Assembly: GCA_964655855.1 (NCBI GenBank) | Contig: CAZZPE010000002.1 | Coordinates: 89,076 to 153,075, forward strand | Length of the DNA stretch: 64,000 nucleotides | DNA from: an uncultured Bifidobacteriaceae bacterium | Lineage (GTDB): Bacteria > Verrucomicrobiota > Verrucomicrobiia > Limisphaerales > UBA11358 | Reading direction: 5' to 3' | Part shown: positions 1-64,000 of the stretch, one piece after another | How positions within the stretch are numbered: position 1 is the stretch's first letter | Layout of the letters: each line of letters starts with the position of its first letter | Notes under the pieces: model-generated | Databases searched by the model: none | What the model saw: only the letters and a program-made list of their open reading frames with translations | What the model was told of the DNA's origin: nothing | Translations under genes and position numbers: made by a program

Positions 1-286
1 CGCCAAGCCAATGCTGGTTCGTCAGCGCGAGCAAATAGAGCGAACCGGAAAAAAACACAATGCCCGCCAGGAAACAGCACCACGCGCCGGCGGAAAACGG
101 TTTTCGTCCGGCAAGCAGGAACAGCATCACGGCGTGGATGAAGTGGTAGAACACGGCTTTTTCCCAAATCGCCGCCGTGCCATTTTGCGCGAGGATGTCT
201 TTCAAGCCGTGCGCGCCGAAAGCGCCAAGTGCCACGGCCAGAAATCCGGTCACCGCAGCGACGCGCGTGGCCGTTCCCCCGCTCAT
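1..286 (-). CDS. DUF423 family membrane protein; 3-prime end lies outside the window
   Basis: Minus-strand translation from ATG at 286 reads MSGGTATRVAAVTGFLAVALGAFGAHGLKD...; GAFGAHG motif and hydrophobic helices are typical of DUF423. ATGA start/stop overlap with the upstream gene. Confidence 0.6.
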   Translation of the reverse strand, partial: MSGGTATRVAAVTGFLAVALGAFGAHGLKDILAQNGTAAIWEKAVFYHFIHAVMLFLLAGRKPFSAGAWCCFLAGIVFFSGSLYLLALTNQHWLG

Positions 287-1308
287 TTTGTCGCCGCGTT
301 GGCGTCGGCGCGCTGCTGGAGCTGGCGTTCGAGATAGGTGTCCTCCGGCGCTTCGAGCCAGGCGGTCAGCCAGATGTTGCCGAGCATCTGCCCGGCCTTG
401 ACGAGCTGTCCGTCAAGAAACGGCAGGCCATCCATGCCCTTGCCGGGCTCGCCGGTGAGCTGGCCGTTTTTTTCCAATTCATAAAGCGGCTCGACCAGTT
501 TGTTTTGCTCGACAAGATAATTCACCGCCGCCCGAAAAACCCCGTCCGGCTGATCCGCGTTGGCGATGCGCGCGGCAGGCTGTATTTTTCCGACGAGCGT
601 TTCCACCTTTATCCCGCCGGTTTTTTTGAAATAGCCGCCATCAATCCACGGGTGAAACGTCGTCCGGGTCGTGTAGCCCTTCGGATTGTCGCCAATCCAC
701 CCGTTGAAATGCACCGTCGTGTGGAGTGGCTGGGAACCGTCGCCGACGTAGTGCCCCATCACGCCCATCACATAAATGCAGTCCGCCTGCGCGTTGGCAA
801 TTTCCTCCGGCGTGCCGCCATATTGCCGGAACGCCTTCAGCGAACTGAAATCGGATTTCAACTTCTCGTAGTTCTCCGTGATGGCCCACGGCAAAAATCC
901 GTCCAGCTCGCGCGTGTGGTCGGCGTCCTTGTCCGGATCAATCGGCGGAAACTTTTCGGGATGCGCCGCGCGCGCCCTCGCGATGTCCGCCGCGAAATCG
1001 TAGCGCATCATCGGCAGCGTCTCCGGCGTCAGGTCGTAAAGCTTCAAATCCTCCAAATCAATGTAATGATCCGGGGGATTGAAATTTTTCAACGGCAGAT
1101 CGCCCACGTTCCGCCAGCGGTCCGGCTCGCCCGCCAGAAATTCGATGCGCCCTTTCAACGCGGGCGTCATCTCAAATCCGCCAAAATCCTTCGGCAACGA
1201 CGCCAGCGCCAGCTCGTTGATGGCGTGATGCCCTTCGTAATCCCACGCGCCAGCGCCGAAGGTAAACACGCCAAATGCAGCCGCAACGACAAACAATTTG
1301 CTTTTCAT
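283..1308 (-). CDS. Secreted phospholipase C / S1-P1 nuclease superfamily protein
   Basis: N-terminal signal peptide (MKSKLFVVAAAFGVFTFGAGA), then WDYEGHH, resembling the mature-N-terminal Trp/His zinc ligands of this superfamily. Confidence 0.5.
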   Translation of the reverse strand: MKSKLFVVAAAFGVFTFGAGAWDYEGHHAINELALASLPKDFGGFEMTPALKGRIEFLAGEPDRWRNVGDLPLKNFNPPDHYIDLEDLKLYDLTPETLPMMRYDFAADIARARAAHPEKFPPIDPDKDADHTRELDGFLPWAITENYEKLKSDFSSLKAFRQYGGTPEEIANAQADCIYVMGVMGHYVGDGSQPLHTTVHFNGWIGDNPKGYTTRTTFHPWIDGGYFKKTGGIKVETLVGKIQPAARIANADQPDGVFRAAVNYLVEQNKLVEPLYELEKNGQLTGEPGKGMDGLPFLDGQLVKAGQMLGNIWLTAWLEAPEDTYLERQLQQRADANAATK

Positions 1309-1352
1309 AATTTATTCCTGCCGAATCTTTTGCTAACGATGGTTGCGGCGCA

Positions 1353-2216
1353 ATGAAAATCATCACCGACGAACGCTGCACCGGCTATTCGCACGAGGGC
1401 CATCCCGAACGGCCGGAGCGAATCAGCAGCGCCGTCGAGCGGCTGAAAAGCCAGACGGAACTGCAACTCCGCTGGACCGGGCCGGGCCGGGCGGAAGACG
1501 CGCAAATTCTCCGCGCCCACTCGCCGGAACTCCTGGCGCGCCTGCAAATCCCGCGCGATTTCGACGACGATACCCCGTTTTGCGAAAACATCGCCGGCTT
1601 TGCGCGCACGGCCGTCGCCGCCGCGCTCGACGCGCTGAAAGCCGCGCGCGCCGGTGAAAATGTCTTCAGCCTCATGCGCCCGCCCGGCCATCACGCCACG
1701 CGCGACCACGCGATGGGTTTTTGCTACCTGAACAACACCGCCATCGCCGTGCTCGAAGCCCTGGCAACCGGAACAAAACGCGTCGCCGTTTTCGATTTCG
1801 ACGTGCATCACGGCAACGGCACGGAAGCCATTTTGCTGGACCGGCCCGGCTGCGCGGTTTTCTCCGTCCACCAGTTCCCCTGCTTTCCCGGCACCGGCGC
1901 GGCGAATGCCGGGACAAACTCCTTCAATTATCCCGTCGCGCCGGACACGCCGCGCGAATCGTATCGCGCCACACTTGCCCGTTCGCTCGGCAATTTGAAA
2001 AATTTCCGACCTGACCTCGTCGCCGTGTCCGCCGGTTTTGACGCCTGCGCGCACGACCCGCTGGCCAACGGCACTTTGCTGGCGGAGGATTTTCATTGGA
2101 TCGGCCGGTCGCTGCGCGAACTGGGCCTGCCGTTCTTCAGCCTGCTCGAAGGCGGTTACAGCCACGACCTGCCGGAACTCATTTTTGCCTATCTCAAAGG
2201 GATTGAAGGAAAATAG
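1353..2216 (+). CDS. Histone deacetylase-family amidohydrolase
   Basis: Motifs RPPGHHA and FDFDVHHGNGTE, with the C-terminal EGGY of class HDAC/AcuC enzymes. Confidence 0.85.
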   Translation: MKIITDERCTGYSHEGHPERPERISSAVERLKSQTELQLRWTGPGRAEDAQILRAHSPELLARLQIPRDFDDDTPFCENIAGFARTAVAAALDALKAARAGENVFSLMRPPGHHATRDHAMGFCYLNNTAIAVLEALATGTKRVAVFDFDVHHGNGTEAILLDRPGCAVFSVHQFPCFPGTGAANAGTNSFNYPVAPDTPRESYRATLARSLGNLKNFRPDLVAVSAGFDACAHDPLANGTLLAEDFHWIGRSLRELGLPFFSLLEGGYSHDLPELIFAYLKGIEGK

Positions 2217-2237
2217 TTTTTTTGGCAGGCTCGGCTT

Positions 2238-2786
2238 GTGAATTCGCCAGCCATTCTCATTCCCACCGAACGCATTGAACGCAGCATCCTTTTGATTCGC
2301 GGCGAGAAAGTCATGCTCGACGCCGACTTGGCGGAGATTTATGGCGTTGAAACCAAAGTTTTGAATCAAGCCGTCAAACGGAATGCCACCCGTTTCCCGG
2401 AAGATTTCATGTTTCAATTGACGGAAAGGGAGAAAATGGAGGTGGTCACAAATTGTGACCACCTCGTCCGAATCAAGTTTTCGCCGCATCTCCCCTTCGC
2501 CTTCACCGAACACGGCGCGTTGATGCTGGCAAACGTCCTGAACAGCGAACGCGCTGCGCTGACCAGTGTGCAAGTCGTCCGCGCCTTCGTGCGGCTGCGG
2601 CAGATGCTCGCCTCCAACGCCGAACTTTCCCGCAAGCTCGCCGCCTTGGAGAACAAATACGACGCACAATTCAAGATTGTGTTCGACGCCATCCGCCAGT
2701 TGATGACGCCACCCGAACCTAAACGCCGCGAAATTGGATTTCATGTCAAATATGACGACGACAAACCGAAGGCGAAAAAACCATGA
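2238..2786 (+). CDS. ORF6N domain protein (KilA-N-related DNA-binding domain)
   Basis: IRGEKVMLDADLAEIYGVETKVLNQAVKRNATRFPEDFMFQLT is the hallmark ORF6N N-terminal signature. GTG start; 4-nt overlap with the prmC start. Confidence 0.7.
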   Translation: MNSPAILIPTERIERSILLIRGEKVMLDADLAEIYGVETKVLNQAVKRNATRFPEDFMFQLTEREKMEVVTNCDHLVRIKFSPHLPFAFTEHGALMLANVLNSERAALTSVQVVRAFVRLRQMLASNAELSRKLAALENKYDAQFKIVFDAIRQLMTPPEPKRREIGFHVKYDDDKPKAKKP

Positions 2787-3691
2787 CCGTTCTTGAGGCG
2801 ATACAAAAGAGCGCGGATTTCCTTGGCAAAAAAGGCGCCGAGCCGCCGCGCCTGCAGGCCGAATTGCTCCTCGCGCACGCGCTCAAGCTGCCGCGGATGA
2901 AGTTGTATTTGAACTTCGATCGCGTGCTGACACCGGCGGAAATGGACGCGCTGCGCGAACTCGTCAAACGCCGCGGCCAGCGCGAGCCGCTCCAGCACAT
3001 CGTCGGCTCAACCTCTTTTTGCGGTTGTGAAATCGCCGTGAACCGCCACGCCCTCGTGCCGCGGCCGGAAACGGAACTGCTCGCCGAACTCGGCTGGCAA
3101 TTTCTTAATTCAATTTGGGAGGGTCGCCGTGTCGGCGACCCAAATTCAGGGACGGCGACACGCCGTCCCTCCCAAACCAGTGTCCCTACCGCCCTAGACT
3201 TCGGCACAGGCACCGGCTGCATCGCCATCGCGCTCGCGACAAAATGTGCAACAGCTCAAATTCTCGCCACGGACATCTCTGCGGAAGCGCTTGCCTTGGC
3301 GAAAGAAAATGCAGCACGAAACCAAGTTGCAGAACAGATTGAATTTCTGCAAAGCGACGGCTTTGCCACGCTGCCGAAAAGTGAACGCTTCGATTTGATC
3401 ATCAGTAATCCGCCTTACATTCCGTCCGCCGAAATTGCCACGCTCCAGCCGGAGGTCCGCGATTTTGATCCGCGCGCCGCGCTCGACGGCGGCGCGGACG
3501 GGCTGGATTTCTACCGGAAGCTTGCGGCGGAGGCGAAGCCGTTCCTCAAGCCGGATGGGAAAATTATGCTGGAATTCGGTGACGGCCAGGCGGAGGCAGT
3601 CAAGGCCGTTTTTGAAAATGAAAAGTGGATTGTCGAGGCGGTGCAGGAGGATTACAGTCAACGCGAAAGAATTTTGATTGCTCGATATTAA
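2783..3691 (+). CDS. prmC: Release factor glutamine N5-methyltransferase
   Basis: HemK architecture: PRPETE, SAM motif LDFGTGTGCIA, catalytic NPPY (ISNPPYIP). Carries an in-frame repeat insertion at 3114-3176. Confidence 0.85.
   Translation: MTVLEAIQKSADFLGKKGAEPPRLQAELLLAHALKLPRMKLYLNFDRVLTPAEMDALRELVKRRGQREPLQHIVGSTSFCGCEIAVNRHALVPRPETELLAELGWQFLNSIWEGRRVGDPNSGTATRRPSQTSVPTALDFGTGTGCIAIALATKCATAQILATDISAEALALAKENAARNQVAEQIEFLQSDGFATLPKSERFDLIISNPPYIPSAEIATLQPEVRDFDPRAALDGGADGLDFYRKLAAEAKPFLKPDGKIMLEFGDGQAEAVKAVFENEKWIVEAVQEDYSQRERILIARY
3114..3176. repeat. 63-bp double-hairpin palindromic element inside prmC (family A)
   Basis: tttgggag-[gggtcgccg tgt cggcgaccc]-aaattc-[agggacggcg aca cgccgtccct]-cccaaa. 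Two perfect stem-loops closed by a tttggg/cccaaa outer stem. Same architecture as 15377-15421 and 63365-63420. Confidence 0.8.
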
Positions 3692-3695
3692 ATTC

Positions 3696-3780
3696 AACGC
3701 AAAGACGCAAAGATGCCAAGACGCAGAGTTTAGAGAATTCCATTTTTCTCCGCGACTTTGCTCCTTTGCTTCTTTGCGTT
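3696..3780. repeat. Long inverted repeat of aacgcaaag/ctttgcgtt type (family D), between prmC and murA
   Basis: Left arm aacgcaaagacgcaaagatgccaagacgcagag pairs with right arm ctccgcgactttgctcctttgcttctttgcgtt. Related copies at 27624-27708, 30463-30492 (half) and 57530-57596. Confidence 0.75.
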
Positions 3781-3787
3781 AACAATC

Positions 3788-5050
3788 ATGGAAAGTTTTT
3801 TGATCAAAGGCGGCGTGCCATTGCACGGCGAAGTGGAAATCAGCGGCAGCAAAAACGCCGCGCTTCCCATCATGGCGGCAACGCTGCTGACGGATGAACC
3901 GTGCGTCATCCGGCGTGTGCCGGACTTGAGCGACACGCGGTTCATGGCGCAAATCCTCGCCTCGCTCGGCGCGTCAGCCAAGCTTGCTGACGGCACGCTC
4001 ATCGTTCGGGCGAAAAAAATCCGCGGCTACGCGGATTATGAACTGGTGCGGAAGATGCGTGGTTCGATTTGCATCGCCGGACCGCTGCTGGGCCGGCTGC
4101 ACCGGGCGCGGATTTCGCTACCCGGCGGCTGCATCATCGGCGCGCGGCCCATCAATCTGCACTTGAAAGGCTTCGAGGCGCTCGGCGCAAAAATCAAAAT
4201 CGAGGGTGGCTATGTGGACGCGACAGCGAGGAAACTTTGCGGCGCACCGATGTTTCTCGGCGGACGCGCCGGCTCGACGGTGCTCGGCACGGCGAACGTG
4301 ATGATGGCGGCAGCGCTGGCCGACGGCGTCACAGTCATCGAAAGCGCGGCGTGTGAGCCGGAGGTCGTGGATTTGGCGCAGTTTCTGTGCGCGATGGGCG
4401 CGAAAATTTTCGGCGCGGGCAGCCCAACCATCACCGTCACCGGCGTCAAGAAATTGCATGGCGCGGAGCACGAGGTTATTCCCGACCGGATTGAAGCGGC
4501 GACGTTTGCCATCGCCGCCGCCGCGACGAACGGCGAAATCACCATCCACGGCGCGCGAGCGGATCACCTGCGGGCGGTATTTGACAAATTGAACGAGGCG
4601 GGCGTGAGCGTTCAAAAGCGCGGCTCAAATCTAGTCGTTCGGCGAAAGGGAAAATTGAAACCGTCGGACGTGACGACGCTGCCGTATTCCGGTTTTCCGA
4701 CAGACGTGCAGGCGCAGATGACGGCGCTGTTCACGCAGGCGCCGGGCATCAGCATCATCACCGAGCGGATTTTCGAGTCGCGCTTCATGCACGTGAGCGA
4801 GCTGGCGCGGCTGGGCGCGGACATCGAGATCGAGGGACCGAGCGCGATTGTGAAGGGCGGGCGGCCGTTGAGCGGCGCGCCGGTGATGGCGAGCGATTTG
4901 CGCGCGTCGGCGGCGCTGGTGATTGCCGGGCTGGCGGCCAAGGGCACGACGCAGGTGAACCGGATTTACCATCTGGACCGCGGCTACGAGCGGATGGACG
5001 CCAAGTTGCGGAAGCTCGGCGCGCGGATTCAGCGCGTCGAGGAGAAATGA
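3788..5050 (+). CDS. murA: UDP-N-acetylglucosamine 1-carboxyvinyltransferase
   Basis: MESFLIKGGVPLHGEVEISGSKNAALPIMAA... and full-length EPSP/MurA-fold similarity. Start moved to the ATG at 3788, just past the family D repeat. Confidence 0.9.
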   Translation: MESFLIKGGVPLHGEVEISGSKNAALPIMAATLLTDEPCVIRRVPDLSDTRFMAQILASLGASAKLADGTLIVRAKKIRGYADYELVRKMRGSICIAGPLLGRLHRARISLPGGCIIGARPINLHLKGFEALGAKIKIEGGYVDATARKLCGAPMFLGGRAGSTVLGTANVMMAAALADGVTVIESAACEPEVVDLAQFLCAMGAKIFGAGSPTITVTGVKKLHGAEHEVIPDRIEAATFAIAAAATNGEITIHGARADHLRAVFDKLNEAGVSVQKRGSNLVVRRKGKLKPSDVTTLPYSGFPTDVQAQMTALFTQAPGISIITERIFESRFMHVSELARLGADIEIEGPSAIVKGGRPLSGAPVMASDLRASAALVIAGLAAKGTTQVNRIYHLDRGYERMDAKLRKLGARIQRVEEK

Positions 5051-5189
5051 ATTTTGTGGATCGCGCTCCGGAGGTTATTTCCCGGAAACAAAAGAGCGCG
5101 CGAGCAGCCGTTGGCGCGGGCGCGAATAATTTCGCCCGCGCAAACGGCTCCCCGCACGCGCATTGCTTCCGTTTCAAACTGGTGCGTTT

Positions 5190-5525
5190 TCATGCGGCGA
5201 CGAGTTCGCGGCTGTCCGCGTAAATGCGCGTTTGCCGTTCGACTTGGCGCACGGCAGCGGCGGTTTTTTCCTCGAACAGCACCGGGAACACCAGCAGCGG
5301 GTAAAACGTCACCCACGCCAGCGCGGCGGCTTCGTTGGCCGCGCGCCGCAGCGGAGTGTTCAACTCCGGCGTCGCCCCGGCCAGTTGCTCGGTGAGGAGC
5401 CTGGTTTTGAGCCGCTCGAACTCGGTTTCCCGGGTCGCGCGGAACGGCGCGGGCGGCGCGGGCCGCAGCTCAAAGCGCGTTTCGGGGCCGAACTCGGCCG
5501 GCACCCTTGTTTTGTTTATGTTCAT
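5190..5525 (-). CDS. Hypothetical protein
   Basis: 111-aa ORF in a gene-free gap. No recognisable motif. Confidence 0.35.
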   Translation of the reverse strand: MNINKTRVPAEFGPETRFELRPAPPAPFRATRETEFERLKTRLLTEQLAGATPELNTPLRRAANEAAALAWVTFYPLLVFPVLFEEKTAAAVRQVERQTRIYADSRELVAA

Positions 5526-5561
5526 GTCTTTCCTTTCATTTTGGTTTTGGCTTGAAAACAG

Positions 5562-5600
5562 AAAACCCGCGATTGACTTGGCAATCGCGGGTTCCTGAAA
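5562..5600 (-). terminator. Rho-independent terminator candidate
   Basis: Minus strand reads aacccgcgattg-ccaagtc-aatcgcgggtt followed by ttctgttttc. Confidence 0.55.
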
Positions 5601-5613
5601 ATCGTTCGCTCGT

Positions 5614-5724
5614 TTAGAATTTCAACCCCACGATGCCCGATGGACGGGAGCCGCGCTGCCAGTTGGCCATGCAGCCAATGACCGGCGCGTGCTTCAGCAT
5701 CTTGATTGCAAACGTGGTTCTCAT
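5614..5724 (-). CDS. Candidate 36-aa small protein
   Basis: ATG at 5724 to TAA at 5614 gives MRTTFAIKMLKHAPVIGCMANWQRGSRPSGIVGLKF. Followed about 15 nt later by the terminator hairpin. No obvious Shine-Dalgarno. Confidence 0.25.
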   Translation of the reverse strand: MRTTFAIKMLKHAPVIGCMANWQRGSRPSGIVGLKF

Positions 5725-5830
5725 GTTTAACCGGCGATAAGAAACACCATTTCTTTCCATTTGTCAAAGTGTTTTTGCGGGGAAAAAATGCGTTGTCGGA
5801 TGCCCAAGGGGTGCTAAATTAACTCAAAGC

Positions 5831-6832
5831 ATGAGCGAACAATTACGAATGGTCACCTGCGGCTGGTGTGAGACGAAGGTTTTCATCCCCGGCGATTTGC
5901 AGCCGCTGGGCACGGTGCCCTGCACCAAATGCGGCCATCCCATTATGATGCCGATGATGCTGCGGCAATTCGAGCTGCGGAGCATCATCGGGTCGGGCGG
6001 CATGGGCACGGTGTATCGCGCCTGGGACACCACACTGGAACGCATGGTGGCGGTGAAGCTGATGAAGAAGGAGCTGCTCCAGGATACGAAGGCGCTGGAG
6101 GCTTTTTACCGCGAGGCCCGCGCCTGCGCACGGTTGAACCACACGAACATCGTCCACCTCTACACGTTCGACGAATGGGAAGGACAGCAATATCTCGTCA
6201 TGGAGCTGGCCGACCGCGGCAGCCTGGACGCGCGCATCGAAAAATTGCGCCTGCTGCCCGAACTCGACGTGCTCGACATCGGCATCAAAATCGCCTCCGC
6301 GCTCGACATGGCGCTCAAATACGACCTGCTCCACCGCGACATCAAGCCGGGCAACATCCTCTTCAACGCCGACCACGAGCCGAAGCTCATTGATTTCGGC
6401 CTCGCGCGCAAAGCCGACGTGGAACACGAAGTCGAAGACGTGACTTGGGGCACGCCATATTATGTCGCGCCGGAAAAAATCAAGCGCGAGCCGGAAACTT
6501 TTTTGTCCGACATGTATAGCCTCGGCGCGACGTTGTATCACGCGATGACCGGCCATGTGCCATTCGACGCGCCGACCATTGAGGAGGTCATCGTCGCCCA
6601 GGTCAACACACCGCTGACACCGCCAAATCTGGTCGTGCCGGAAATCACTCAGCCGGCAAGTGACGCGCTGGTGAAGGTGCTGGCTAAAAATCCGGGAGAC
6701 CGCTACTTGAGCTACGATGAATTTATCATGACCCTCGAAGCGGCGCGCAGCCTGTTGCTACGGCAACAATCCCAGTTCCCGCAGACCCAGCAAAAATCGA
6801 AGGGGCTGACCAGTTGGTGGAAACGGCAATAA
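5831..6832 (+). CDS. Ser/Thr protein kinase with N-terminal zinc ribbon
   Basis: CGWC...CTKC ribbon, then Hanks kinase motifs GSGGMGTVY, VAVK, HRDIKPGNILF, DFGLAR, GTPYYVAPE. Confidence 0.85.
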   Translation: MSEQLRMVTCGWCETKVFIPGDLQPLGTVPCTKCGHPIMMPMMLRQFELRSIIGSGGMGTVYRAWDTTLERMVAVKLMKKELLQDTKALEAFYREARACARLNHTNIVHLYTFDEWEGQQYLVMELADRGSLDARIEKLRLLPELDVLDIGIKIASALDMALKYDLLHRDIKPGNILFNADHEPKLIDFGLARKADVEHEVEDVTWGTPYYVAPEKIKREPETFLSDMYSLGATLYHAMTGHVPFDAPTIEEVIVAQVNTPLTPPNLVVPEITQPASDALVKVLAKNPGDRYLSYDEFIMTLEAARSLLLRQQSQFPQTQQKSKGLTSWWKRQ

Positions 6833-6934
6833 ACGCGATCGCCAGCGCGACCGGGTGTCCTTGACTGGAAAACTTACCGGTTGGGTTTTATCGGGGAACA
6901 GGCATTGGAAGCCGCAAACCGGTTCCGGCGGTTT

Positions 6935-7447
6935 CTACCATGCGCCTTCGGTCAGCAGTTCTGTGATGTTGCGCGCCAGATCCTCCGCCAGCAGCGGCGT
7001 TGACTGGCGCTCGGAGTCTGCCAAATCCGTTCCCACCTGGACAAGCGTGTAGCCTTTCACATTTTTGTCGAGCAACACCTTGCCCGTGGCGCGGTCGCGC
7101 GCCGTGACGTGCGCGGTGAGTTCCACGCGGTAATTCTCCGCCGTCGTGACATCCGTCCGCAAAAAGCTCACGCCTTCGCGGCGATAGCTGGCTATCACGC
7201 CGGTGACGACGACATCGCCGGGATCGCGGGTGGCGAGGCGATAGGTGCCGTCGGTCTGCATCCGCTCGCGCAGCGCCTGCGTCACCGCGTCGCCCAGGCG
7301 CGGCTGCAGTGTCTGGTTGTTGAAGGGAACGATCTCAACGGATTTTTCACCGGCGACCACACCGTTGACCGGTCCGAGGTGGTAGCCGGCACAACCGGCG
7401 GACAAAAACGCCGACACGCAAATCGCAAAAAAAATCAGCGGGCGCAT
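6935..7447 (-). CDS. LptE-like LPS-assembly lipoprotein
   Basis: Start set at MRPLIFFAICVSAFLSAGC (lipobox LSAGC). About 170 aa, with LptE-like pattern (VPFNNQT...PRLGDAVTQALRE). Sits directly downstream of a BamD-like gene. Confidence 0.5.
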   Translation of the reverse strand: MRPLIFFAICVSAFLSAGCAGYHLGPVNGVVAGEKSVEIVPFNNQTLQPRLGDAVTQALRERMQTDGTYRLATRDPGDVVVTGVIASYRREGVSFLRTDVTTAENYRVELTAHVTARDRATGKVLLDKNVKGYTLVQVGTDLADSERQSTPLLAEDLARNITELLTEGAW

Positions 7448-7448
7448 T

Positions 7449-8456
7449 TCAACTGGCGGGCGGGTTGGGGACGCGCTGCTTGAGTTGTTCGATGCGCTGG
7501 CGCGCCTGCGCGGCGAACGGCGAGTTGGGGTCGAGCTGCAACACCTGGTTGTAATAAACCAGCGCCCCAACACGCCTTTGCTCCGCGTTCAAAACCTTGT
7601 TCTGCTCGTAAAACTGCGCAATCCTGAAATTGCCCTCCACCTGCTGCATCTTGAGCGCGATGATCGCCTTCTGCGCGTCCGGCACGCGCTTGTCATCGGG
7701 GAACAGCGTGAGGAAATCCGTGTAGGCCGCGATGGCCTGCGCGGCGGTGCCCTGGTCATATTCGGCGGTGGACGCCTGCTTTTGATACGACAAGCCTTCG
7801 CGGTAAAGCGCGTCGGCGGCAATGACCGGCTGGTTGTAGTAGCGGTCGGCGGCGGTGGCATAGGCCTTCACCGCGTCGGGATAATCCTTCTGCTTCTCGC
7901 GCGCCGCACCGATGCGCAATTGCGCATGCGGCGCAACGTCGCTGAAAGGCCCGTTGGTGACAATGGTGCTGAACAGCTTGGCCGTTTCATCCATCGAGCG
8001 GTAAAGCGGGATGGTGCCCCACAGCCTGAAAAATTCACCGCCAAGAAAACGGTTGGCAATTTCATACTGACGCCACAGCACGTCTTCGTAACTTTCGCTG
8101 TGCGGATACTTGTTGATGATGGCCTCATAGGCTTTGAACGCCGCCTCGTCCTTGCCCGATGTTTCGAGGCAGCGGCCGATGAGATATTCGGCGCGCGGCG
8201 CATAATCCGAAAGCGGCCACACCCGCACGATGCGATGCGCCGCATGGAGCGTCACATTGTAATTTTTGTTGGTAAACGCCTGCTCCGCCACCTCCAGCTG
8301 CTCCTTGGCGCGCGGTCGCTGCCAGTTCGCCTTCTGGCCGTAAGGCTCATAATACCAGCCCTCGCCCGGAGTGTAATACAACGGTGCCGGCGAGCGGAAC
8401 GGCAGCAGCATCGCGCCCGCAATCAACAACAGCAAAAAAACGAACCGGCGGTTCAT
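7449..8456 (-). CDS. BamD/YfiO-like TPR outer-membrane assembly protein
   Basis: Signal-like N-terminus (MNRRFVFLLLLIAGAMLL), then repeated TPR-like helices. Start chosen at the internal ATG at 8456. Confidence 0.5.
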   Translation of the reverse strand: MNRRFVFLLLLIAGAMLLPFRSPAPLYYTPGEGWYYEPYGQKANWQRPRAKEQLEVAEQAFTNKNYNVTLHAAHRIVRVWPLSDYAPRAEYLIGRCLETSGKDEAAFKAYEAIINKYPHSESYEDVLWRQYEIANRFLGGEFFRLWGTIPLYRSMDETAKLFSTIVTNGPFSDVAPHAQLRIGAAREKQKDYPDAVKAYATAADRYYNQPVIAADALYREGLSYQKQASTAEYDQGTAAQAIAAYTDFLTLFPDDKRVPDAQKAIIALKMQQVEGNFRIAQFYEQNKVLNAEQRRVGALVYYNQVLQLDPNSPFAAQARQRIEQLKQRVPNPPAS

Positions 8457-8507
8457 GCGGCGAAAGTAACGGGCTGGAATCGGCAAGTCAAGACGGGCAA
8501 ATTGAAA

Positions 8508-9014
8508 TCAGCCCCGGTAAATGATCACCAGCCCGTAATCCGTCATCACTTTCTGGGTTTGCACGTCAAAGTGCTCGTAACTGATGGTGTGGACGCTGAT
8601 GATGTTGTGCTCGCCGACCTCCGCCAGACTTTTTGAGACGATCTCGTCAAACTTGTCATGACCGGCGTCAATGCACTTGTCATGGCGCACGGTCCGCACG
8701 CGAATCTGCTTGTCCGCGCCCTTGGCGACGGCTTCGAGCGGCACGGCCGCTTTTTTGATGAGACTTTCGCCGGACGTGGCCCGCACCGGCACCTTGAGAT
8801 GGAATTCCACCTTGGCGGCGGCGGACGACGCCATGGCGCTGGGCGCGAGGCTCGGCGCGCTGACTTCCTCGGACGCGGCTGGAGCGGGTTTCCCGTTTTT
8901 TTCGGGAATGGTGATGTTTTCACCGCAAGTGGGGCATGGGATTTCCGAACCGGCGCCTGCGGCATCCACGGACAGTTCCTGACTGCAATTGGGGCAGTTG
9001 AAGATGATTTCCAT
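8508..9014 (-). CDS. Zinc-ribbon domain protein, function unknown
   Basis: N-terminal CPNC...CPTC ribbon, Ala/Pro/Ser-rich linker, about 90-aa C-terminal domain. Confidence 0.5.
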   Translation of the reverse strand: MEIIFNCPNCSQELSVDAAGAGSEIPCPTCGENITIPEKNGKPAPAASEEVSAPSLAPSAMASSAAAKVEFHLKVPVRATSGESLIKKAAVPLEAVAKGADKQIRVRTVRHDKCIDAGHDKFDEIVSKSLAEVGEHNIISVHTISYEHFDVQTQKVMTDYGLVIIYRG

Positions 9015-9295
9015 AAGTGTGATTTGGGTTGACTATGCCCACAGATTATCACCAAAGAGTTTTGAAACCAGTAAAAAAATCGCGGAAATTGCAAATTCCC
9101 ACCGGTCAAGGAAATCACAACGCCCGCTCACTGCATTCGATTTTCCGGCCGGAACTGTGGCATCGGAGACTGGGGAGAATCGCCCTTCGCCGTCCAAACA
9201 ATCCAACCCGGCTGGAACAAATGAAAAGCCGCTTTCCTTATCGAAAGACAAGAAAAACGGCTTTCAGTTCAGATCGAAACTTTCAGGAACAACAA

Positions 9296-9748
9296 TCAAC
9301 GCCCGCCCTTTTCATCATTCTTCCTCGGGGCAGACTTTGCCGGCCCGCCATGCCCAACCGGCTGGACATGACCCCGGGCATCTTTTCGGAAACGATCATT
9401 GCGGATGGCGTGCTCCCGCCAATCAGCATGCCCCCTTTCCCATCCATGGAAACGCTCCAACCGGAAGGGTTCACAGACCAGCCACACATCACCGGGTCCC
9501 AAGTAGAAATACTGGTCGCCAACGACACCGACGAATTCGTCACCATCCCAGACATAAGTGTCAGGAACCATCACTGGTTCTTCCAGCACCACCGGCGCCG
9601 GAGCGACATATACCGGCTGCGGTGCGACATACACCACCGGCCGGAACACCACCCGTCCATCCGGCTCAACGACACAGCCCGACATCAGCACACCAATCCC
9701 GCCTGCCGCCACCGACAGGACACACATACGCAAACATTTTGATTTCAT
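9296..9748 (-). CDS. Hypothetical lipoprotein
   Basis: Signal peptide with lipobox (GVLMSGC). Confidence 0.45.
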   Translation of the reverse strand: MKSKCLRMCVLSVAAGGIGVLMSGCVVEPDGRVVFRPVVYVAPQPVYVAPAPVVLEEPVMVPDTYVWDGDEFVGVVGDQYFYLGPGDVWLVCEPFRLERFHGWERGHADWREHAIRNDRFRKDARGHVQPVGHGGPAKSAPRKNDEKGGR

Positions 9749-10331
9749 TGTTTAATTCTTTTTCAATTCTCGTTTTTGAGCCTGCCGACTCCGTGTTTGA
9801 AATTTTCACGGCACAGATGTCACGGGAACGACATTGTCTGGCAGGCCGATCCCGCTTTACCGAGGAAGAACACAGCCGGACGACCGTCATTCAGACGGCC
9901 GTTTTGAAGATACTGTTTCCGCCATACCGGAAGATCATCCTTTAATCCCAGGAATCCGTCAACTCCAATCCTGCAAACCGAACATACGAACGGTCAAATC
10001 GCCGGCATAGGATGCGCGGCAGGTGTCAGTTCGCCGCGTCGCGTGAATTTCCGGAGTTGGTGTCAGCCTCTTGATTCACGACCAAACCAAAGGGGCATGG
10101 AAGCCATTTTGAAAAACGACACCTTCCAGTTTTTCAAGGCGTCTTCAAACGGCAGGCTGCTTTTGGTTGCGTCACCGGCCTTGGCGGTTTTTGACATGGG
10201 AAAATGCCGATAAACGCCGCTCAAAAAGTCCAGCCTAAAGTCGAAACGCCCCGCATCAGCCACAAATTACGCGGATTGCACCGATTCCGAACAAAATAAG
10301 CCAATACAAAGACGTAAGGATGTGGAGGCGT

Positions 10332-12308
10332 TTATTTCGGCACCGGTGGGTTTAAGCCTCGGCCAATTTTGTCCAAAAACCCATTTGCCATTGACTGCAA
10401 GAAATCAGATGACATTTGCCTCCATGTAGGACTACCATTGTTGAAATCGGCAAAATAACTTATCAGATCAAGATTAATAGTAGTTGTATTGTCAGCATTT
10501 TGCTCTACAAATATTAAATACTGGTTAGCGTGCAGACTAAGTATCAATATCGAATGTTGAGTGGAGGTGGTCGTAATAATTCCCGTTTCAGCGTTTGAAT
10601 GAATTGATTCTTCTTTTTGTTGCGTTAGAATATTGAGCGTCGAATTCCACACTTTATTGAATGGAGCAGAGTATGTTCTTGTGTAATTAGGAAAAAGTCT
10701 CGCATTTTGAGTCGAAGCAATTAGATGTTGAAACCGCTTTTCATTCGCCTGCCGTTTTTCGGACGCTGCTTGTTGTTCAGACTGTAAGCGAGCCTTTTCC
10801 GCAGCCTGTTCAGCTTCTCCGATTGTTGCTTGCAATTTAACTGCGGCGGGATCATCAGGGTCAACAGCCAATGCTTTGGCAATGGCTGCTTTCGCGTCGA
10901 CAAGTTGTCCAGAATCAAGGGCTTCTTGTGCTTGCCCCATCGCTTGAAGATACTGTTCGCTGGTCAACTTTACTGAAAAGTTCGTTACCGCATTTTCGAC
11001 TGCGGAAATAATCAAATTCGTTGCCACATAACCATTGAGATTCAGTCCCACGCTTGAATTCCCCACTGGAACGCGATTAAGAGTCAGAGGCGTCTTGCCG
11101 ATTTCTTTTTCTTTGCGAATAACAGTCGCGCCTGCTGGCACGCTCATTAACTGAATCATGCCATAGCGAAAAACAAAAGGTTGTTTCACATTTTCCTTCG
11201 GGCTGACGCCGACATCTGCCATGAGGTCGTTGTCGCCGTCGGAAACGGTCAAATTATATGTTGCTGGCTTCAATTCTTGTAGCGTGATTGGCGTCTTTCC
11301 AATTTCTACGCCATTTTTTAAGACAACCAATCCAGTCGGTTCGCTCGTGACTTCAATTGAACCGTAGGAAAATTCCATTTTCTTCGTTGTGACACTCCCG
11401 CGAACTGCCGAGACAACCGAATCCAATTCCCAATCGCGCCTCGTGATAGACAGGGAATAATTTCCAACCGGCACATCTTCAATGTGTGCGGGTAGTTTCC
11501 CTTGCCAACGGTGTCCACCGCCAGACATCTCGTATTCCGCATCGGCGGGAACAGAGGACAATTCTACCTTGCCCAAATTCAACTCGACGGTTTCATTCGT
11601 TGTCTGCTGGCGCTGGACGTCAACGGTGCGAGTTTCCTGATAATCTCCGCGCTTGACAACCAGTGTGTAATTTCCGACCGGCAATTTTTCCACGTCCAAC
11701 GGCGCTGCGCCTTGATTTACAGTTTCACCGCCACGCTGCACAAGCACTGTGGCGGGCGACGGATTGACTATTACAACCAAATTCCCCTTGCTTGTCTCCA
11801 AAGGCAGATTCCCCAAATCTTTTATCCCGTAAAAAACCCAGAAATGCTGTTCATACGGTTCAACGTTTTGCATGGCGACGGAAATATCATGCCGGCCGGG
11901 TTTGAGATGATCACCGCTTCCGAAAAGCTGTCCGTCCACCGTTATTTCAGGCATTTGTCCTTTGGACATTTCCTTTCCATCTAGGACAAATCCGTATGTC
12001 AACGCCGTTCTCGCGGCGATTGATTTGTAAAGAACTGTCCCGCCATAAATGAGCGCACCGATGATTGCCAGCACAACCAATGCTGGTGGAATCGAAGTTT
12101 TACCTGTTCCAGCATTTATAGGTTGGGTTGGCACAGGGTCAGCGGGTGCCGCAACAACTTCGCGGCACGGTGTCCATTTTTCAGAATCAGTGGGACGCAC
12201 TGGTGTGTCGTCATTCAATACTCCGGCAAACCGCAACTGCGCCAAAGTGGTCAAATCGAGCGGACCAATTTCTTTGCCTGAATTGTCGTAATAAAAATAG
12301 TTTTGCAT
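10332..12308 (-). CDS. GYF_2 (DUF4339) - TM - multi-PEGA domain protein with coiled-coil/TPR-like tail
   Basis: N-terminus YFYYDNSGKEIGPLDLTTLAQL...W (GYF_2 pattern) and one TM (ALVVLAIIGALIYGGTVLY). At least four PEGA-like repeats (e.g. SVPAGATVIRKEKEIGKTPLTL, SEPTGLVVLKNGVEIGKTPITL). AT-rich. Confidence 0.7.
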   Translation of the reverse strand: MQNYFYYDNSGKEIGPLDLTTLAQLRFAGVLNDDTPVRPTDSEKWTPCREVVAAPADPVPTQPINAGTGKTSIPPALVVLAIIGALIYGGTVLYKSIAARTALTYGFVLDGKEMSKGQMPEITVDGQLFGSGDHLKPGRHDISVAMQNVEPYEQHFWVFYGIKDLGNLPLETSKGNLVVIVNPSPATVLVQRGGETVNQGAAPLDVEKLPVGNYTLVVKRGDYQETRTVDVQRQQTTNETVELNLGKVELSSVPADAEYEMSGGGHRWQGKLPAHIEDVPVGNYSLSITRRDWELDSVVSAVRGSVTTKKMEFSYGSIEVTSEPTGLVVLKNGVEIGKTPITLQELKPATYNLTVSDGDNDLMADVGVSPKENVKQPFVFRYGMIQLMSVPAGATVIRKEKEIGKTPLTLNRVPVGNSSVGLNLNGYVATNLIISAVENAVTNFSVKLTSEQYLQAMGQAQEALDSGQLVDAKAAIAKALAVDPDDPAAVKLQATIGEAEQAAEKARLQSEQQAASEKRQANEKRFQHLIASTQNARLFPNYTRTYSAPFNKVWNSTLNILTQQKEESIHSNAETGIITTTSTQHSILILSLHANQYLIFVEQNADNTTTINLDLISYFADFNNGSPTWRQMSSDFLQSMANGFLDKIGRGLNPPVPK

Positions 12309-12311
12309 AGT

Positions 12312-13628
12312 TCAAGGGAGGACGTGTCCAGGAATACTGCAAGTCACTTGTGGATATGAACCGACCGGGTGGAGTGTGTATGTGCCACCCGAAGGACAAG
12401 ACGGAACTTCCCCATTGGCGTTGAGTTTAATGTATGGCTTTACGTCTGTCATAGTAGGAATAGTGCCAACTGATTTTCCAGTTTCCAATGCCCATTCACT
12501 GATGGCTCCATCAATCTGCCGAAGATTGTTGATGCAGGTGTTAGCCCTTGATACAGCCTCCTCCGTTTTTACATTTGTTTCAATTTCTGACATTCGTTGT
12601 GGCGAGACTTGCATAACAGAACCATCTGTTAATACCACGACGTGATGAGTGGGGCAGATCGCCAAAACTTCACGGGGATTTGAATCGTTTACAATTAAAC
12701 CGGAATGTATCAAGTAACTTACATTTTCTGGGCGTAAATGAGCAAAATCTATTGCTGGCCTTTTTGAATCAGAAGGACACAGTAAAACTTTTGTTGCGGC
12801 CAACTCATTGGACATAACCTGAAGATGAAGAAAAGTATTTTTATCGAATCCATCCAATGTTCTATCGCAATACTCCATCGTTCCTCCCGATGCAATTCCG
12901 ACATTAAATGGATATTTATCTCCATGGTCTCCTTCCCATATTCTAAAAGCCAAACCGATCTGCTTTAGATTATTAACACAAGCATTAGCCTGTGATAAAG
13001 TTTCGTCATTTTCTGCTTGAGAAAGTAGTAAAGGATTAGAAGCACTCAATATATGCAATTCGTAAGGAGCCCCAAACCTCCATCCGCCTTCAGTTTTTAC
13101 GCCAATCATTTTGCCCGCATATCTTTCATGATCTCCAGAATGACTCGTAACGCCTCTGATTGTTACATCTCGCTCAAATTCGATTTCCGCCTCAAAATCA
13201 ATCTCATAGTTTTGAGTGGTTGATAAGTCTGAAGAATTTGTTTCCATAAACGACCGCCCGCTCGTTTCTTTAAAATTAACAAGATTGATTCCGTCATTGA
13301 GTAAATTTATCTGTTTGTAGTATGATCGTTTAGCTTCGGCTTCGTGGGGTGGCGCAGCATAATATTTTGCAAAAAATACGATCGCAACGGCAACCAATAG
13401 GCAAACCCATGTCCACCTAATGGATATATTGGAAAATTTTGGCGAGGCTTGTTGCAAAGGTGATGACGGCAGAAATTCACGCAAAGATTTCCATTCTGTA
13501 GAATTTTCAAGGCGTGCCGGAGTATTGTTATTTAACATTCCGACAGCGTGCAGTTTGGCTAGCGCAGCCAAATCAAGCGGACCAATTTCCTTGCCGGAAT
13601 TATCGCGATAAAAATAAGTAGCGCTCAT
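12312..13628 (-). CDS. GYF_2 (DUF4339) - TM - protein with two pseudopilin-like (DUF1559/GspG-like) modules
   Basis: N-terminus YFYRDNSGKEIGPLDLAALAKL...W and one TM. Modules: ANACVNNLKQIGLAFRIWEGDHGDKYPF...LLCPSD, and ANTCINNLRQIDGAISEWALETGK...SCPSGGTYTL. Confidence 0.7.
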   Translation of the reverse strand: MSATYFYRDNSGKEIGPLDLAALAKLHAVGMLNNNTPARLENSTEWKSLREFLPSSPLQQASPKFSNISIRWTWVCLLVAVAIVFFAKYYAAPPHEAEAKRSYYKQINLLNDGINLVNFKETSGRSFMETNSSDLSTTQNYEIDFEAEIEFERDVTIRGVTSHSGDHERYAGKMIGVKTEGGWRFGAPYELHILSASNPLLLSQAENDETLSQANACVNNLKQIGLAFRIWEGDHGDKYPFNVGIASGGTMEYCDRTLDGFDKNTFLHLQVMSNELAATKVLLCPSDSKRPAIDFAHLRPENVSYLIHSGLIVNDSNPREVLAICPTHHVVVLTDGSVMQVSPQRMSEIETNVKTEEAVSRANTCINNLRQIDGAISEWALETGKSVGTIPTMTDVKPYIKLNANGEVPSCPSGGTYTLHPVGSYPQVTCSIPGHVLP

Positions 13629-14461
13629 TGCATTAAGGCTCCTTTGAACAATGCACCCTTTAATTCATCTGACATTCCTTGAGCCATTTGATCTGCATAC
13701 ACAGCCATAAAGATAATTTTAGAAAGCCAGCAGGCTGCAACGATCACGACTGGCACCATAAATGTTCCCATGCGCTCATCAAGTCCCGAAATACGCGTGA
13801 GCCCGACGAACACCTGAAGCACTATTATACAGATTGAAACGAGAAAGATTATTGCCAAAACCTCAATATTGCCAAAACCAAGAATATTACACAGAAGAAG
13901 GTCAACCGCCCAAACGAGCGATATGGCTCCCGCGACAAAGACTTCGCCTCCAATATCACCTTCGCGGCGGTTAATTAAGCGCATGATAAACATCGCCGCC
14001 GCCCAAGTTAGGCAACAGGCCAAAATGGTGAAAAAAAGTTTTAGAAAACCTCCAAAATCGCCGGGGCGTATTATGCCAAAAGTTTTGGTCATATAAACCA
14101 GGAGCAGCGCTATGATTGCATAAACTGCAATAAATACAGCACCAACACCGCCCGCTTGCTTCGAACCTAGTTGCTGGTATGCAGGAAACATTCCACCAAC
14201 TGGATTGGTTAGCAAATTTACCCAGACACTTCTGGCGTGTTGCACCGCTTCGGAAACTTTGGCCATCGTAGGGGATTGCGAAGGCACATTGGACGTTTCC
14301 ACTTTTCCAACCACTGATACACAGGTGACCCACGCCCCACCGCTTTCTGGACGCACCAACGTGTGATCTTTTATTACACCGGCAAGCCGAAATGATTTTA
14401 AGTTTTCCAAGGAAACCGGTCCGATCTCCTGATTCTTTTCGTCCATGTAATGGTAGTTCAT
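13625..14461 (-). CDS. GYF_2 (DUF4339) - polytopic (Yip1-like) membrane protein
   Basis: N-terminus YMDEKNQEIGPVSLENLKSFRLAGVIKDHTLV...W, then about 5 hydrophobic helices. 4-nt overlap with the downstream gene. Confidence 0.65.
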   Translation of the reverse strand: MNYHYMDEKNQEIGPVSLENLKSFRLAGVIKDHTLVRPESGGAWVTCVSVVGKVETSNVPSQSPTMAKVSEAVQHARSVWVNLLTNPVGGMFPAYQQLGSKQAGGVGAVFIAVYAIIALLLVYMTKTFGIIRPGDFGGFLKLFFTILACCLTWAAAMFIMRLINRREGDIGGEVFVAGAISLVWAVDLLLCNILGFGNIEVLAIIFLVSICIIVLQVFVGLTRISGLDERMGTFMVPVVIVAACWLSKIIFMAVYADQMAQGMSDELKGALFKGALMQ

Positions 14462-14600
14462 AGTATTTTTGGCCTTCGAATCTTGACTGTGTTCGATTTC
14501 TTTCGTGTGATGTTTAGACTGTTATCCTTTTGCTCGAATTTTACAACTCATCTTTCAAGCAAACAGCGAGATTTCACTTCCGTCCTTCGCAAGGAGTTGT

Positions 14601-15314
14601 TCACGCATTCAATGGTTGCGTTGGTGGCAGATCGAATTTCTTTCTCATGCCGGCGCTGGCGGGGTCGGTGTAGGGGAATTCACCGTCGGCGGCGTGCTGC
14701 AATTGGCGGCGGCGCAGGGTCAGGCTCACCACCATATTCGTCAGCTTCGTCCGCAAATCCTTGGCATCGCCCTTGCCGCCCACTTGCGTCACCTTGGTTG
14801 CCTTGTAGGTGTCGGACGCGGTCTTGAGATCTGTGGCGTGTTGCGCGGCAATTTTCGGCAGGGTGTCGGTCTTGAGCTTGTTCAAAATGTTGTCGGCGGC
14901 GGTTTCCAGCGCGGGACGGCTGATGTCTATGTTGGTGCCAATGCCGTATTCGGCAAGGGCGTTGCTGTTGCCGATGTATTTGACTTTGGCCTTGCTCTGG
15001 ATGTAATGGACTTTGGCCAGCAGCACCTTTTTGGCGGTGGTCTCGGCGCCGGTTTCCTGCTTGGCGTCGGTGACGGCTTCGGACGCGCCGCCGGTGTATT
15101 GGCTCATTGTCTGCAAATCAGTCCCCAGCTTGGTCATGAAATCGGCCGTGATGATCTGGTCGTCCTGGATTTTGGCAAAGGTCGCGGGATCGCCGGCCAC
15201 GCCGTAAATGGTGTTGGTGTGGCTGATTTCGGCGAGCTGGTGTTTGTCGAGGAGACCGTGGTGTTTTGGGGTTTTGGCGGCGGGTGTGGGTGCGGGTGTC
15301 GGATTATCGCTCAT
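14601..15314 (-). CDS. Hypothetical alpha-helical protein
   Basis: Start set at MSDNPTPAPTP (ATG 15314). The longer ORF to 15428 only adds translated repeat DNA. No known motif. Confidence 0.45.
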   Translation of the reverse strand: MSDNPTPAPTPAAKTPKHHGLLDKHQLAEISHTNTIYGVAGDPATFAKIQDDQIITADFMTKLGTDLQTMSQYTGGASEAVTDAKQETGAETTAKKVLLAKVHYIQSKAKVKYIGNSNALAEYGIGTNIDISRPALETAADNILNKLKTDTLPKIAAQHATDLKTASDTYKATKVTQVGGKGDAKDLRTKLTNMVVSLTLRRRQLQHAADGEFPYTDPASAGMRKKFDLPPTQPLNA

Positions 15315-15324
15315 AGTTTTTATT

Positions 15325-15359
15325 GGGAGTTTGGAGTTGGGAGTTGGAAGCTTGGAATG
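15325..15359. repeat. Heptanucleotide tandem repeat (gggagtt/tggagtt, about 5 units; family C)
   Basis: gggagtt tggagtt gggagtt ggaagct tggaatg, immediately 5-prime of the 14601-15314 gene start. Confidence 0.75.
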
Positions 15360-15376
15360 GCTGCGAAAGGTCTGGA

Positions 15377-15421
15377 GCGCGCGGACATGTCCGCGCCCGG
15401 AAAGCGGCGACATGTCGCCGC
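15377..15421. repeat. Two perfect 18-nt palindromes (family A hairpins)
   Basis: gcgcggacatgtccgcgc (15379-15396) and gcggcgacatgtcgccgc (15404-15421), separated by ccggaaa. Confidence 0.85.
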
Positions 15422-15449
15422 AGTCCATGCAAGCACCGGCTTACGCTGC

Positions 15450-15727
15450 AAATCGGTGGATTTCGCGGATTTTAAGGCAAATCCGCCGGTTTTCCGGGGA
15501 ACTCCGCGCATTGGAAGGCTCACTCCACTGAAACGGAACCGCACTCCACTGGTTTGGATTGGATCTCCGCTGTCCCGCTTTGTTATTCCGCTGTTTCGGA
15601 AAGGCGCTCCGCTGAAACGGATGTCTGCTCCTCCGCTGCGGATTGTCACTCCACCGGATTTGGCGGGCACTCCGCTGCCGCAGGTTGCAACTCCACCGCT
15701 CCGGGAATCCACTCCGCTGGTTTGAAA
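15450..15727. repeat. Degenerate 21-bp tandem array, about 12-13 units (array 1)
   Basis: Units such as ctcactccactgaaacggaac / cgcactccactggtttggatt / ggcgctccgctgaaacggatg / ggcactccgctgccgcaggtt. Conserved core aCTCCgCTG recurs every 21 nt. Confidence 0.75.
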
Positions 15728-15932
15728 TGCGAATGAAGCGCCGTCCGGCCAGACGCCATTGGGCAACAAAAAATCCCTCCCGGAAAGCGAATGCGTCTTG
15801 CTCTCGTGATTTGCAAACGACACCACATGCCATTTGTAACCCATATCCACTGACGTGTGCTTGCCGAGGACTATAAGCAAATTCCAAAATCAATGGCAAG
15901 AAAAAAGATTTTAAAAATAACAAACCGGTTTC

Positions 15933-17264
15933 CTATGCCTCCGCCCGGCTCAAAACTTCGCCATCAGCCAGTCGAGTCTTCAATTTCTGACCGGCCTTCA
16001 CCTTCGCCGCCTCGCGCAGCACCCTGCCCGTCGCCGCGTCCATCGTGATGGAATAGCCGCGCGACAACACCTGCTCCGGGCCGAGCAATTGCAATCGCGA
16101 TTCCGCCGCCGCCAGGCCACTCTTCAAATCCCTGAACCGGACGCGCGCCAGTTCGCGCAGACGATGCTGCGTCACTGCCAACAGCTCGCGCCGCTGCTTC
16201 AGCAGTTGTTTCGGGCGGACCTGACGCAAACGCGCCGCCAGATTTTGGCAGGTGACTTGACGCTCGCTCACACCTTGACGTCCGCAGCGCAGCAAGCTCG
16301 TCTGCAAATCGTCCATCCGCTGAAACAATTCATCCAACCGCTTGCGCGGATGCGCCTGCGTCATCCGGCGCGCAAGACTTTCCACCAATTGCCGGCTCGC
16401 GAACACGCCTTCGGTGATGATTTCCGCCGCCGCGCTCGGCGTGGCCGCGCGCACGTCCGCCACGAAATCCGCGATGGTGAAATCTATCTCATGCCCGACG
16501 GCGGAGACGACGGGAATGGCCGATTCAAAAATCGCCCGCGCCACAATTTCCTCGTTGAACGCCCACAAATCCTCCAGCGAACCGCCGCCGCGAGTGACCA
16601 AAATCAGGTCAAGGCTGAAGGCTGAAGGCTGAAGGCTGAAATCGTTGAGCAGCCGGATTGCACTCGCAATTTCCTCCGAAGCGCCGTCGCCCTGGACGCG
16701 GCAGGGCGCGAGGATGATTTCCAGCCCCGGATTTCGCCGGCGCACGACATGCAGCACGTCACGGATGGCCGCGCCGGTCGGCGACGTGACCAGGCCGATG
16801 CGCTGCGGATATTTCGGCAGCGGCCGTTTCCGTTCCGGCGCGAACAAGCCTTCCGCCGCGAGCTTTTGTTTCAGTTTCTCGAACGCGATTTGCAGCGCGC
16901 CGACGCCCTGCAATTCCACCGCGCGCACGATGAGCTGGTATTGCCCGCGCGCCTCGTAGACCGTCACATCGCCTTGCAGCAAAACCTTCTGGCCGTCCGC
17001 GAGCAGTTCGCGGTGCGGAATCTTCTCGCGGCTGAACAGGACGCAGCTCAACTGCGACGCCGCGTCCTTGAGCGTGAAATAAATGTGGCCGGAGGATTGC
17101 GCCCGGAAATTCGTGATTTCACCGCCCACCCAGACGGAGCCGACCTGTTTTTCGAGCAATGCGCGAACCTGCGCCGTCAGTTCCGAGACGGACAGAACCT
17201 TGCGGGTCTGTTCCACCGGAAACAGCTCGCCAAAATCCCACTGTGATTTGGATTGCTTGCTCAT
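15933..17264 (-). CDS. xseA: Exodeoxyribonuclease VII large subunit
   Basis: VLSVSELTAQVRALLE...VWVGGEITNFRAQSSGHIYFTLKD (OB fold), then LILVTRGGGSLEDLWAFNEE. Start set at ATG 17264. Confidence 0.85.
   Translation of the reverse strand: MSKQSKSQWDFGELFPVEQTRKVLSVSELTAQVRALLEKQVGSVWVGGEITNFRAQSSGHIYFTLKDAASQLSCVLFSREKIPHRELLADGQKVLLQGDVTVYEARGQYQLIVRAVELQGVGALQIAFEKLKQKLAAEGLFAPERKRPLPKYPQRIGLVTSPTGAAIRDVLHVVRRRNPGLEIILAPCRVQGDGASEEIASAIRLLNDFSLQPSAFSLDLILVTRGGGSLEDLWAFNEEIVARAIFESAIPVVSAVGHEIDFTIADFVADVRAATPSAAAEIITEGVFASRQLVESLARRMTQAHPRKRLDELFQRMDDLQTSLLRCGRQGVSERQVTCQNLAARLRQVRPKQLLKQRRELLAVTQHRLRELARVRFRDLKSGLAAAESRLQLLGPEQVLSRGYSITMDAATGRVLREAAKVKAGQKLKTRLADGEVLSRAEA
16611..16640. repeat. 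Heptanucleotide tandem repeat (aaggctg x4) inside the xseA coding sequence
   Basis: aaggctgaaggctgaaggctgaaggctg, read directly. Encodes FSLQPSAFSL in the loop just before the TRGGGS motif. Confidence 0.85.
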
Positions 17265-17367
17265 CGAATTCCAAACCCATTTAGCCATGCCCGCCGCGCC
17301 GAGGCAAGCGCAGGAGGAAATTAACACGGAAATTGACTCTCGTCCGGCGCTGCTTGATGCTGTCGCC

Positions 17368-18678
17368 ATGAACCACAAGCCGCAATCAGCGCATTTTCTG
17401 CCATTGGGCGGACTCCTCATCGGGCTGGCGATTGCCAGCGGCTGCACCGGCCTCCGGCCGGCGGCGCCACGAACGCTCCCTGCCGTCGCCGATTTGCCCG
17501 TCCAGACAAACATGCCCAGCCCGCTCGTCACCGACGACGGCAAAATCATCACGACGCCGAGGCAGTGGCAGGCGCATCGCGCGGAGATGAAGCAGATCAT
17601 CGAGCATTACGCCATCGGTCACGCGCCGCCGCCGCCCGGCAATGTGACTGGACGCGAACTGGAGTCCAGAACGCTCGCCGATGGCAGGACATCCTATCGC
17701 CTCGTGCATCTGGCGTTTGGCCCCGGGGAAAAACTGGGATTAGACATTTCCATTTTTCTGCCCATTGAAACCAACGGAATCAAAGCACCGTTTCCCGTGA
17801 TTGTTCAACCGTCATTTTTTGCAATTTCGGAAAATGCGCCGCCGCCGGCTCCGGCGACGAACGCCGTTGCCAGCGGCACAAATTCCGCGCCCGTGAAAAA
17901 ACCACCGGGCTATCACACCTTCATCACGCCCGAAGAGGCGGCGGCGCAATATTCACAGGCGTTGGATCGCGGTTATGCCGTCGTCACTTTTTTTTACCAG
18001 GATTGCGGCCAGGACGGCGGGGATTATCGGAAGACCGGATTTTTCCCGGCCTACCCGGATTACGACTGGGCGGATCTCGCCGCATGGGCGTGGGGCATGT
18101 CGCGCTGTGTGGATTATCTGGAGCATCAAAGCTTCGCGGACAAATCCAAATTCATCGCCGTCGGCCATTCACGGCTCGGCAAGGCCACGCTCGTTGCCGG
18201 CGCGTTTGACGAACGCTTCGCGCTAGTTGCGCCCTGCGGCTCCGGCTGCGGCGGCACCGGCGCGTATCGTTTCAATGGCAAGGGTCGCGGCGGCAGGGAA
18301 GGTCTGGAGGACATCGTGAATCATTTTCCACAATGGACGATTCCGCGCCTCGCGGAATTTTCCAACCGCGTTGAAAGACTGCCGTTCGACCAGCACTGGC
18401 TCATTGATCTCGTCGCGCCGCGCTTGTTCATCGCACCCGACGGCTTGAACGACACCGCCGCCAGCGTCAACGCGCTCGTCCAGTCTTATCTCGCCGCCAA
18501 GCCGGTGTATGCGCTGCTCGGCGTGCCGGACCATCTGGGCATCAATTTCCGTCCGGGCAAGCACATGCTCGCTCCGGAGGACTGGACGGCCATTTTGGAT
18601 TTATCCGATCAGCAGCTTCGCAAGCGGGACGTGAAACGCCGCTTCGATCAACTGCCGCCGCCGGAACCGGCGCTTTAA
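17368..18678 (+). CDS. Alpha/beta hydrolase lipoprotein, CE15 glucuronoyl-esterase-like
   Basis: Lipobox (LAIASGC). GHSRLGKATL resembles the CE15 G-C-S-R-x-G nucleophile motif. Start set at ATG 17368. Confidence 0.55.
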   Translation: MNHKPQSAHFLPLGGLLIGLAIASGCTGLRPAAPRTLPAVADLPVQTNMPSPLVTDDGKIITTPRQWQAHRAEMKQIIEHYAIGHAPPPPGNVTGRELESRTLADGRTSYRLVHLAFGPGEKLGLDISIFLPIETNGIKAPFPVIVQPSFFAISENAPPPAPATNAVASGTNSAPVKKPPGYHTFITPEEAAAQYSQALDRGYAVVTFFYQDCGQDGGDYRKTGFFPAYPDYDWADLAAWAWGMSRCVDYLEHQSFADKSKFIAVGHSRLGKATLVAGAFDERFALVAPCGSGCGGTGAYRFNGKGRGGREGLEDIVNHFPQWTIPRLAEFSNRVERLPFDQHWLIDLVAPRLFIAPDGLNDTAASVNALVQSYLAAKPVYALLGVPDHLGINFRPGKHMLAPEDWTAILDLSDQQLRKRDVKRRFDQLPPPEPAL

Positions 18679-18739
18679 CCAGCAAATCATCCGGCAAAAT
18701 TCCGTTGTCACCCGGCTTGGGCGGCGCGGTTTTGCCGGA

Positions 18740-21700
18740 TCATTTCGCCAACACGGCCTCATCGGATTCTTCAGGCTGCGGGGCGGCGGCTTCCGTGCCA
18801 TCGGTCTTGTGGAATTTCACGCTGACGATCTTGCTCACGCCGTGTTCCTGCATCGTCACGCCGTAAAGGATGTCCGCCATCCCGATGGTCCGCTTGTTGT
18901 GGGTGATGATGACAAATTGCGAACGTCCCAGGAACCGCTGCAAAATTTTCACGAAGCGGATGACGTTCGCCTCGTCGAGCGGCGCATCCAGCTCGTCCAG
19001 CACGCAGAACGGACTCGGCTTGACTTGGTAAATCGAGAACAGCAGCGACACGGCGGTCATCGTCTGTTCGCCGCCGGACAGGAGCGTGATGCTCTGGAGC
19101 TGCTTGCCGGGCGGGCGCGCGACAATTTCGATGCCGCTTTCCAGCACGTCATTTTCGTCCGAGAGAATCAAGTCGGCCTTGCCGCCGCCAAAAACCTCGG
19201 TGAACATGGTCCGGAAGTTGTCGCGGATTTGTGTGAAGGTTTCCACGAACATCTGCCGGGTCTGGACGTTGATGCGGTTGATAACTTCGAGCAACTGCGT
19301 CTTGGCATTGACCAGGTCGTCGTGCTGCTTGGTCAAAAACTGGTAACGCTGCTCGGTCTCCTCGTATTCCTCAATCGCCACCAGGTTGACCGGTCCAATT
19401 TCATCAAGGCGTTTTTGGAGCGTTTCGATCTGCTGCGCCACCGCGCTCCAATCCGTCGCCGCGCCCGCCGCCGCCATTTCCTCCGGCGTCAGCGTCTGCA
19501 CCTTCGCCGGACCCTCGTCGGCAAACGTGATGGTGATGCACTCGCTGCGGATGTCGTCAAGATTCAGGTGGTATTTCTGCCCGACGCGCTCCCGCAGGTT
19601 TTGGACGGCCATGTTTTTCTGCGCCAGCTCAACGTCAATCGTTCCGCGCTGGCTCTGAAATTCCGCCAGCCGATTCCGCTGGCCGCGCAAATTCTCCTCG
19701 CGCGACGAAATGTCCGCCTCCAGCGAGCTTTTCCGCCCGGCCAGTTCAGCGGCCTGCGCGCCGACCTGTTCGCGCTCGTGCCGCAATTTTTCAACCTGCG
19801 CGCGCGAGTCCAGAATCTCGGATTCCGCCTGTTCCTTGCGGCCGACAAACGACGAAACCTCGCCGCGCCGCTGCTCCAGCGCCTGCGCCAGCTCGCGGAT
19901 GCGCCGTTCCAACGCCTGCTGCTGCTGGCGGAATGACGCCGCGAGCTGCTCCTCCGCCGCCAGCCCAACCTTGCTCTCGGTGAGCGCGGTGTTGGCGGTG
20001 TCGCGCTGCTGCCGGAGATGTTCCAGTTCCGCCGTGAGCGCGGCGACTTTTTCCTGGCCGGCGCGTTCGCGCGATTCCAGTTCGGCCAGTTGCGCCGCCA
20101 GCCCGCTCCGCTTCTGCACCCCTTCCTGTTCATGCGCGGCGAGGCTCTGGATTTCAAAGACGACCGTCTCGATTTTCTGGTGGAGCAGCCGGTTGGAATT
20201 CTGGAGCGCGTTGAACTCGCCCTCGCGCGTGGCGATGGCCACCTCCCGCTCGCGCAATTCCGTCTGCGCCTGCTGCAGGCCCGCCTGCAATTCCGTCTGC
20301 TCGCCCAGCAACACGCCGCGCTGACGGCTCATTTCGGCCACGCGATTCTGAACTTCCGTCAATTCGGCCTGCAGCTCGGTGATCTGATTTTTACGGCCGA
20401 GAATGGAACCCGGCGCCTTGGAACTGCCGTGGCCGTTCAAATAGCCGCCGGTGTAGATGCCGTGCCGGCTCAACAAATCGCCGGTCAACGTGACAAAATC
20501 GCAGCCTGCGTGGCCGTTCTGGATTTGCGCCGTCGCCGTCGTGAGATCGGACGCGATGAACGTGCGGCCCAGAAGCGCCTTCAAAAGTTTGTCCACGGAC
20601 GGATCCGTTTGAACCACGTCCAGCGCGCGGACAAACTGGCCCGGTTTCAAACCGCTTTGCGCGGCGGTCTTGTTCTCGTCGGGCGACAATACCCCTCCGA
20701 ACACGAGTTGCTTGTCGTCGGGAATGGAAATGGAAAGCGCCGCAACGCTCGCGCGGCCCGCCTTGTTCGCGCTCAAGTCCGCGAGAATGGCCTGCGCGGA
20801 TTCCGGCTGCTCGGTCAAAACCAGTTGCAGGTGGTGGCCCAGCGCGTTTTCCACCGCCACGACGAACTGGTCCGGAACGCGGATGCGGTCCGCCAGCGAG
20901 CCGATGACCGAACGCGACTGGCGCAGCGCGGCGACCGCGCCGGCGTCGAAACCCTCGCGCGAGCCTTCAAGCTGTTCGAGCACGTTCAGGCGCGAACGCT
21001 TCTCCGCCTGCGCCTGCAAAAACCGGTCCTGCTCGGCGGACGATTTCTGCAACTCGACCTGCAATTCGTGCAGCCGCCCCTGCCGCTGCTCCACCGAGCC
21101 GCGCGTGGTCTGCGCGTTCAGCTTTTCCACCTCGACGCTCGCGGTGAATTCCTGCAAACGCGTTTCCAGCCGCGCGCGCTCCTCCTCAAGCTGGATTTTC
21201 TCGGCGGAAAGTTTTTCGAGCCGGATGGAGTTGCCCTGCTTCTGCAAATCCAGCGCGGTGATCTCGTTGCGGATGCGCGTCAGATCCTGCGCGGCGGCAA
21301 AGGCGGCGGACTGCGCCTGGCGCAGCGATTCCTGCCGGCTTTTCAAATCCTCCTCGACCTTGTTCAACGCCGACTGCTTGGCCCCCAAATCGAGGCGGTG
21401 CTGCGCCAGCGCGGCCTCGGAGGCGGACAATTTTTCCGCCACGGCCTTCAATTCCTCCTGCGCGGCGCGGCAGCGTTCCTCGGCCTGCGTGATGTCCGCC
21501 AGCGCCTTGGCGTTTTGCGCCGCCAGCTCGCGCAGGCGCTCCTCGTTGAACTGAATCCGGCTTTCGTGCCGGTCCGACTCGCCCTTCAATTCCAGTCCGC
21601 GCTGCTGCATCGCGGCGACTTCGTGCTCCAGCTCCGAAAGCCGTTCGCGCAACTGCTTGATTTCATCCTCGCAGCGCAGCAAATCGGCGGAACCGGTTTC

Positions 21701-22483
21701 AATTTCACCGCGCAATTTTTCAGCGGCGGCATTTTTCTCCGCAATCTCCGCCTGCAGCACGTCGAACTGGTGCCGCGCGAGCTGGGTGTCGAGGTGCTGG
21801 AGTTCCTGGGAAATCTGTTTGAATCGGCGCGCCTTGCCGGCCTGCCGCTGGAGCGAGCCGATCTGCCGCTTCACTTCGCGGATCAAATCCGCGACTCGCA
21901 GAAGATTCTGCTCGGTGTATTCCAATTTGCGGAGCGACTCTTTTTTCTGGCTCTTGTATTTCGTGATGCCGGCGGCCTCCTCAAAAATCATCCGGCGGTC
22001 TTCCGGTTTGCTCGAGAGAATTTGCGTGATCTGCCCCTGCGCCAGGACGCTGTAGCTCGTCCGCCCGACGCCCGTGCCCATGAAAAGCTGCTGGATGTCC
22101 TTGAGCCGGCACGGCGTGCGGTTCAGGAAATACTCGCTGTTGCCGTCGCGGAAAATCCGGCGCGTCAGCGTGACCTCGTCATAAGTCACCTCGACGCCCG
22201 CCGCGCGCAAATTCTCCCCGTCCACATCGCCCAGCGTGAGCGAGACTTCGCCCATGCCCATCGGCTTGCGGCTGTCGGTGCCGTTGAAAATCACGTCCGC
22301 CATTTCGCCGCCGCGCAGCGCCTTGGCCGACTGCTCGCCGAGCACCCAGCGGATGGCATCAGAAACATTGGATTTGCCGCAGCCGTTCGGGCCGACAATC
22401 GCCGTGACTCCGGGCTGAAAATTCAGCGCGGTTTTGTCCGCAAAGGACTTGAACCCAAACAGGGTTAAATTTTTTAGATACAT
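18740..22483 (-). CDS. smc: Chromosome segregation protein SMC
   Basis: Walker [10 protein letters not shown], long coiled coils, hinge, signature LSGGEQT, Walker [13 protein letters not shown]. Confidence 0.92.
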
Positions 22484-22794
22484 GACCTAGCTTTCGGTTA
22501 AATCAACCAAATCCACCGGTTAAAGTCCAGCAAAAAACCACAATATAAAGCACACAACCACCCTTGCGACACAACTAATTGGTGAGGAACCGTGATTGGC
22601 GTCGTGTCACAAAACCACCCCTTTATCCATCAATATGCCATGTTTATACGCCTGTGGAAGGCTTTCGTCAAGTGGTTTTTGACTCGGAAAATCCTGTCGC
22701 AAATCAGCGTTTAATATCAGCCGGCCGGGGCAACAGAACGTAAAAGCGGAGGCGGTTGAAATCGGCGGAATTAACGGTTGATTTGGTTGCGAAA

Positions 22795-22835
22795 ACAAAC
22801 CGGCATGGAGACCGTTTCGCGCCGGTTTTGCTTCC
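22795..22835 (-). terminator. Terminator candidate after atpC
   Basis: Minus strand reads aaaccggc-(16-nt loop)-gccggttt, then gttttcgc. Confidence 0.4.
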
Positions 22836-22842
22836 TGAAAAA

Positions 22843-23253
22843 CTATTTCCTTCGCAGCCGCTTGACCCTGAGCTGAGTCGTGGCATGGGCGAGCGCCGCT
22901 TGAATGTGTGCAGACTCCTCGTTGGTGATTTTTTGGGCGAGCCGGGACTCGGCCAGACGGCGGGCTTCCTCGGCCTTGGCCTCGTCAATGTCATCGGCCT
23001 TGATCGCCATGTCGGTCAGGATGGCCACGCGGTCGGCAGTGACCTGCACAAATCCGTCGCCGACGGCGAGGAAAATCGTGTCCTTCCCCTTTTGCGCGAT
23101 GACCTCGCCGGCAACAAGCTGGGTCATCAGCGGCATGTGCAGCGGCAGAATTCCCATCTCGCCTTCCGTGCCGGTGAGCGTGACCATGTCCACGTCGTCG
23201 GAGAAAATCTTCGCCTCCGGCGTGACGATTTCGAGTTTGATGGTTGCAGCCAT
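22843..23253 (-). CDS. atpC: ATP synthase F1 epsilon subunit
   Basis: LEIVTPEAKIFSDDVDMVTLTGTEGEMGILPLHMPLMT; last gene of the atp operon. Confidence 0.85.
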   Translation of the reverse strand: MAATIKLEIVTPEAKIFSDDVDMVTLTGTEGEMGILPLHMPLMTQLVAGEVIAQKGKDTIFLAVGDGFVQVTADRVAILTDMAIKADDIDEAKAEEARRLAESRLAQKITNEESAHIQAALAHATTQLRVKRLRRK

Positions 23254-23325
23254 TGGGTTCGTTAAATCGTTACATTGTTGAATCGTGAATCGGGCACCGT
23301 TTTAACGATGCAACGATTCAAGGGA

Positions 23326-25676
<2,351 letters not shown>

Positions 25677-25679
25677 GGA

Positions 25680-27212
<1,533 letters not shown>

Positions 27213-27221
27213 AAAATTCCG

Positions 27222-27614
27222 TCAAAAACTCTGTTCCAATTGTTCCAGGCGCGTCTTCACGCTGCCATCGTAAAGGTCGCTGCCCACCTGAATCCGCAAC
27301 CCGCCAATCAGCGCCGGATTCTCGCGGAACGAAATGTCCAGGCCGGCGCCGTAAATTTTCTTCATCCGGTCCACCACATCGGCCTGCAAACCGGCGGCCA
27401 GCGGCGTCGCGCTTTCCACGCGCGCGGCGTGCTGCTCCACATCCAGTTGCACCAGCCGGAGCAGCCGCGACAAAATCGCAACGTAGCCGCGCGGCTTCCG
27501 GGCCACCAGCAGCGACACCGCCTGCCGGACGCGGTTTTCGTCCAGCAAGCCATTGACCTGGCAACTGCGGAACAGTTGCCGGGCTTCGCGCTGCTCTAGC
27601 TTGGAAATTTTCAT
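27222..27614 (-). CDS. atpH: ATP synthase F1 delta (OSCP) subunit, short form
   Basis: C-terminal NPALIGGLRIQVGSDLYDGSVKTRL OSCP signature and operon position. Only 130 aa. Confidence 0.7.
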   Translation of the reverse strand: MKISKLEQREARQLFRSCQVNGLLDENRVRQAVSLLVARKPRGYVAILSRLLRLVQLDVEQHAARVESATPLAAGLQADVVDRMKKIYGAGLDISFRENPALIGGLRIQVGSDLYDGSVKTRLEQLEQSF

Positions 27615-27623
27615 TTCGAAATT

Positions 27624-27708
27624 AACGCAAAGTCGCGAAGACGCGGAGGACGCAAAGCAAAGAAAGATTGTGTCTCATTGCGTCTTTGAATCTTTGCGCC
27701 TTGGCGTT
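27624..27708. repeat. Family D long inverted repeat filling the atpF-atpH intergenic space
   Basis: aacgcaaagtcgcgaagacgcggaggacgcaaagcaaag ... cattgcgtctttgaatctttgcgccttggcgtt; the arms are complementary. Confidence 0.75.
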
Positions 27709-27713
27709 GAAAA

Positions 27714-28223
27714 TCATGCCGTCAGTTGTTTTTCGGTTTCCTCGGCGAGCCGTTTCTGGTCATCAGCGGTCAGCACCTTGCCGGTGACGGTGGCAGTGGT
27801 CTGCACGACCAGCCGTCCGACTTCGCGTTTCAACTCGGCGAGCATCCGCGCATGATCCTGCGCGGAGGCTTCGCGAGCCTTGGCCACGATTTGCTCGGCG
27901 GCGGCGATGGCTTTTTGCGTCTCAACCTCGCGCACGCGCGCGGCGGCGGTTCGCGCCTCCTCGATCAAAACATTCGCCTGATCGCCGGCCTGGGCCATAA
28001 CCGCCTTGCGGTCGGCCTGGGTTTTGGCGAGTTCGGCCTTGATCTTGTCGGCGTTGGCCATGGCCTCGGCGATTTTCTGCCGGCGTGCTTCAAGCATGTT
28101 GAAGACGGGCCGGTAGGCGAACCGCCACAGGATGAACAGCACGAAGGAAAAGCTGATCGTCTGCGCGAGCAAAATCCGCCACTGGATTCCTAAAGCGTCC
28201 ATGGCCGGATTATTTGACGACAA
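27714..28223 (-). CDS. atpF: ATP synthase Fo subunit b
   Basis: Single N-terminal TM, long charged helix, operon position. Confidence 0.75.
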   Translation of the reverse strand: MSSNNPAMDALGIQWRILLAQTISFSFVLFILWRFAYRPVFNMLEARRQKIAEAMANADKIKAELAKTQADRKAVMAQAGDQANVLIEEARTAAARVREVETQKAIAAAEQIVAKAREASAQDHARMLAELKREVGRLVVQTTATVTGKVLTADDQKRLAEETEKQLTA

Positions 28224-28428
28224 GCCACGCGATGACCGCCCAGCCTTCGGCGAGCGCCATGCCGACGAACATGAACGTCAGGATTTTGCCGAACATTCCG
28301 GGGTTGCGGCTCATGGCGATGACGCCACCGGCGGTGGCGATGCCGATGCCGATGGCCGCGCCGCCAAAGGCGAGGCCGATGTGGACGTTGCCCTGAATCA
28401 CAGGGGCGACTGCTTGTGCTAACATCAT
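28210..28428 (-). CDS. atpE: ATP synthase Fo subunit c
   Basis: 72-aa hairpin proteolipid with GxGxGxG-like IGIGIATAGG and carboxylate in helix 2 (MALAEG). Confidence 0.85.
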   Translation of the reverse strand: MMLAQAVAPVIQGNVHIGLAFGGAAIGIGIATAGGVIAMSRNPGMFGKILTFMFVGMALAEGWAVIAWLVVK

Positions 28429-28492
28429 AACTTTTCTTTCTTTTTTTTGGTTGTCGCCACGGCAAACAAAACCGCGGCAAATTCAATATTTT

Positions 28493-29479
28493 TCAGTGGC
28501 CGTGCTCCTCATCGTTGTGTGTGCACATCGTGCCGACAAACGCCACGACCAGCATCGCAAACACAAATGCCTGCACCAGGCAGACGAACGTCTCGTAACA
28601 ATAGGTGAACATCGAAAGGGCCAGGCCGGCTAAAAAGGACGGGCTGTGAAACGTCATGTCCAGGATGGTTTCGCCGGCAAAAATGTTGCCATAAAGACGC
28701 ATGGCCAGCGCCACCGGCCGCGCAAAGCCGATGGACAGCAATTCCATCGCGCCAATGAAAACGAACAGGAGGAAAAACAGCGGATAGGCCCATTTGCTCG
28801 TGTCCATTTTTACGCCGAAGATGTGTTTGATCAGCCCCCAAAAACCATTGTAGCGCACCGCCCAGAAAAGGCTCATCGCCAGAAAAATTCCCGCCATCGC
28901 CACCGTCAGGTTCGCGTCGGTCGTCGGCGGACGGAAAAACGGCTTGTGAACTTCCTCAATGGCAAACGGAAGAAAGCTGCCCTTGGCAGGCGTCCCGACG
29001 CCGATGCTGCCGACGCCCGGAATCAAATCCACAAAATTCGACATGACAATGAATATGAAGAACGTCGTCGCAAACGGAAAAACCCAGCGCGCGACCCGCT
29101 TGTCCAGAATGTCGGCAATCAAGCCTTTCCACCCCTCGATGAGCGCCTCCATCACGTTTTGCCCTTTTGACGGGATTTCCCTGATGCTTTTCCATGTCGT
29201 CAGGCGAACGATGACAACAATGAGCGCCGCGACGATCCAAGTGCAGATCATCGAGTTGGTCACCGGCAAACCGAGGACGGTGAAAATCGCGGGAGGAGCG
29301 GCGGAAACCAGTTCCGCAGCCGGTTCAGCCGTTTGCGCCGTCGCGATGGCCGGGCTTGCGGCGGCTCCTGCCGATGGATTGCCGGCCACCGACGGTAGCG
29401 ACGACTGCGCATTCACGCTCACCGCGAATACCGCGGCAAGGAGCGCGCAGACAAAAATGATGGTGCTGAATCGCTTCAC
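28493..29479 (-). CDS. atpB: ATP synthase Fo subunit a, with about 90-aa N-terminal extension
   Basis: Conserved LAMRLYGNIFAGE arginine motif. N-terminal signal-like segment and Ala/Pro-rich linker. Confidence 0.85.
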   Translation of the reverse strand: MKRFSTIIFVCALLAAVFAVSVNAQSSLPSVAGNPSAGAAASPAIATAQTAEPAAELVSAAPPAIFTVLGLPVTNSMICTWIVAALIVVIVRLTTWKSIREIPSKGQNVMEALIEGWKGLIADILDKRVARWVFPFATTFFIFIVMSNFVDLIPGVGSIGVGTPAKGSFLPFAIEEVHKPFFRPPTTDANLTVAMAGIFLAMSLFWAVRYNGFWGLIKHIFGVKMDTSKWAYPLFFLLFVFIGAMELLSIGFARPVALAMRLYGNIFAGETILDMTFHSPSFLAGLALSMFTYCYETFVCLVQAFVFAMLVVAFVGTMCTHNDEEHGH

Positions 29480-29612
29480 GCAAAAACGTCTTTCGGACGA
29501 CGCAAATCATCCGTCTGCCAGACCGTTTGCCGGTCTGAAAGACCGCAGAGCTTGCCTTGCGGTGAAAAAATTCACAAGAACTTTTTGGAAATTTCTGGCC
29601 TAATGGCGGGAA

Positions 29613-30455
29613 TTAAAGCCAGTTTTGGCGCAGCGATTCCGGCGTTGCCCCGCGGGCGCGCAACGTCCTCAAACTCAAGGCGTCGTGGCGCTTGGCCAGC
29701 CGCACACCGGCCTCGTCCAGCCAGAGCGGGCAATGATAAAACGCCGGCGGCGCCAGCCCCAGCGCGCGGTAAATCAAAATCTGCCGCGCGGTGCTCACCA
29801 GCAAATCCGCGCCGCGCACGACCTCGGTGATCCGCATCGCCGCGTCATCCGCCGCACACGCCAGTTGATACGCCGGAACGCCGTCGCCGCGCCAGACCAC
29901 AAAATCGCCAAAATCCCTTCCCGCCACGAACCGCTGCTCGCCGCAATTTCCGTCCGCGAAGGCAATCGTCTCGCCGTCGGGAACGTGGAAGCGCCAGGCG
30001 AATTTTGAGTTTTGAGTTTTTAATTTTGAGTTGCCCCGGCAGGTGCCCGGGTAAATCACCTCGTCGTCCTCCGCGTGCGGCGCGCGTGCGGCCGACCGGA
30101 TGTCCTTGCGCGAACAAGTGCAGGGATAAATGAAGCCGCCGGCGCGGAGCTTTTCCAACGCGGCGCGATAAACCTCCATCCGCCCGCTTTGATTGTAGGG
30201 CGCGAACGGCCCGCCGCAGTCCGGGCCTTCCTGCCATTCAAAACCAAACCAGCGCAGGTCCTCGATCATCGCAGGGACGAATTCCATTTTGAAGCGGGTG
30301 GAATCCAGATCCTCATTCCGCAAGACCAGCGTGCCGCCATTGGCCCGCGCCCGCCGCTGCGCCAGCCAGAACGTCCGCGCATGGCCCAGATGCAGATAGC
30401 CCGTCGGCGACGGCGCGAGCCGTCCGCGATAGTCTGGCGTTGCCGGAAAATTCAC
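29613..30455 (-). CDS. gluQ: Glutamyl-Q tRNA(Asp) synthetase
   Basis: RLAPSPTGYLHLGHARTF (HIGH-like); catalytic-domain-only length. The annotated ATG at 30530 would translate a family D repeat, so a GTG near 30455 is preferred. Start uncertain. Confidence 0.75.
   Translation of the reverse strand: MNFPATPDYRGRLAPSPTGYLHLGHARTFWLAQRRARANGGTLVLRNEDLDSTRFKMEFVPAMIEDLRWFGFEWQEGPDCGGPFAPYNQSGRMEVYRAALEKLRAGGFIYPCTCSRKDIRSAARAPHAEDDEVIYPGTCRGNSKLKTQNSKFAWRFHVPDGETIAFADGNCGEQRFVAGRDFGDFVVWRGDGVPAYQLACAADDAAMRITEVVRGADLLVSTARQILIYRALGLAPPAFYHCPLWLDEAGVRLAKRHDALSLRTLRARGATPESLRQNWL
30001..30033. repeat. Heptanucleotide tandem repeat (ttttgag-like x4) inside gluQ
   Basis: aattttgag ttttgag tttttaa ttttgag ttg; encodes NSKLKTQNSKF in a loop after the conserved PGTCR. 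Confidence 0.8.
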
Positions 30456-30462
30456 GACAGCA

Positions 30463-30492
30463 ATTAACCACCAAGACGCAAAGGCACAAAGC
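30463..30492. repeat. Family D half-element
   Basis: ttaaccaccaagacgcaaaggcacaaag matches the left arm of the element at 57530-57596. No clear partner arm. Confidence 0.55.
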
Positions 30493-30559
30493 TTTCTTTT
30501 TGGCACAGCGCCGGAAATTAGGATGGACATTTGCCGGGGTTGAATTCTATTTTGCCGCC

Positions 30560-32686
30560 ATGCAACATATTCATTTCTTCAGAAAGCATTTGTCCACGCT
30601 GACCGGTCTTTTGCTGGCCGTGCTCGGCGCCGCCGCAACTTCCCTGCCCGCACAGACGACCAACGCGGAGAGAACGGACACCCTGTCCGTCTTGCCGGAG
30701 GCGGTGCCCGTCCTGCAAATCAAGGCCGACCAGGTGACCGCGCAGGTCAACCCGATGCTTTACGGGTTGATGACGGAGGAGATCAATTTCTCCTACGAAG
30801 GCGGGCTTTACGGCGAGCTGGTGCGCAACCGGACGTTCAAGGCGAACCCGACGAACGCGGTTTATTGGAGCGCCATCAACGGCTCCATCTCGCTGGACAC
30901 GAACCAGCCGCTCAATGCCGCGTTGAACGTGAGCCTGAAGCTGGACACGAGCAAGGCGTCGAAAGATTCGCCCGTGGGCATCGCCAACGGCGGCTACTGG
31001 GGAATTCCCGTCCGGCCCAACACGACTTACCGCGCGTCGTTTTATGCAAAGGGCGAACATTTCAACGGGCCGCTGACGGTCAGCTTGGTCCATGTCGTTG
31101 ATTCAAACAACGTGACCGTCAAATCGCCGCCGGGCAGCCAGGTTTTTCTCGGTGAGACGACCGAGCCTGTTGCCAGCGCGACAATTCCGAAGATTTCCGG
31201 TGACTGGCAGAAATATGAAGTGACGCTGACAACGGGAAACGTTGAAACGTCCAAGGACAACCGGCTTGAAATTTCAACGACGAAGCCGGGGACGTTTTTC
31301 AATCATCACGGCACGGTCTGTTTCCAGCAGGTGTCGCTGTTTCCGCCGACGTTCAACAATCGCCCGAACGGCAATCGGTCCGACATCATGCAGTTGCTCG
31401 CGGACATGAACCCGAAGTTTTTGCGACTGCCCGGCGGCAATTATCTGGAGGGCGATTACTTCAACGAGCGTTTTGACTGGAAGAAGACCGTCGGCGACAT
31501 CTCGCAGCGGCCCGGCCACCGCAGCCCGTGGAATTACTGGTCCACGGACGGTTTCGGCCTGCTGGAATATCTCAACTGGTGCGAAGACCTGAAGATGGAG
31601 CCGTTGCTCGCGGTGTTCGCCGGCTACACGTTGCGGCATGACTATGTCAAACCCGGCCCCGACCTGGAACCTTACGTCCAAGACGCGCTCGACGAGATTG
31701 AATATGTCACCGGCGGCACGAACACGACCTGGGGCGCGCAGCGCGCGAAGGACGGCCATCCCGCGGCGTTCCCGCTGCATTACGTCGAGGTGGGCAACGA
31801 AGACTGGTTCGACCGCTCCGGCAGCTACGACGGACGGTTCGCGCAATTTTTCAACGCCATCAAGGCGAAGTATCCCGATCTGAAGGTCATCGCCACCACG
31901 CCGGTCAAGGGCGTCACGCCGGATCTGGTGGACGAACATTATTACAAATCGCAGGAGCAGATGGAGGCGCAGTCGCACATGTATGACACGCGCAGCCACA
32001 CCAATCAAACCAAGGTCTTCGTCGGCGAATGGGCCACGCGCGTCGGCTCGCCAACGCCCAACATGGCGGGCGCGCTCGGCGACGCCGCTTGGATGTGCTG
32101 CATGGAACGCAACTCCGACATCGTTTTGCTGGAATCCTATGCGCCGCTCTTCGTCAACGTCAGCGACCTCAAGCGGGGCGGTTCAATGCAATGGCCCAGC
32201 GACCTGATCGGTTACGACGCGCTCACCAGCTACGGTTCGCCGTCGTATTACGCGCAGGTCATGTTCAGCACGCATCACGGCGACAACGTGCTCGCCACCG
32301 ATTCGCAGGACATTCCGACCCACCCGTGGCAGCCGCCGCAACGCACCCGCAACGGAGTTCCACAAGGCGCAGCCCCGGCGCCACAAGAGATGCCGTCGCT
32401 TTTCTACGACGCCACGCGCGACAGCCGGACCGGAACGGTTTATCTGAAGGTCGTCAACCGCCAGAGCACATCGCAGCCGGTGCGTGTCCAGATCAGCGGC
32501 GTCTCCGCCGTCGAAGCCGGGGGCCAGGCTCTGGTTTTGAAGGCGGGCAGCCCCGACGACACAAATTCCATTCAAGAGCCGAAGAAGATTATTCCCGTCG
32601 CGGAAAAAGTGGCCGGACTCGGAACGGATTTCACGCGCGACTTCCCGCCGTATTCCATCACGATTCTGGAATTGAAGGCGAAGTGA
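30560..32686 (+). CDS. Secreted alpha-L-arabinofuranosidase (GH51-like) with N-terminal accessory domain
   Basis: Signal peptide; LRLPGGNYLEGDYF, VEVGNEDW and FVGEWA catalytic-region motifs. Start set at ATG 30560. Confidence 0.75.
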   Translation: MQHIHFFRKHLSTLTGLLLAVLGAAATSLPAQTTNAERTDTLSVLPEAVPVLQIKADQVTAQVNPMLYGLMTEEINFSYEGGLYGELVRNRTFKANPTNAVYWSAINGSISLDTNQPLNAALNVSLKLDTSKASKDSPVGIANGGYWGIPVRPNTTYRASFYAKGEHFNGPLTVSLVHVVDSNNVTVKSPPGSQVFLGETTEPVASATIPKISGDWQKYEVTLTTGNVETSKDNRLEISTTKPGTFFNHHGTVCFQQVSLFPPTFNNRPNGNRSDIMQLLADMNPKFLRLPGGNYLEGDYFNERFDWKKTVGDISQRPGHRSPWNYWSTDGFGLLEYLNWCEDLKMEPLLAVFAGYTLRHDYVKPGPDLEPYVQDALDEIEYVTGGTNTTWGAQRAKDGHPAAFPLHYVEVGNEDWFDRSGSYDGRFAQFFNAIKAKYPDLKVIATTPVKGVTPDLVDEHYYKSQEQMEAQSHMYDTRSHTNQTKVFVGEWATRVGSPTPNMAGALGDAAWMCCMERNSDIVLLESYAPLFVNVSDLKRGGSMQWPSDLIGYDALTSYGSPSYYAQVMFSTHHGDNVLATDSQDIPTHPWQPPQRTRNGVPQGAAPAPQEMPSLFYDATRDSRTGTVYLKVVNRQSTSQPVRVQISGVSAVEAGGQALVLKAGSPDDTNSIQEPKKIIPVAEKVAGLGTDFTRDFPPYSITILELKAK

Positions 32687-32694
32687 TTGAAGAT

Positions 32695-32754
32695 GTAGCA
32701 GCGGACGTAAGTCCGCTCTAACTAAAAATTGAGCCGACTTACGTCGGCTGCTAC
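32695..32754. repeat. REPIN-like inverted doublet (family B), between convergent genes
   Basis: gtagcagcggacgtaagtccgctc-taactaaaaatt-gagccgacttacgtcggctgctac. Each arm also contains its own 7-bp hairpin. Confidence 0.8.
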
Positions 32755-32757
32755 AAA

Positions 32758-33618
32758 TCAAATTGGCTCGTCCGGATTAGCCGCCAGCCACGCGCCCAGT
32801 CTGGGCAGCGGCGCGGACAAGACCGCCTGCACCTTGGAAATGTCCAGAGACGTGTCCGGCGCGCGCGCCGGGCCGGGGAAATCCTTCACCGAACCCGGCT
32901 GGATTTCGGTCGTGATTTCCGGCCAGCGTTTGACCAGGAGCCGGCCGATCTCCCAACGCGACAGCTTTTCCGCGCCGGCGACGTGATAAATGCCGGCGCA
33001 ATTTTTTCCCGCCAGCTCCCAGACCGCCCTCGCCGTTTCCACCGCCGGAATCGGACAGCGAAATTCGTCCGTGAACAATTTCATCCCCTGCCCCGCCTGT
33101 TGCAACGAACGTCGCAACTGCTCATTGAACGCACGGTCACCCGACGGGGAAACGCCGCCGTTGATGGACGTGCGCACGACCAGATGGCGCGGATTTTTTA
33201 GAACAATCTCCTCGGCGGCAACCTTGGTCTCGCCATAAACGTGCAGCGGATTCGGCGCATCCTTCTCGACGTAATCGCCCTTGCGCCCGTCGAAGACCAG
33301 ATCCGTGGAGAAAAAAACAAATTGATTCTCCGCCGCCAGTTCCGCGAGAAATCGGGTGGCCTCGACGTTCACGCGACGTGCGAGTCCGGGATTTTTCTGC
33401 GCCTGGTCGGCGCGTGTGACGGCGGCGCAATGGATGACCAGCCCCGGCCGGTCCTTTTCAAACTCGCGGCGGACGGCGGCGAAATCCAGCAGGTCGAGCC
33501 GGTCGCGTGTCAACGCGCGCAGGCGCCGGTGCGGGGCAAATCTCGGCGCGGTCTGGACAAGATAATTGCCGATCAGTCCGCCCGCGCCGGTGATCCAGAC
33601 GAGTTTATTTTGTTCCAT
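32758..33618 (-). CDS. NAD-dependent epimerase/reductase, RmlD-like
   Basis: Rossmann motif VWITGAGGLIGNYL; SDR-extended layout (YGETK). Confidence 0.65.
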   Translation of the reverse strand: MEQNKLVWITGAGGLIGNYLVQTAPRFAPHRRLRALTRDRLDLLDFAAVRREFEKDRPGLVIHCAAVTRADQAQKNPGLARRVNVEATRFLAELAAENQFVFFSTDLVFDGRKGDYVEKDAPNPLHVYGETKVAAEEIVLKNPRHLVVRTSINGGVSPSGDRAFNEQLRRSLQQAGQGMKLFTDEFRCPIPAVETARAVWELAGKNCAGIYHVAGAEKLSRWEIGRLLVKRWPEITTEIQPGSVKDFPGPARAPDTSLDISKVQAVLSAPLPRLGAWLAANPDEPI

Positions 33619-35074
33619 CGGCGGAAGCGTTGGTTTGCGGCAGCCGGCCAATCCACAGGCCGCTGGTGGCGTAATGCCATTCCAATTCAGGAATGCCTGG
33701 CGGGTTGCCGCCGGAGGCGCGGAGAAGCATCCGGTCGGCGGGGCGCATCTTCTTCACCCACGGCTCGTAGGCGGCAAACGCCGCGCCACGGTTCCACTGG
33801 ATTCTGCGGAGCGTCTCCAAATCGTCCGGCCGCATCAAACCGGATTCAAAACCGAGGACGTATTTCCAGTCGGCGGCCGGGTTTTTGAAAAAAGTCTGGA
33901 AGAACACGTCCATGTCGGAGTTGTAAATGACGCCGCCGGCATCGGGCAGCCAGCCGGCGATGCCGGGCGTTTCGGGCGTGACGTATTCCGTCGTGAGGTT
34001 CGCCGTCCAACGGCCGTCGCGGTCGCTGGTGAATCCGAGAAAAGCGCCGGCGGCAATCGCCAGCGTGACGAGCAGGCGCCGGGCGGAATCGAACGAAAAA
34101 TGATTTTCAAAATGCTCCTGCAATTCCAGCGCCACCCAGACCATGAACGCCGGCGTGCCGAAATCCCACCAGAACCGGCGCATTTTTAATCCGAGCAGCC
34201 AACCCAAAACCATCATCACAAAAACCGGATTGAACAGCGCGCGTGGATTCCGGCCGGGGAAGATTTTGCGGCAGAAAATCAAGGCGACAACCGCGAGCAC
34301 GGCGGCGGTTTCGCCGTCGGACGGATACATTTCCGGTTCAAGCTGGTGGATGACGGCAATATTTCCGAACACGCCGAACATGTGCCGCACGGATTGGAAT
34401 AAAAATTCCCACGGATGGCCGGTGAGCGCGCAGCCGAGAAAACTCCCGGCGAGCCAGCAGCCGGAATACCAAATCGCCGGGCGCCAGAATCCGGCGAACA
34501 AAATTGCCGCGCCCGGCAGGCACAGCAAATACCACGAGCCGTGAACCCACGCGGATGCCGCGACGAGCAGCGGCGTTAAAACCAGGGCCAGCCGCCGGGG
34601 CCGGTCTTCCGATGGGCGCGACCACAGGAATAAAATCGTGATGAGAACGGCGTCGGTCAAAATGTATGGCCGTCCGCGCGCGAAGCGGGTGGTGCAGGCC
34701 GGAATAAAAACCGCCGCCGCAAACAACGCCGCCAGCCACGCTTCGGGCCGACGCAGCCACGGCAACGCGCTCAACGTCACCAGCAGCATCAGCGCGATGA
34801 CCGAAAAGACAACCAGCGCATCGGCGCTGCAATTTTGCCAGTTGTGAACCCATGCCAGAATCGCCTGCCAGCCGGGGCTGGGATCAATCTGAAAATCGTC
34901 CCGCATGATGAGGATTTGCTGCCACGATTTGCCGGACACCGCCTTGGCCGCGTGCCGCAGCGCGTCGTCCATCGGCAAAAACCCGTAGCCGATGATTTTC
35001 AGCGGAATGACGATGATGGTGGAGATGACGACAATCCAGACGGACAAGGGAATGTAGCGTTTGAGAGAATTCAT
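33605..35074 (-). CDS. Polytopic membrane protein, function unknown
   Basis: About 10 or more hydrophobic helices plus a C-terminal soluble domain. No diagnostic motif. Confidence 0.45.
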   Translation of the reverse strand: MNSLKRYIPLSVWIVVISTIIVIPLKIIGYGFLPMDDALRHAAKAVSGKSWQQILIMRDDFQIDPSPGWQAILAWVHNWQNCSADALVVFSVIALMLLVTLSALPWLRRPEAWLAALFAAAVFIPACTTRFARGRPYILTDAVLITILFLWSRPSEDRPRRLALVLTPLLVAASAWVHGSWYLLCLPGAAILFAGFWRPAIWYSGCWLAGSFLGCALTGHPWEFLFQSVRHMFGVFGNIAVIHQLEPEMYPSDGETAAVLAVVALIFCRKIFPGRNPRALFNPVFVMMVLGWLLGLKMRRFWWDFGTPAFMVWVALELQEHFENHFSFDSARRLLVTLAIAAGAFLGFTSDRDGRWTANLTTEYVTPETPGIAGWLPDAGGVIYNSDMDVFFQTFFKNPAADWKYVLGFESGLMRPDDLETLRRIQWNRGAAFAAYEPWVKKMRPADRMLLRASGGNPPGIPELEWHYATSGLWIGRLPQTNASADGTK

Positions 35075-35080
35075 GGCAGG

Positions 35081-35986
35081 TCAATCCACAAACCGCTTCG
35101 TCAGGTTTCCATAGGCGTCAATCCGTCGGTCGCGCAGGAACGGCCAGTGCGTTCGCGTCGCGTCCACCTGGCCGAGATTCACCGGCACAATCAAAATATC
35201 TTCCTTGGCTGCCGAAGCTTTGGCAAGGATTTCACCGGACGTTCCGGCGACGAAACTTTGTCCCCAGAATTCAATGCCGTCGCCGCTCACGCCGGAAATT
35301 CTTTCGTGGCCGACGCGATTGACAGCCGCGACGTAGCAGCCGTTGGCGACGGCGTGCGAACGCTGGATGGTTTCCCAGGCGTCGTGTTGAATTGCACCGA
35401 GCTGTTCCTTTTCGCGGGGATGCCAGCCGATGGCGGTGGGGCAAAAAAGGATTTCCGCGCCCTGCAACGCGGTCAGCCGCGCGGCTTCGGGATACCACTG
35501 GTCCCAGCAAATCAGCACGCCGATTTTTCCATATCGGGTCGGCCATGCCTTGAAGCCAGTGTCGCCGGGCGTGAAATAAAATTTCTCGTAGTAAAGCGGG
35601 TCGTCCGGAATGTGCATCTTGCGATAGATGCCGAGCAGCGAGCCGTCGGCGTCAATCACGGCGGCGGTGTTATGATAAACGCCTGCGGTGCGTTTCTCAA
35701 AAAGCGATGCGATGATGACGACCTTGTTTTTTTTGGCGAGCCGGCAAAAGGCGTCGGTGGTCGGACCGGGGATTTTTTCAGCAAGCTTGAAATTCCTGAA
35801 GTCTTCGCTCTGGCAGAAGTATTGCGAGCGGAAAAGTTCCTGCGTGCAGATGATTTGCGCGCCTTGCCGGGCGGCGCGTTCGGCGAGAGCCAGCGTTTTC
35901 TTCAGATTTGCTCCGGGGTTGGCGGAACAGACGCTTTGAATCAGTCCGAGGCAGACGGTTTGGGCGGCGGAGCGTTTCATCGTCAA
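35081..35986 (-). CDS. aguB: N-carbamoylputrescine amidase (C-N hydrolase family)
   Basis: TQELF (Glu), ICWDQWYPE (Cys) motifs and overall nitrilase-fold length. Confidence 0.8.
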   Translation of the reverse strand: MTMKRSAAQTVCLGLIQSVCSANPGANLKKTLALAERAARQGAQIICTQELFRSQYFCQSEDFRNFKLAEKIPGPTTDAFCRLAKKNKVVIIASLFEKRTAGVYHNTAAVIDADGSLLGIYRKMHIPDDPLYYEKFYFTPGDTGFKAWPTRYGKIGVLICWDQWYPEAARLTALQGAEILFCPTAIGWHPREKEQLGAIQHDAWETIQRSHAVANGCYVAAVNRVGHERISGVSGDGIEFWGQSFVAGTSGEILAKASAAKEDILIVPVNLGQVDATRTHWPFLRDRRIDAYGNLTKRFVD

Positions 35987-36987
35987 GCCTTGGGGTTGAT
36001 GCGGATGGTTTGTTCCATCAAATCCGTGCCGCTGCCGGCAGCGGGAGCGGCCGGGACGTTCTGTCCGAACAGCTCGCGGGTGAATTTGCCGAGCGTCTCG
36101 TTCGTCGGACCGTAACCGCCGTGGTAGATGTGGTATTCAAGGTCATACAGCAACTGGTCGGCGCTGGCGTAACGCTGGGCCGGATCGCGCGCGAGGCAGC
36201 GCTGGAGGATTTCATTGAGCGGGCCGTCAATGCGGGAATCGAACTTGCGGAAATCGGGGACGTCCATGTTCAAAATCCGCGAGCGCGATTCCTCGGCGTT
36301 TTCACCCTTGAAAACGTTTCTGCCGAGCAGCAGGTGCGCCAGCACCACCCCGGCGGAAAACAAGTCGGAACGCTTGTCGGTGATCTGGAAGTCCGCCTGC
36401 TCCGGACTCATAAAATCGGCCTTGCCGGCGACGACTTCGCCCTCCTGGTCGGTGAGAAAACCCTTCGCCTTGGCAATGCCAAAATCCGTCAGCTTCACGT
36501 CGCCCTCGAACGCGATCATGATGTTCTTGAAGCTCACGTCGCGGTGGACGATGCCCAGCGGCCTGCCGTCCTTGTCGGTCTTGGCATGCGCGTAGGCCAG
36601 CCCGCGCGCGACGCGGCTGGTGATGAACACGGCCAGCTCCTTCGGCAACTGGCGTTTCTTGTCGGCGAGCTGGTGCGTGAACTGCTCCAGATTCACCCCG
36701 CGGATCAATTCCATGCAGATGAAGCAAACGCCCTTGGCCTCGCCGAGGTGGTAGGTCTGGACGATGTTCGTGTGGATCAGATCGGCGACCAGCTTGGCCT
36801 CGCCGATGAAGTTCTCGATGAACATCTTCTGGCTGGCGAAATTCGGCCGGATGATTTTGATGGCGACGCGCTTGACGAAATCGCGCGCGCCGTGCTGCTC
36901 GGCCTCGAAGACGATGCCCATGCCGCCTTCAAAAATCTTGCGGACAATCTCGTATCGAAAGTCGCTCTCGATGGTGAAAAGCGCCAC
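35983..36987 (-). CDS. Ser/Thr protein kinase
   Basis: GGMGIVFEA, VAIKII, VHRDVSFKNIMI, LTDFGIAK, FMSPEQ. Confidence 0.8.
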   Translation of the reverse strand: MALFTIESDFRYEIVRKIFEGGMGIVFEAEQHGARDFVKRVAIKIIRPNFASQKMFIENFIGEAKLVADLIHTNIVQTYHLGEAKGVCFICMELIRGVNLEQFTHQLADKKRQLPKELAVFITSRVARGLAYAHAKTDKDGRPLGIVHRDVSFKNIMIAFEGDVKLTDFGIAKAKGFLTDQEGEVVAGKADFMSPEQADFQITDKRSDLFSAGVVLAHLLLGRNVFKGENAEESRSRILNMDVPDFRKFDSRIDGPLNEILQRCLARDPAQRYASADQLLYDLEYHIYHGGYGPTNETLGKFTRELFGQNVPAAPAAGSGTDLMEQTIRINPKA

Positions 36988-37070
36988 GCGCGGATGGTCG
37001 GAAATTGCGCCGCGAAGTCAAGCCCGGCGCTTTTGGGTGGAAGAGCTGTAAATTTTTTATTCTTTTTTGC

Positions 37071-37099
37071 TTGCACGATTCGGGCGAAATCCTTTAATT
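37071..37099 (+). promoter_or_regulatory. Candidate sigma70-type promoter for the HU gene
   Basis: TTGCAC, 16-17 nt spacer, TTTAAT, preceded by a T/A-rich tract (aaattttttattctttttt). By eye only. Confidence 0.35.
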
Positions 37100-37167
37100 C
37101 GAGCCAAGTCGCATGACTTTTGGACCAAAATAACAACATAACAACCAATAGGAAGGACACCAACATT

Positions 37168-37455
37168 ATGGCTAAAGCATTATCGAAATCTCAACTCGTC
37201 ACCGCAATTGCCGAAAAGGCTGAAATCTCCAAGAAACAGGCCGGCGAAATTCTCGAACATCTCGCCGCGCTCGCCTACAAGCACGCGAAGGACACCTTCA
37301 CGCTGCCTGGCATCGGCAAACTCGTCCTCAAGGACCGCGCCGCCCGCATGGGCCGCAACCCCAAGACCGGCGAAGCCATCCAGATCAAGGCCAAGCGCGT
37401 CGTGAAGTTCCGCGTCGCCAAGGCCGCGAAGGACGCGATCCTCGGCACCAAGTAA
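37168..37455 (+). CDS. hup: HU-family DNA-binding protein
   Basis: MAKALSKSQLVTAIAEKAEISKKQAGEILE...GRNPKTGEAIQIKAKRVVKFR. aggaagga Shine-Dalgarno 10 nt upstream. Confidence 0.9.
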   Translation: MAKALSKSQLVTAIAEKAEISKKQAGEILEHLAALAYKHAKDTFTLPGIGKLVLKDRAARMGRNPKTGEAIQIKAKRVVKFRVAKAAKDAILGTK

Positions 37456-37471
37456 TTTTAATTACTTTCAC

Positions 37472-37512
37472 AAGAGCGCTCCGGCAACGGGGCGCTCTTT
37501 TTATTTTGTTTT
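37472..37512 (+). terminator. Rho-independent terminator after the HU gene
   Basis: aagagcgc-(12-nt loop)-gcgctctt, followed by tttattttgttttt. Confidence 0.8.
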
Positions 37513-37551
37513 TAATCTGCGCCCATCTGTGAAAACCTGTGGCTAAATTTA

Positions 37552-38901
37552 ATGACCATGAAAACTCGCGTTCGATTCGCCCCATCGCCCACCGGCTACC
37601 TCCACATCGGCGGCGCGCGCACCGCGCTCTTCAACTGGCTTTACGCCCGCCACACCGGCGGCACGTTCATCCTCCGCATCGAGGACACCGACGCCGCGCG
37701 CAATTCGCAGGAAGCCGTGGACGTCATCCTCAACGGCCTCCGCTGGCTCGGCCTGAACTGGGACGAGGGTCCGCTCACTGGCAACGCCACCGGACCGTGC
37801 AAGGGCGCTTGCGGCCCCTATTTCCAAAGCCAGCGGAAGGAAAATTACCAGCGCCGCGTCGAGGCACTGCTTTCCCGCGACCTGGCTTACGAGAAAGACG
37901 GCGCGATCCATTTCCGCATGACGCGCGAGCCGATTACCATTCACGACCTCGTCGTTGGCGATGTTGTCCGCAAATTGACCGACCGCGAGGAGGTTGATCC
38001 CGATTTTGTCATCATGCGTTCGGACGGCCAGCCCGTGTTCCATCTCGTCAACGTCATTGATGATTTGGAGATGAACATCACCCACGTCATCCGCGGTGAG
38101 GACCATTTGAGCAACACCGCCAAGCACATCGCGCTCTTCAACGCATTCGGCGTCAAGCCGCCGCATTACGCGCACATCCCGCTCATCCTGAACGGCGACG
38201 GCTCCAAGATGAGCAAGCGCGACATGGGCGCGTCGCTCACCAGCTACCTCGACGACGGGTTCTTGCCCGAGGCCGTGGTGAATTTCCTCTGCCTCCTCGG
38301 CTGGTCGCCCAAGGAAAACCGCGAGAAGCTGACGCTCGCCGAAACCATCGAACGCTTCGACCTGCCGCAGATTCTCCGGCACAATGCCAAGTTCGATTAC
38401 GAAAAGCTCCTCTGGCTCCAAGGTGAATACGCTCGCGAGCTGACGGACGACCGCCTTTACGAACTGGCCGTCCACACCTTCGCCAAGGCCGGCCTCAACC
38501 CAGACGCCTATCCCCTGCCCTACGTCAAGGCCGCGCTCGACACCTGCAAGGGCAAGTTCAAGCTCTTCAGCGAACTGCCCGCCTACGCCGGTTTTTATTT
38601 CACCGACAAGATCGAATACGACGCCGAGGCCGCCAAAAAAGATTTCGTGCCGGAGAACAAGCCGCGACTGGAAAAGCTCCGCGACGCCTTTGCCGCCGCG
38701 CCCGCGTTCGATGCCGACACCCTCCAGGCCGCGCTCAAGGAAACCGCCAAGACGCTGGGCGTGAAGGCCGGCGTGCTGGTGCATCCCTGCCGCCTGGCCG
38801 TGACCGGCAAAACCTCCGGGCCGAGTCTCTACCATTTGCTCCAAGTCCTCGGCAAGGAACGTGTGATGGCGAGGATTGAAAAGGCGCTGACAGGTTTTTA
38901 G
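37552..38901 (+). CDS. gltX: Glutamyl-tRNA synthetase
   Basis: RFAPSPTGYLHIGGARTA (HIGH), KMSKR (KMSKS). Its last roughly 95 nt are duplicated at 39580-39675. Confidence 0.9.
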   Translation: MTMKTRVRFAPSPTGYLHIGGARTALFNWLYARHTGGTFILRIEDTDAARNSQEAVDVILNGLRWLGLNWDEGPLTGNATGPCKGACGPYFQSQRKENYQRRVEALLSRDLAYEKDGAIHFRMTREPITIHDLVVGDVVRKLTDREEVDPDFVIMRSDGQPVFHLVNVIDDLEMNITHVIRGEDHLSNTAKHIALFNAFGVKPPHYAHIPLILNGDGSKMSKRDMGASLTSYLDDGFLPEAVVNFLCLLGWSPKENREKLTLAETIERFDLPQILRHNAKFDYEKLLWLQGEYARELTDDRLYELAVHTFAKAGLNPDAYPLPYVKAALDTCKGKFKLFSELPAYAGFYFTDKIEYDAEAAKKDFVPENKPRLEKLRDAFAAAPAFDADTLQAALKETAKTLGVKAGVLVHPCRLAVTGKTSGPSLYHLLQVLGKERVMARIEKALTGF

Positions 38902-38949
38902 CCACGGATGAAACGCGTGTTGAATACCAGTCCTGCTGAATCGGCTGCC

Positions 38950-39573
38950 GTAGCGCCGTAGGCGCGACATCTTTGTAGCCCCGGCACAGAAAAAGATTTC
39001 CCAGCTCCGTCAGGAGCGACATATTCGGGGCATGGCCAACACCTACACCCAGATTTACATCCATGTCGTGTTTGCCGTGGAAGGACGGCAAAACCTGATT
39101 TCGCCGGAGCATAACGACGAATTGCAAAAATTCATCACCGGCATCGTGTCCGGCCTGCGGCAGAAATTGATCGCCATCAACAATATGCCGGATCATCTGC
39201 ACCTGCTCGTCGGGCTGCGACCGGATTCGTCCCTCTCTGATTTGGTGCGCGACATCAAGACGGGTTCATCCAAATTCATCAAAGAAAAACGGTGGGTGGC
39301 GGGGAGATTCTCGTGGCAGGAAGGATTCGGGGCGTTTTCGTATTCCCGCTCGCAATTGGGAACCGTCATCCGCTACATTCAAAACCAGCAACGGCATCAC
39401 GCGAAGAAATCATTTCGCGAGGAATATGTTGAATTGTTGGAACGGTTCGGCGTGGTTTACAACGCAAAATTCATTTTCAAAACCGGCGATGAATGATTCC
39501 GGAATATGTCGCCCCTACGGGGCTTGGGATTCTGGGTTGGCGGTTTCTACAAAGATGTCGCTCCTAACGGAGC
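38950..39573 (+). mobile_element. REP-flanked Y1 transposase unit (RAYT-like)
   Basis: Nested inverted REPs flank the gene. Outer pair: 38950-38979 (gtagcgccgtaggcgcgacatctttgtagc) and 39546-39573. Inner pair: 39002-39030 (agctccgtcaggagcgacatattcgggg) and 39497-39524. Confidence 0.75.
39032..39496 (+). CDS. IS200/IS605-family Y1 (HUH) transposase, REP-associated tyrosine transposase type
   Basis: HUH motif (MPDHLHLLV) and C-terminal catalytic Tyr helix (VIRYIQNQQRHH). 154 aa. Confidence 0.85.
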   Translation: MANTYTQIYIHVVFAVEGRQNLISPEHNDELQKFITGIVSGLRQKLIAINNMPDHLHLLVGLRPDSSLSDLVRDIKTGSSKFIKEKRWVAGRFSWQEGFGAFSYSRSQLGTVIRYIQNQQRHHAKKSFREEYVELLERFGVVYNAKFIFKTGDE

Positions 39574-39579
39574 TTGAAG

Positions 39580-39683
39580 CGACCGGCAAACCCGCCGGCC
39601 CCAGCCTCTACCACCTGCTCCAAGTCCTCGGCAAGGAACGCGTGATGGCGAGGATTGAGAAGGCGCTGGCAACAATGAATTGA
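39580..39683 (+). pseudogene. Orphan second copy of the gltX 3-prime end
   Basis: Encodes ...TGKPAGPSLYHLLQVLGKERVMARIEKALATMN*, versus the gltX end ...TGKTSGPSLYHLLQVLGKERVMARIEKALTGF*. About 9 mismatches over about 92 nt by eye, mostly synonymous. Confidence 0.7.
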
Positions 39684-39707
39684 AACAACAGGGAAAGGAA
39701 ATCCATT

Positions 39708-40472
39708 ATGACAAAGCGCTCCGATCTAAAACCGAAGAAAAAAGAAAGAGTGTGCGTGTTACTGGAACGAGCTGGAATTAAGGTTGTAAGAAACCAATAT
39801 TTTCTGTCTGAATGGGCTTATGTTGAATCAGGGAGGGTTGCTGTCCTAAATTTTTGGTTCGCGCAAATGAAGCAACGAGGTCAGGACATTGTTTTTAATA
39901 AGAATTTCCTTGAAGCCTACGACGCGAGAGGGAAGAGGAATCAAGCCAGAGTAAAACAAGCGATTAGAGAAAAACTTCCAATTCGCATTATTGTTCTGGA
40001 TGGAAAGATGGGCAGTCCCAAGGGAAGCATTGTTTCCAAAAGGCAATTGGATCCAGCCATTTGGCGTGTGACTGCTGTTGACCAAAAAACTGGTGATTAC
40101 ACTTTGACGCGAGTAGCAGAAATGGAGAATGCCATTGATGACCTGTCGGCTCCTCCAGAGGGAAATCAGTTTCCAGATAGGGCAAGCGTCGTTGTCCAAG
40201 CCATAAAACGTGATAATCGAGTAAGGGCACACGCGATTAAACGTGCGAGAGGAAAATGCGAATATTGCAATGTTCAGGGTTTTGCTACAACAAACGGTCG
40301 CTTCTATGTGGAAGCCCATCACATTATTGCGCTATGCGATGCGGGACGCGACACGGTTGACAATGTGATTGCGCTTTGTCCACAGCACCACCGGCAAGCA
40401 CATTACGGTAAAGATGCGGAATCTCTGGAGTCGGAATTCATCAAGATTTTAGAGAAGTTGAACAAGAAATAA
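39708..40472 (+). CDS. HNH endonuclease with an uncharacterised about 170-aa N-terminal domain
   Basis: C-terminal CEYC...EAHHIIALCDAGRDTVDNVIALCPQHHRQAH (HNH/McrA-like). AT-rich. gggaaagga Shine-Dalgarno. Confidence 0.75.
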   Translation: MTKRSDLKPKKKERVCVLLERAGIKVVRNQYFLSEWAYVESGRVAVLNFWFAQMKQRGQDIVFNKNFLEAYDARGKRNQARVKQAIREKLPIRIIVLDGKMGSPKGSIVSKRQLDPAIWRVTAVDQKTGDYTLTRVAEMENAIDDLSAPPEGNQFPDRASVVVQAIKRDNRVRAHAIKRARGKCEYCNVQGFATTNGRFYVEAHHIIALCDAGRDTVDNVIALCPQHHRQAHYGKDAESLESEFIKILEKLNKK

Positions 40473-40590
40473 TAGGTGTCCCGCCTTGCGCCCGCCCCTT
40501 TCCGTGGTGCTGCGCTTCCGCCTGCGTTTCACTTCCGCCTTCATCCGGTTTCGACGAGACGTTTTGGGGAGCACATGCCTCGCGCGTGTC

Positions 40591-40633
40591 GTTTTCGGCG
40601 TCGCGCCGAAAACCTCGTCCGGCAAACTTGCCG
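40591..40633. repeat. Two GC-rich hairpins adjoining array 2
   Basis: gttttcggcg-tcg-cgccgaaaac (10-bp stem) and cggcaa-ac-ttgccg. Confidence 0.7.
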
Positions 40634-40676
40634 CTGCATTTCAAACAAAACTGGCTTTTGTTCAGAATAACCGATT

Positions 40677-41000
40677 TTGGGGGATTCTTACATAAATCCA
40701 TGACGAAGGAACATTGATGTTCCATAGATTAACATCAATCCATGTCAGGTTAATGTTCATTCGTTGTAAAAGAATGTTCCTTTGCCACGGATTAATCTTC
40801 TTTCGCTTAAGAGGATATTCGTTCGTCACGGTTTAACATTCGGATGCGATAAATGAATGTTCTTCCATCGTAAAAGAACATTCTCCCGTGACGGATTGAT
40901 GTTCTCCTGTCATGGATTTACGTGATTTTTGGTTCGCGGATGATCCTCCAACCACGGCTTTTCCTGATTTTCTAAAACCGGGTCACGGGTTTCTCCCTTT
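40677..41000. repeat. Degenerate about 21-bp tandem array, AT-rich, about 14-16 units (array 2)
   Basis: Units such as cacggattaatcttctttcg / cacggtttaacattcggatg / catcgtaaaagaacattctcc / cgtgacggattgatgttctcc / tgtcatggatttacgtgattttt. Recurrent GGATT...TTCTCC core. Confidence 0.65.
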
Positions 41001-41131
41001 CCGTGGTGCTGCGCCGTGCCTTCGCCTTCGTCCGCGTGCGCCGCAGGCTTGTCAATTCCAACCATCGGACAGGCTGTGGAGGGATTTTGCTCCGGTAAAA
41101 ACCCTTGAGGGAAATTCGCAAATCTGCTTTT

Positions 41132-43213
41132 ATGCGCGCTTTGAATTCCATGAACAGTCGTTGGGCGGCCATCGTCACAGCAACCCTTCTTGCTTTTGCC
41201 AGCCTTGTCATCGCATGGCAGTTTCGGCATTACAATGATACTGGCGTGGAGAATTGGTTTTCGTCCCTGGGACACACCTATCTTCGAGGGAAACAATTGT
41301 CGGCGATTACCGACATAGTGGAGCGGGAAAGACAAATCACACCGGCGGCCGCAGGGGTCAGACAAATTGATTTAATGTATCCAAAGGATGCGCGCATTTT
41401 CATGATGGACATGATCGGCCCCACCAACTACGACAAGATTGGATATTATTTTTGGGCAACCTATTACCTCTTCCCGCGTGAAATCGGGACAAGTCTGGAT
41501 CACGTAACCCGGCAAACCAAGGACGGCTTTGTCGGCACAACATCCGACTCCATTCAGGAAATTCTTTCCAACGGATATGATGTCAGGATGATGGTGCTGG
41601 ACAAGAACACGAGCGGTTTTCAGCCACTTCGGAACATGCCCATTGGACAGCCGGCCAACCCGGACTGGTTTGGCTCGAAACACGACCTGGTCGTCGCGTT
41701 TTTGCTTCCATTGCTGACGGCGTTTGCGGGAATATGGTTGTTCCGTTTTTTCTTTTCCACATTGGACGGGCGGATGGCGTTTTTCGAACAACTGGCCTGC
41801 GGCCTGGGTTTGGGAATGATGGCTGTGGCGGCGCTTACATTGGGCATCAAACTTTGTGGTTTTCACGGACGCGGGCTGATTCTCGTTGTCACCGCCCTTG
41901 GCGCAACTGCCGAAATATGGCGCGATCGCAGAGTGCTTTTGACAAAGATAACCGACAGTTTCAGGGCGCTGTTTCGCAATCCCATTACGGCAGCCTGCGT
42001 GATAATCGGCCTGTTTGTGTTTGCGATCCTGTTCCATATCGCCGGTCTGCAGGGACTTACCGACCCCGACGCGATGAGGTGGATGCTCAAGGCGAAGATG
42101 ATTCATCTCTACACCGGGCATGAACTGGTGCAGTGGTTTTCCAACCCCGCGCTGGCACATGCGCACCTCGACTATCCGACGCTCGTGCCTTCGCTGCATT
42201 CAGCCACGTATGATTCCATCGGTCATGTGGATGAGTTCGTCACAAAGTTCTGGCCCACCTGGATGCTGCTGTTTCTTCTGATCGCCCTGGCTTCGGCGAT
42301 CCGCATCGGGAACGGCTGGTTTCATGCCGCGCCATTTGCGCTCCTGGGGTTTCTGCTGTTGCCGGCCACGCAGCAATATGTCCAGTGGGAAGGCAGCACC
42401 ATGCCGATGATTTTCTTTACGATCATGGGCTTCATGCAATGCGCCATCTATCTGGCCGGAAAAGACCGCGCCCGGCTTGGACTTGGGCTGACGCTATTGT
42501 TCGGGGCGGCCATGACAAAGTTCGAGGGCAGTATATTTCTGGCGCTGGTGGGAGGCTGGATTTTGCTGCTGCCGTCGGCCCGACCCTCGTTGAAACTGTC
42601 GCCACGCCTCTGGCTGGCGGTGGTGTTCTGTTTTCTGGCGGCCCTGCCTTTTGTCTGCCTGCGTTTTCAAATACCCACATTGAACTACGAATCGAGTTCG
42701 GTTGGCGACGTGCTGCACCACCCGGCCACGTTCTTTTCAACCCTTGCGGATTTGCCCCGCCTCTTGCTGATTGAGTTTGCGCGATTGTTTGTGAATCCCG
42801 ACTTTGCAAACTGGAATGGTGAAGGCGGTCAGCTTCATTGGATCGGCAAATGGGCCGGCCTTTCTTCGCTGTATAATCCTTCCACGCTTGGGGTGGCGTG
42901 GCTGTGCCTGTTGATGACGATCACACTTTGGTTTTCCGTTCCATCACGACGCCAGGTGATCGCATGGACACTCGCAATGTTTGTCGGCGCCACGTTTGCG
43001 TTATGCGGTGTTTTCACAACCTTTGTCAGCATCCACAGCTTGAGCGATGTGATTGGTTATACCAACGATGGAGCGGGTGGACGATATCTTCTCCCGGTGT
43101 TGCTGGCATGGTTTACGACAATGACCATGCTTTTTTCCGAGGCGGAAAGGGCTGCTCAGAAACCCGCCACCGCCACCGCCCGCATCGTGGGAAAAAAGCG
43201 CAAACGCCGGTAG
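41132..43213 (+). CDS. Large polytopic membrane protein, function unknown
   Basis: At least 12 hydrophobic helices over about 690 aa. No diagnostic motif. Start uncertain (TTG 41105 or ATG 41132). Confidence 0.5.
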   Translation: MRALNSMNSRWAAIVTATLLAFASLVIAWQFRHYNDTGVENWFSSLGHTYLRGKQLSAITDIVERERQITPAAAGVRQIDLMYPKDARIFMMDMIGPTNYDKIGYYFWATYYLFPREIGTSLDHVTRQTKDGFVGTTSDSIQEILSNGYDVRMMVLDKNTSGFQPLRNMPIGQPANPDWFGSKHDLVVAFLLPLLTAFAGIWLFRFFFSTLDGRMAFFEQLACGLGLGMMAVAALTLGIKLCGFHGRGLILVVTALGATAEIWRDRRVLLTKITDSFRALFRNPITAACVIIGLFVFAILFHIAGLQGLTDPDAMRWMLKAKMIHLYTGHELVQWFSNPALAHAHLDYPTLVPSLHSATYDSIGHVDEFVTKFWPTWMLLFLLIALASAIRIGNGWFHAAPFALLGFLLLPATQQYVQWEGSTMPMIFFTIMGFMQCAIYLAGKDRARLGLGLTLLFGAAMTKFEGSIFLALVGGWILLLPSARPSLKLSPRLWLAVVFCFLAALPFVCLRFQIPTLNYESSSVGDVLHHPATFFSTLADLPRLLLIEFARLFVNPDFANWNGEGGQLHWIGKWAGLSSLYNPSTLGVAWLCLLMTITLWFSVPSRRQVIAWTLAMFVGATFALCGVFTTFVSIHSLSDVIGYTNDGAGGRYLLPVLLAWFTTMTMLFSEAERAAQKPATATARIVGKKRKRR

Positions 43214-43455
43214 AATGTTTCATCTGCAATCCTGCGATGACGAGTTTTGGTCTGAAGCGGCCCGGTTTTCACCGATGGGCAGAGCTCGCACGCATCAAAA
43301 CATTCTGAACGGAAACGCTCAAACTGCCGATTCAACCGTCGCGGCGGGTGCTGCGCCGCGCCTTCGCCTCCAGTGTCGGTCCGACAACCGGTTTCAATTT
43401 TCATTCGTCATTGACAAGGCCGGATTCAGGTGGAAAATCGGAATCCTATTTGACT

Positions 43456-44064
43456 ATGAAAGCTGTTGCCATCAATGGAAGTCCGCGAAAGGGCGGAAAC
43501 ACTGAAATTCTTTTGAAACAGGTGCTGGCGCCGCTGGCCGCCGCCGGCTGGGAAACCGAGTTCGTCCAGATCGGCGGCGCGAACATCCGCGGCTGCCAGG
43601 CCTGTTATTCGTGCTTCAAAAAGAAAAACGTCCAGTGCAGCCAGAAGGACGATGCGTTCAACCCGTGCTTCAAGAAAATGGCCGCGGCGGACGCGATCAT
43701 CCTCGGCTCGCCAACCTATTTCACGGACGTGAGCGCGGAAATGAAGGCGCTGCTGGATCGCGCCGGGCTGGTGGCGCTGGCCAACGGCGGGTTGTTCCAG
43801 GGGAAAATCGGCGCGGCGGTGGTGGCGGTGCGGCGCGGCGGCGGCACGCACGCATTTGACTCGATGAACCACATGTTCCTCATGTCTGGCGCGATTGTGC
43901 CGGGGTCAACATATTGGAATCTCGGCTATGGCCGGGAAAAGGGCGAGGTGTCCAAGGACGACGAGGCGGCGCGCAACATGAAGGATCTGGGCCAGACCAT
44001 CGCCTGGCTGGGCGCGGCGCTCCAACACGCCGGGAGCCGCCCCGCGATGCCGTCCCGCGAATAA
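43456..44064 (+). CDS. Flavodoxin-like NADPH-dependent FMN reductase / iron-sulfur flavoprotein
   Basis: MKAVAINGSPRKGGNTE...GSPTYFTDVSAEMKALLDR, with a CxxCxxC-like cluster (CQACYSC). Confidence 0.75.
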   Translation: MKAVAINGSPRKGGNTEILLKQVLAPLAAAGWETEFVQIGGANIRGCQACYSCFKKKNVQCSQKDDAFNPCFKKMAAADAIILGSPTYFTDVSAEMKALLDRAGLVALANGGLFQGKIGAAVVAVRRGGGTHAFDSMNHMFLMSGAIVPGSTYWNLGYGREKGEVSKDDEAARNMKDLGQTIAWLGAALQHAGSRPAMPSRE

Positions 44065-44153
44065 TCCGCCGCCGCTGGCCGCGTTTATTTGACCGCCTGC
44101 GGGAAGGGTTGCCCGCCGAAAAAATTCGCGCTGAAAATTCTTTTCGCTAAACT

Positions 44154-45182
44154 TTGCGTGTGGCAAACCCGTTCATCCATTGGATTGAGGCCCGGGGACC
44201 TTATGCGCCGTGGCTGTTTCTGGCGGTGTTCCTCGCGGCGTCGTTTCTGATGCTCTGGCGGCTGGAGGTTTTGAGCGCCAAGGGTTTTGAGGGCACGGTG
44301 CTCGGCACGCTGGTGATGCCGTATTGCACGGGCATGGGCAACCTCATCTTCGCCTTCATCCTCGGCCGCAACGGCGGCTCCGGCGCGGACGTGATGACGA
44401 ACTCGCTGGTCAACAACGTCACGAACATGACGCTGGTGCTGGGCCTGCCGGGGGTTTTCTGGCTGACCAAGGCGCTGCTGTCGAAGGGCAAGTCCGACGG
44501 GAAAAGTCCGGCCAGAAAGAAATCCGGCGCCGCCGTCAAGACGCAGCAGTTGAACCGGCTGGCGCTGCTGCTGACGCTGACGGCCATCCTGTTTTTCACC
44601 GGCGCGGTCTGGGCGATGGGGCGCAAGGGCCGGCTGACCTTTGATGACGGGCTGGTGCTGGTGGGGCTGTTTTTGTTCTGGCAATGCTTCCACATTTTCG
44701 AAGTCCTGAAATCGAACGTGCGCCAGGGAAAGTCGTTGAGCTGGACGCTGCCGTTTGACCTGGCGCTGCTGGCCATCGGCGCGTATGCGATTTACGTCAG
44801 CACGGACCGGCTGGTGATCTGGATTTCGCACATCCACACCGGATTCATCAGCGCCCGATACATGGGCTGGTTGAGCGGCTGGCTGATGGTGCTGCCGAAT
44901 GCGATCCTGGCGGTTTATTACACCTGGCGCGGCCAGCCGGAAACGGTTTATGCCTCGCAGGTTGGCGACTGTCACGTCTCAATTCCGCTGTGCCTCGGCG
45001 TCTATGCGCTCTATCACACGATGGCGATGCCGCCGGTTTTCCATGTGGCGATGTTCATCCTGCTGGGCGCGACGCTGGTGCATTTTTTCTTCGTGACGGT
45101 TCTGGGACGGCTGCCGTGGTTCGCGGGCGTGGCGCTGGTCATCGCCTACGGCTATTTTCTGTGGAAGGGATTGCTGGGGTGA
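44154..45182 (+). CDS. Divergent CaCA (sodium/calcium exchanger)-like membrane protein
   Basis: Two internally related halves with alpha-repeat-like segments (VNNVTNMTLVLGL; GDCHVSIPLCLGV). Weak. Confidence 0.45.
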   Translation: MRVANPFIHWIEARGPYAPWLFLAVFLAASFLMLWRLEVLSAKGFEGTVLGTLVMPYCTGMGNLIFAFILGRNGGSGADVMTNSLVNNVTNMTLVLGLPGVFWLTKALLSKGKSDGKSPARKKSGAAVKTQQLNRLALLLTLTAILFFTGAVWAMGRKGRLTFDDGLVLVGLFLFWQCFHIFEVLKSNVRQGKSLSWTLPFDLALLAIGAYAIYVSTDRLVIWISHIHTGFISARYMGWLSGWLMVLPNAILAVYYTWRGQPETVYASQVGDCHVSIPLCLGVYALYHTMAMPPVFHVAMFILLGATLVHFFFVTVLGRLPWFAGVALVIAYGYFLWKGLLG

Positions 45183-45236
45183 TGGCGTTAAATCGTTTAT
45201 GCGCGCACGCCAAATGCCGATTCAACGATGTAACGT

Positions 45237-45740
45237 TCAGCCTTTCTTAAAAGACTTCGTGTCGTCGCCGGTGCCGGTGATCGGATTGGCGCGGAACTTG
45301 TCGCCCAATCCGGCAAAAGGCTCCTGCGCCATGAGCCAGCGCGGATTTTTGGCGATGGTGTCCATGCTTTCGCGCGTATTGTTGCAAATCAGATAAAGCG
45401 CCCGCCCCAGAACCATGAACGATTCAAAGCCGGTGCCGGTGCCGTGACGGGCAAATTCAAAATCGCCAGTGCCATAATCCGCGTTGAGCAGTCCCGCGCG
45501 CAGGGTGCCGAGATCCTTTGCGAAGTTTGCCATGAAGTCGTCATGACGAGGGCCGACGTAGGCCAGCACGCGCGCCTTGTTGTCCAGCAGCGAGATCACC
45601 GCCCACTCGTCGAAGACGATCCGCCCGTAGCGCGCGTCCATTTGAGCGGCGCATGCCTTGATCTGAACGATGGCTTCTTCAAGCGTCACGGTTCTTTTTT
45701 TGGCCGCGCAGAGCAAAGCAGCAAAGCGCGGCGGATACAA
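45237..45740 (-). CDS. Hypothetical protein
   Basis: 167-aa ORF, no recognisable motif. Confidence 0.4.
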   Translation of the reverse strand: MYPPRFAALLCAAKKRTVTLEEAIVQIKACAAQMDARYGRIVFDEWAVISLLDNKARVLAYVGPRHDDFMANFAKDLGTLRAGLLNADYGTGDFEFARHGTGTGFESFMVLGRALYLICNNTRESMDTIAKNPRWLMAQEPFAGLGDKFRANPITGTGDDTKSFKKG

Positions 45741-45803
45741 GGCAATTTAATTTGCTGCACCGACGGCGGAAAATCCATAGGATGCCGCCGCCGGTTTTCG
45801 CCC

Positions 45804-46634
45804 ATGCCATTTGAATCAAACACGGACAGCATCGCCGCCCGAAAACTGGCGCGGTGGGAGCGCCGCCTTTTCAACATCCTGTTTCTCGCTGCCTACGCGC
45901 TGGTGCTGGCGCAACTCTGGCGGACGATTCATCTGCCCGGCAAATCCGGCTGGCCGGAGGCAGTGCTGCTGTTGCTGGCGACCGCGAGCACCCTCGCGGC
46001 GCTGGCGCGGCATCTGCCGCTGCAAAATGTCCTCTCCACGGCATTGTTCATCGGGCTTGCCGGCGGCGCGGCGACCCGGCTCGATTTGAAAACCGGCATT
46101 CCGTTCGGCCAGCTCACCCCCGGCGGCAACGCCGGGCCGGCATTTGGCCAAACGCTGCCGTGGGCGGTGCCGCTGATCTGGGTCGTGGCGATTTTTAACT
46201 CGCGTGGCACGGCGCGGCTCATTCTGCGTCCCTGGCGCAAAACTCGCGCCTACGGCTTCTGGCTCATCGGCCTCACAACCGGACTGACAGTGCTGTTCGA
46301 CCTGGCGTTCGAGCCGTTCGCGTCGCGGGTGAAACATTACTGGTTTTGGGAACCGACAAAATTTCCGCTCGACTGGCAGGGCGTGCCGCTGGTGAACTTC
46401 CTGGGCTGGGCGGTCGTGACGCTGCTGATCCTCGCGTTCGCCACGCCGATGCTGATCAACAAGCAGCCGCACAAAAGGCTTCCGCCGGATTTCCATCCGC
46501 TCCGGGTCTGGCTCGGCGGGATTCTGCTTTTCGCCGTCGCCACCGCGTTGAACCGGCTTTGGGCGGCGGCGGCGGTGGACGCGGCCATCGGAATTGTCAC
46601 GGCGGTTTTTGCGGTTCGCGGCGCGCGGTGGTGA
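45804..46634 (+). CDS. Polytopic membrane protein (DUF422/carotenoid-biosynthesis-protein-like)
   Basis: About 7 helices. Start set at ATG 45804. Family assignment tentative. Confidence 0.4.
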   Translation: MPFESNTDSIAARKLARWERRLFNILFLAAYALVLAQLWRTIHLPGKSGWPEAVLLLLATASTLAALARHLPLQNVLSTALFIGLAGGAATRLDLKTGIPFGQLTPGGNAGPAFGQTLPWAVPLIWVVAIFNSRGTARLILRPWRKTRAYGFWLIGLTTGLTVLFDLAFEPFASRVKHYWFWEPTKFPLDWQGVPLVNFLGWAVVTLLILAFATPMLINKQPHKRLPPDFHPLRVWLGGILLFAVATALNRLWAAAAVDAAIGIVTAVFAVRGARW

Positions 46635-46642
46635 GGCAACCG

Positions 46643-47974
46643 CTAAATCTCCGGCCCCGGCGGCTCGGCTTGTTTGGTGATTTTCAGCCGCGCCACGCGC
46701 GGGCCGTCCATTTCCTCGACGTGCAATTCGCAATTCCCCACCGTCAATGAATCGCCGGTCTTCGGAAACCCGCCGAGCCTCTGCGTGACCCAGCCGCTCG
46801 CGGTCGCGACGCTTTCATCGTGGTGCATTTCGCCGATGATTTTTCCAAGCTCGTGAACCGGCAGCGTGCCGGCGGCTTCCCAGACATTTTCCCCGGTGCG
46901 GGCCAGCTCCGGCTTTTCCTCGTCAAACTCGTCCTGAATCTGGCCGACGAGTTCCTCGAGCACATTTTCGAGCGTCACAATGCCGACCGTGCCGCCGTAT
47001 TCGTCCACGACGAGGGCGAAATGCAGTTTCCGTTCGAGGAATAATTGCAGCAATTTTTCCAGACGCGCCGTCTCCGGCACATAAATCAGCGGACGCGCCG
47101 CCGGCAGCAAATCCGCCGCCGTCCGCGCCGTGCCGCGCAAGGCATACAAGTCCTTGATGTGAATGATGCCGCGCGTCCTGTCCAGATCGCCGCCGTCGCA
47201 CAACGGAAAGCGCGAGTAGCGCGTCCGCTCCGCGAGCGCAAGGCAGTCGGCCATCGTCGCGCCGGTGTTGATGGCGGTGATTTCGTGGCGCGGGCGCATG
47301 ATTTCGCGCGCCACGCGCTGGCGCAGATCGAGCGCGTTCAAAATCAGGTTGCGTCCGCCCGCCGTCGCGCCCTGCGGCGCCGCCGCGAGCACGAGGCGCA
47401 GTTCGTCCTCCGACGGCGCGCGGTCGCCGGGGCCGTCCAGCACGATGCCCATCCGGCGCACGAGCCAGCGCGCCGAGACGTTCAACAACCAGTTGAAGGG
47501 ATAGAAGGCGAAGTAAAACCAGTGCAGCGGCCGCGCCGCCCAAAGCGCGACCGGCAGGGTCTTTTGAATGGTCAGCCATTTGGGAACGAGTTCACCCACC
47601 ACGATGTTCAAAAAGGTGAGCACGCCGAAACCGACGGCGAAGGAAATGGAATGCTGCCAGAGAACGGACGTGACCCCCAGCGGCTCCAGCAGCGGCTCCA
47701 GCAGGGCCGTGAACACCGGCTCGCCCAGATAACCCAAACCCAGGCTGGCCATCGTCACGCCGAGCTGCGTCGCGCTCAAATACGAGTTGAGATGCCGGAC
47801 GATGTGCCGTGCCATCGCCGCGCGCTTCCAGCCCCGGGCCACCAGCGCGTCGAGCTGCGTCTCCCGGATGCGGATGAGCGCGAACTCGGCGGCGACAAAA
47901 AATCCGTTCACCAGCACCAGCACCAGCACGGTGAGGATTTTCAGGGCGATCAGAATGGCATCATGCGAGTTCAC
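46643..47974 (-). CDS. CNNM/HlyC/CorC-family transporter (DUF21-CBS pair-CorC_HlyC)
   Basis: DUF21 N-terminus (NGFFVAAEFALIRIR), CBS pair, C-terminal CorC domain (GDSLTVGNCELHVEEMDGPRVARLKI). Confidence 0.8.
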   Translation of the reverse strand: MNSHDAILIALKILTVLVLVLVNGFFVAAEFALIRIRETQLDALVARGWKRAAMARHIVRHLNSYLSATQLGVTMASLGLGYLGEPVFTALLEPLLEPLGVTSVLWQHSISFAVGFGVLTFLNIVVGELVPKWLTIQKTLPVALWAARPLHWFYFAFYPFNWLLNVSARWLVRRMGIVLDGPGDRAPSEDELRLVLAAAPQGATAGGRNLILNALDLRQRVAREIMRPRHEITAINTGATMADCLALAERTRYSRFPLCDGGDLDRTRGIIHIKDLYALRGTARTAADLLPAARPLIYVPETARLEKLLQLFLERKLHFALVVDEYGGTVGIVTLENVLEELVGQIQDEFDEEKPELARTGENVWEAAGTLPVHELGKIIGEMHHDESVATASGWVTQRLGGFPKTGDSLTVGNCELHVEEMDGPRVARLKITKQAEPPGPEI

Positions 47975-48960
47975 AATTTCATTTCGCCGAACATGACCTT
48001 CAAGATGTCTTCCAAGCTCACGACGCCCGTTTCCGCGCCGTCGCTGGCCAGCACGATGGCCAGCCGGTGACCGGCGCGCTGCATCAGGCGCAGCGCGACT
48101 TCCAGCCGCATCGTTTCATCCACAAAAAGCGCCGGCGTCATGTGTGCCGCGGCGGGTTTTTGCAGGTCCAGATCGTCGCGGAACAGCAGCGGGCCGAGCG
48201 GCAGCAGCCCGGCGATGCGCGGGCGGCCGTCGCGCATTTCCCGCACCGGCAGGCGCCAGAACCGTCGTTCGCGTCCCAGCCGGAACGCCTCGCCGAGCGG
48301 CGTCTGCGCCTCGACGCCCACCACCTGCGCCAGCGGCGTGGTGATTTGCCGCACGGTGAAATTTTGCAGGTCAAGCACGCGGTTGATCATCACGCGCTCA
48401 TCGCTGGTAAGCACCTGGGCGGATTCCTGCATGACCGAGCGCATTTCCTCGCGGCTGCCGAAGACCCGGCCCGTGAACGCCCGGCCGCCCGTCAGACGCA
48501 GCATCATTTTGGAAATGCCTTCCACCATCGCCACGAGCGGGCTTAACGCGGTGTGCAAAAGGCGGAACACCGGCGCCGCCAGCAGGCACAACTGGTTCGG
48601 ATACGCGCGGAAAAACATTTTCGGCAGCAGGTCGAACAACGCGTAGAACAGAAACACGGCGGCGGCAAAGGCCGCGGCAATCCAGACGTGATGGCCCGAC
48701 AGCGCCTCGTGCAATTGGAGCAGCGTCCAGCCCAGGATCAAAAAGTTGGCGAGCGTGTTGCCGACGAGGATCGTCCACAGGAAATTTTCCGGCCGTTCGA
48801 GAAAGCCGTGCAGCAGTTTCGCCGAGGGCTTGCCCGCGCGCGCCAGCCGCCGCACGCGCAGCCGGCTCAACGCAAACACGCCCGCCTCCATGCCCGACAG
48901 CAGAAATGACAGCAGCAGGCACAGGCACAGCACAATCCAGTTGATGATGTTTGCGTCCAT
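47971..48960 (-). CDS. CNNM-family protein (DUF21-CBS pair, no CorC_HlyC domain)
   Basis: LSGMEAGVFALSRLRVRRLA (DUF21) and a CBS region. Ends without the CorC C-terminal domain. ATGA overlap with the downstream paralog. Confidence 0.75.
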   Translation of the reverse strand: MDANIINWIVLCLCLLLSFLLSGMEAGVFALSRLRVRRLARAGKPSAKLLHGFLERPENFLWTILVGNTLANFLILGWTLLQLHEALSGHHVWIAAAFAAAVFLFYALFDLLPKMFFRAYPNQLCLLAAPVFRLLHTALSPLVAMVEGISKMMLRLTGGRAFTGRVFGSREEMRSVMQESAQVLTSDERVMINRVLDLQNFTVRQITTPLAQVVGVEAQTPLGEAFRLGRERRFWRLPVREMRDGRPRIAGLLPLGPLLFRDDLDLQKPAAAHMTPALFVDETMRLEVALRLMQRAGHRLAIVLASDGAETGVVSLEDILKVMFGEMKL

Positions 48961-48961
48961 C

Positions 48962-50179
48962 TTATTTCAGCTTTTGGACCAGCAACTCCCGCACACGGCG
49001 CTCGTCCACCGAGTGCGCCGTGAGTTTCAATCCTCGAAACGCCGCCGATTCTCCGGCCACGGGCACGACGCCGCACAAATGCGCCAGCAATCCGCCCATC
49101 GTCTCGACCTCCGGCACTTCGCCCAGCGCCGGAAATTCCCGCCGGAAATCGTCCAGCCGCATCGTCCCGCTCACGCGCCAGCGGTCAGGCGGGATTTTTT
49201 CCATGACAAAACCCTCCGGCTGCGCCGCCGCGCGGATTTTGCCGATGAGCCGGCCCAAAATATCCTCCATCGTCACCAGCCCCGCCGTGCCGCCGAACTC
49301 ATCCAGCACAATCGCCAGCCCGCGCTGCTGCTTTTGCAGGCTCTGGAACAGTTGCAACAGGTTCATCGTCTCCGGCACGAACGACGGAAACTCGATCGCG
49401 TCCGCCAGGTCAACCTTCGGGTCCAGCAGCAGCGCCCGCGTGTTCAAAATGCCGACGATGGTGTCCGGCGTCTCGTCGTAAATCGGCAGTCGGCGGTGCT
49501 GGAATTTTTTTGCGGCGGCAATCATCTCCTCCACCGGCGTGTCGTCGGAGATGGCCGCCATGCCGGCGCGCGGCCGCATCACGTCGCGGGCCGTCCGCTG
49601 GTCGAGGCTGATGATTTGGAGGATGATTTCCTTTTCGGACTCGGCGAGTGTGCCCTGCTGGTAGGCCATTTCGAGAAGCTCGAAATACTCCGAGTCCGTC
49701 AACGCCGGCACCGTGGACATCTGCGGCGCGGTCTTTTTCAAAATCGCCACGTTCAGCCACCGCGCGACCCGGTGCAGCGGCGCGGTCGCCTTCTGGAACA
49801 CCAGCAGCGGCCAGCTCACGCGCAGCGCCCAGCGTTCCGGCCGGCGGACGGCCAGCGTTTTTGGAAAAACCTCGCAACCCAGCAGCGTCAGCGCCAGCAG
49901 CGTCAGCAGCGTCAGCGCCAGCATCCAGTGCGCGTTGAAAACCATCCGCAGCGCGACGGCGAGCATCGCGGCGTTGGCAAAGGTGTTGCCGAGCGCGAGC
50001 GTCGCCAGCAAATCCTGCGGGTGTTCGAGCAGCGCCGCGACGATTTTGCCCGCGCGCGGATTTTTTTCCGCGAGCTGCGCCGCCTGCCATTTGCCGAGGG
50101 AAAACAAGGCCGTTTCCGCCAGCGCGAAAAAGAAACTCGCGCCGGCGAAAATCAAAATCGCCACGACGGCCCAGTCCAT
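48962..50179 (-). CDS. CNNM/HlyC/CorC-family transporter
   Basis: FFALAETALFSLGKWQ (DUF21), CBS pair, CorC-like tail (GESAAFRGLKLTAHSVDERRVRELLV). Start set at ATG 50179. Confidence 0.75.
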   Translation of the reverse strand: MDWAVVAILIFAGASFFFALAETALFSLGKWQAAQLAEKNPRAGKIVAALLEHPQDLLATLALGNTFANAAMLAVALRMVFNAHWMLALTLLTLLALTLLGCEVFPKTLAVRRPERWALRVSWPLLVFQKATAPLHRVARWLNVAILKKTAPQMSTVPALTDSEYFELLEMAYQQGTLAESEKEIILQIISLDQRTARDVMRPRAGMAAISDDTPVEEMIAAAKKFQHRRLPIYDETPDTIVGILNTRALLLDPKVDLADAIEFPSFVPETMNLLQLFQSLQKQQRGLAIVLDEFGGTAGLVTMEDILGRLIGKIRAAAQPEGFVMEKIPPDRWRVSGTMRLDDFRREFPALGEVPEVETMGGLLAHLCGVVPVAGESAAFRGLKLTAHSVDERRVRELLVQKLK

Positions 50180-50271
50180 GCGCACATTGTGCGGGAAAAA
50201 GCGGGCTGAAAAAAGGAGAAAGCGTTGGCGCAGATTTCGTTTCAATCCGCGCCGCCCGCAAAACCCGCGGT

Positions 50272-50649
50272 CTATCCCTCCAGAACCGCCGTCGCCGCCG
50301 CGTAATTCTCCGTGTGGCTCAAGCTGACGAGCAGCCGCTGCGCCTGGCGCGATTCAAACAGCGTTTTCCCGTTGCCGTGCAGAATCACAAACGGCTCGCC
50401 GGATTCCTTCCTGCGGATTTCCATGTCGCGCCAGCCGAGTGCCGCGCCGATGCCGGTGCCGAACGCCTTGGAAATCGCCTCCTTCGCCGCAAACCGCACC
50501 GCGAGGAACGGCGCGGGATTTTTGTGCGACAGGCAGTAGGCGATTTCATCCGGCAGCAAAATCCGGTTCGCAAACCGCTCGCCGAATTTTTCATGCGACG
50601 CCTTGATGCGCGCCACCTCGATGATGTCAATGCCGATGCCAAGAATCAT
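50272..50649 (-). CDS. acpS: Holo-[acyl-carrier-protein] synthase
   Basis: MILGIGIDIIEVARI...FAAKEAISKAFG. Confidence 0.8.
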   Translation of the reverse strand: MILGIGIDIIEVARIKASHEKFGERFANRILLPDEIAYCLSHKNPAPFLAVRFAAKEAISKAFGTGIGAALGWRDMEIRRKESGEPFVILHGNGKTLFESRQAQRLLVSLSHTENYAAATAVLEG

Positions 50650-50676
50650 TTTCGATTTGCGGATGACGCCCAATCT

Positions 50677-51483
50677 TCAACCGCGATATTTCTTCATCAA
50701 CGCCAGTATTTCCTTCACGGCCTGCCGCATTCCCACGAACACCGCGCGGCTGATGATGCTGTGACCGATGTTCAATTCCACCAGATGCGGCACGGGGAAA
50801 AGCGCCGCCAGGTTTTTGTAATTCAAGCCGTGGCCGGCGTTCACCTTCAAGCCGAGCGCATGCGCCTGCTCCGCGCCGGATACCAGCCGCCTTAGCTCAA
50901 AATTCGTAGCAGCCGACGTAAGTCGGCTCTGATTAGCTTTTGATTGTTTAGAGTGAGCCAACTCACGTTGGCTGCCACGAGTAAACGCCTCCGCAAACGC
51001 GCCGGTGTGCAGCTCGATGAATTGCGCGCCGGTCCGCGCGCTGGCTTCAATCTGTTTTTCGTCCGGCGCGATGAACAGGCTCACCTCGATGCCAGCGTCG
51101 TTCATTTTCCGGCGCGTCTCGGCCAGCGATTTTTCGGCGGCGACCACGTCCAGCCCGCCTTCGGTCGTCACCTCCAGCCGGCGTTCCGGCACGATGCAGA
51201 CGATGTCCGGTTTTAATTTCAGCGCGATGACGATGATTTCCGGCACGTTGGCCATTTCGAGGTTCAGCCGCGTCTTGACGACTTCGCGCAGTTTCCAGAT
51301 GTCGCGGTCCTGCATGTGCCGGCGGTCTTCGCGCAAATGCGCGGTGATGCCGTGACAGCCCGCCGCCTCGCAAATTTTTGCGGCCTCGATGGGATCCGGC
51401 TCGCCAAATCCGCGTCCGCGAAAGCGCGCCTCGCGGATCGTCGCGACATGGTCAATGTTGACTCCCAGTTTTAGCATAATCAT
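50677..51483 (-). CDS. pdxJ: Pyridoxine 5-prime-phosphate synthase
   Basis: LGVNIDHVATIREAR, HLREDRRH, EVTTEGGLDV, LKVNAGHGLNY, ELNIGHSII. Carries an in-frame family B repeat. Confidence 0.85.
   Translation of the reverse strand: MIMLKLGVNIDHVATIREARFRGRGFGEPDPIEAAKICEAAGCHGITAHLREDRRHMQDRDIWKLREVVKTRLNLEMANVPEIIVIALKLKPDIVCIVPERRLEVTTEGGLDVVAAEKSLAETRRKMNDAGIEVSLFIAPDEKQIEASARTGAQFIELHTGAFAEAFTRGSQRELAHSKQSKANQSRLTSAATNFELRRLVSGAEQAHALGLKVNAGHGLNYKNLAALFPVPHLVELNIGHSIISRAVFVGMRQAVKEILALMKKYRG
50906..50978. repeat. REPIN-like inverted doublet (family B) inside pdxJ
   Basis: gtagcagccgacgtaagtcggctc-(25-nt spacer)-gagccaactcacgttggctgccac; translated in frame as ...AHSKQSKANQSRLTSAATN... Confidence 0.8.
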
Positions 51484-53060
51484 GGATGCACCGGCGCGGC
51501 GGACGGCATCATGGCCGGCAGCCCGAGCGGTTTCTGGCCGGGCCGGATGCGCGGCGGCGGCATGCGCAGATCGAGCGCCGGAAATTGCGGCGCGTCAAGC
51601 CAGTTTGCAAAGGCGAGCAGTTCAATCGCCGTCAGCCCGCCGGGCGCCGTGCGTTTGAAGGCCAGCTCGTTCGGAGCAATTTGCGTGGCCTCGGTGATGC
51701 TGATGCCGAGCGCCGGACTGATGCGGTTGAGCCATTTGCCGGCGGCGGATTCTCCGTCAAGCTGCCGGTGCCGCGTGAGCATGAGCATCAACTGGCTCAT
51801 TTGCGGCAATTCCCCCAGCCGCTCGGCGGTGACTTCCCAATGATAATAAATCAGGTTCGGCTGGTTCAACGCGGCGACCAGTCCCGGCGGCAGCGGCGCG
51901 GATCTGGGGGCATTGGAAAAAAATCCGCCGACCAGAAAATCGCCCGCCGGTTCGCGCACGGCCTGCACGAATGGCGTGATGAACGGCATGCCGTGCCAGG
52001 AAATTTCATTGTTCGTCATCGTCACCGTGAACGGGCTGATGAACTGCCGCTGCCAGTTCGTGTTGGCGGACAACCGCCGGTCCAGTTGGGCGAGCGCGGC
52101 CCGGGCGTCCGGCACCGGCTCGGCGGCGAACGTCTGGAACGGAACCCGCGCCAGCGCCCAGATGAAGAGCTGCTCCGGCTGCGGCTGGATTTCCAGCGGC
52201 TGCATCCAGGGCTGCCTCGACAGCCACGGCGCGACGCCGCGCGCGGCGGTGAAGCTGACGATCTGCTGGCGGATGGTGGCCGCGGGCAGCCGCCAGTTGT
52301 CGAGCGGCGGCAGCGGCTGCGCGAGCGCGAGCCGTCCGGTCAATTGCAAATTGCCGCCGCGTCCGACGGCCTGCATCTGGATTTTCGGGAAATCAAACCC
52401 GTTCAGCGCCGGGAAAATCCGCGCCAGCCGCGGCCAGTCCAGATCGGCGGAAAGCCAGTTGGTTTCCGCATCAAGCGGTTTGGTAGGAATCGGCAGAATT
52501 TGTCCGCGCAACGACAAATTGTTCTGGCCGCAATCAATCACGACCCAGTCGCCATGACGCTCGAAGCTCAACAAATCCGGTGGGTTGTGCTTTTGCAACT
52601 GCCAGACGCCAAGTTCCTTTTGCATGACGGCAACGCCCGTCCAGCTTTGCAAAACCGCCGCCAGATTTTTACTCCAAAGCTGCGCGCGCTCGTCGTCCAG
52701 CCGGATCGCCAGCGCGTATTCCGGAGAACCGTTTGTCGCGTCGCGCATCTCAAAAATCCATTCCGACTTGAGCAAATCGTCCAGCAGCGGACGCAATTGC
52801 ACCGCGCCGTCGTCCGCGCCGACGGCGAGTTTCGATTTGAACCACACGCCCGGCGCGCGGGAAAGCTTGTCGAGCGTCCGGCTTTCCAGCGCCCGCGCCT
52901 CGGCGGAGCAAAATTCATTTGAGAACGCGGCGGAATTGGTGTCGGCGGCAATCCGGTCCGCGCCGGCGAAATGGATTCGCGCGATCAAATCCGGCTGCGT
53001 CTGCGCTCCGGCGGTCGCCGCAAAAAGCAGCGCCGCAAAAATCAATGGCATTTTCTTCAT
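51480..53060 (-). CDS. Secreted hypothetical protein
   Basis: Signal peptide MKKMPLIFAALLFAATAGAQ. No known motif. 4-nt overlap with pdxJ. Confidence 0.5.
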   Translation of the reverse strand: MKKMPLIFAALLFAATAGAQTQPDLIARIHFAGADRIAADTNSAAFSNEFCSAEARALESRTLDKLSRAPGVWFKSKLAVGADDGAVQLRPLLDDLLKSEWIFEMRDATNGSPEYALAIRLDDERAQLWSKNLAAVLQSWTGVAVMQKELGVWQLQKHNPPDLLSFERHGDWVVIDCGQNNLSLRGQILPIPTKPLDAETNWLSADLDWPRLARIFPALNGFDFPKIQMQAVGRGGNLQLTGRLALAQPLPPLDNWRLPAATIRQQIVSFTAARGVAPWLSRQPWMQPLEIQPQPEQLFIWALARVPFQTFAAEPVPDARAALAQLDRRLSANTNWQRQFISPFTVTMTNNEISWHGMPFITPFVQAVREPAGDFLVGGFFSNAPRSAPLPPGLVAALNQPNLIYYHWEVTAERLGELPQMSQLMLMLTRHRQLDGESAAGKWLNRISPALGISITEATQIAPNELAFKRTAPGGLTAIELLAFANWLDAPQFPALDLRMPPPRIRPGQKPLGLPAMMPSAAPVHP

Positions 53061-53091
53061 CAGGAGGCTTTGGTGTGCCAGATGCGCGGGA

Positions 53092-53152
53092 GAGTTTCAA
53101 GTTTTCAGTTTCCGGCCTTCGAATCTGAAAACTTGAACTTGAAACTGAAAAC
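53092..53152. repeat. Inverted pair of heptamer arrays (family C)
   Basis: gtttcaa gttttca gtttcc ... ctgaaaac ttgaac ttgaaac tgaaaac; the arms are largely complementary. Confidence 0.65.
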
Positions 53153-53172
53153 GACATCGGCTTTCATCCGGT

Positions 53173-53661
53173 GTGCCAAAGCTCCGCGCCTTTTTGAAAT
53201 ACTGGCTGCCGCCGCTGGTCTGGATGGCATTGATTTTCACCGCCTCGAGCGACGCCAAGTCCTATCAGCACTCTGCGGGGCTTGTCGAACCCTTCCTGCG
53301 CTGGCTGTTCCCGCACCTTTCGCCGGCGCACGTCGAGTGGATTCACCATCTCATCCGCAAATGCGCGCACCTGACCGAATACGCCGTGCTCGCGCTGCTG
53401 CTCTGGCGCGCGATCCGGCAGGCGGATGGGAAAAATCCGCCTCCGCGCGGCGCGGCGGAGCGCAGCGCAGGCGGATGGAGCCGGCGCGCAACCGGTCTTG
53501 TTCTTTGCATTGTTTTCCTTTACGCCGCCAGTGACGAATTTCATCAGCGCTTCGTGCCCACGCGAACGCCGTTGGTGTCGGACGTGTTCATTGACACCGC
53601 CGGCGGCGCGGCAGGCTTGATGGCGCTCTGGATTTTTGGCCGCTGGCGAAAACGCTGGTAA
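53173..53661 (+). CDS. VanZ-like membrane protein
   Basis: IRKCAHLTEYAVLALLL and SDEFHQRFVPTRTPLVSDVFIDTAG motifs. Confidence 0.7.
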   Translation: MPKLRAFLKYWLPPLVWMALIFTASSDAKSYQHSAGLVEPFLRWLFPHLSPAHVEWIHHLIRKCAHLTEYAVLALLLWRAIRQADGKNPPPRGAAERSAGGWSRRATGLVLCIVFLYAASDEFHQRFVPTRTPLVSDVFIDTAGGAAGLMALWIFGRWRKRW

Positions 53662-53669
53662 AAAACAAT

Positions 53670-56093
53670 ATGAAACGCCCGCTGGTAGCTGTCGTTTCCT
53701 GTTATGCAATCGGATTGCTGCTCGCCATAATTTTCCAGCCGCCGCTCGCCGCGCTGTTTGCCATTTCATTCCTCGTCCTCGTCCTTGCCCTCGTCTTTGA
53801 AAAAATCCGCCCGTTTCTGATCTGGCCGCTCCTCGCGCTCATTGGCTGGACCAACCTCGCCAGCCGGACCGCCGTCATTTCGCCAAATGATTTGCGCACC
53901 TTGATTGGCAATGACGCCGCCATCGTCGCCGTGCGCGGCACCTTGATTGAAACGCCGCACCTGAAAATTGTCGAACGCGACGAGCAGGAAACCGAGCATT
54001 CGCTTGCCAAGGTCCGGGTCGCAGAAATCCGGCGCGGAGAAAACTGGCAGCCGGCCTCTGGCACAATCATTGTCACGACGCCAAATCCGCTCGCAGAAAC
54101 TTGTTTCGCCGGCCAGCCGGTTGAGATTTCCGGCGTCATCGCCCGTCCGCCGCCGCCGCTGGCCGACGGGCTTTTCGATTATCGCGATTACCTCCAAACG
54201 CGCGGCATTTATTACCAGCTCAAAACAAGTTCCACGAATGACTGGAAGATTCTTGAGCCGCAGCTGGATTCGCCGCCGTTGACCGACCGGTTTTTGAGAT
54301 GGTCAAAGCAGACGCTCGCGCTCGGTCTGCCGGTCGAGGATGAGCCGCTGCGCCTTCTCTGGGCGATGACGCTGGGCTGGCGCACGGCGTTCACCGGCGA
54401 CATCGGCGAACCGTTTCTCCGTGCGGGCACGATGCACCTCTTTGCGATTGACGGGCTTCGGATCGCGCTGATTTCTGCGATGCTTGTCGCGCTGCTGCGC
54501 GTGCTGCGGGTCTCTCGCGCCTGGTGCGGCCTCATCGCCATCCCGGCCATCTGGTTTTACACCGCCGCGACCGGCTGGGAACCGTCCGCCATCCGCGCCT
54601 CGGTGATGATGACCGTTGTCCTCGGCGGCTGGGCGTTGAAACGGCCCGGCGACACGGTGAACTCGCTCGCCGCTGCCGCGTTAATCATTTTGCTCTGGGA
54701 ACCGCGCCAGCTTTTCGAGGCCAGCTTCCAACTTTCGTTTTTCGTCGTGCTCGTCATCGCGCTGATGCTCCCGCCGCTGAACAAAATCGCCGACCGGCTG
54801 CTGCGGCACGATCCTCTGCTGCCCGACGAACTGCTGCCGCGCTGGCGTCGCGCGCTCAATTTCTTCCTGCGAATCTTTCTGCGTTATTGCGCGCTCTCGC
54901 TCGCTGCGTGGATCGGCTCCATTCCGCTGGCGGCGAAGTATTTTCATTTGTTCAGCCCGGTTTCGACGCCAGCCAACATCGTCGCCGTGCCGCTCGGCAC
55001 GCTGGCGCTGATGAGCAACCTCGGCGCGCTCGTGTGCGGAACCTGGCTGCCATGGGCAACGGTCTTGTTCAACCACGCCGCGTGGTTTTTCATGGTGGCG
55101 ATGACGGACGTGAGCGAATGGGCCACGAAAATTCCCGGCGCCTACTTCTACGTCGCCGCACCGTCGTGGCTGGAAATCGGGATTTATTATGCCGTCATCC
55201 TCGGCGGGTTGAGCGGCTGGATTTTTGCACCACGCCGGCGGATTTGGAGTGCGGCGGTTTTGATTTTGATCGCCGCAGCGTATTTCTGCCGCTGGGAATC
55301 GTCGCGCGACGAAACCGATTTGACCGTGCTGCCGCTCAACGGCGGCCACGCGGTCTGGGTGGATGCCGCCGGGCAAAAAAACGACTGGCTCGTGAATTGC
55401 GGCGATGAAAACGCCGTCCAGTTCACGCTCAAACCATTTCTCCACGCGCAGGGCGTCAACCGTGTCCAGCACCTTGTGTTGACGCACGGCGACGCGCGCG
55501 ACTGTGGCGGCGCAGAATCGCTCAACGAACTTTTCGGCATCGGCGAATTATGGACCAGCAACACAAAATTCCGTTCGGCGGCCTACCGCGACGCCGTTTC
55601 TGAATTTGAAAAATCGTCGCGCCACAAAATTTTCAACTGCGGCGACACCGCCGGGTGCTGGCAGGTTTTGCATCCCGGCTTGACAGATGGTTTCTCCCAG
55701 GCCGACGATGGCGCTCTGGTTTTGCTTGGCACCTTTCGCAGCGCGCGGATTTTACTGCTGTCGGATTTGAGCCGCGCCGGACAGGGCGAATTGCTTGCGC
55801 GCACGAACGATTTGCGCGCTGACATCGTGATTGCCGGCCTGCCGAACGAAGGCGAGCCGCTTTGCGACGCGCTGATTGACGCCATCCAGCCGAAGGTAAT
55901 CGTGATTGCGGATTCCGAATTTCCCGCGACGCGGCGCGCGGGCCGCGCCTTGAAAGACAGGCTGGAGCAAAAGACAATCCCGGTGATTTACACGCGCAGC
56001 TCTGGCGCTGTTGAAATCGCGACGGACAAACGCGGCTGGAAATTGCAGACGATGGACGGGCCAATAATCAGTTCCGAGCCTTCGTCAAACTAA
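53670..56093 (+). CDS. comEC: ComEC/Rec2 DNA internalisation channel protein with metallo-beta-lactamase domain
   Basis: DUF4131-like N-terminus, competence membrane core, C-terminal HLVLTHGDARDCGG lactamase_B motif. Confidence 0.85.
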   Translation: MKRPLVAVVSCYAIGLLLAIIFQPPLAALFAISFLVLVLALVFEKIRPFLIWPLLALIGWTNLASRTAVISPNDLRTLIGNDAAIVAVRGTLIETPHLKIVERDEQETEHSLAKVRVAEIRRGENWQPASGTIIVTTPNPLAETCFAGQPVEISGVIARPPPPLADGLFDYRDYLQTRGIYYQLKTSSTNDWKILEPQLDSPPLTDRFLRWSKQTLALGLPVEDEPLRLLWAMTLGWRTAFTGDIGEPFLRAGTMHLFAIDGLRIALISAMLVALLRVLRVSRAWCGLIAIPAIWFYTAATGWEPSAIRASVMMTVVLGGWALKRPGDTVNSLAAAALIILLWEPRQLFEASFQLSFFVVLVIALMLPPLNKIADRLLRHDPLLPDELLPRWRRALNFFLRIFLRYCALSLAAWIGSIPLAAKYFHLFSPVSTPANIVAVPLGTLALMSNLGALVCGTWLPWATVLFNHAAWFFMVAMTDVSEWATKIPGAYFYVAAPSWLEIGIYYAVILGGLSGWIFAPRRRIWSAAVLILIAAAYFCRWESSRDETDLTVLPLNGGHAVWVDAAGQKNDWLVNCGDENAVQFTLKPFLHAQGVNRVQHLVLTHGDARDCGGAESLNELFGIGELWTSNTKFRSAAYRDAVSEFEKSSRHKIFNCGDTAGCWQVLHPGLTDGFSQADDGALVLLGTFRSARILLLSDLSRAGQGELLARTNDLRADIVIAGLPNEGEPLCDALIDAIQPKVIVIADSEFPATRRAGRALKDRLEQKTIPVIYTRSSGAVEIATDKRGWKLQTMDGPIISSEPSSN

Positions 56094-56418
56094 CCGAAAC
56101 GTGCCGCGCCTGCGGGATGACAAATTTCTTCACTTCGACGGTGACGCTTTGCGGTTTGAACTCGGATAAAATTGCGCCGGCGATGTCGGCGGCGAGTTTT
56201 TCAATCAGCCTCCAGCTCCGGCCCTCGCCGAATTTCAGCAGGCGCTGCGTGACGGCGAAATAATCAATCGTGTCGGCGATGCCGTCACTTTTCGCGGCGG
56301 CGGAAAAATTGGATTCCATCTCCACCGTCAACAGCAGGCGCTGCGGCTGCGCGCGTTCCACGTCCGGCACGCCGACGCGGTAAAACACTTCGAGGTCAAT
56401 GATGGAAATTTTAGCCAC
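56068..56418 (-). CDS. folB: Dihydroneopterin aldolase
   Basis: LEVFYRVGVPDVERAQPQRLLLTVEM... and 116-aa size, typical of FolB. Confidence 0.65.
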   Translation of the reverse strand: MAKISIIDLEVFYRVGVPDVERAQPQRLLLTVEMESNFSAAAKSDGIADTIDYFAVTQRLLKFGEGRSWRLIEKLAADIAGAILSEFKPQSVTVEVKKFVIPQARHVSVSLTKARN

Positions 56419-57520
56419 GGCGTTTTTTGACTGCAGATTGGCGGTTGCGAATCGCGGATTTTTTCAAAACGGCCTTGAGCAGAATCTTTGTCGGCGTGTT
56501 GAGCGGCAGTTTTTTGGCGGCGGCAAGCGTCAGCCAGCGGAACTCGCGGCCTTCCTCGTTCAGCACCACGTCCGGTTTTTTGCCGGTGCAGCGGCAGGTG
56601 TAGTTCAGCAGCACGAAATGCGCTTCGCGGTAAAACTCCTTTGAGCGGATGCAATCCTGCACGAGCACGAACTCGATGTCCGTCACGCCAAGATTGGTTT
56701 CCTCCTTGATTTCGCGCCGGAGCGCGGCCTCGGAGGTTTCGCCCCACTTGATTTTGCCGCCGGGAATGCCCCACAGCCCCGACCATTTGTGCGTGCGGAT
56801 CATCAGCACCTCGCCGGCGCGGTTGAAAATCAGCGCGCCGACCGTCGCCAGCGGCGGCTCGGCATCCTCCGCGGATTCAACGGGCTTGAGGTTGAAATGA
56901 TTCTTCAGCAGCATGCGCTTCAATTCACCGAGATGCTCGACGATCAAATCCGGTTTGGCCGCGCGCAACTGGTCCACCGTGTTGTAGCCGGTCAGCACCG
57001 CGCAGGAATGGATGCCGCCGTGCCGGGCCGTCTCGATGTCGTGTTCCATGTCGCCGATGAACAGCGTCTCGTCCGGCTGGAGGCTGTTTTCGGCGAGGAT
57101 GTCGCGGATTTTCTCCCGCTTGTCCCAAACGTCAGTGTAGGGCTTGTCGAGAAAGGCGTCGAAGCCGGTGACGCGGCACTGCACCTTGAAATGGTCGGTG
57201 TGGACGGAGCTTAACAGAAACGTGCGGAACTGTTTCGCGCGGCAGAATTCCAGAAACTCCCGCGCGTGCGGCAGTTCGCAGACGGAATCCTGCGACCGCT
57301 TGAACTCGGCGTGAAACCAGCCCTCCAGCTTCTCCATCGGCACGTCCGGCGTGTGGCGGCTGTAAAAATTCGTGAACGGCAGGGAAAATTCCGCGCGGAA
57401 TTCGGCGAGGGACATCTCCGGCCTGCCGGACTGCGTGAGAACGAAGTTGGACGCCTTCAGGACGGCGGGCAAATCGTCCACCAGCGTGCCCGACCAGTCG
57501 AAAATGATGTTGCGGATCAC
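56411..57520 (-). CDS. HAD phosphatase - NUDIX hydrolase fusion protein
   Basis: HAD motif I IIFDWSGTLVDD and motif IV GDMEHD. C-terminal Nudix box GGKIKWGETSEAALRREIKEETNL. Confidence 0.75.
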   Translation of the reverse strand: MIRNIIFDWSGTLVDDLPAVLKASNFVLTQSGRPEMSLAEFRAEFSLPFTNFYSRHTPDVPMEKLEGWFHAEFKRSQDSVCELPHAREFLEFCRAKQFRTFLLSSVHTDHFKVQCRVTGFDAFLDKPYTDVWDKREKIRDILAENSLQPDETLFIGDMEHDIETARHGGIHSCAVLTGYNTVDQLRAAKPDLIVEHLGELKRMLLKNHFNLKPVESAEDAEPPLATVGALIFNRAGEVLMIRTHKWSGLWGIPGGKIKWGETSEAALRREIKEETNLGVTDIEFVLVQDCIRSKEFYREAHFVLLNYTCRCTGKKPDVVLNEEGREFRWLTLAAAKKLPLNTPTKILLKAVLKKSAIRNRQSAVKKRRG

Positions 57521-57529
57521 GCGGGGAAA

Positions 57530-57596
57530 TTAACCACCAAGACACGAAGACACAAAGTTTTTGTTTCCCTTTGTGCCTTGGCGCCTTTGCGGTTAA
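57530..57596. repeat. Family D inverted repeat, between divergent genes
   Basis: ttaaccaccaagacacgaagacacaaag-tttttgtttcc-ctttgtgccttggcgcctttgcggttaa. Confidence 0.8.
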
Positions 57597-57599
57597 AAA

Positions 57600-58271
57600 T
57601 TGGACGTCGTGCTCATCGCATTCCACAAACCGTTCGGCGTCCTGTCGCAATTCACCGGCGACGGCTCGCCCAACCGCACGCTGGCGGAATTCGGCTTTCC
57701 GAAAAATGTTTATGCCATCGGGCGGCTTGACGCGGATTCGGAGGGCCTGCTGCTCTTGAGCGACGAGCCGGCTTGGAACGAAAGGCTGCTGCATCCGCGC
57801 CACGCGCACGAACGCGAGTATTGGGCGCAGGTCGAAAGAATCCCCACGCGCGAGTTGCTGGACAAATTGCAGCAGGGCGTTTTGGTTCAAGGCCGGAAAA
57901 CGCTGCCGTGCCGCGCGTGGATTCTGGAGCCGCAGCCTGAAATTTCATCGGTAGCAGCCGACGTGAGTCGGCTCCAAAATCCGAATGATCAGAGCGGACT
58001 CACGTCCGCTGCTACAAACATAATAATTCCCCCGCGCAACCCGCCCATCCGTTTCCGCAAGAGCGTGCCGGATTGCTGGATTGGCTTGGAGCTGATTGAG
58101 GGCAAGAACCGTCAGGTCCGGCGGATGACGGCGGCCATCGGCCATCCGACATTGCGGCTCGTGCGTGTCCGCATCGGAAATTTCCGGCTGGGCAATCTGC
58201 CGCCGGGACAGTGGAAGATTCTCGACGAACAGGATCGCAGGCTAATTGACGACGCCGGTCCGCAGCGGTAA
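57600..58271 (+). CDS. rluE: RluE/RsuA-family 23S rRNA pseudouridine synthase
   Basis: FHKPFGVLSQF, GRLDADSEGLLLL, PRNPPIRFRKSVP, GKNRQVRRMTA. TTG start. Carries an in-frame family B repeat. Confidence 0.8.
   Translation: MDVVLIAFHKPFGVLSQFTGDGSPNRTLAEFGFPKNVYAIGRLDADSEGLLLLSDEPAWNERLLHPRHAHEREYWAQVERIPTRELLDKLQQGVLVQGRKTLPCRAWILEPQPEISSVAADVSRLQNPNDQSGLTSAATNIIIPPRNPPIRFRKSVPDCWIGLELIEGKNRQVRRMTAAIGHPTLRLVRVRIGNFRLGNLPPGQWKILDEQDRRLIDDAGPQR
57951..58015. repeat. REPIN-like inverted doublet (family B) inside rluE
   Basis: gtagcagccgacgtgagtcggctc-caaaatccgaatgatcaga-gcggactcacgtccgctgctac; translated as SVAADVSRLQNPNDQSGLTSAATN. Confidence 0.85.
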
Positions 58272-58280
58272 ATTTCCCAC

Positions 58281-59297
58281 ATGATTGAAGTTGCAGAGAT
58301 TCATCCACGGGGCGCGATGACCAGGGAAAAGTTCGAGCCGCTGGCGAAGGAAATCTTCACGCTGAAAAAGCAGCTTAACGCCGTCATCCTCGCGCACAAT
58401 TACCAGGTGCCGGAAATACAGGACGTGGCGGATTTCGTGGGCGATTCGCTCGGTCTGGCACAACAAGCGGCCAAAACAGGCGCGGATGTTATCGTTTTCT
58501 GCGGCGTGCATTTCATGGCGGAGACGGCGAAGATTTTGAACCCCAACAAAATCGTGGTGCTGCCGGACAAGGACGCGGGCTGTTCGCTGGAAGAAAGCTG
58601 TCCGGCGGAAAAATTGGCGGCGTTGCAGGCGACCAATCCCAATTTCTGGACGATTGCCTACATCAACTGCAGCGCGGCGGTGAAGGCGCTGTCCGACGTC
58701 ATCGTGACGAGCGGCAACGCGGAGAAAATCGTCAACGCCGCGCCGAAGGATCGTGATCTGCTTTTTGTGCCGGACGAAAATCTCGGCCAATGGGTGACGG
58801 AGCAGACGGGCCGGCCGATGACGTTGTGGAAGGGCAATTGCTACGCCCACGTCGAGTTCCAATGCGAGCAGGTGCTGGCGGCCAAGCGGCAGTTTCCCGA
58901 CGCGAAAATCGTGGTTCATCCGGAAAGCCTGCGCGCGGTGCGCGACCTGGCGGACGCGGTCTGCTCTACGGAGAAAATGATTTCATTCTGCAAAACGGAC
59001 CCGGCGCGGCGGTTCGTCATCGTGACGGAATCGGGCATCATCCACCGGATGCAGAAGGAATGCCCGGGCAAGGAATTCTTGTGCGCGCCGACATTTGACG
59101 CGATGCGCGCGCCGACCGACCCCTGCCGGTGCAGCGAGTGCAAATTCATGAAAATGAACACGCTGGAAAAGGTGCGCGACTGCATGAGGAACCTCGCGCC
59201 GCGAATCGAGCTGCCGCCGGAAATTTTGCAGCGGGCGCGGCTGCCGATTGAGCGGATGCTGAAGATATCGGCAAAGCCTGTTGAAAACGCGGGGTAG
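58281..59297 (+). CDS. nadA: Quinolinate synthase
   Basis: AVILAHNYQVPEIQDVADFVGDSL, CGVHFMAET, YINCSA, VHPES motifs. Alternative start at 58317. Confidence 0.85.
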   Translation: MIEVAEIHPRGAMTREKFEPLAKEIFTLKKQLNAVILAHNYQVPEIQDVADFVGDSLGLAQQAAKTGADVIVFCGVHFMAETAKILNPNKIVVLPDKDAGCSLEESCPAEKLAALQATNPNFWTIAYINCSAAVKALSDVIVTSGNAEKIVNAAPKDRDLLFVPDENLGQWVTEQTGRPMTLWKGNCYAHVEFQCEQVLAAKRQFPDAKIVVHPESLRAVRDLADAVCSTEKMISFCKTDPARRFVIVTESGIIHRMQKECPGKEFLCAPTFDAMRAPTDPCRCSECKFMKMNTLEKVRDCMRNLAPRIELPPEILQRARLPIERMLKISAKPVENAG

Positions 59298-59359
59298 AAT
59301 ACACCCGACAGGCTTTTGAGTGAATGGGGAGGACGCCGGGATGTGGCACTCAAAAAACT

Positions 59360-59806
59360 TCAGTGGGGCGTTCCATACTTGTGAACCGGTCTGTCGTGCA
59401 AAACTCCTTCTGGCAATTCCTCGGTGGCAGCAGGACGGCGAATGCGCGATAAACTTTCCGGCATTATGGAACGCTGCTGCGATAAAGTTTTTTCTGCCGG
59501 TGCGGCTTTAGGCGCTGTGGCCAGCCACGGCTCGACGTTGATTCCCAGCCCGCGCAATTCTTCTTCAAAATAACGCACCACTGCCGCAACAACATCAGGG
59601 GAAACCCTGCCGCTGCCGGTCTCAAGGCGCGAAAGATAAAACTGCGAAATCTCCAGCTTGCCTGCCAGCTCCTGCTGAGTCATCTCCGCATCTTCGCGCA
59701 ATTTCCGAACCGCCGCGCCGATCAACACCACGTCGCCAATGGCGTCGTAAGCCTTGCGATACGCAGGCTTTTGCGAGAGCCGCTGGTGCAATTCAGACAG
59801 GTTCAT
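59360..59806 (-). CDS. XRE-family helix-turn-helix transcriptional regulator
   Basis: LREDAEMTQQELAGKLEISQFYLSRLETG is a classic HTH_3 segment. Confidence 0.7.
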   Translation of the reverse strand: MNLSELHQRLSQKPAYRKAYDAIGDVVLIGAAVRKLREDAEMTQQELAGKLEISQFYLSRLETGSGRVSPDVVAAVVRYFEEELRGLGINVEPWLATAPKAAPAEKTLSQQRSIMPESLSRIRRPAATEELPEGVLHDRPVHKYGTPH

Positions 59807-59877
59807 AACATTTCCCGTTGCCCGCTAAAATACATCTCCTTGCGCCGCTTTGCGAGTGTAGCGGGCGCGGCGAATGT

Positions 59878-59916
59878 TTCTCCCTCTCCTTGGAGGAGAG
59901 GGCCGGGGTGAGGTCG
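59878..59916. repeat. Family F hairpin element (ctctcc/ggagag + ggtgagg)
   Basis: ttctccctctccttggaggagagggccggggtgaggtc. Further copies at 60371-60407, 60488-60527, 60553-60595, 60668-60712, 62330-62390 and 63006-63065. Confidence 0.8.
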
Positions 59917-59925
59917 AGTGTTGAA

Positions 59926-60321
59926 CTAACTTTTGTTTTCCGCCTTCATCGGCCTCGTATATTCCGGCAGCGGATGCGGCGCGCGGGACTGCAATTCGTT
60001 GAAAACGGTGTCGCGGATGCTTTGGGCATTGCGACGCAGATGCGAATTCCAAAAACGCAGCGTCTTGATGCCGCGCGATTGCAGAAATTTTTCCCGTTCC
60101 GAGTCGTGTTTCCGCTGGTCGGGAAAACCGTGCTGGCTGCCATCCAGTTCCACATTCAACTCCGCCTCCTCGCAAAAGAAATCCAGGTAATAATCGCCGA
60201 GCGGATGCTGGCGGCGGAATTTGTAGCCGCTGAACCGCCGGTCACGCAGCCAGCGCCACATCAGTTTTTCCGCCCAGGTTTCATCCTTGCGAAGCTGGCG
60301 GGCGCGGGCGATGTCGGCCAT
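59926..60321 (-). CDS. DUF559 (Vsr-like endonuclease fold) protein
   Basis: ARQLRKDETWAEKLMWRWLRDRRFSGYKFRRQHPLGDYYLDFFCEEAELNVELDGSQH matches the DUF559 signature. Confidence 0.8.
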   Translation of the reverse strand: MADIARARQLRKDETWAEKLMWRWLRDRRFSGYKFRRQHPLGDYYLDFFCEEAELNVELDGSQHGFPDQRKHDSEREKFLQSRGIKTLRFWNSHLRRNAQSIRDTVFNELQSRAPHPLPEYTRPMKAENKS

Positions 60322-60365
60322 GACGGGAATTTAGGAAATGACAATTGATCTGAAAAGTTTGTTTT

Positions 60366-60742
60366 GACGCTCGCCCTCACCTAAATCCTCTCCCCCGGGG
60401 AGAGGACTTCAGCAATCACGCTCTTGGTGATTCGATGAAGCTCCGGCCAGTCCCGCCGCTCGTATTTCCAAAGACGCGGCGAATGTTCCTCCCTCTCCTC
60501 GGAGGAGAGGGCCGGGGTGAGGTCGGTTGTAAAATCCAGTTTATCTTGGTGGACGCCCGCCCTCACCTTTTATCCTCTCCCCCAGGAGAGGAAATCACCA
60601 TTGGACGTTTCTGGTTTTGCGGATGACCGTCCGGCCAATCCCGACGCTGGTTTTGCCAAAGACGCGGCGCGCGTGGCTCCTTCTCCTTGGGGAGAAGGCC
60701 GGGTTGAGGGAGAACGTAAAACTAATTTTGAAGTTTGTGTTT
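60366..60742. repeat. Tandem duplication of an about 185-bp unit, each bounded by inverted family F elements
   Basis: Unit 1 is 60366-60550, unit 2 is 60551-60742. Shared internal core ccggcca(g/a)tcccg.cgct.gt.ttt.ccaaagacgcggcg. Confidence 0.7.
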
Positions 60743-60858
60743 GACGCCCGCCCTCAAACGTGGCGCGGGCGTTTGGCCATGACGCGGCAGGCGGTGGGCG
60801 AAATATCAACGCCAATCCTGCCATTTGACAAAACATACCCCATTTCAGAAAATGCGGA

Positions 60859-62019
60859 ATGGTCAAAAATTGGTTTCAACGGAAAGAGAACCAGCCCGCG
60901 CTTATCACTTCTACGGGGGCGATTATCGCTGCCATCATTGCGGGATTGTTTCTATGGGGAAACGGGTGCTTTTCCAAAACGCCCCCGCCCGCCCCCGCCA
61001 ACACGAATGCCATTAAGGCAGATGGACAGGCAACAGTGAACGTATCAAATCGGAACGATGACCATTCGCAACACATCAATAATTTTTACATTTCGGGAAC
61101 TGGTTATGTTGTCGTGTCTTTGGGGATTGTAGCAGTTTTGTTTTTTGTCGTTCGCTCCCGTTCTCAGTCCAAAACAGAAAAGTCCGAACCCCCAAAAGAA
61201 ACCCCCGCCCCAAGGGAGCTAGCGCCTAGTGAAATTAGAACGCAATCATTAATGGATTGCTTTTCCAAACTCGTGGGAGTCACCACGGCGTTTAAAAATT
61301 ATGTCTGCTATATGCCTGACGAAGAAGAACGGGCCAAAAATAGAGACAACTATGCAAAAAAATTTCGAGGATTTGAAAACGACCTTAAAACAAATTTGTT
61401 CGTTCCAGCGCCTATCAAAAGCCAAATCAAATCTCTTTTAGACGAAATCGAGCGTCAAGTTTCGCACTACATTACCAGCATAGAAACAACTGCACGACCA
61501 ATCAGCAACAAGAATTACCGTGAATCTTTGGAAATTTCAGACTTCGCAAAAGAAGCGTGCCCGCTCCGATTGAAAGCAATCGAGAAAGAATTTCATATCC
61601 TATTGCATCCATCGGGAAACATCCCAAGCATTGATACGGTTAATACCGTCAAAGCTCTATATCCAAAGTTGATCGCGTTAAGGGCCGCATACGACAATTA
61701 TCGGCAAATGATGGAGCCACCATCACGAGATAAGAACTTTAAGGAATTGAAGAAATGCTTTGACGACGCTTACAATTCCTTTTCTGATAACCGCCTATAC
61801 CTTAACGAGACGACCACCGAAAACGTTAATAAAGTATTGACGTTCGTGAACGCCTCTACCACGCAGTTCAGAATGGCCCTAACGGAAGCTGAATCAGATT
61901 ACAGAAACGAAAATGAAAGAGGCACGCTTTTTACCACACACTTTCAAACCGATAATAGCATTCCTACCCTTTACGCGATTATGGAAAGAGATTTTAAGCG
62001 GGTGTTAGGCATAACGTGA
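60859..62019 (+). CDS. Orphan AT-rich protein with two N-terminal TM helices and a helical C-terminal domain
   Basis: TMs ALITSTGAIIAAIIAGLFLW and GYVVVSLGIVAVLFFVV. No recognisable motif. Composition unlike the flanks. Confidence 0.5.
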   Translation: MVKNWFQRKENQPALITSTGAIIAAIIAGLFLWGNGCFSKTPPPAPANTNAIKADGQATVNVSNRNDDHSQHINNFYISGTGYVVVSLGIVAVLFFVVRSRSQSKTEKSEPPKETPAPRELAPSEIRTQSLMDCFSKLVGVTTAFKNYVCYMPDEEERAKNRDNYAKKFRGFENDLKTNLFVPAPIKSQIKSLLDEIERQVSHYITSIETTARPISNKNYRESLEISDFAKEACPLRLKAIEKEFHILLHPSGNIPSIDTVNTVKALYPKLIALRAAYDNYRQMMEPPSRDKNFKELKKCFDDAYNSFSDNRLYLNETTTENVNKVLTFVNASTTQFRMALTEAESDYRNENERGTLFTTHFQTDNSIPTLYAIMERDFKRVLGIT

Positions 62020-62412
62020 ACTAAAAAGGTGCGCGGCATAGTCGCAGTGATAATAAAAGCTGCCGGTCTTTTTGAGGACGCGCGCCAGTTGTTCGCAGCG
62101 CGGGCGCATGTAGTCAATGTAAGCCGTGGTGGATTCGTGGCGGTCGTCAAACCGCCGCTTCTCGCTCGTCTCCGGCCAGAAGATTTCGTAGTTGCGGTTG
62201 GAATTGAACGGCGGGTCAATGTAAATCAAATCCACGCAGCCGTCGGGCAGCTTCTTGAGCTGGTCCAGATTGTCGCCGCAGTAGATGACGCGGGTGTCGA
62301 GGAGGGGGCTGGGCTTCGCGATTGTTTTGCCCGCCCTCACCCCGGCCCTCTCCCCCGGGGAGAGGGTGTCCGCAGGACGGGTGAGGGGTTCTGCGTCTGC
62401 TTTCTTTGCCAT
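62005..62412 (-). pseudogene. Truncated N4/N6 DNA methyltransferase (N-terminal fragment only)
   Basis: VIYCGDNLDQLKKLPDGCVDLIYIDPPFNSNRNY (DPPF motif IV region), then ...GSFYYHCD. The ORF ends where AT-rich DNA begins. A family F repeat is translated near its N-terminus. Confidence 0.7.
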
Positions 62413-62604
62413 GCGCGAAGATTAGGCAACAGCGGGGGCGGCGTCAACGGGGCGGCTCATAAGTTTTTTCTTGCGCGACGGGACAGGCAGGATTAGAACC
62501 CTTTTCACACCACGCCGGATGACGGGGTGTAGCGGGTAAAAATATAATCAGTTTTCCGGCACGGGCTTTTGCCTGCGGGTTCTGGCCGGATGGAGAATTG
62601 AAAA

Positions 62605-62988
62605 ATGAGCTATATTGACCCTGATCTATTACACGGTGCCCTGACGGACGTGGGAACCTTCATCACCAACAATTCGGCGGCCATCACGGCGGGCGGCGTG
62701 ACGGTGGCCTCGCTCTCCACCAAGGCGACGGCCATCCAGACGAGCCTTTCCGGCACGAAAGGCATCCGCGATCAGCAGAAGGCGGCGCTGGCCGTGGCGC
62801 AGCAAAACTTTGCCGCCAGCGCGGCCACGAATTACACGGCGTTCAGCGATTTGATTGACACGCTGGCGGGCGCGGTGGGCAAACACACCCCGGCGGGCCA
62901 ACAGGTGCTGGGCTATCGCACCCATGTGACGGGCGGCAGCCACCATGCCAAGGCCACGCCCGCCACCGCTGCCGCCACGGCAAAATAA
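62605..62988 (+). CDS. Hypothetical Ala/Thr-rich protein
   Basis: 127-aa ORF with ggagaa Shine-Dalgarno and a downstream hairpin plus T-run. No motif. Confidence 0.4.
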   Translation: MSYIDPDLLHGALTDVGTFITNNSAAITAGGVTVASLSTKATAIQTSLSGTKGIRDQQKAALAVAQQNFAASAATNYTAFSDLIDTLAGAVGKHTPAGQQVLGYRTHVTGGSHHAKATPATAAATAK

Positions 62989-63005
62989 GACGTCTAAAGC
63001 GTCTG

Positions 63006-63072
63006 ACCCTCACCCCGTCCCTCTCCCATCCGATGGGAGAGGGTGGCCGAAGGCCGGGTGAGGGTTTTTCTC
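63006..63072 (+). terminator. Family F nested hairpin doubling as a terminator candidate
   Basis: accctcaccc-cgtc-cctctccc-atccgat-gggagagg-...-gggtgagggt, followed by ttttctc. Confidence 0.55.
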
Positions 63073-63097
63073 GTAAGTGCCTCATCCTCAAGCAGAA

Positions 63098-63360
63098 GCG
63101 CGGGGGCTATTTTCAACTCCCCCCTCGCTTTTTGCAAAGTCCCCGGCGCTTTTTGGACAGGCGGCGGGAGAGCTGGCATCGGCGTGGGGGACTTTGGCAA
63201 AGGAAACGGGGGAGCTGGCACCGGCGGGGTCGCCTTTGGCACCGGCGACGGGGGCTTTCGGAAAGGCGCGGTCGCCGACGGCAGGGGCGAGGGGAAAGTT
63301 CGCGCCGGCGCGGGGGCTTTTTCAAAAGGCCGGGTCGCCTGCGCGGACGGCACGGGGGAG
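63098..63360. repeat. Degenerate about 21-bp tandem array, G-rich, about 12 units (array 3)
   Basis: Units such as gggggactttggcaaaggaaac / gggggagctggcaccggc / gggtcgcctttggcaccggcgac / gggggctttcggaaaggcgc / gggggctttttcaaaaggcc. Confidence 0.65.
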
Positions 63361-63370
63361 AATTTGGACT

Positions 63371-63439
63371 GCGGCGACACGTCGCCGCTTTCCCCGACGC
63401 GACATGTCGCGTCGAACCAAAGCGCGGACTTGTCCGCGC
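63371..63439. repeat. Three 18-nt palindromes, two perfect and one with central mismatches (family A hairpins)
   Basis: Perfect: gcggcgacacgtcgccgc (63371-63388) and gacgcgacatgtcgcgtc (63396-63413). gcgcggacttgtccgcgc (63422-63439) has 7-bp arms around a non-complementary cttg centre. tttgg/ccaaa closes the first two. Confidence 0.85.
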
Positions 63440-63447
63440 CTTCCAGA

Positions 63448-64000
63448 TTACAAATTCACAATCGCCGGGTCGCCGTAAAGGGTGAATGAACCGGCGCGGG
63501 TGATTTTCACGTCCATGAGCCGGCCGCGATGGCGGTCGGCGCCGTCGAACAGGACGATTTTGTTGCAGCGCGTCCGGCCGGTCATCCGCGCCGCATTTTT
63601 CCGGCTCGGCCCCTCCACCAAGATCTGCACCCGCCGCCCGATGAATTTTGCGTATTTCCGCGCGGCGATTTCGTTGACGAGTTCGAGCAGCCGGCGGTTG
63701 CGCTCCTCGCGGATTCTTTGCGGGACCTGATCGGGCATTTCGGCGGCGGGCGTGTCGCGGCGCGGCGAGTATTTGAAGATGTAGGCGTTGTCGAATTCCA
63801 CCTCGCGCGCGAGCGAAAGGGTTTGCTCAAAATCCTCCTCCGTCTCGCCGGGAAAGCCGACGATGATGTCCGTCGTGATGCCGATTTCCGGCCTGGCCCG
63901 GCGCAATTTTTTGATAATGCCAAGGAAGCGTTCGCGGGTGTAGCCGCGGTGCATCAGTTTCAAAACGCGGTCGCTGCCGCTCTGCACGGGCAGATGCGCG
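63448..64000 (-). CDS. miaB: tRNA methylthiotransferase MiaB; C-terminal part, gene continues beyond the window
   Basis: ...[36 protein letters not shown], and a TRAM domain ([15 protein letters not shown]...). The reading frame stays open to position 64000. Confidence 0.8.

Follow-up and report, generated by a model that had tools for sequence, protein, structure and literature searches.

The window analysed here is a stretch of 64,000 nucleotides from the draft genome of a peat Verrucomicrobium. Near its left end, on the forward strand, lies prmC (2783-3691), the gene for the release-factor N5-glutamine methyltransferase, with a product of 302 residues. The assignment is based on the TIGR03534 model (274.1 bits, cut-off 199.1), on the HemK structures 1nv8, 2b3t and 1t43, which Foldseek returns as the top matches of the modelled protein, and on motifs: GTGTG (G141-G145) and NPPY (N209-Y212) are invariant in the PrmC alignment. 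Inside this gene, on the same strand at 3114-3176, sits a 63-bp inverted pair of REP-like units, REPIN-like in build and designated T1 here. It reads TTTGGGA GGGTCGCCG-TGT-CGGCGACCC AAATTCA GGGACGGCG-ACA-CGCCGTCCC TCCCAAA and, being exactly 21 codons long and in frame, encodes I111-Q131 (IWEGRRVGDPNSGTATRRPSQ).

In the RNA minimum-energy fold, T1 forms two perfect hairpins, each with a 9-bp stem and a 3-nt loop, inside a 7-bp closing stem. The left half of the closing stem, TTTGGGA (3114-3120), pairs with the right half, TCCCAAA (3170-3176); hairpin 1 occupies 3121-3141 and hairpin 2 occupies 3149-3169, all on the forward strand. Between the hairpins is an AT-rich spacer, AAATTCA (3142-3148), which ranges from 7 to about 30 nt in other T1 copies (alignment A1). 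This fold has an energy of -44 kcal/mol. Dinucleotide shuffles average -24.6 +/- 3.1 (z = -6.25), and none of 200 does as well. The two 28-nt arms on either side of the 7-nt spacer are also 86% complementary to one another. A preliminary description of this DNA had reported two perfect stem-loops spanning exactly 21 codons between the PRPETE segment and the LDFGTGTG motif, and both the sequence and the fold confirm it.

At the protein level, when phmmer aligns the window PrmC with E. coli HemK (2b3t_A and 1t43), the alignment is interrupted by a gap of some 20 residues, precisely at the T1 insert. Between PRPDTE and LDLG, E. coli has 17 residues; the corresponding segment numbers 39 in the window protein and 20 in congeners with no insert. 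The loop is therefore longer than that of E. coli PrmC, as the preliminary description had it. An AlphaFold2 model of moderate quality (65-sequence alignment, mean pLDDT 67, pTM 0.66) shows residues 95-114 as a helix, falls below pLDDT 50 at 116-131 and has strand beta-1 at 136-139, followed further on by beta-3 (186-190) and beta-4 (203-208, then NPPY); the N-terminal domain is weakly modelled (pLDDT 31-57 over residues 1-100). The T1-encoded loop is thus predicted to be disordered and to lie after the first helix of the methyltransferase domain, ahead of strand beta-1, which agrees with the surface-loop position proposed at the outset. As all relatives examined have an uninterrupted frame, the sequences imply that T1 is translated as part of PrmC.

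T1 in the genome and the genus

A short-word BLAST search of the window genome (3.04 Mb in 96 contigs) gave six T1 loci. In addition to the copy in prmC, there are sibling copies at C44:14961-15019, C64:5431-5499, C72:3281-3351 and C4:100913-100979, and a single T1 unit, or half copy, inside a GH20 glycosidase gene at C46:6334-6361. Four of the six loci are intergenic, three of them where two genes converge and the fourth in the spacer that separates an rpsI-like from an argC-like gene. Common to all copies is the arrangement T(T)GGGAGGG-[hairpin]-CCC, AT-rich spacer (7-22 nt), GGG-[hairpin]-CCCTCCCA. The unit can be written as T(T)GGGA-GGG(W)CGSCG-TGY-CGSCG(W)CCC, two such units being inverted around the short AT-rich spacer, and the outer end is TGGGAGGG in all copies (alignments A1 and A4), so that GGAG occupies the position of GTAG.

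A covariance model, R1, was built from seven T1 copies. In the window it matches 3112-3178 with 92.9 bits (E 5.6e-27). The preliminary description had seen the same hairpin build in two intergenic segments of the window, 15377-15421 and 63365-63420. The architecture is indeed similar, with an outer TGGAG/CTCCA stem around perfect palindromes of the GCGSCGAC-ATGT-GTCGSCGC type, but these segments are not copies of the same element: R1 scores a mere 11-12 bits there (15368-15432 and 63351-63422, E 0.2-0.4), and the two look-alikes belong to a family other than T1. GTAG-tagged units are present in the window as well, at 32694-32755 and 57951-58015, and others occur in L091. A further family in the window genome, with the peptide VGQASSLS...TGKMPVP, lies in frame in PheS, dihydrolipoyl-dehydrogenase-like, MutS and SufS-like genes.

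Beyond the window genome, R1 detects T1 in 39 of 61 congeneric genomes and gives no match at all in the other 22. Some genomes have dozens of copies, the highest number of strand-matches being at least 79, with scoring limited to 80 candidates. Such patchiness is typical of mobile repeats. Together with the siblings elsewhere in the window genome, it supports the original proposal that a dispersed and presumably mobile palindromic element resides in PrmC. The hairpins themselves are conserved through sequence change. In 70 aligned matches, which represent both strands of about 35 loci in an alignment fitted to the model, 91.8% of cells pair, against 40-57% with slid partners. The closing stem (helix 1) is 83% paired over the 70 rows, hairpin 1 (helix 2) 97% and hairpin 2 (helix 3) 93%. 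Changes on both sides of a pair occur in 17 of 25 stem pairs, among them seven of nine in hairpin 1 and six of nine in hairpin 2, and the observed values were reached by none of 500 shuffles.

PrmC is not the only protein to carry T1. When the best copy outside prmC is taken from each genome (21 copies), about five prove to be in-frame parts of Pfam-verified genes: an OGG glycosylase, at the same site in two genomes (G055 and G058), a class I/II aminotransferase (Aminotran_1_2), an ArgD-like class III aminotransferase (Aminotran_3) and a DUF255 thioredoxin-domain protein. These in-gene copies are read in different frames and in both orientations. We considered the property of being open in five of six frames as a hallmark of in-gene survival and dropped it, a random 63-mer of the same GC content being so about 20% of the time by our own estimate. 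As T1 and another family lie in frame in other genes, the prmC insert is one case of a genome-wide habit. In Verrucomicrobia, inserts of this kind make predicted proteins longer and may lead annotation, alignments and structure models astray.

Two variable loops of PrmC and their cassettes

We examined prmC loci from 30 of the 40 relatives searched and 112 classifiable metagenomic PrmC clusters (71-100% identical). Two sites in the protein are variable: site A, from LAELGWQFL to ALDFGTGTG, and site B, from DGFAAL to FDLIISNPPY. The baseline at site A is 20 residues after PRPETE, often with a run of 7-nt units, (TCAACYC)x3-4, that encodes STLNSQPSTA. At site B the baseline is 7 residues. In the window genome this second loop, TLPKSER (3371-3391, forward strand), ahead of beta-4 and NPPY, is empty, and in many relatives it holds T1 or other palindromic families. 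Despite the varying inserts, the frame is open in all 30 fetched loci.

Site A holds T1 at the identical nucleotide position in the window genome and in G009. In other relatives it is filled by a GTAG...CTAC double hairpin (G002 and G008), by an element of the CGGAGGGGCGAG type (G022 and G004) or by other long palindromes (G017 and G028). At site B, G009 has a second copy of T1 in the same frame, G022 carries a member of the family seen at 15377 in the window, G017, G001 and G003 have a hairpin of the GGTGGGGCGAGCG type, and G023 and G004 have one of the CGGAGGGAC type; the site B inserts fold at -32 to -53 kcal/mol. Approximate counts over the 112 clusters give, for site A, T1 in 42, T3 in 22, T4 in 8, T2 in 5, T8 in 3, another insert in 6 and none in 26, and, for site B, T3 in 23, T6 in 13, T1 in 8, T7 in 7, T5 in 3, another insert in 1 and none in 57. 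At least about eight palindromic families are thus distributed over the two sites in these clusters, all of them in frame.

In a tree built without both loops, the window protein groups with P0002, which has T1, and with P0005, P0006 and P0014 (SH-aLRT 93), which have the short loop STFNSQPSTA; the closest of these, P0005, is 92% identical to the window protein outside the insert. The nearest PrmC relatives and most congeners being without T1, the 21 codons are lineage-specific, which was the first point to be settled by alignment with orthologues. The same tree requires a minimum of 34 and 37 changes, figures that we rejected as counts of gain and loss events, given 48 unresolved branches out of 109 and the likelihood of recombination.

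Alignment of the DNA of empty alleles with that of the window turns CTCAACTTTCAACTCCCAACCATCAAC into TAATTCAA followed by T1 and CCAGTGTCCCTAC. Neither a target-site duplication nor a clean 63-bp empty site was seen in this alignment; part of the ancestral loop coding sequence has been replaced. The variable linker on the 3' side of T1 (3177-3195, forward strand; CCAGTGTCCCTACCGCC.., TSVPTA) resembles the right end of the GTAG-type element of G002 and also the xDxPTA linker that follows T1 in other lineages. The idea that 3177-3189 is a remnant of the G002 element loses force because other T1 alleles have a linker to which this stretch can be aligned too. Judging from these alignments, the history of the allele is one of cassette replacement and not of a single simple insertion, and allelic recombination possibly contributed to it.

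Class I methyltransferases bind cofactor and substrate at the C-terminal ends of their strands. Because loops A and B precede beta-1 and beta-4, respectively, the established fold topology would put both at the sheet edge of the Rossmann fold that faces away from the pocket for SAM and GGQ. For this reason PrmC may well accept nearly any in-frame cassette at both loops, selection purging only those insertions that are out of frame or bear a stop codon. Cassettes would then be exchanged, replaced or lost with time, leaving the mosaic of families found among close relatives. With two loops, hundreds of alleles and about eight unrelated cassettes or none, PrmC is a natural experiment in the absorption of selfish DNA by an enzyme.

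Conservation of T1 and competing readings

The unexpected feature of the in-gene copies of T1, and the one deserving follow-up, is their conservation at the level of the nucleic acid. Eight prmC lineages with available DNA were picked by protein similarity and compared in 28 pairs. Mean identity within T1 is 90.7% overall and 90.9% at third codon positions, against 76.6% and 58.2%, respectively, in the rest of prmC. Between the window and G009, 60 of 63 T1 positions are identical, with 56% identity at third positions elsewhere; the chance of at least 60 matches in 63 at p = 0.6 is about 1e-10. The few differences within T1 are mostly amino-acid changing, and in P0030 hairpin 1 differs through paired changes that alter the peptide. 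On this evidence, conserved third positions, differences that mostly change amino acids and the paired changes of P0030, the constraint on T1 acts on the nucleic acid and not on the peptide. A similar picture comes from the OGG gene, where the copies of the two genomes are identical at 59 of 60 positions, against 63% at third positions, a comparison biased towards intact elements because each copy was chosen as the best-scoring one of its genome; the eight-lineage prmC test is free of this bias. Many lineages have homologous linkers after T1, as a single old insertion would leave them, and neutral junk would then hardly be expected to stay 91% identical. Host silent sites offer a built-in neutral yardstick for the conservation of REPs and REPINs, by which selection, conversion and turnover, debated for REPINs, can be approached.

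Three processes could account for the conservation: T1 may re-insert repeatedly at one spot, it may be converted ectopically by its sister copies, as was suggested long ago for REPs (Higgins et al. 1988, cited in PMC3116915), or its hairpin may be under selection. Selection on the hairpin leads to the strongest competing reading, namely that the structure is kept because the host uses it, the in-gene position being one of many functional sites. It might serve as a DNA site for gyrase, IHF or a similar protein, as has been proposed for the REPs and BIMEs of E. coli, or as an mRNA structure that slows ribosomes at a domain boundary or tunes mRNA stability. The silent-site conservation in eight lineages, the near-identity of the OGG copies, the compensatory changes in the stems and a peptide conserved as well as the enzyme and better than the adjacent linker all speak for such a use. 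However, the loop that holds T1 is empty in some close relatives and filled by unrelated palindromic families in others, which means that it does not need any particular structure; moreover, R1 gave no T1 match in 22 congeners, and the OGG pair is weighted towards intact copies. We regard this reading as unlikely.

Less probable still is a purely protein-level account, in which an ordinary lineage-specific insertion serves PrmC, for instance by contacting a partner or the release factor, and the palindromic DNA of T1 is incidental. Across 41 PrmC variants the T1 core of the peptide is 76-79% identical, much like the remainder of the enzyme (78-82%) and above the adjacent linker (57-59%), as a functional segment might be. 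But this DNA is also present between genes and, read in other frames, within unrelated genes, silent sites within it are conserved while its few substitutions mostly change amino acids, the loop is predicted to be disordered, and the nearest PrmC relatives do without the insert. That the 63 bp arose in assembly, or are excised at the DNA or RNA level ahead of translation, can barely be entertained even for a 96-contig draft, as a 90%-identical PrmC with the insert (62 of 63 nt) is found on at least 24 contigs from independent samples, one of them longer than 1 Mb, G009 and five further metagenomic lineages have T1 at the same site, and the inserts at both loops all keep the frame and avoid stop codons, for which there would be no reason if they were removed.

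Taken as a whole, the evidence is very probably best explained by T1 being a dispersed, REPIN-like repeat that lies in frame in prmC, is tolerated there and is maintained at the level of the nucleic acid. Much more tentatively, in-gene copies of this dispersed repeat may be kept intact instead of decaying as junk, over divergences that largely randomise the silent sites of the host gene, either because permissive loops of indispensable genes act as refuges for REPINs, where imprecise deletion of T1 would damage the host gene, or because the hairpin has a function for the host; we consider this a rather doubtful extension. If the refuge idea were true, live REPIN copies could persist in genes and reseed or convert the genomic population.

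Possible mobilisation and relation to known repeats

The proposed origin of the insert begins with T1 as one copy of a small non-autonomous repeat made of two inverted REP-like units. Elements of this build fold into hairpins in single-stranded DNA, and HUH/Y1 transposases (RAYT, or TnpA-REP) are their proposed movers in trans, without target duplication; T1 would have moved likewise. One copy would have come to rest in frame in the PrmC loop between the first methyltransferase helix and beta-1; it would be transcribed and translated with prmC, adding the 21 residues as a disordered surface loop, and it would since have been held near the family consensus by a force acting on the nucleic acid, whether re-insertion, ectopic gene conversion or selection on the hairpin.

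Genes for the candidate class of trans-acting enzyme are at hand. A PF01797 search found four Y1_Tnp (HUH tyrosine transposase) genes in the window genome, one of them in the window at 39044-39388 on the forward strand and without T1 flanks, and others in five T1-rich congeners. In the six draft genomes, neither the covariance model nor a degenerate single-arm pattern placed T1 arms beside a Y1 gene. The Y1 genes with flanking hairpins carry other REPs: in the window genome one has CCCAGCCATTTATGGCTGGG palindromes on its flanks, and in a congener a classical RAYT of 153 residues lies between GTAGGGACGCGCGGCTCGCGCGTCCC and its inverse, which are GTAG REPs. As no T1-flanked Y1 gene was found in these genomes and T1 has GGAG where RAYT-linked REPs have GTAG, its movement as single-stranded hairpins by a Y1/HUH transposase stays a proposal.

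T1 comes close to the intragenic REPs surveyed by Di Nocera, De Gregorio and Rocco (2013; PMC3733652), who found REPs inside genes of several species, most of them in the verrucomicrobium Opitutus terrae and in Rickettsia conorii. More than half of those intragenic REPs are dimers, which add 20-30 residues to the product; there are genes with two insertions, and orthologues may have different REPs in roughly the same place (PMC3733652). Like the GTAG- and CGTC-tagged intragenic REPs, T1 consists of short GC-rich hairpin units (theirs have 6-9-bp stems) arranged head-to-head and in frame in Verrucomicrobia. Unlike them, it belongs to neither tag class. Members of the GTAG-tagged superfamily have GTAG, or a close variant of it, at the outer end of the unit, where T1 has GGAG; CGTC-tagged units combine the CGTC tag with an 8-9-bp stem and a 4-5-nt loop, whereas T1 has no such tag at either end and a 3-nt loop. 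The comparison of T1 with the silent sites of its host was made here and is absent from that paper, and prmC does not appear in its list of O. terrae intragenic REPs, as far as a search of the supplement showed (PMC3733652).

With the REPINs of Bertels and Rainey (2011; PMC3116915), T1 shares an inverted pair of REP units around a short spacer, able to form a hairpin, and a dispersed, multi-copy and mostly extragenic population that evolves within the genome and is long-lived in the lineage. It differs in that no RAYT flanked by T1 was found in the six draft genomes, REPINs usually having a cognate single-copy RAYT gene flanked by the same REP, and in that REPINs are described as extragenic. 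REPINs fold as one long hairpin (PMC3116915), whereas the favoured fold of T1 is a three-way junction because each arm is itself a perfect palindrome. MITEs such as Correia/NEMIS and Nezha likewise have inverted ends, are short and non-autonomous, and may insert into genes; they have IS-derived terminal inverted repeats and target-site duplications, in contrast to T1, which has REP-type hairpins and no duplication and so falls outside that class.

The analogy with the Rickettsia palindromic elements drawn in the preliminary description is a sound one as far as behaviour goes. Like RPE-1 to RPE-8 (Ogata et al. 2000/2002, in PMC3733652), T1 is palindromic, lies in frame in housekeeping genes, is presumably translated and ends up in a predicted surface loop. 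The likeness is one of behaviour only, since family, phylum and lifestyle are unrelated and RPE-1 is longer (about 100-150 bp). In the verrucomicrobial clade, in distinction to the RPEs, many different families alternate at one PrmC loop. In-frame insertion of the REP or RPE type is therefore known from Rickettsia and Opitutus, and T1 is a further, richly documented member. One of the listed cases lies close by: R. conorii RC1314, a protein of 524 residues, is given with a CGTC-1 unit at residues 109-117 (PMC3733652). Its length matches the PrmC/TrmB fusion model PRK01544, and the unit adjoins the position of the T1 insert, by residue number alone.

Palindromic elements elsewhere in the genome

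Besides the copy in prmC, T1 (the 63-bp inverted pair of REP-like units) occurs elsewhere in the same genome. One copy (contig C64:5431-5499, locus L032) is flanked by the end of an rpsI-like gene and the start of an argC-like gene. A half element, comprising a single T1 unit, lies in frame within a GH20 glycosidase gene (contig C46:6334-6361, corresponding to L035:1501-1528), where it encodes LGRRRAISPK in the C-terminal part of the protein. Insertion within reading frames is also seen with another palindromic family, recognizable by the peptide VGQASSLS...TGKMPVP / RQDACPT and found on contigs C4, C12, C14 and C55 (also C9). Four genes verified by Pfam have copies of this family in frame: PheS, a dihydrolipoyl-dehydrogenase-like gene, MutS and a SufS-like aminotransferase. 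Two further copies reside in a putative 1242-aa methylase-like ORF. A different family from T1 is represented by two doublets in the window (32694-32755 and 57951-58015), which are classical GTAG REP dimers: tagged GTAG...CTAC (TGTAGCAGCGGACGTAAGTCCGCTC ... GAGCCGACTTACGTCGGCTGCTACA) and 92% complementary.

Transposase genes and their flanks

The genome has four Y1_Tnp genes, one of them, of the IS200/RAYT type, in the window (39044-39388, forward strand; 85.7 bits). No repeat hairpins were found within 700 bp of this gene. In the congener G054, a RAYT-type gene of 153 aa (L091:1348-1809, reverse strand) is situated between inverted GTAG REPs at 1317-1345 and 1849-1874 of the same locus. The adjoining gene, which is pseudouridine-synthase-like (657-1307, reverse strand), seems to contain a palindromic insert that keeps the frame, GRAVPCAPS...GAHGVTRPT.

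The surroundings of prmC

The T1 insert is not the only presence/absence difference around prmC; a second is an ORF6N-domain gene of 182 aa (2238-2786, forward strand) between a histone-deacetylase-family gene and prmC. This gene has the same position in the window and on the contig of P0002, the close PrmC relative that bears T1. The contigs of P0014 and P0005, two relatives without the insert, lack it, and there the deacetylase gene extends over the start of prmC. Immediately 3' of the prmC stop codon is an inverted repeat of ACGCAAAG-like units (3696-3780; 33 nt, 82% complementary), which overlaps the start of the next gene, of the EPSP-synthase family, when that gene is taken as its longest ORF. 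The repeat is probably either a terminator or a hairpin element of the heptamer type.

The PrmC loop in relatives and a possible parallel in Rickettsia

Where site A, the loop ahead of strand beta-1 that T1 fills here, is empty of a palindromic insert, it is often coded by three to four tandem 7-nt units (TCAACYC, CTCTCAC and similar). Such heptamer-coded loops were seen at site A of L004, L007, L011, L013, L014, L028 and L029 and at L070:1830-1860, and the resulting STLNSQPSTA-like peptides recur in multiple genera and families within the order. In Rickettsia conorii, RC1314, annotated as a tRNA-G-N7 methyltransferase, is listed as having a palindromic unit of the CGTC-1 family at residues 109-117 (PMC3733652, supplement file 4); the protein's length of 524 aa is that of the PrmC/TrmB fusion. 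Judged by residue number, this unit adjoins the position of the T1 insert, and the two may represent convergent use of the same PrmC loop.

Two other variations were observed among the relatives. Several PrmC orthologues (L024, L005, L027) end in poly-serine tails (SSSSSSSS) that others lack, and these tails may be read-through into simple repeat. Genome G023 has a second prmC-like copy (C4:1336-2186), whose C-terminal half contains four TGA codons in frame; this copy could be a pseudogene or contamination.

Follow-up and report, generated by a model that had tools for sequence, protein, structure and literature searches.

As described in the survey of Attia et al. (2024, Sci Adv, PMC11135422), bacterial GYF proteins combine an N-terminal GYF domain with a membrane-associated receptor module, are enriched in the Planctomycetes–Verrucomicrobia, are often encoded in operons with receptor-like transmembrane (TM) proteins, and carry a zinc ribbon in about 44% of the N-terminal class. 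The same paper reports that GltJ recognizes the proline-rich sequence of AglZ through the β-sheet face of its GYF domain, and that the most strongly conserved residues of prokaryotic GYF domains lie on this face (PMC11135422). GltJ, a docking protein in the gliding motor of Myxococcus, is the nearest studied relative of a three-gene operon of a peat-bog Verrucomicrobium that lies in the 64,000-nucleotide stretch of DNA analyzed here (the window). The earlier note on this DNA knew of no described function for the arrangement; this holds only in part, as the general class of N-terminal GYF receptor-like membrane proteins, of which the operon type is a variant, is covered by the 2024 survey, and GltJ was shown there to bind a proline-rich partner (PMC11135422).

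Genes A, B, and C (Table 1) overlap by 4 nt at the A/B junction (ATGA) and are separated by 3 nt at the B/C junction; the open reading frames and junctions match the tight minus-strand packing given in the earlier note. The A-B-C order is kept in at least eight genomic contexts, all attributable to Verrucomicrobiota, and recurs with the 4-nt overlap and gaps of 2–4 nt in the window and at loci L007, L008, L010, L013, L014, L015, L019, and L024–L029. At all 15 loci retrieved by the A profile (4 genome and 11 metagenome), and at the loci reached via B, the GYF genes form a single co-directional, tightly spaced run of two to five with none elsewhere in the flanks; all GYF copies in 34 loci sit within co-directional runs of this size. 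The GYF genes of the relatives are clustered rather than scattered, and the A-B-C trio is a conserved, translationally coupled unit.

Table 1. Features of the locus, all on the minus strand; positions are those of the window and aa are residues of the encoded protein.
Feature	Positions	Extent	Description and basis
AT-rich cassette segment	10005–14599		A-B-C with 139 nt of upstream and 327 nt of downstream sequence; missing from L022
Gene C	10332–12308	658 aa	GYF_2, one TM, PEGA array, TPR-like stretch, C-terminal domain; ORF, Pfam, homologs
C-terminal part of C	10335–10943	aa 456–540; 541–658	TPR-like/charged helical stretch; ~118-aa domain
β-Sandwich array of C	10944–12011	aa about 100–455	Five ~72-aa units; PEGA
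TM helix of C, single	12027–12083	aa 76–94	Hydropathy
GYF_2 domain of C	12156–12299	aa 4–51	PF14237, E 1.5e-6, 28.3 bits, above gathering score
Gene B	12312–13628	438 aa	GYF_2, one TM, NTF2-like module, two pseudopilin-like heads; ORF, AlphaFold2, homologs
Pseudopilin-like head 2 of B	12315–12602	aa 343–438	Long helix and small sheet (model)
Pseudopilin-like head 1 of B	12603–13034	aa 199–342	DUF1559/H-X9-DG type, without prepilin leader
NTF2-like periplasmic module of B	13041–13343	aa 96–196	Cone-shaped α+β; Foldseek
TM helix of B, single	13353–13427	aa about 68–92	Hydropathy; model helix 72–89
GYF_2 domain of B	13476–13616	aa 5–51	PF14237, E 1.7e-5, 25.0 bits, just under gathering score
Gene A	13625–14461	278 aa	GYF_2, linker, 5-TM core; ORF, Pfam
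5-TM core of A	13700–14212	aa 84–254	TM 106–124, 142–160, 176–194, 201–219, 236–254; hydropathy
GYF_2 domain of A	14327–14455	aa 3–45	PF14237, E 3.4e-6, 27.2 bits, above gathering score
Upstream 237-aa gene	14601–15314	237 aa	All-helical; disordered conserved Pro-rich N-terminal tail (MSDNPTPAPTPAAKTP); GC 0.587, GC3 0.765
Non-coding repeat array	15466–15736	About 12 units	Strict 21-nt period; upstream of 237-aa gene
Sigma-70-like promoter match	15870–15899		TTGCCA-18-TATAGT; upstream of array; 10/12, consensus scan

The common N-terminal GYF_2 module of the three proteins, also proposed in the earlier note, is supported by HMM search (A and C over and B just under the Pfam gathering score of 25.8 bits), by pairwise BLAST of the N-termini (A–C 2e-11, B–C 7.5e-15, and A–B 7.5e-5), and by fold. 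In the AlphaFold2 model of B (pLDDT 91.6), the N-terminal domain resembles the solved GYF domains of Smy2, GIGYF1/2, Tic56, and GltJ (7z3c) with Foldseek probabilities of 0.99–1.0; the match to GltJ has an rmsd of 7.7 Å, and the GltJ GYF domain gives no sequence match to a profile built from the GYF domains of the trio. This profile finds just three copies in a six-frame translation of the window. Residues Y3, Y5, D7, E12, G14, P15, L21, T34, R37, and W44 are invariant across 19 GYF copies and lie, in the B model, on or beside four β-strands (residues 5–8, 14–18, 37–40, and 47–48). The canonical ligand-binding signature is partial: GP[LVF] is retained, but G-[VM]-[LI] stands in place of G-Y-F.

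The 5′ ends of B and C are also alike as DNA (83% identity across the first 48 nt when aligned by codon, 87.5% from the YFY motif, and identical codons for 11 of 15 identical amino acids), close to the roughly 7 mismatches in 49 nt counted previously. A recent module duplication or gene conversion inside this genome had been proposed on this basis; however, comparisons across genomes reach the same level (85.4% for B of the window against C of L010, and 83.3% for C of the window against B of L010). Because the GYF domains cluster by gene position and not by genome (A–A 0.74, C–C 0.71), we find no support for such an event and regard it as highly improbable: B–C identity is as high across genomes (0.55) as inside one (0.57), and the window's own B and C proteins, at 0.51, fall under the cross-genome mean of 0.55.

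Beyond the GYF domain, the three proteins carry different modules. In A, a linker of about 40–60 aa leads to the 5-TM core. Orthologs of A share 48–87% identity at more than 15 loci, and relatives of the core number 461 representatives. [quoted passage not shown] The core had been called Yip1-like, but the Yip1 HMM (PF04893) gives A an E-value of 2.3 and 8.5 bits where 28.6 are needed, in an alignment spanning positions 4–165 of 173, and gives the core relatives E-values of 0.004–0.047. Membership in Yip1 was rejected on these scores, and the core is a family of its own, Yip1-like only in the layout of five similarly spaced TM helices.

The periplasmic part of B begins with a module (aa 96–196) that matches the PARC6/ARC6 intermembrane-space domain, the CaMKII association domain, and SnoaL-like cyclases (Foldseek probability 0.75–0.98); the earlier description of B does not include this module. 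Residues 216–323, within the first head, are 51–52% identical to the globular head of DUF1559/H-X9-DG prepilin-type proteins of Planctomycetes and Verrucomicrobia (PF07596 + N_methyl PF07963), as seen with three N_methyl + DUF1559 proteins (P0094, P0114, and P0115). The helix motif C.NNLKQIGLA...W of these proteins is also present in B, and head 1 has a shorter H-X6-DG in place of the H-X9-DG motif. The pseudopilin-like, DUF1559-like reading of B thus holds through its identity to genuine prepilin-type proteins, with the direct Pfam match (DUF1559, SBP_bac_10) sub-threshold at E 1.6e-3. Unlike DUF1559 prepilins, B does not reach the Pfam and NCBIfam models, lacks a class III signal, an N-methylation motif, and a hydrophobic α1-N helix, and is anchored by an ordinary TM helix after the GYF domain; given that its heads have no prepilin leader, they are predicted to be membrane-fixed and not polymerizable. 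Head 2 has no sequence match in the PDB, yet its motifs C..NNLRQID..W and CP.GG.Y are kept in all B orthologs (77% identity to L010); in a B paralog of L019, Pfam T2SSG takes its place.

The multi-PEGA array proposed for C is clearly present (E 8.8e-28 for the whole protein). In a Pfam search of fragments, PEGA is recognized in units 2, 4, and 5 (E 4.9e-8, 4.3e-9, and 2.9e-12) but not in units 1 and 3. The tail is not simply the coiled coil that had been described, because it combines weak TPR matches (TPR_16 on a fragment, E 1e-4) with a 118-aa C-terminal domain; the last 118–135 aa match no Pfam family and no PDB entry. The array is 26–57% identical to the PEGA ectodomains of bacterial Ser/Thr kinases and receptor-like proteins (PF08308), which likewise follow one TM helix. 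The cytoplasmic module differs, being a 50-aa GYF domain in C and a Ser/Thr kinase, DnaJ, ankyrin, or ARM module in these relatives.

The pseudopilin head of B similarly occurs elsewhere joined to sigma-70 domains, to zinc ribbons, and to DUF4190. These fusions of the PEGA array and the pseudopilin head speak for outer modules of a receptor-like kind. Such free shuffling of periplasmic modules onto many other anchors would suit a scenario in which A, B, and C are independent paralogous single-protein sensors for the same kind of partner, left adjacent after a GYF-TM anchor was duplicated in tandem and modules were swapped. The number of B-type genes, which ranges from 1 to 3 (L008, L019, and L026), points the same way, as do variant trios in which A and B are swapped for other GYF-membrane proteins, for example, TM2 (L016, L020, and L030–L034); these variants imply that the trio need not be a fixed machine of three subunits. 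We nevertheless consider independent sensors rather unlikely: order and coupling (the ATGA overlap and gaps of 2–4 nt) persist across orthologs just 48–80% identical, gene C is found in every run long enough to reveal it, and A, having no periplasmic sensor module, is hard to view as a stand-alone receptor.

The trio is markedly AT-richer than its flanks, as the earlier note had remarked, with a GC content of 0.454 versus 0.592 ± 0.040 outside the block (1-kb windows) and GC3 values of 0.34–0.45 versus 0.70–0.78 in neighboring genes; in seven of eight contexts the trio is GC-poorer than its flanks, by 5–14 points. Locus L022, which is syntenic with about 92% nucleotide identity in the flanks, lacks exactly the cassette segment (blastn and MAFFT) and has 411 unrelated nt instead; homology breaks off directly behind the stop codon (TGA) of the 237-aa gene and restarts at window position 10004. 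The alignment of the window with L022 reveals no flanking direct repeats at the borders. This precise absence, together with the low GC, bears out the suggestion that the block was acquired, and we conclude that A-B-C is an exchangeable cassette.

Directly upstream of the cassette lies the 237-aa gene. A start at 15428 was rejected in favor of 15314, given that the 238-aa protein of L010 (76% identity) aligns with the longer ORF starting at residue 39. Substitutions in the gene show a codon-position bias (22/15/52). The protein belongs to a family of 72 clusters with a conserved tail, MSD(N)PTPAPTPAAKTP, and of 57 sequences at least 90% have P9 and P11; even the L019 member, 30% identical, begins MSDPTPTPTPTPAP. 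The structural model (pLDDT 71.7) falls under 50 for residues 1–18 and has no fold match. Since this tail is conserved and predicted to be disordered, and the family precedes the trio in four different contexts (window, L010–L012, L019, and L025), the 237-aa protein might be the common partner, its tail the ligand of the three GYF domains, and the unit four genes plus the repeat array. This we regard as doubtful. The family also heads unrelated cargo at L017, L018, L021, L022, and L023, with no GYF gene within 7–8 kb, and in the P0155 context, without GYF_2 annotation, whereas trios occur without it at L008, L015, and L020, and L014 has a non-homologous gene at that position. The normal GC of the 237-aa gene against the low GC of the trio further indicates different histories. 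By genomic association, the 237-aa gene is a neighbor of the cassette and not a dedicated part of it. Farther upstream, the 21-nt units of the repeat array contain an invariant GGA core (CAG[CT]GGAG[TC]); against L022, the array is 86% identical, with GGA unchanged and changes by codon position of 10/12/15 (no bias). The sigma-70-like promoter, a consensus match only, is conserved in the L022 alignment.

Our preferred reading, to which we assign a probability of roughly 45%, is that the trio forms a GltJ-like set of inner-membrane receptors or scaffolds whose GYF domains dock one proline-rich cytoplasmic partner; the analysis establishes the domain content, the topology pattern, the conserved order with its coupling, and the cassette behavior, whereas complex formation, the proline-rich ligand, and a signaling or scaffolding role are what we infer. 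All three proteins share one topology: a cytoplasmic GYF domain, a short disordered Pro/Ser/Thr-rich linker, one or more TM segments, and then a differing membrane or periplasmic module. A would contribute its 5-TM membrane core, B would display the NTF2-like domain and two membrane-fixed pseudopilin heads, and C the PEGA β-sandwich array, the TPR-like stretch, and a further domain. The periplasmic modules of B and C may bind envelope or external ligands, and the three GYF domains would dock the partner via the conserved β-sheet face and so link a process in the cytoplasm to the periplasm. No proline-rich partner specifically linked to the trio was found, the 237-aa family being as frequent without GYF genes as with them, and no outer-membrane component is conserved alongside the trio in the loci compared. 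Alternatively, each GYF domain could bind the juxtamembrane Pro/Ser/Thr-rich linker of a neighboring subunit, giving a daisy-chained array with no external partner. The linkers are all disordered and proline-containing (A, VPSQSP; B, LPSSPLQQASP; C, AAPADPVPTQP), but their sequences vary between orthologs and are not conserved, and we hold such self-assembly to be quite improbable.

The trio can be compared with three known cases of GYF proteins. Among proteins of solved structure, the GYF_2 profile matches Tic56 best by sequence (8z9y_E, E 8.7e-6). Tic56 carries GYF_2 as a subunit of a membrane complex, the TIC complex of chloroplasts; it is a eukaryotic organelle protein of other architecture, with no functional parallel to the trio beyond the domain. 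GltJ belongs to the Agl-Glt gliding apparatus of Myxococcus xanthus, an envelope system of many proteins. Its GYF domain (7z3c) is preceded by a zinc ribbon and a switch linker of 95 residues, and its periplasmic part is TonB-like, whereas the trio places three GYF proteins in a row with other output modules and no MglA/AglZ context; a domain search of the locus found neither a zinc ribbon nor a TonB-C domain nor a partner of the MglA/AglZ type. Like GltJ, however, the trio proteins are inner-membrane proteins with a cytoplasmic N-terminal GYF domain of the bacterial type, without the G-Y-F residues. Although they lack the zinc ribbon carried by about 44% of the surveyed bacterial class, they share with that class, as described in the survey, an N-terminal GYF domain followed by a membrane-associated module, PVC enrichment, and organization in operons (PMC11135422).

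Genes A, B, and C, three adjacent genes for membrane proteins, form a compact block whose coordinates and junctions are exactly those that an earlier note, made from the sequence alone, had reported for three tightly packed minus-strand ORFs: A and B overlap by an ATGA, and 3 nt separate B from C. The N-terminal GYF_2 domain that the note had assigned to all three is confirmed by HMM and BLAST searches and by structure matches of a B model. Relative to the Pfam gathering score of 25.8 bits for GYF_2 (PF14237), the N-termini of A (27.2 bits) and C (28.3 bits) score above and that of B (25.0 bits) marginally under; the three match one another in BLAST at 7.5e-5 to 7.5e-15, and a profile search of the six-frame translation recovers only these three GYF copies in the 64-kb window. 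The AlphaFold2 model of B has a pLDDT of 91.6; over residues 1–50 it matches GYF domains of known structure, among them that of GltJ (7z3c), a protein of the Myxococcus xanthus gliding machinery, with Foldseek probabilities of 0.99–1.0. A GYF profile of all copies also picks up Tic56 through its GYF_2 domain (8z9y_E, E 8.7e-6), with a weak match to GIGYF1/2; no zinc-ribbon family matches A, B, or C at E < 0.1. The canonical GYF signature, W-x-Y-x(6-11)-GPF-x4-M-x2-W-x3-GYF, is said to form the pocket for proline-rich peptides, as Kofler and Freund reportedly set out in 2006. The trio domains depart from this eukaryotic pattern: they keep Y-x-Y-x-D...EIGP[LVF], have G-[VM]-[LI] in place of G-Y-F, and carry R or other residues at the second W, and the Pfam GYF model (PF02213) matches B only (E 0.063). 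According to a survey of these proteins, nearly all bacterial GYF domains deviate likewise (Attia et al. 2024, PMC11135422).

Features of the window and of comparison loci, with the cargo that follows the 237-aa family gene
Feature	Locus	Position	Strand	Content
Gene A	window	13625-14461	minus	ORF, 278 aa
Gene B	window	12312-13628	minus	ORF, 438 aa
Gene C	window	10332-12308	minus	ORF, 658 aa
237-aa gene	window	14601-15314	minus	upstream neighbor of A
21-nt array	window	15466-15736	minus	non-coding, about 12 units, core CAG[CT]GGAG[TC]
Promoter-like site	window	15870-15899		conserved sigma-70-like match
21-nt array	L010	8042-8268		
21-nt array	L017	about 7509-7825		core CAACGGAG[TC]G....TCC
21-nt array	L014	about 8200-8520		core CTTCGGATCAA
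Intergenic 21-nt-period array	window	about 40720-40930		core GGATTAACATTC-like
Intergenic 21-nt-period array	window	about 63100-63380		cores CTTTGGCA / CTTTTTGCAAAG-like
HNH-like gene	window	39708-40472		
386-aa gene	window	60859-62019		
DNA methyltransferase fragment	window	62005-62412		truncated
Zinc-ribbon gene	window	8508-9014	minus	168 aa
Lipoprotein-like gene	window	9296-9748		150 aa
Terminator-like hairpin	window	9224-9265	minus	19 pairs, strong
Slot cargo	window, L010, L019, L025	14600/14601 junction (window)		GYF trio
Slot cargo	L017			FGE-sulfatase + S8 protease + 319-aa protein
Slot cargo	L018			Phd/YoeB
Slot cargo	L021			PEGA, DUF1425, two LpoB proteins
Slot cargo	P0155 context			1132-aa protein, 188-aa protein, CsgG
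Slot cargo	L022			411-nt remnant

The A-B-C order and its tight junctions recur in loci reached through B homologs (L007, L008/9, L010–L012, L019, and L020), and the arrangement recurs in loci reached through an A profile, both in GTDB genomes (L013–L016) and in metagenomes (L024–L034); the named records with a trio are Limisphaerales and Verrucomicrobiota MAGs. Wherever GYF copies occur in the 34 loci scanned, they form a single co-directional run of two to five genes, so the scattering among relatives that the earlier note had named as evidence against one linked system is not what is found. The number of B-type genes varies, with L008 carrying three and L019 and L026 two apiece, and the B of L010 is without the middle head, which shows B to be modular. 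A second trio type (L016, L020, and L030–L034) is composed of a GYF-TM2 protein of ~190–212 aa, a GYF protein of ~270 aa with four to five TM segments, and a C-type GYF-PEGA protein; A and B are thus replaced, C is kept, and there is no pseudopilin gene. In locus L020, which begins with GYF-TM2, A carries an additional, fused GYF domain (470 aa in all) and is followed by no more of B than an 82-aa fragment of its last head, which looks like a frameshifted or decaying B. The trios of L013 (CAYPTV010000116.1) and L016 (PLNY01000289.1) are 79–95% identical to Verrucomicrobial ones; these contigs belong to MAGs titled "uncultured Bifidobacteriaceae" and "Anaerolineae," labels that are probably binning errors rather than signs of cross-phylum transfer. 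Conserved gene order and translational coupling argue for a joint action of A, B, and C, as opposed to the alternative that the three serve as independent receptors.

Beyond the GYF domain, the three proteins carry different modules. Protein A has five hydrophobic helices. Its core falls in a family with 461 representative clusters, whose members carry an N-terminal GYF domain, zinc ribbon, or both. The Yip1 assignment proposed earlier for this core is not supported, given that the Yip1 model (PF04893) scores 8.5 bits (E 2.3) on A and at best 17.5 bits (E 0.004) on its relatives against a gathering score of 28.6 bits; "Yip1-like" therefore describes the layout of A and not its family membership. 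Protein C has one TM helix followed by five β-sandwich units of about 72 aa, three of which score as PEGA (PF08308; aa about 172–245, 315–385, and 381–453, 33–47 bits each; whole protein 96.5 bits, E 8.8e-28, gathering score 20.8 bits). The multi-PEGA array of the earlier note thus stands, and the tail that it had called a coiled coil is more than that, with a weak TPR-like charged helical stretch followed by a domain of about 118 aa that matches no family.

Protein B has one TM helix (aa about 68–92), followed at aa 96–196 by an NTF2-like module that matches ARC6/PARC6 and CaMKII-association-type folds (Foldseek probability up to 0.98). Its periplasmic modules had been described as pseudopilin-like with a DUF1559-type call, of which the first part is upheld by homology of the head and the second is not supported by a direct HMM match. 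The first head shares 51–52% identity with the globular region of true prepilin-type DUF1559 / H-X9-DG proteins, with E values of 1e-20 to 1e-42 against family members, so that its homology is clear; the second is composed of a helix plus sheet with the motifs C.NNLRQID and CP.GG.Y. The DUF1559 model (PF07596) itself reaches 18.9 bits (E 1.6e-3), under its gathering score of 23.3 bits, an NCBIfam search of B returned nothing, and the motif of B reads H-H-V-V-V-L-T-D-G, that is, H-X6-DG and not H-X9-DG. T2SSG (PF08334, the T2SS major pseudopilin GspG) has no match in the B of the window and a precomputed match in a 647-aa B paralog of L019. A search of B for an N-terminal class III signal or N-methylation motif gave no match to N_methyl (PF07963), which is present in three records with homologous heads (P0094, P0114, and P0115); lacking the prepilin leader, B is not a prepilin. 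The 50 best whole-chain Foldseek matches of B include no pilin, the confident ones being GYF-domain and NTF2-like proteins only, and the pilin-like call accordingly rests on sequence homology and secondary structure. Leaderless heads of the B type are widely shuffled in Verrucomicrobia (P0092, P0097, P0102, P0120, P0020, P0067, P0011, and P0023), where they follow sigma-70 r2/r4, a zinc ribbon with DUF4190, DUF4234, Sel1 repeats, or DUF3352 and also occur on proteins with the JGI product name "outer membrane lipoprotein-sorting protein." This wide shuffling suggests that the head may have arisen from pseudopilins as a periplasmic module of general use in binding or sensing. Searches of PDB sequences with A, B, C, the 237-aa protein encoded upstream of A, and the C-terminal head of B returned nothing useful. 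Based on homology to exported protein modules and the conserved cysteines of B, we infer that the outer modules are extracytoplasmic and, hence, that the GYF domains are cytoplasmic.

To our knowledge, GltJ is the sole bacterial GYF protein studied experimentally. Its cytoplasmic GYF domain is without the G, Y, and F residues and uses its β-sheet to bind a proline-rich sequence of AglZ, and it is on the binding surface that the residues with the highest conservation across prokaryotic GYF domains lie (PMC11135422). [quoted passage not shown] The invariant residues of the trio domains (YxYxD, EIGP, TxVR, and W) are located on or beside four strands of the B model, and the outer modules of the trio recur in other proteins joined to kinases, DnaJ, sigma factors, and zinc ribbons, which is what would be expected of sensor-type modules. 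Given these two observations, we favor, at a probability of roughly 0.45, the tentative reading that the trio is a receptor or scaffold set in which the three cytoplasmic GYF domains would dock a proline-rich cytoplasmic partner, as GltJ does with AglZ. An alternative source of proline-rich sequence would be the trio itself, A, B, and C self-assembling through their Pro-rich linkers.

A further alternative is that the partner of the GYF domains is the upstream 237-aa protein, whose gene has its true start at 15314. It has a conserved, disordered Pro-rich N-terminal tail that includes a candidate GYF-ligand peptide, MSDNPTPAPTPAAKTPKHHG, and this makes it an obvious candidate ligand. The protein is predicted to be all-helical, its model has no PDB fold match (Foldseek, best E 0.13), and its family is narrow, comprising 72 clusters and drawing no match from Pfam, PADLOC, or PHROG. 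The family precedes the trio in the window, L010–L012, L019, and L025; however, it precedes other cargo equally often (L017, L018, L021, and the context of record P0155, with nothing in L022), which indicates by association that it is not a dedicated trio partner. In L017, L018, L021, L022, and L023, the five loci of this second kind whose DNA was scanned, there is no GYF gene within 7–8 kb.

The block is AT-richer than its flanks, as noted earlier, with a GC content of 0.454 versus 0.592 ± 0.040 outside and a GC3 of 0.34–0.45 versus 0.70–0.78 in BamD, xseA, the zinc-ribbon gene, and the 237-aa gene, which places the deficit in codon usage and not in amino-acid content. Trios show the same GC deficit, by 5–14 points, in seven of eight other contexts. 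Locus L022 is syntenic with the window (SMC, GCE, xseA, array, 239-aa gene ... zinc-ribbon gene, BamD, LptE) at about 92% nucleotide identity and is missing the trio, 411 unrelated nt replacing window positions 10005–14599; the left breakpoint immediately follows the stop codon (TGA) of the 237-aa gene. Elsewhere, the trio follows rplQ (L010), lysS (L015), a CsgG/FlgO-like gene (L008), or other sites. The absence from L022 and the varied insertion contexts, together with low GC, support the acquisition that the earlier note had considered. We found no direct or inverted repeats at the cassette borders beyond 9-nt chance matches, no mobility genes inside the block, no matches of A, B, C, or the 237-aa protein to PADLOC defense models or PHROGs phage families, and nothing related to A or the 237-aa protein on IMG/VR viral contigs. 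Within the block, scans for terminators and promoters are of no help, as AT-rich DNA inflates promoter-like matches (16 versus 7.4 expected).

The recent module duplication or gene conversion that had been suggested from the similar 5′ ends of B and C is rejected. Mean GYF identity between genomes groups by gene position (A-A 0.74, C-C 0.71, B-B 0.56), and the B and C domains of one genome are as similar to each other (0.57; 0.51 for the window) as those of different genomes (0.55). The same holds for DNA: in the window, the 48 nt of B and C that start at the YFY motif share 87.5% identity, and the cross-genome values are 85.4% (window B versus L010 C) and 83.3% (window C versus L010 B). The likeness reflects a nearly invariant peptide, YFYRD.SGKEIGP, and the AT-rich codon usage shared by the clade.

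Between the promoter-like site and the 237-aa family gene lies an array with a strict 21-nt period and an invariant GGA core. Arrays accompany the family in seven of eight loci, with further counterparts to those in the table in L019, L021, L022, and L023. Relative to L022, the array is 86% identical with GGA unchanged, and the spacer between it and the ATG is 58% identical. A coding reading is rejected given the absence of codon-position bias (substitutions 10/12/15, versus 22/15/52 in the 237-aa gene); gene callers render the array as spurious proteins of 150–199 aa with 7-aa repeats. The array was missed by TRF and returned nothing from Rfam, its RNA folds no better than shuffles (z −1.2 and −1.1), and a regex search found no csrA-like ORF in the window. 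Twenty-one nucleotides correspond to two helical turns of DNA; the array is possibly a set of phased DNA binding sites, or else a GGA-rich leader or sponge RNA. The slot after the 237-aa stop codon is variable, its cargo is usually GC-poorer than the 237-aa gene, and toxin–antitoxin genes, a resolvase, or transposases are often nearby. The arrays underlie a reading that we regard as improbable, in which this is a cassette-exchange locus of Verrucomicrobiota with interchangeable AT-rich envelope cargo, the trio being one, inserted right after the stop codon of a conserved chassis. The chassis would consist of the promoter, the ~12-unit array, and the helical protein with its Pro-rich tail; cargo at other loci includes PEGA/LpoB/DUF1425 lipoproteins, a CsgG-containing set, and an FGE-sulfatase with an S8 protease. 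The array would supply regulation and the tail a cytoplasmic ligand for GYF-bearing cargo. Such a locus, if real, would be previously undescribed.

Several other features of the window were recorded. Each of the two further 21-nt-period arrays adjoins one of the two other AT-rich islands of the window, one at 39.0–41.0 kb with the HNH-like gene and one at 60.5–62.0 kb with the 386-aa gene, which is beside the methyltransferase fragment. The 168-aa protein has an N-terminal zinc ribbon (DUF7560-like), a Pro/Ala-rich linker, and an α/β C-terminal part; its gene is directly upstream of bamD-lptE, outside the cassette, and, being retained in the trio-less L022, it counts as core genome. In the literature, zinc ribbons and GYF domains often go together, and this is the sole zinc-ribbon protein near the trio; no link between them was found. 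The hairpin follows the 150-aa lipoprotein-like gene, whose PXPV repeats correspond to a 21-nt tandem DNA repeat at 9590–9635.

The earlier remark that no function is described for this arrangement needs narrowing, given that the class of proteins is known (PMC11135422); as far as checked and the supplementary figures of the survey aside, there is no description of this type of operon with its two variants, of leaderless pseudopilin heads on a GYF anchor, or of the cassette behavior. The trio offers a compact, recurrent, and well-delimited candidate GYF system with three anchors, three different outer modules, tight coupling, and a clear presence/absence difference between close relatives, which suits it to a test of whether bacterial GYF domains generally dock proline-rich partners. 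Pseudopilin heads and PEGA arrays appear here as fixed, membrane-anchored periplasmic modules, a use that bears on the question of why DUF1559-type proteins have expanded in PVC bacteria. Even if ordinary, the trio is still a clear case of horizontal exchange of an envelope cassette in peat Verrucomicrobiota. Among known systems, the trio is not a member of the GltJ family, having no TonB-C domain and no detectable sequence similarity, and, unlike the GltJ-type ZnR-linker-GYF switch, it has no zinc ribbon adjoining the GYF domain; in its working, we liken it to the GYF docking module of GltJ.

What the first reader, a model, noticed from the sequence alone, without database searches (positions are those of the whole stretch)
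15325..15727. Composite non-coding element, copy 1: 21-bp periodic array, two perfect palindromes and a heptamer repeat upstream of a gene
Read on the minus strand, toward the 14601-15314 gene, the region has four parts. First come about 12-13 degenerate 21-bp units with a conserved CAGCGGAGTG core and tttNNNaaa-like spacers. Then follow the perfect 18-nt palindromes gcggcgacatgtcgccgc and gcgcggacatgtccgcgc, about 5 heptamer units (aactccc/aactcca), and finally the ATG. The same order, array then palindromes, recurs at 40591-41000 and 63098-63439. A 21-bp period equals two helical turns, so the cores would lie on one DNA face. That is typical of cooperative protein-binding arrays or iteron-like sites. 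There are no unique spacers or cas genes, so it is not a CRISPR array. All frames stay open because of the GC content, so the long ORFs across it are not evidence of coding. I cannot assign it to any described element class.
Basis: seen in the sequence. Interest (0 to 1): 0.65.

Follow-up and report, generated by a model that had tools for sequence, protein, structure and literature searches.

The report
Repeat-filled leader reading frame before gene
The 21-base repeat array is real, but it is not one composite DNA element: it sits inside a long reading frame that is kept open yet not selected as a protein, runs from a conserved promoter and start codon to the start of a conserved Verrucomicrobia gene, and most likely controls that gene through its own translation.

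Summary
In 64 kb, only three places show lag-21/42 periodicity, and 15455-15727 (minus strand) is one of them.

The "composite" is three separate things:
- **Array.** About 13 units of 21 nt with the core CA-RY-GGAG-YG. It is found upstream of homologues of the 237-aa gene in about 24 of 33 Limisphaerales loci.
- **Palindromes.** They are a mobile REP/MITE-like insert. The closest relatives lack them.
- **Heptamers.** They belong to the gene's own C/A-rich start region and persist where the array is missing.

There is no codon-level selection and no GC3 signature. The same core is read in two different frames in different lineages.

Even so, the frame set by a conserved ATG, 14-26 nt after a conserved sigma-70-like promoter, is stop-free up to the gene start in 13 of 17 loci. 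The other sense frames manage 4 of 34 and the antisense frames 0 of 51.

My best reading is a translated upstream ORF of about 110-250 codons, without protein-level constraint and coupled to the downstream gene. The 7-codon period keeps the frame when units are gained or lost.

Arrays evolve faster than synonymous sites, and cores can be swapped. What the core does, and why arrays 2 and 3 share the period without such an ORF, remain unexplained.

The parts
15870..15899 (-). Sigma-70-like promoter, TTGCCA-18-TATAGT, preceded by an A/T-rich tract
   Evidence: Found by the promoter scan. Equivalent TTGAC(A/G)/TTGCCA-N17-18-(T/A)AAAGT-type boxes lie at the same relative position in almost all related loci.
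15320..15844 (-). Upstream ORF of 174 codons. ATG at 15844-15842; TAA at 15322-15320, which leaves 5 nt before the gene ATG. It contains the array, the palindromes and the heptamer tract.
   Evidence: The ATG lies 26 nt after the -10 box. The equivalent ATG-frame is stop-free to within 45 nt of the gene start in 13 of 17 loci, against 4 of 34 and 0 of 51 for the other frames. There is no codon-level constraint and GC1/2/3 is flat. The product has only 8 database hits, all from orthologous leaders.
15455..15727 (-). 21-nt tandem array, 13 units. Unit: G-NNN-CA-[AG][CT]-GGAG-[TC]G-NNN-(T)TCC. The last two units form a conserved tail, ...CGGATTTGCCTTAAAA.
   Evidence: Supported. The position weight matrix from 112 units in 10 loci is. 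The array is found upstream of the gene homologue in most related loci.
15371..15426 (-). REP/MITE-like insert, GGACTG-[GCGGCGACATGTCGCCGC]-TTTCCGG-[GCGCGGACATGTCCGCGC]-GCTCCAGA. The palindromes are at 15404-15421 and 15379-15396.
   Evidence: Located. It is present only in the window strain and in L016/41/42. It is absent from L006/7 and L053. A second copy is at 63365-63445.
15323..15347 (-). C/A-rich heptamer tract (CAACTCC-type) directly upstream of the gene ATG. It is the gene's own translation-start region and also the 3' end of the upstream ORF.
   Evidence: Tandem Repeats Finder (TRF) reports period 7. CAAC-type heptamers are kept in relatives, including L018 and L020, which lack the array.
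14601..15314 (-). Conserved 237-aa gene of unknown function. It is predicted all-alpha, has a Pro-rich N-terminus, and has no Shine-Dalgarno sequence.
   Evidence: 72 homologues, all from Verrucomicrobiae/Limisphaerales metagenome-assembled genomes (MAGs). There is no hit in Pfam, NCBIfam, PHROGs or PDB. The AlphaFold2 model has pLDDT 65.
40688..40937 (.). Second 21/42-nt array (copy 2). It is AT-rich, has an unrelated core (AATGTTC / GTCACGGA), and its first units are inverted relative to the rest.
   Evidence: Supported. It has stops in all six frames. It is flanked by perfect 20-nt direct repeats at 40496 and 40995.
63140..63365 (+). Third 21/42-nt array (copy 3). It is G-rich, lies between convergent genes, and is followed by three GACATGTC-type palindromes (63371-63388, 63396-63413, 63422-63439). 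The strand assignment is uncertain.
   Evidence: Supported. Arrays occupy the same position 3' of the 127-aa gene homologue in L054-L056, with different cores.

Best explanation
The array is the body of a long upstream ORF (uORF) in the leader of the 237-aa gene. That ORF is translated but is not under selection as a protein.

**Shown by the data**
- A conserved sigma-70-like promoter is followed 14-26 nt later by a conserved ATG.
- The frame set by that ATG stays open for 109-256 codons, through the 21-nt repeats and through any inserted REP-like hairpins.
- It stops 57 nt before to 4 nt after the first base of the gene's ATG (an ATGA overlap in several loci).
- The peptide is not conserved, and the frame relative to the repeat core differs between lineages.
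- Repeat indels are 21 or 42 nt.
- The core CA-RY-GGAG-YG and the following TTCC(G) are conserved at the nucleotide level.

**Inferred**
- Ribosomes load near the 5' end, translate through the array and finish next to the start codon of the 237-aa gene. That start has no Shine-Dalgarno sequence, only a C/A-rich heptamer tract.
- This would promote the gene's translation by reinitiation or RNA unfolding. It would also shield about 500 nt of leader from Rho-dependent polarity and from hairpins.
- A 7-codon unit lets the array grow, shrink and recombine without breaking the frame.
- In some relatives an 8-nt repeat, (CCGCGCAA)n, near the 5' end of the uORF shifts the frame and would act as an on/off switch.
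- The conserved core is probably a cis-acting RNA signal repeated 10-19 times, such as a multivalent binding site or a paced pause that tunes ribosome or RNA polymerase transit. Its reader is unknown.
For: **The leader is transcribed and starts at a fixed point**
- The promoter is predicted in the window and seen at the equivalent position across loci.
- A conserved ATG follows the -10 box.

**The ORF is kept open**
- The ATG-frame is open in 13 of 17 loci. The other sense frames are open in 4 of 34 and the antisense frames in 0 of 51.
- Six more loci were checked and five have an ORF from an upstream ATG (at a hand-picked conserved-ATG anchor in L053 and L009, any upstream ATG in the others) that runs through the array to the gene start: L053, L009, L023, L032 and L043; L046 does not.
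- Stops fall at -57 to +4 relative to the gene ATG, apart from L016, where the uORF has no stop before the gene and continues into it.

**The peptide is not selected**
- The same core is read as S/N/T-G/P/K-V in L001, L006, L016, L008, L014, L011 and L030.
- It is read as Q/H-R/G/Q-S in L013, L029, L034, L039, L047 and L027.
- There is no codon-position bias. Syn/nonsyn counts are 129/556, 111/577 and 124/569 in the three frames.
- GC1/2/3 is flat in the uORF, against a strong GC3 signature in the main gene.
- The uORF product has only 8 close hits, against 72 for the 237-aa protein.

**The array behaves like a frame-neutral module**
- Indels inside the array are 21 or 42 nt. Elsewhere in the leader they include 1, 5, 10 and 19 nt.
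- REP-like inserts in the window, L006, L008, L016 and L030 all leave the frame open.
- The 8-nt repeat has n=1 or 4 where the uORF is open (L008, L011, L014) and n=6 or 8 where it is broken (L012, L025).

**The core is a nucleotide-level signal**
- C4 is conserved at 98%, A10 at 92% and G9 at 97% over 112 units.
- The array RNA folds no better than shuffled sequence (z = -0.67), which suits a translated, unstructured stretch.

**Precedents**
- ORFs inside mycobacterial interspersed repetitive units (MIRUs) are coupled to the downstream gene at -4, and some uORFs exist only to drive downstream translation (PMC12548453).
- A repeat-driven leader-peptide switch controls S. gallolyticus pil1 (PMC3894217).
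Against: - There is no transcript or ribosome data. Both translation and the promoter are inferred.
- Four of 17 loci break the rule (L021, L025, L012, L031), and L028 has CTG instead of ATG.
- The gene keeps its C/A-rich start region and survives without the array in L018, L020 and L049. Coupling is therefore not essential.
- The model does not explain the conserved core.
- It does not explain why the core changes in concert. GG becomes AA or CC in L027, L030, L031 and L034. A wholly different TGCCCCG array sits behind the L008-type leader in L021.
- It does not explain why copy 2 (stops in all frames) and copy 3 (between convergent genes, no consistently open frame) have the same 21/42-nt period. 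This suggests the period belongs to the repeat class, for example through helical phasing, and is not only a matter of frame keeping.
- The loci are not phylogenetically independent, so the 13 of 17 overstates the number of independent observations. There are roughly 10 lineages.
Confidence: 0.5

Rival explanations
1. The array works as DNA. It would be an iteron-like set of phased binding sites, one per two helical turns, for a cooperative DNA-binding protein that acts as a roadblock, a repressor filament or a structural site.
For: - The period is exactly 21 bp in three arrays with unrelated sequences. One has no open frame (copy 2) and one lies between convergent genes (copy 3).
- The core is conserved at the nucleotide level.
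- TTT/AAA spacers tend to alternate, and copies 2 and 3 have a 42-bp super-period.
- Copy 2 is AT-rich and contains inverted units, which resembles an origin or centromere-like site.
Against: - It does not explain why one ATG-defined sense frame is kept open.
- It does not explain why array indels and REP inserts preserve that frame.
- The array lies downstream of the promoter.
- No Rep-, ParB- or RHH-type gene is adjacent.
- The core occurs only once outside the array in 64 kb.
- The core differs between close relatives whose flanks and neighbouring protein barely change (L008 against L021). A co-evolving binder would have to be encoded somewhere else.
Confidence: 0.15
2. The ORF encodes a real protein: a fast-evolving, intrinsically disordered, Arg/Ser/Gly-rich heptad-repeat protein. 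Only its composition and length would matter, not its sequence.
For: - The ORF is retained from a conserved ATG.
- Gene callers predict it in every relative.
- Both reading frames give basic, low-complexity heptads.
- In L016 it is fused in frame with the 237-aa gene.
- 21-nt tandem repeats found elsewhere are usually coding heptads.
Against: - There is no excess of third-position change and no difference in syn/nonsyn between frames.
- GC1/2/3 is flat.
- Two different frames are used across lineages.
- The best-conserved bases are third codon positions in one of the frames in use.
- Different REP-like elements are incorporated into the C-terminal part.
- There is no detectable homology beyond the orthologous leaders.
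Confidence: 0.15
3. The array is an untranslated regulatory RNA that acts as a multi-site sponge or scaffold, like CsrB/RsmZ. Its roughly 12 GGA-containing motifs would titrate an RNA-binding protein.
For: - A promoter lies directly upstream.
- 10-19 copies of a GGA-containing 10-mer all sit on one strand.
- The RNA has little stable structure, so the motifs would be single-stranded.
Against: - ORF retention is left unexplained.
- GGA is replaced by AAA or CCA in L027, L030, L031 and L034, and by an unrelated core in L021.
- No hairpin covariation surrounds the motif.
- There is no Rfam match.
- No intrinsic terminator follows the array.
Confidence: 0.1
4. The array is a neutral or selfish minisatellite that expands in a tolerant leader. 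It has no function of its own, and only those variants that keep the leader ORF open are tolerated.
For: - Arrays evolve as fast as, or faster than, 4-fold degenerate sites. For L016 against L053, 4-fold sites and leader are 100% identical while the array is 78% identical. For L032 against L047 the figures are 0.99 and 0.89.
- Unit number varies from 6 to 19.
- The array has been lost in some lineages.
- A whole array has been swapped.
Against: - The core and the tail motif are kept across lineages whose synonymous sites are saturated.
- Conservation is very uneven within the unit: core 90-98%, spacer about 30-40%.
- The same 21-nt period appears in all three arrays of the window and no other period is seen.
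- The array keeps its position next to the same genes in many relatives.
Confidence: 0.1

Closest known systems
Mycobacterial interspersed repetitive units (MIRUs)
   Same: Both are tandem repeats in the transcribed space before a gene. [quoted passage not shown] Copy number is variable in both.
   Different: - MIRU units are 40-100 bp and near-identical. They are dispersed at about 40-50 sites and sit between genes of an operon.
- Here the units are 21 nt and only a 10-nt core is conserved.
- The ORF has its own promoter and ATG and is 110-250 codons long.
- Dispersal as a mobile element has not been shown.
Leader-peptide or uORF control with a repeat-driven frame switch (S. gallolyticus pil1; classical attenuation and Rho polarity)
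   Same: An upstream ORF whose translation, not its product, sets expression of the downstream gene. A short non-triplet repeat changes its frame and length. Hairpins in the leader can be melted by the ribosome (PMC3894217, PMC12548453).
   Different: - Known leader peptides are short, a few tens of codons at most.
- This ORF is about 170 codons and consists mostly of a 7-codon repeat with a conserved nucleotide core.
- No canonical terminator or antiterminator pair was found.
- The 8-nt switch is seen only in relatives, not in the window.
CsrB/RsmZ-type multi-GGA sponge RNAs and TRAP-type repeat leaders
   Same: A short GGA-containing motif is repeated many times on one strand of a promoter-driven leader RNA.
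   Different: - There is no Rfam match.
- The motifs are not in hairpin loops.
- GGA is not kept in all lineages.
- The region is kept open for translation.
Plasmid iterons and centromere-like repeat arrays (for example 19-22 bp iterons, parC, sopC)
   Same: Direct repeats of about 21 bp in helical phase, 10 or more copies, with a conserved core and variable spacer.
   Different: - The context is chromosomal, with no rep or par gene nearby.
- The array lies between a promoter and a gene, always on the sense strand.
- The ORF-retention signal is not expected for iterons.
REP/BIME or MITE-like extragenic palindromes (for the two 18-nt palindromes only)
   Same: GC-rich perfect hairpins in clusters. 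Near-identical strains differ in whether they carry them. Several copies occur per genome.
   Different: - Only 2 sites occur in 64 kb.
- All three known insertions lie at the 3' end of a 21-nt array in the same orientation.
- No associated REP-associated tyrosine transposase (RAYT) or other transposase was identified.

Membership tests
CRISPR array | Repeats of 23-50 nt alternating with unique spacers of similar length | tested here: not met
   The whole unit is 21 nt, a 10-nt core plus a semi-conserved 11 nt. There are no unique spacers.
CRISPR array | cas genes or a leader nearby | tested here: not met
   The neighbours are xseA, a glucuronyl-esterase-like gene, GYF_2-domain genes and genes of unknown function. 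The window was not scanned exhaustively for cas genes.
Protein-coding heptad-repeat gene | Codon-level purifying selection, seen as an excess of third-position and synonymous change in one frame | tested here: not met
   Substitutions are even over codon positions. Syn/nonsyn is 129/556, 111/577 and 124/569 in the three frames.
Protein-coding heptad-repeat gene | Coding composition signature and a conserved protein sequence | tested here: not met
   GC1/2/3 is about 0.55/0.55/0.55 in the uORF, against 0.57/0.44/0.78 in the neighbouring gene. Two different frames are used in different lineages. Only 8 homologues exist, all close.
Translationally coupled upstream ORF / leader ORF | A start codon close to a promoter, with an open frame reaching the downstream start codon | tested here: met
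   The ATG lies 14-26 nt after the -10 box. The frame is open in 13 of 17 loci, against 4 of 34 and 0 of 51 for the other frames. Stops fall at -57 to +4.
Translationally coupled upstream ORF / leader ORF | The uORF is actually translated, and downstream expression depends on that translation | not testable with these tools
   This needs Ribo-seq or reporter mutagenesis.
MIRU-like intercistronic repeat | The ORF inside the repeat ends at or overlaps the start of the downstream gene | tested here: met
   There is an ATGA overlap in L008, L014 and L023, and a 2-6 nt gap in the window, L006, L011, L027, L030 and L034.
MIRU-like intercistronic repeat | A dispersed, mobile family of near-identical units inserted at many start codons | tested here: not met
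   This core occurs only at this locus in the window, plus one isolated match. Units are only about 50% identical to each other. The other two arrays have unrelated cores and no coupled ORF.
Phase-variable leader ORF (pil1-type) | A non-triplet simple repeat inside the leader ORF whose copy number sets the frame | tested here: inconclusive
   (CCGCGCAA)n has n=1 or 4 where the frame is open and n=6 or 8 where it is broken, in relatives L008, L011, L014, L012 and L025. The window has no such repeat. Switching within a population has not been shown.
CsrB/RsmZ-type sponge RNA | Multiple GGA motifs presented in hairpin loops of an untranslated sRNA that has its own terminator | tested here: not met
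   There is no Rfam hit. The fold is no better than shuffled sequence. No local covariation is seen. No terminator follows. GGA is lost in L027, L030, L031 and L034.
Iteron / centromere-like DNA repeat array | Phased direct repeats next to the gene for their binding protein (Rep, ParB, ParR), with an AT-rich or DnaA-box context | tested here: not met
   The repeats are phased, but no such gene is adjacent. The context is chromosomal and conserved across MAGs. There is no similarity to plasmids.
Iteron / centromere-like DNA repeat array | Specific cooperative protein binding to the double-stranded repeats | not testable with these tools
   This needs DAP-seq, EMSA or footprinting.
REP/MITE-like palindromic element (palindromes only) | GC-rich hairpin units with presence/absence polymorphism between close relatives and several genomic copies | tested here: met
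   There are two sites in the window. The element is present in L016/41/42 but absent from L053, which has near-identical flanks and a 115-nt indel. It is also absent from L006/7.
REP/MITE-like palindromic element (palindromes only) | An associated REP-associated tyrosine transposase (RAYT) or other transposase, and genome-wide dispersal | not tested

The most novel reading that the evidence does not exclude
Limisphaerales genomes may carry a previously undescribed class of 21-nt-period cassette arrays. Each array would have its own 7-10-nt core, homogenised within the array and exchangeable between arrays. Examples are the L008-type leader carrying either a CAATGGAGTG array or a TGCCCCG array, and the copy 3-type arrays 3' of the 127-aa gene. 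The arrays sit at fixed positions next to small conserved genes and evolve faster than synonymous sites. The core would be a swappable specificity module read by a multivalent nucleic-acid-binding factor or by the transcribing or translating machinery. This would be a new kind of cis-regulatory repeat system and not merely a variant of uORF coupling.
Probability: 0.2. Interest if true: 0.85.

Novelty: new variant of a known kind. Interest (0 to 1): 0.62.

Why it matters
If the model is right, a bacterial leader ORF of about 170 codons exists only to be translated. It is built from a 7-codon repeat that can expand, contract, recombine and even be replaced without breaking the frame, and it sits upstream of a widely conserved Verrucomicrobia gene of unknown function.

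That would extend uORF and translational-coupling control, known mostly from very short leader peptides, to long repeat-based leaders in a poorly studied, mostly uncultured order. It would also explain a set of "hypothetical proteins" that gene callers predict in these MAGs but that are not proteins under selection.

Three puzzles are left: the nucleotide-conserved core, its concerted replacement between relatives, and the same 21/42-nt period in two arrays without an ORF. Together they point to a reader of the repeat that has not been identified, and this is now testable with reporters, pull-downs and metatranscriptomes.

On the practical side, the work separates three things that look like one element: the array, a mobile REP-like palindrome pair, and the gene's C/A-rich start tract.

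Tried and rejected
- **Rfam.** The gathering-threshold search of the whole window and the E-value search of the region found nothing meaningful.
- **RNA folding.** Copy 1 folds no better than shuffled sequence on either strand (z = -0.67 and 0.01). Copy 3 folds better (z = -5.0 on the + strand, -2.9 on the - strand). At least some of that reflects its palindromes and the pairing between its C-rich and G-rich units.
- **Pairing between or within units.** A test over 102 units (112 minus the near-duplicate L015) found only a weak TTT/AAA alternation (z about 3-4 over 861 tests). There is no hairpin around the core, and the GGA and UCC motifs do not covary.
- **Coding in frame GGA+0.** Rejected, because the most conserved bases would be third codon positions and L013 and others have stops in that frame.
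- **Coding in frame GGA+2.** The variable core positions would be synonymous in this frame, which looked attractive. The substitution test and the GC3 test ruled it out.
- **Array core pairing with the CAACTCC heptamers.** This works in the window only and is not conserved in relatives.
- **The 237-aa protein as the specific binder of its own leader.** Disfavoured, because L021 has the same leader type as L008 but a different array.
- **Function of the 237-aa and 127-aa proteins.** Pfam, NCBIfam, PHROGs, PDB sequence search, AlphaFold2 and Foldseek gave nothing. The two proteins are unrelated to each other.
- **Plasmid similarity of copies 1 and 2.** None found.
- **Viral-contig scan for three GGAGTG cores at 21-nt spacing.** It returned 85 hits. 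The highest-ranked ones inspected have near-perfect 21-nt units, mostly inside longer open frames, and look like ordinary coding heptad repeats; none resembles the array here.
- **Literature searches** for 21-nt repeats or tandem repeats in Verrucomicrobia or Limisphaerales found nothing relevant.
- **Copy 3 orientation and a possible ORF.** No frame is consistently open in the window or in L054-L056, so this stays unresolved.
Full report
**1. The observation**

Read on the minus strand, 15727-15455 consists of 13 units of exactly 21 nt. Eleven carry a CAGCGGAGTG-type core, and two are degenerate tail units.

Lag-21 identity is 0.51. The maximum over all lags in shuffles has mean 0.324 and highest value 0.383. 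In the 64-kb window only three regions exceed the mean by 4 SD: 15410-15767, 40688-40937 and 63023-63391. Among lags 4-69, only 21/42/63 produce arrays.

The two perfect 18-nt palindromes are at 15404-15421 and 15379-15396. The heptamer tract is at 15323-15347. So the description is accurate.

The claimed recurrence is only partly accurate. The other two arrays share the period but have unrelated cores. The GACATGTC palindromes recur only at 63371-63439.

**2. Context and relatives**

The array lies between xseA (15933-17600, minus strand) and a 237-aa gene (14601-15314, minus strand) that has no family assignment. That gene has 72 homologues, all from Verrucomicrobiae/Limisphaerales MAGs.

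I fetched about 50 related loci. In about 24 of 33 usable loci, the only lag-21 periodic stretch lies directly upstream of the homologue on the same strand. This holds even where the next gene upstream differs: xseA, a DUF433/DUF5615 pair, or others. The array is missing in L018, L020 and L049.

**3. The "composite" is three things**

*Palindromes.* They are found only in the window strain and in L016/41/42. The closest relative (L006/7, 86% protein identity) carries a different repeat there. L053 is identical to L016 in the leader and at the gene's 4-fold sites, yet lacks a 115-nt block that contains them. They are therefore a mobile REP/MITE-like insert. It is curious that all three known insertions (copy 1, copy 3, L016) sit at the 3' end of a 21-nt array in the same orientation.

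*Heptamers.* CAAC-type heptamers just before the ATG are kept in all relatives, including those without an array. They belong to the gene's start region, which has no Shine-Dalgarno sequence.

**4. It is not a protein under selection**

- Copy 2 has stops in all six frames.
- For copy 1, orthologous pairs show substitutions spread evenly over codon positions in all three frames. Syn/nonsyn ratios are indistinguishable: 129/556, 111/577 and 124/569.
- GC1/2/3 is flat at about 0.55 each, whereas the adjacent gene shows 0.57/0.44/0.78.
- A position weight matrix from 112 units shows the constraint is on nucleotides. The unit is G-NNN-C(98%)A-[AG][CT]-G-G(97%)-A(92%)-G-[TC]-G-NNN-(T)TCC.
- The putative product has only 8 database relatives, all from orthologous leaders.

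**5. Yet one frame is kept open**

Almost every locus has a TTGAC(A/G)/TTGCCA-N17-18-(T/A)AAAGT-type promoter with an A/T-rich tract. In the window it is 15899-15870. An ATG follows 14-26 nt after the -10 box.

The ORF from that ATG runs 109-256 codons through the whole array and through any REP-like insert. It stops between 57 nt before and 4 nt after the first base of the gene's ATG, with an ATGA overlap in L008, L014 and L023.

I counted stops from the ATG to 45 nt before the gene:

| Frame set | Stop-free loci or frames |
|---|---|
| ATG-frame | 13 of 17 |
| Other two sense frames | 4 of 34 |
| Antisense frames | 0 of 51 |

. If the loci were independent and the background rate were 12%, the probability would be about 1e-9. 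They represent roughly 10 lineages, so the true figure is weaker but still strong. I checked six more loci and five have such an ORF from an upstream ATG to the gene start (L053, L009, L023, L032, L043); L046 does not.

The decisive point is that the open frame differs relative to the repeat core. The same nucleotides are read as S/N/T-G/P/K-V in L001, L006, L016, L008, L014, L011 and L030. They are read as Q/H-R/G/Q-S in L013, L029, L034, L039, L047 and L027. Selection therefore acts on openness of the frame, not on the peptide.

Indels inside arrays are 21 or 42 nt. Indels elsewhere in the leader include 1, 5, 10 and 19 nt.

In the L008 group, an 8-nt repeat (CCGCGCAA)n lies in the 5' part of the ORF. 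It has n=1 or 4 where the frame is intact and n=6 or 8 where it is broken.

**6. Dynamics**

Arrays change as fast as, or faster than, synonymous sites:

| Pair | 4-fold sites | Leader | Array |
|---|---|---|---|
| L016 / L053 | 1.00 | 1.00 | 0.78 |
| L032 / L047 | 0.99 | 0.93 | 0.89 |
| L008 / L014 | 0.86 | 0.95 | 0.67 |

Unit number ranges from 6 to 19. Cores change in concert within an array. The GG of CA-AC-GG-AGTG becomes AA or CC in L027, L030, L031 and L034, while the CA, the AGTG, the TTCCG and the tail ATCA..TTTCCCTTAAAA are kept. L021 has the promoter, ATG and leader of L008 but a completely different array of 14 or more units with a TGCCCCG core. Similarity to L008 resumes at the REP-like element.

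**7. Most likely mechanism**

*Shown.* The data show a promoter-like element, a conserved ATG, and frame retention up to the gene start. They also show no protein-level constraint, a nucleotide-level core, and frame-neutral repeat dynamics.

*Inferred.* The leader is translated, and termination next to the gene's start, which lacks a Shine-Dalgarno sequence, promotes its translation by reinitiation or unfolding. Translation would also keep about 500 nt of leader, including the inserted GC hairpins, from causing Rho-dependent polarity or blocking the start. These principles are reviewed in PMC12548453. The same review describes MIRU ORFs coupled at -4 and uORFs that exist only to drive downstream translation.

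The 8-nt repeat would work like the GCAGA leader-peptide switch of S. gallolyticus pil1 (PMC3894217). I think the core is a repeated cis-acting RNA signal, either a multivalent binding site or a pacing signal, but nothing here identifies its reader.

I put about 0.8 on "kept-open, non-protein leader ORF" and about 0.5 on the full coupling model.

**8. What does not fit**

- The gene can exist without the array.
- Four of 17 loci have a broken frame.
- The coupling model explains neither the core nor its concerted replacement.
- Copies 2 and 3 share the 21/42-nt period without any ORF logic. Copy 2 has stops in every frame and an inverted-unit layout between 20-nt direct repeats.
- Copy 3 lies between convergent genes. 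Relatives have arrays at the same spot 3' of the 127-aa gene, but with different cores and no consistently open frame.

The period may therefore be a property of a wider repeat class, with helical phasing or an unknown reader behind it. This keeps the DNA-binding rival alive at about 0.15, along with the more novel reading given separately.

**9. Comparison with known systems**

It is not a CRISPR array, not an Rfam family, not a CsrB-like sponge by the tests available, not an iteron array by context, and not a heptad-repeat protein gene.

It works most like a MIRU-type coupled intercistronic repeat, or like a leader-peptide/uORF regulator with a repeat-driven frame switch. It differs from both in four ways: unit size, degeneracy around a conserved core, ORF length, and having its own promoter and start.

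I found no description of it in the searchable literature. I rate it a new variant of a known kind, with an unexplained component that could prove more novel.

Noticed in passing
L008 2518, L014 2051, L025 903, L012 1958, L011 2110 (relatives; not present in the window): An 8-nt tandem repeat, (CCGCGCAA)n, lies in the 5' part of the upstream ORF. Its copy number is 1, 4, 8, 6 and 1. Copy numbers of 1 and 4 leave the uORF open to the gene start, while 6 and 8 break the frame. It looks like a slipped-strand on/off switch.
   Followed up: partly
L021 960-1400 compared with L008 2530-2900: The promoter, ATG and leader are the same, and so are the REP-like element and gene start. The array between them is entirely different: a TGCCCCG core against CAATGGAGTG. 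A whole array cassette has been swapped. The TGCCCCG core resembles the reverse complement of the window's copy 3 core.
   Followed up: partly
window 63371-63439 and 15371-15426; L016 2305-2365: All three known copies of the GACATGTC palindrome element sit immediately 3' of a 21-nt array in the same relative orientation, although the arrays have different cores. This suggests either a target preference or co-mobilisation.
   Followed up: partly
window 40496-40515 and 40995-41014: Perfect 20-nt direct repeats (CCCTTTCCGTGGTGCTGCGC), 499 nt apart, bracket the AT-rich copy 2 array. This lies just downstream of an HNH-endonuclease gene (39708-40472). The first units of the array are inverted relative to the rest around 40715. 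It could be an inserted cassette or an origin-like site.
   Followed up: partly
window 62605-63365; L054-L056 2501-3230: The 127-aa gene of unknown function always has a 21/42-nt array directly 3' of it in relatives, beyond a terminator-like hairpin. The array sequences differ. In L054, C-rich units are followed by complementary G-rich units, which could form a long hairpin.
   Followed up: partly
L016 1823-2592: In this relative the upstream ORF has no stop before the gene and is fused in frame with the 237-aa gene. The repeats would then be an N-terminal extension of the protein.
   Followed up: no
window 10332-14461 (minus strand) and 14601-15314: Three consecutive genes downstream of the 237-aa gene carry GYF_2 domains, which bind proline-rich peptides. 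The 237-aa protein has a conserved Pro-rich N-terminus (PTPAPTPA). A GYF_2 gene is also nearby in L008. A protein-protein link is possible.
   Followed up: no
window 63009-63070; also L008, L012, L021, L030 between the array and the gene: A second dispersed hairpin repeat, CCCTCACCC...CCCATCGGATGGGAGAGGG...GGGTGAGGG, recurs in many loci. It acts as a terminator-like hairpin after the 127-aa gene. A third repeat, TTTACCACGGATGAACACCGATGGACACAGAT, appears in L006, L016 and L018.
   Followed up: no
window 51168-51370: This is the only other periodic stretch in the window. It has lag 45 and identity 0.50 and lies inside the 50677-51483 minus-strand ORF. It is probably a 15-residue protein repeat.
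   Followed up: no
L018 850-1400: In the relative with an 87%-identical gene but no array, an antisense ORF abuts the gene's start region (I did not run a domain search; by eye its translation resembles a serine recombinase). The array may have been lost through a mobile-element insertion.
   Followed up: no

Follow-up and report, generated by a model that had tools for sequence, protein, structure and literature searches.

The orphan copy of the gltX end that lies downstream of the gene in the window (the whole 64,000-nt stretch of DNA analysed here) is probably a recombination scar. In this reading, DNA that came from a related genome, together with a gltX end of its own and a small insertion sequence (IS), entered a slot for small cassettes. 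As part of the same explanation, and with the same moderate confidence, we regard the gltX end as a slot where small selfish cassettes accumulate in this genus of uncultured Verrucomicrobia (subdivision 3). The transposase between the two gltX ends is an ordinary IS200-type passenger and not the cause of the duplication.

The end of gltX is present twice

The gltX gene (37552–38901, + strand) is intact and encodes a glutamate–tRNA ligase of 449 aa, with the Pfam domains tRNA-synt_1c and Anticodon_2 and a score of 439 bits against NCBIfam TIGR00464, for which the cut-off is 290. A direct repeat of 91 nt occupies window positions 38802–38892 and 39581–39671, and the ungapped alignment of the two copies is identical at 81 of the 91 positions (89%; BLAST E = 2.8e-28 within the genome). 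The first copy, tailA (+ strand, defined by the alignment), is in frame and corresponds to the last 30 gltX codons ahead of the final 3, and the second, tailB (39581–39683, + strand, defined by alignment and Pfam), comprises the repeat followed by its own last codons, ...ATMN, and a stop; both encode GPSLYHLLQVLGKERVMARIEKAL. BLAST within the genome found only these two copies in the 3.04-Mb assembly. The repeat had originally been predicted at about 95 nt with about 9 substitutions; it is real, but measures 91 nt with 10 substitutions. Codon by codon, 7 of these are synonymous and 3 are non-synonymous (T>P, S>A and T>A), in line with the expectation that they would be mostly synonymous, and the precise alignment and dS/dN comparison that had been proposed gave dN = 0.046 and dS = 0.40 by the NG86 method (dN/dS of approximately 0.12).

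TailB has no plausible start of its own, and its Pfam match is limited to positions 113–141 of Anticodon_2. We considered whether it forms part of another gene and rejected this, since the open reading frame at 39426–39683 begins inside the transposase gene and its Anticodon_2 match is confined to the last 29 aa. As the genome of the window (G000) is a metagenome-assembled genome of 96 contigs and 87% completeness, two strain variants of the gltX end might have been stitched together in the bin; this is extremely improbable, because the copies differ at 10 sites, their flanks differ as well, and the same IS-to-tail junction is common to five independent assemblies of different species, including ones of 4, 10 and 20 contigs (G147, G141/G150 and G018, respectively).

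The transposase belongs to an IS200-like unit

The interval between the copies (38902–39580) was thought to hold only a transposase gene flanked by nested inverted repeats, and tnpA is indeed its sole gene and the repeats are present, but it also contains a 50-nt spacer (38902–38951, + strand) similar to the native sequence that follows gltX. The first approximately 25 nt of this spacer (CCACGGATGAAACGCG...) resemble the post-tail sequence of cassette-free genomes (TAG CCACAGATGAAACAC...), a native motif that was seen after the sole tail of G139 (locus L047) and after the last array tail in G099, G007 and G060; the last tail of an array leads into native downstream sequence. We also asked whether the spacer, which forms the left flank of the IS, could be the 5′ portion that tailB lacks, and found only a weak similarity (p of approximately 0.05 against shuffles).

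Next to the spacer lies an IS200-like unit of 626 nt (38952–39577, + strand), in which two hairpins on the left are followed by tnpA and by two hairpins on the right in inverted order, its limits being drawn from homology with a second copy on contig C17 of the same genome (77.5% over 628 nt). The tnpA gene (39032–39496, + strand) encodes a Y1 (HUH) transposase of 154 aa (Pfam PF01797, Y1_Tnp, E = 3e-24) with its HLH motif within ...MPDHLHLLVGL..., and the inverted repeats I1–I4 form two nested pairs of 20–31 nt, each with a 5-bp hairpin stem. The RAYT label given to this gene by the original prediction does not stand: the protein passes the NCBIfam model NF033573 for IS200/IS605 (66.7, cut-off 55) and falls below the cut-off of the RAYT model NF047646 (37.9 bits, cut-off 80).

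IS200/IS605 elements insert without target duplication, on the 3′ side of a fixed tetra- or pentanucleotide. Like them, the window unit has a Y1 HUH transposase between sub-terminal hairpins. The copy on C17 has flanks without a duplication. Its score against the RAYT model sets it apart from REP/RAYT systems, as does its distribution, since a RAYT is present in a single copy while its REPs or REPINs are dispersed over the genome, whereas here there are 1–4 copies of the IS per relative genome and the hairpin ends are not dispersed. G000 carries two copies, on contigs C2 and C17, whose transposases share 81% aa identity, and the IS end motif GCGACATNTTTGTAG occurs in this genome only at these two loci and at one solo site on contig C55, so that a genome-wide REPIN family was rejected. 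A RAYT-less REPIN-like derivative is present in the relative G004. The left flanks of the IS copies end in ..CCGT, ..GTTC, ..GTTT and ..TTTT, with no clear common target among the sequences compared.

The original prediction had the unit behaving as a small island, and we weighed the corresponding explanation, namely that the Y1 unit integrated into the gltX end in an att-like manner or captured its flank by one-ended HUH transposition. TailB starts 3 nt past the right end of the IS, the right join falls exactly (within 3 nt) at this end in four genomes, and a HUH nick could supply a DNA end; moreover, in at least 10 genomes a member of the IS family directly follows gltX. However, 5 of 10 such genomes lack a second tail, most tail duplications enclose transposase-free cargo, and neither the insertion mode of the family nor the unduplicated C17 copy provides for a repeat, all of which makes this explanation very improbable. 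RAYT-driven duplication was ruled out by the same C17 copy and the same transposase-free cargo, and island-like behavior is further contradicted by the presence of the same scar, with unrelated cargo, elsewhere in the genome. The comparison of sequences shows that duplicated tails recur across the genus, that further cassettes were added beside the gene, and that the duplication does not depend on the transposase.

Tail arrays recur across the genus

Among the 144 genomes of the genus that have a gltX tail, 18 carry 2–4 tail copies; most genomes of the genus have a single tail, as in G139 (L047), where it is followed by native downstream sequence. The intervals between tails are cassettes of 316–870 nt with at least six types of cargo and, in relatives, one or two small genes apiece. 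The cargo seen at the gltX site and at other loci comprises tnpA, ParE-type pairs, DUF4160/DUF2442, DUF6883/DUF4926, HNH and DUF559 genes. Relatives that lack the transposase of the window still have 2–4 tails, and the intervals contain toxin-antitoxin-like pairs or other cargo, an outcome that the original prediction had itself named as speaking against it.

The tail–IS–tail module is colinear in G000, G141, G150 and G018, and between gltX and this module G150 and G018 carry a more recent toxin-antitoxin-like cassette that has a tail of its own. In the window, the module lies in a variable slot delimited by synteny (38902–43340), which contains the spacer, the IS, the orphan tail, an HNH endonuclease gene, a 21-bp repeat array and a gene for a membrane protein of 702 aa. 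With G141 as the closest relative, synteny picks up again at approximately 43344 (WIN 4845 aligned with L048 3352), a position that a second comparison supported. The HNH gene (39708–40472, + strand; Pfam HNH and HNH_2) lies in a low-GC stretch (GC 0.44–0.49). A search with an nhmmer profile of 40 tails found no third, decayed tail after the HNH gene up to window position 45500.

The final codons of a tail and the spacer that follows co-vary with the next cassette, regardless of the tail allele. For instance, ..A(A/T)IG* precedes DUF4160 in both K-type and N-type hosts, and ..EKFS* precedes HNH. This co-variation points to imported gene ends. In addition, the DUF4160/DUF2442 module is also found away from gltX with gltX tail pieces on both sides (G150:C2 and G139:C110), which is the outcome expected of a circularly permuted intermediate made of a cassette plus a tail.

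The same scar is found beside other genes

At least nine further sites in G000, beside other genes, bear the same scar, with ParE pairs, DUF559 and other cargo. The repeats at these loci are 90–96% identical and are the ends of unrelated genes that share no motif, and repeat lengths range from 54 to approximately 170 nt; duplications are also present at the 5′ ends of genes and in intergenic DNA (thyA head and dnaE head).

The orphan 5′ edges at gltX, whose positions were read by hand, are clustered, with at least four independent junctions within 3 nt of −33 and others at −62 and −20. This clustering across differing cargo could be explained by a site-specific recombinase encoded elsewhere (integron-like or Xer-like), acting on a core in the gltX tail and on circular cassettes that bear a copy of the site. 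The compact one- or two-gene cassettes, the tandem arrays and the toxin-antitoxin pairs, which are typical integron cargo, are also as such an enzyme would have them. Nevertheless, we consider it quite unlikely, because repeat lengths vary, because the repeats at the other loci have no motif in common, and because no recombinase was found in or beside the array of the window (no recombinase domains between 30.4 and 48 kb). The tail also has no attC-like fold: such a structure was rejected on a single-stranded DNA folding z-score of −1.3.

Polarity and allelic origin of the two tails

Orthologues of the HNH gene (56–58% aa identity) directly follow an in-frame, single gltX tail in G165, G089, G049 and G156, with a similar spacer, and the in-frame tail of G156 is 91.2% identical to tailB and 84.6% identical to tailA. 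Because tailB is still joined to the HNH gene, which follows the in-frame gltX end in these four other species, it represents the displaced, older end. We therefore infer from this arrangement, and from the order of modules in relatives, that tailA is the end that arrived with the incoming DNA, and the HNH gene belongs to an earlier cassette, with tailB as its partner upstream. The proposal that the downstream orphan is a remnant is supported by this tailB–HNH arrangement.

We pooled the differences between orphan and in-frame tails and counted 104 synonymous and 74 non-synonymous changes. The non-synonymous share of 41.6% is close to the 42.7% seen between functional tails of different genomes, and differs from the approximately 65% expected for one neutral branch (binomial p = 1.6e-10 against 0.65, in a test that treats related orphans as independent). 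These findings indicate that the differences between orphan and in-frame tails are of the kind seen between functional alleles and, together with the tailB–HNH arrangement, they support the original idea that the incoming related DNA had its own gltX terminus. The best nearest-neighbor identities over 93 nt were 90% for tailA and 93.5% for tailB, a length too short to assign either tail to a donor lineage by identity alone, and the gltX body is 92% identical to that of G141. Third-position identities of tnpA and gltX were incongruent between genome pairs, in both directions, which would fit exchange and fixes no history.

These data bear on a further explanation, in which insertion was accompanied by a true long target duplication, through the filling in of staggered breaks or through replication template switching, so that the copies were at first identical and the in-frame copy was later replaced by homologous recombination with relatives. 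Restriction-modification units have been interpreted in this way in the literature (PMC2853133), the explanation suits the high identities at the other loci of G000, and the duplicated thyA and dnaE heads and intergenic DNA need no replacement of a gene end. We nonetheless judge it unlikely for the gltX tails, as the final in-frame codons co-vary with the cassette across hosts of differing tail alleles, the substitutions between orphan and in-frame copies follow the functional-allele pattern, and modules take tail pieces along to other loci.

Proposed history of the locus

According to the explanation we favor, in which related DNA with its own gltX end entered the slot, the older state of the locus would have been gltX(tailB)–HNH. 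The incoming DNA would have consisted of the 3′ portion of the donor's gltX (tailA), approximately 50 nt of native downstream sequence and the IS200-like element inserted there. The left join would have been made by homologous recombination inside gltX, and on the right the IS edge would have been fused to the resident tail 20 nt ahead of its PSLYHLL codons; as a result of these two joins, gltX would have been kept intact and the resident end turned into the orphan tailB. Every cassette arrival would thus leave a spare copy of the last 30–45 codons of gltX.

The joining agent was most likely the host's own recombination, acting without a dedicated integrase, although the chemistry of joining is itself inferred. 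One route would combine a homologous crossover with an illegitimate join. Such homology-facilitated illegitimate recombination was reportedly described in naturally transformable bacteria by de Vries and Wackernagel and by Prudhomme and co-workers, both in 2002. A homologous anchor with an illegitimate join would place foreign DNA beside a conserved gene and give a donor-type end, the cargo and the recipient's own end, but this process predicts neither the clustered nor the compact junctions seen here. The other route would be the Campbell-type integration of a circle, containing a cassette and one tail, born from recombination between two flanking tails. Once a tail–cassette–tail module exists, its tails could serve as portable homology arms and allow it to spread among relatives. 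Two points count against this history: a first donor is required in which cargo already lay behind gltX, and pure illegitimate joining would have scattered the junctions and the orphan 5′ edges more than is observed.

Comparison with known systems

Among known systems, insertion with long target duplication, as described for restriction-modification units, comes closest (Furuta, Abe & Kobayashi 2010, NAR 38:2428; PMC2853133); the original report is given there as Nobusato et al. 2000, and the mechanism is left open. In both cases a short, integrase-free insert is bracketed by direct repeats, tens to hundreds of bp long, which often overlap the 3′ end of a gene; the repeats align with a single-copy target in insert-free genomes, and the cargo is of a selfish or addiction type. 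The 91-nt repeat is longer than the 30 bp used by Furuta et al. for a repeat that is single-copy in the insert-free genome. Their exclusion of mobile-element genes in or beside the insert holds for the toxin-antitoxin-like cassettes at gltX in relatives and at the other loci of G000, but not for the window, in which the insert is itself an IS200-like unit. The cargo differs too, consisting here of the IS200-like element, toxin-antitoxin-like pairs and HNH genes where theirs is restriction-modification units, and the repeats are diverged alleles where theirs are near-identical. Also unlike that system, the cassettes here form tandem arrays with as many as four tails, located at a single essential gene across a genus. 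Our literature search for toxin-antitoxin cassettes with a 3′-end duplication found nothing relevant.

Tandem accretion also occurs in integrative elements that bring a replacement gene end, for example e14 in the Escherichia coli icd gene and islands in tRNA or tmRNA genes. As in those elements, the incoming DNA here would rebuild the 3′ end, push the old end downstream and place the newest unit next to the gene, as seen in the in-frame tail–HNH arrangement of four species and in the gene-proximal position of the newer cassettes in G018 and G150. Elements of the e14 type, however, have their own integrase and a defined, identical core, whereas the units here are 0.3–0.9 kb long and without a recombinase, tnpA being all that the interval of the window encodes. 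Integrons resemble the arrays in their promoter-poor one- or two-gene cassettes, many of them toxin-antitoxin pairs, in the repeated site between cassettes and in having the newest cassette nearest the entry, but they depend on IntI and attC; here there is neither an IntI beside the array nor an attC fold, and what is repeated is the coding end of a gene, which differs by locus.

Significance

It is poorly understood how accessory units as small as toxin-antitoxin pairs and lone nucleases can move in the absence of a mobility gene. The locus adds polarity, with the newest cassette beside the gene and the old end displaced. It provides evidence that spare gene ends are imported functional alleles, as opposed to duplicates generated on the spot, and a set of arrays spanning the genus with which the process can be dated and tested. 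The attractive but wrong idea of a RAYT-like transposase that acts as an island is also corrected.

More tentatively, selfish cassettes (toxin-antitoxin pairs, HNH genes and IS elements) might use the ends of essential genes as portable homology arms, with tail–tail recombination freeing a circle of cassette and one tail that re-enters related genomes by a single host-mediated crossover in gltX. This is a conjecture we regard as possible but doubtful. If true, it would constitute an integrase-free counterpart of the integron, building ordered arrays beside conserved genes, and the permuted modules at G150:C2 and G139:C110 would be misplaced integrations of such circles. The end of gltX is probably a site that receives small selfish gene cassettes in many soil Verrucomicrobia.

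The end of gltX is duplicated around an IS200-like unit

The gltX gene (37552-38901, plus strand) encodes a protein of 449 aa with the Pfam domains tRNA-synt_1c and Anticodon_2 and a match to NCBIfam TIGR00464 (439 bits). Its end, at 38802-38892 (tailA), is repeated at 39581-39671 as a gapless 91-nt direct repeat with 81/91 identities, which bears out the original observation of a diverged duplication of the gltX end around a Y1 transposase. A whole-genome search found only these two copies in the genome under study, G000 (second copy, E = 2.8e-28). The differences between tailA and the orphan copy (tailB) are, as had been proposed, mostly synonymous, with 7 synonymous and 3 non-synonymous changes (T>P, S>A and T>A), giving a dN of 0.046 and a dS of 0.40 by NG86. 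All three non-synonymous states are also found in functional in-frame tails of relatives, as in the KPAG allele of G060, G004 and G165. TailA is followed by a 50-nt spacer (38902-38951) and an IS200-like unit of 626 nt (38952-39577) composed of two hairpins, a Y1 transposase gene (39032-39496, 154 aa) and two hairpins in inverted order. TailB starts 3 nt past this unit and has its own stop at 39683 and no credible start codon.

The transposase does not account for the duplication

The transposase had been identified as a RAYT, which proved incorrect: it scored 37.9 bits against a cut-off of 80 in the NCBIfam RAYT model, and passed the IS200/IS605 model with 66.7 bits (cut-off 55). The ends of the unit were defined from its 628-nt homology with a second G000 copy (contig C17, ~34280-34900; 81% amino acid identity, 77.5% nucleotide identity over 628 nt), which has a MoxR-like ATPase gene on one side and a DUF58 gene on the other, and no flanking duplication. 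Because the end motifs in G000 are limited to these two IS loci and one solo site (C55:3835), there is no REPIN population. The IS family is present in 44/163 genus genomes at 1-4 copies each, and lies just 3′ of gltX in at least 10 of them; a trailing orphan tail follows the gltX-adjacent IS in five (G000, G018, G141, G147 and G150) and is missing from five others (G163, G134, G082, G046 and G115). The unflanked C17 copy and the latter five genomes argue against the proposal that the transposase unit caused the duplication. We conclude that it is an ordinary IS200-type element, often found in the variable DNA behind gltX, and that the tail duplications were not made by it.

In G004, a RAYT-less, REPIN-like IS derivative of ~200 nt (locus L054, 1376-1570) lies directly behind an orphan gltX tail and consists of two left hairpins, a short centre and two right hairpins, with no transposase; its first two bases complete the stop codon of the preceding tail. 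The cassette ahead of that tail, that is, the small cargo between successive tails, carries a true RAYT on the opposite strand (NCBIfam, 83.1 bits; cut-off 80). In four genomes (loci L048, L049, L050 and L054) the IS abuts the tail, the stop TAG being formed by T and the first AG of the IS, and this junction equals the window sequence 38893-38960 minus 50 nt deleted between two TAGC tetranucleotides.

Cassettes recur behind gltX

Among the 144 genus genomes having a gltX tail, 18 show 2-4 tail matches, and at 16 fetched loci the tails are spaced by cassettes of 316-870 nt. Their cargo comprises DUF4160 with DUF2442, two kinds of ParE-type toxin with antitoxin, DUF6883 with DUF4926, the IS200-like unit and the RAYT of G004, while HNH genes are placed after a gltX tail in three genomes among the fetched loci. 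We found no recombinase domain in the window between 30.4 and 48 kb and no unusual single-strand fold of the gltX tail. The duplication is a property of the gltX site and is independent of the transposase. It was also observed that window 39684-43340, containing an HNH gene, a 21-bp repeat array and the gene for a 702-aa membrane protein, is absent from the closest relative, G141, which has other DNA with a 374-aa secreted-looking ORF at the equivalent place; synteny returns at about 43344.

Spare gene ends and their polarity

The last codons of the tail and the adjoining spacer track the following cassette, irrespective of the host tail allele. For instance, three K-type and four N-type genomes have ..A(A/T)IG* and an 18-nt spacer ahead of DUF4160, and this motif is missing from seven K-type genomes that lack the DUF4160 cassette; ahead of HNH, tails of the K, KPAG and N types all end in ..EKFS*. 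When 19 orphan tails were each compared with their own genome's in-frame tail, the pooled changes (104 synonymous, 74 non-synonymous) gave a non-synonymous fraction of 0.416, compared to 0.427 between functional tails of different genomes and 0.75 for random change. Divergence along one neutral branch would be expected to give about 0.65, which was rejected (binomial p = 1.6e-10, with related orphans pooled and not independent). Older orphan tails are decayed, with frameshifts and ragged 5′ parts (G147 tail 3, G060 tail 2 and G127 tail 2). These sequence comparisons indicate that the spare gltX ends are imported gene ends rather than in-place copies.

The tail-IS-tail module is colinear across G000, G141, G150 and G018. 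In G018 and G150, an extra toxin-antitoxin-like cassette with its own tail is placed between gltX and this module, and the counterpart of tailA is an orphan; new arrivals therefore enter beside the gene. Orthologues of the window HNH gene (56-58% amino acid identity) directly follow a single in-frame gltX tail in G165, G089, G049 and G156, with a short spacer similar to that of the window (AAAGGAAAT..ATG), so that tailB-HNH is a former gene end, and the newcomer is made up of tailA with its 50-nt spacer and IS. Identity to the in-frame tail of G156 is 91.2% for tailB and 84.6% for tailA. The start of the 50-nt spacer resembles the native sequence found after single tails and after the last tails of arrays, which fits a donor in which a plain IS insertion had occurred about 50 nt downstream of gltX. 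The four in-frame arrangements agree with the predicted arrival of DNA with its own gltX end, leaving the downstream copy as a remnant; of the original interpretation, the imported end and displaced remnant are thus retained and the role of a RAYT is not.

Similar scars occur at other genes

Self-comparison of the whole G000 assembly revealed other scars. At gene ends, repeats bracket an antitoxin and ParE-like pair at an ECF sigma gene (C4:81058-81763; 68 nt, 96%), a ParE-like pair at an ABC ATPase gene (C22:22433-23194; 67 nt, 94%), DUF559 at a gene of 648 aa (C25:35340-36035; 79 nt, 90%), a 300-aa LamG-like protein at an aminopeptidase gene (C6:29317-30479; 86 nt, 85%) and a 329-aa thioredoxin-like (TlpA-like) protein at a gene of 227 aa (C5:65933-67078; 54 nt, 93%). 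ParE pairs are found at the 5′ regions of thyA (C4:102410-103157; 82 nt, 91%) and dnaE (C27:14832-15670; 117 nt, 82%). Within the window, 51-nt repeats of 96% identity (59866-59916 and 60475-60525) delimit a scar at 59866-60525 holding a DUF559-type endonuclease gene (131 aa, minus strand, about 59926-60321). Near the window end there is also a direct repeat of 60-70 nt in three copies (85-94% identity, spaced 0.7-1.1 kb), at 62334-62400, at 63007-63067 and past the window end (C2:151409, 152082 and 153226, respectively).

The DUF4160/DUF2442 module was found away from gltX in three genomes. In G150 (C2), a decayed gltX tail end lies ahead of it and the opening ~10 nt of a tail behind it; in G139 (C110, locus L056), 25 nt of tail end lie on its left and a tail from position -33 (relative to the PSLYHLL codons) on its right; in G134, it lies beside an aminopeptidase gene with no tail pieces. 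The G139 module adjoins a 93-nt direct repeat of the kdsA 5′ region (2634-2726 and 3443-3535, 95.7%) that brackets another cassette with a 165-aa ORF; together they resemble a mixed array assembled from two distinct target genes.

Possible routes of entry

The loci show recurrent entry on the gene side, with gene ends imported and old ends displaced, no local recombinase and no dependence on the transposase; host recombination would carry out this entry. In one route, a homologous crossover in gltX would be combined with illegitimate joining at the distal end. Orphan 5′ edges, read by hand, are clustered: at least four independent junctions lie no more than 3 nt from -33 (TGCCGGCTGGCC), another five gather near -62 and a further four at -20/-21. 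Random illegitimate joining does not account for such a preferred breakpoint. The -33 cluster was drawn from tails in L046, L049, L053, L054, L056 and L057. In a second route, recombination between two flanking tails would free a circle of the cassette and one tail, which a single crossover would then join to a chromosomal tail; the permuted modules away from gltX fit this circle route. The right join of the window module falls exactly at the IS end, and one might speculate that an HUH nick supplied the DNA end there.

The closest described phenomenon is the insertion with long target duplication of restriction-modification units, in which integrase-free inserts are flanked by repeats of 46-420 bp that are single-copy in empty genomes and in some cases overlap gene 3′ ends, by a mechanism that is unknown (Furuta et al. 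2010, PMC2853133). The gltX site differs in its cargo, in having cassettes stacked in tandem beside a single essential gene, in the divergence of its repeats and in the evidence for imported ends. The gltX locus offers a clear and well-supported case of a process that has been little described, for which we infer the mechanism of joining.
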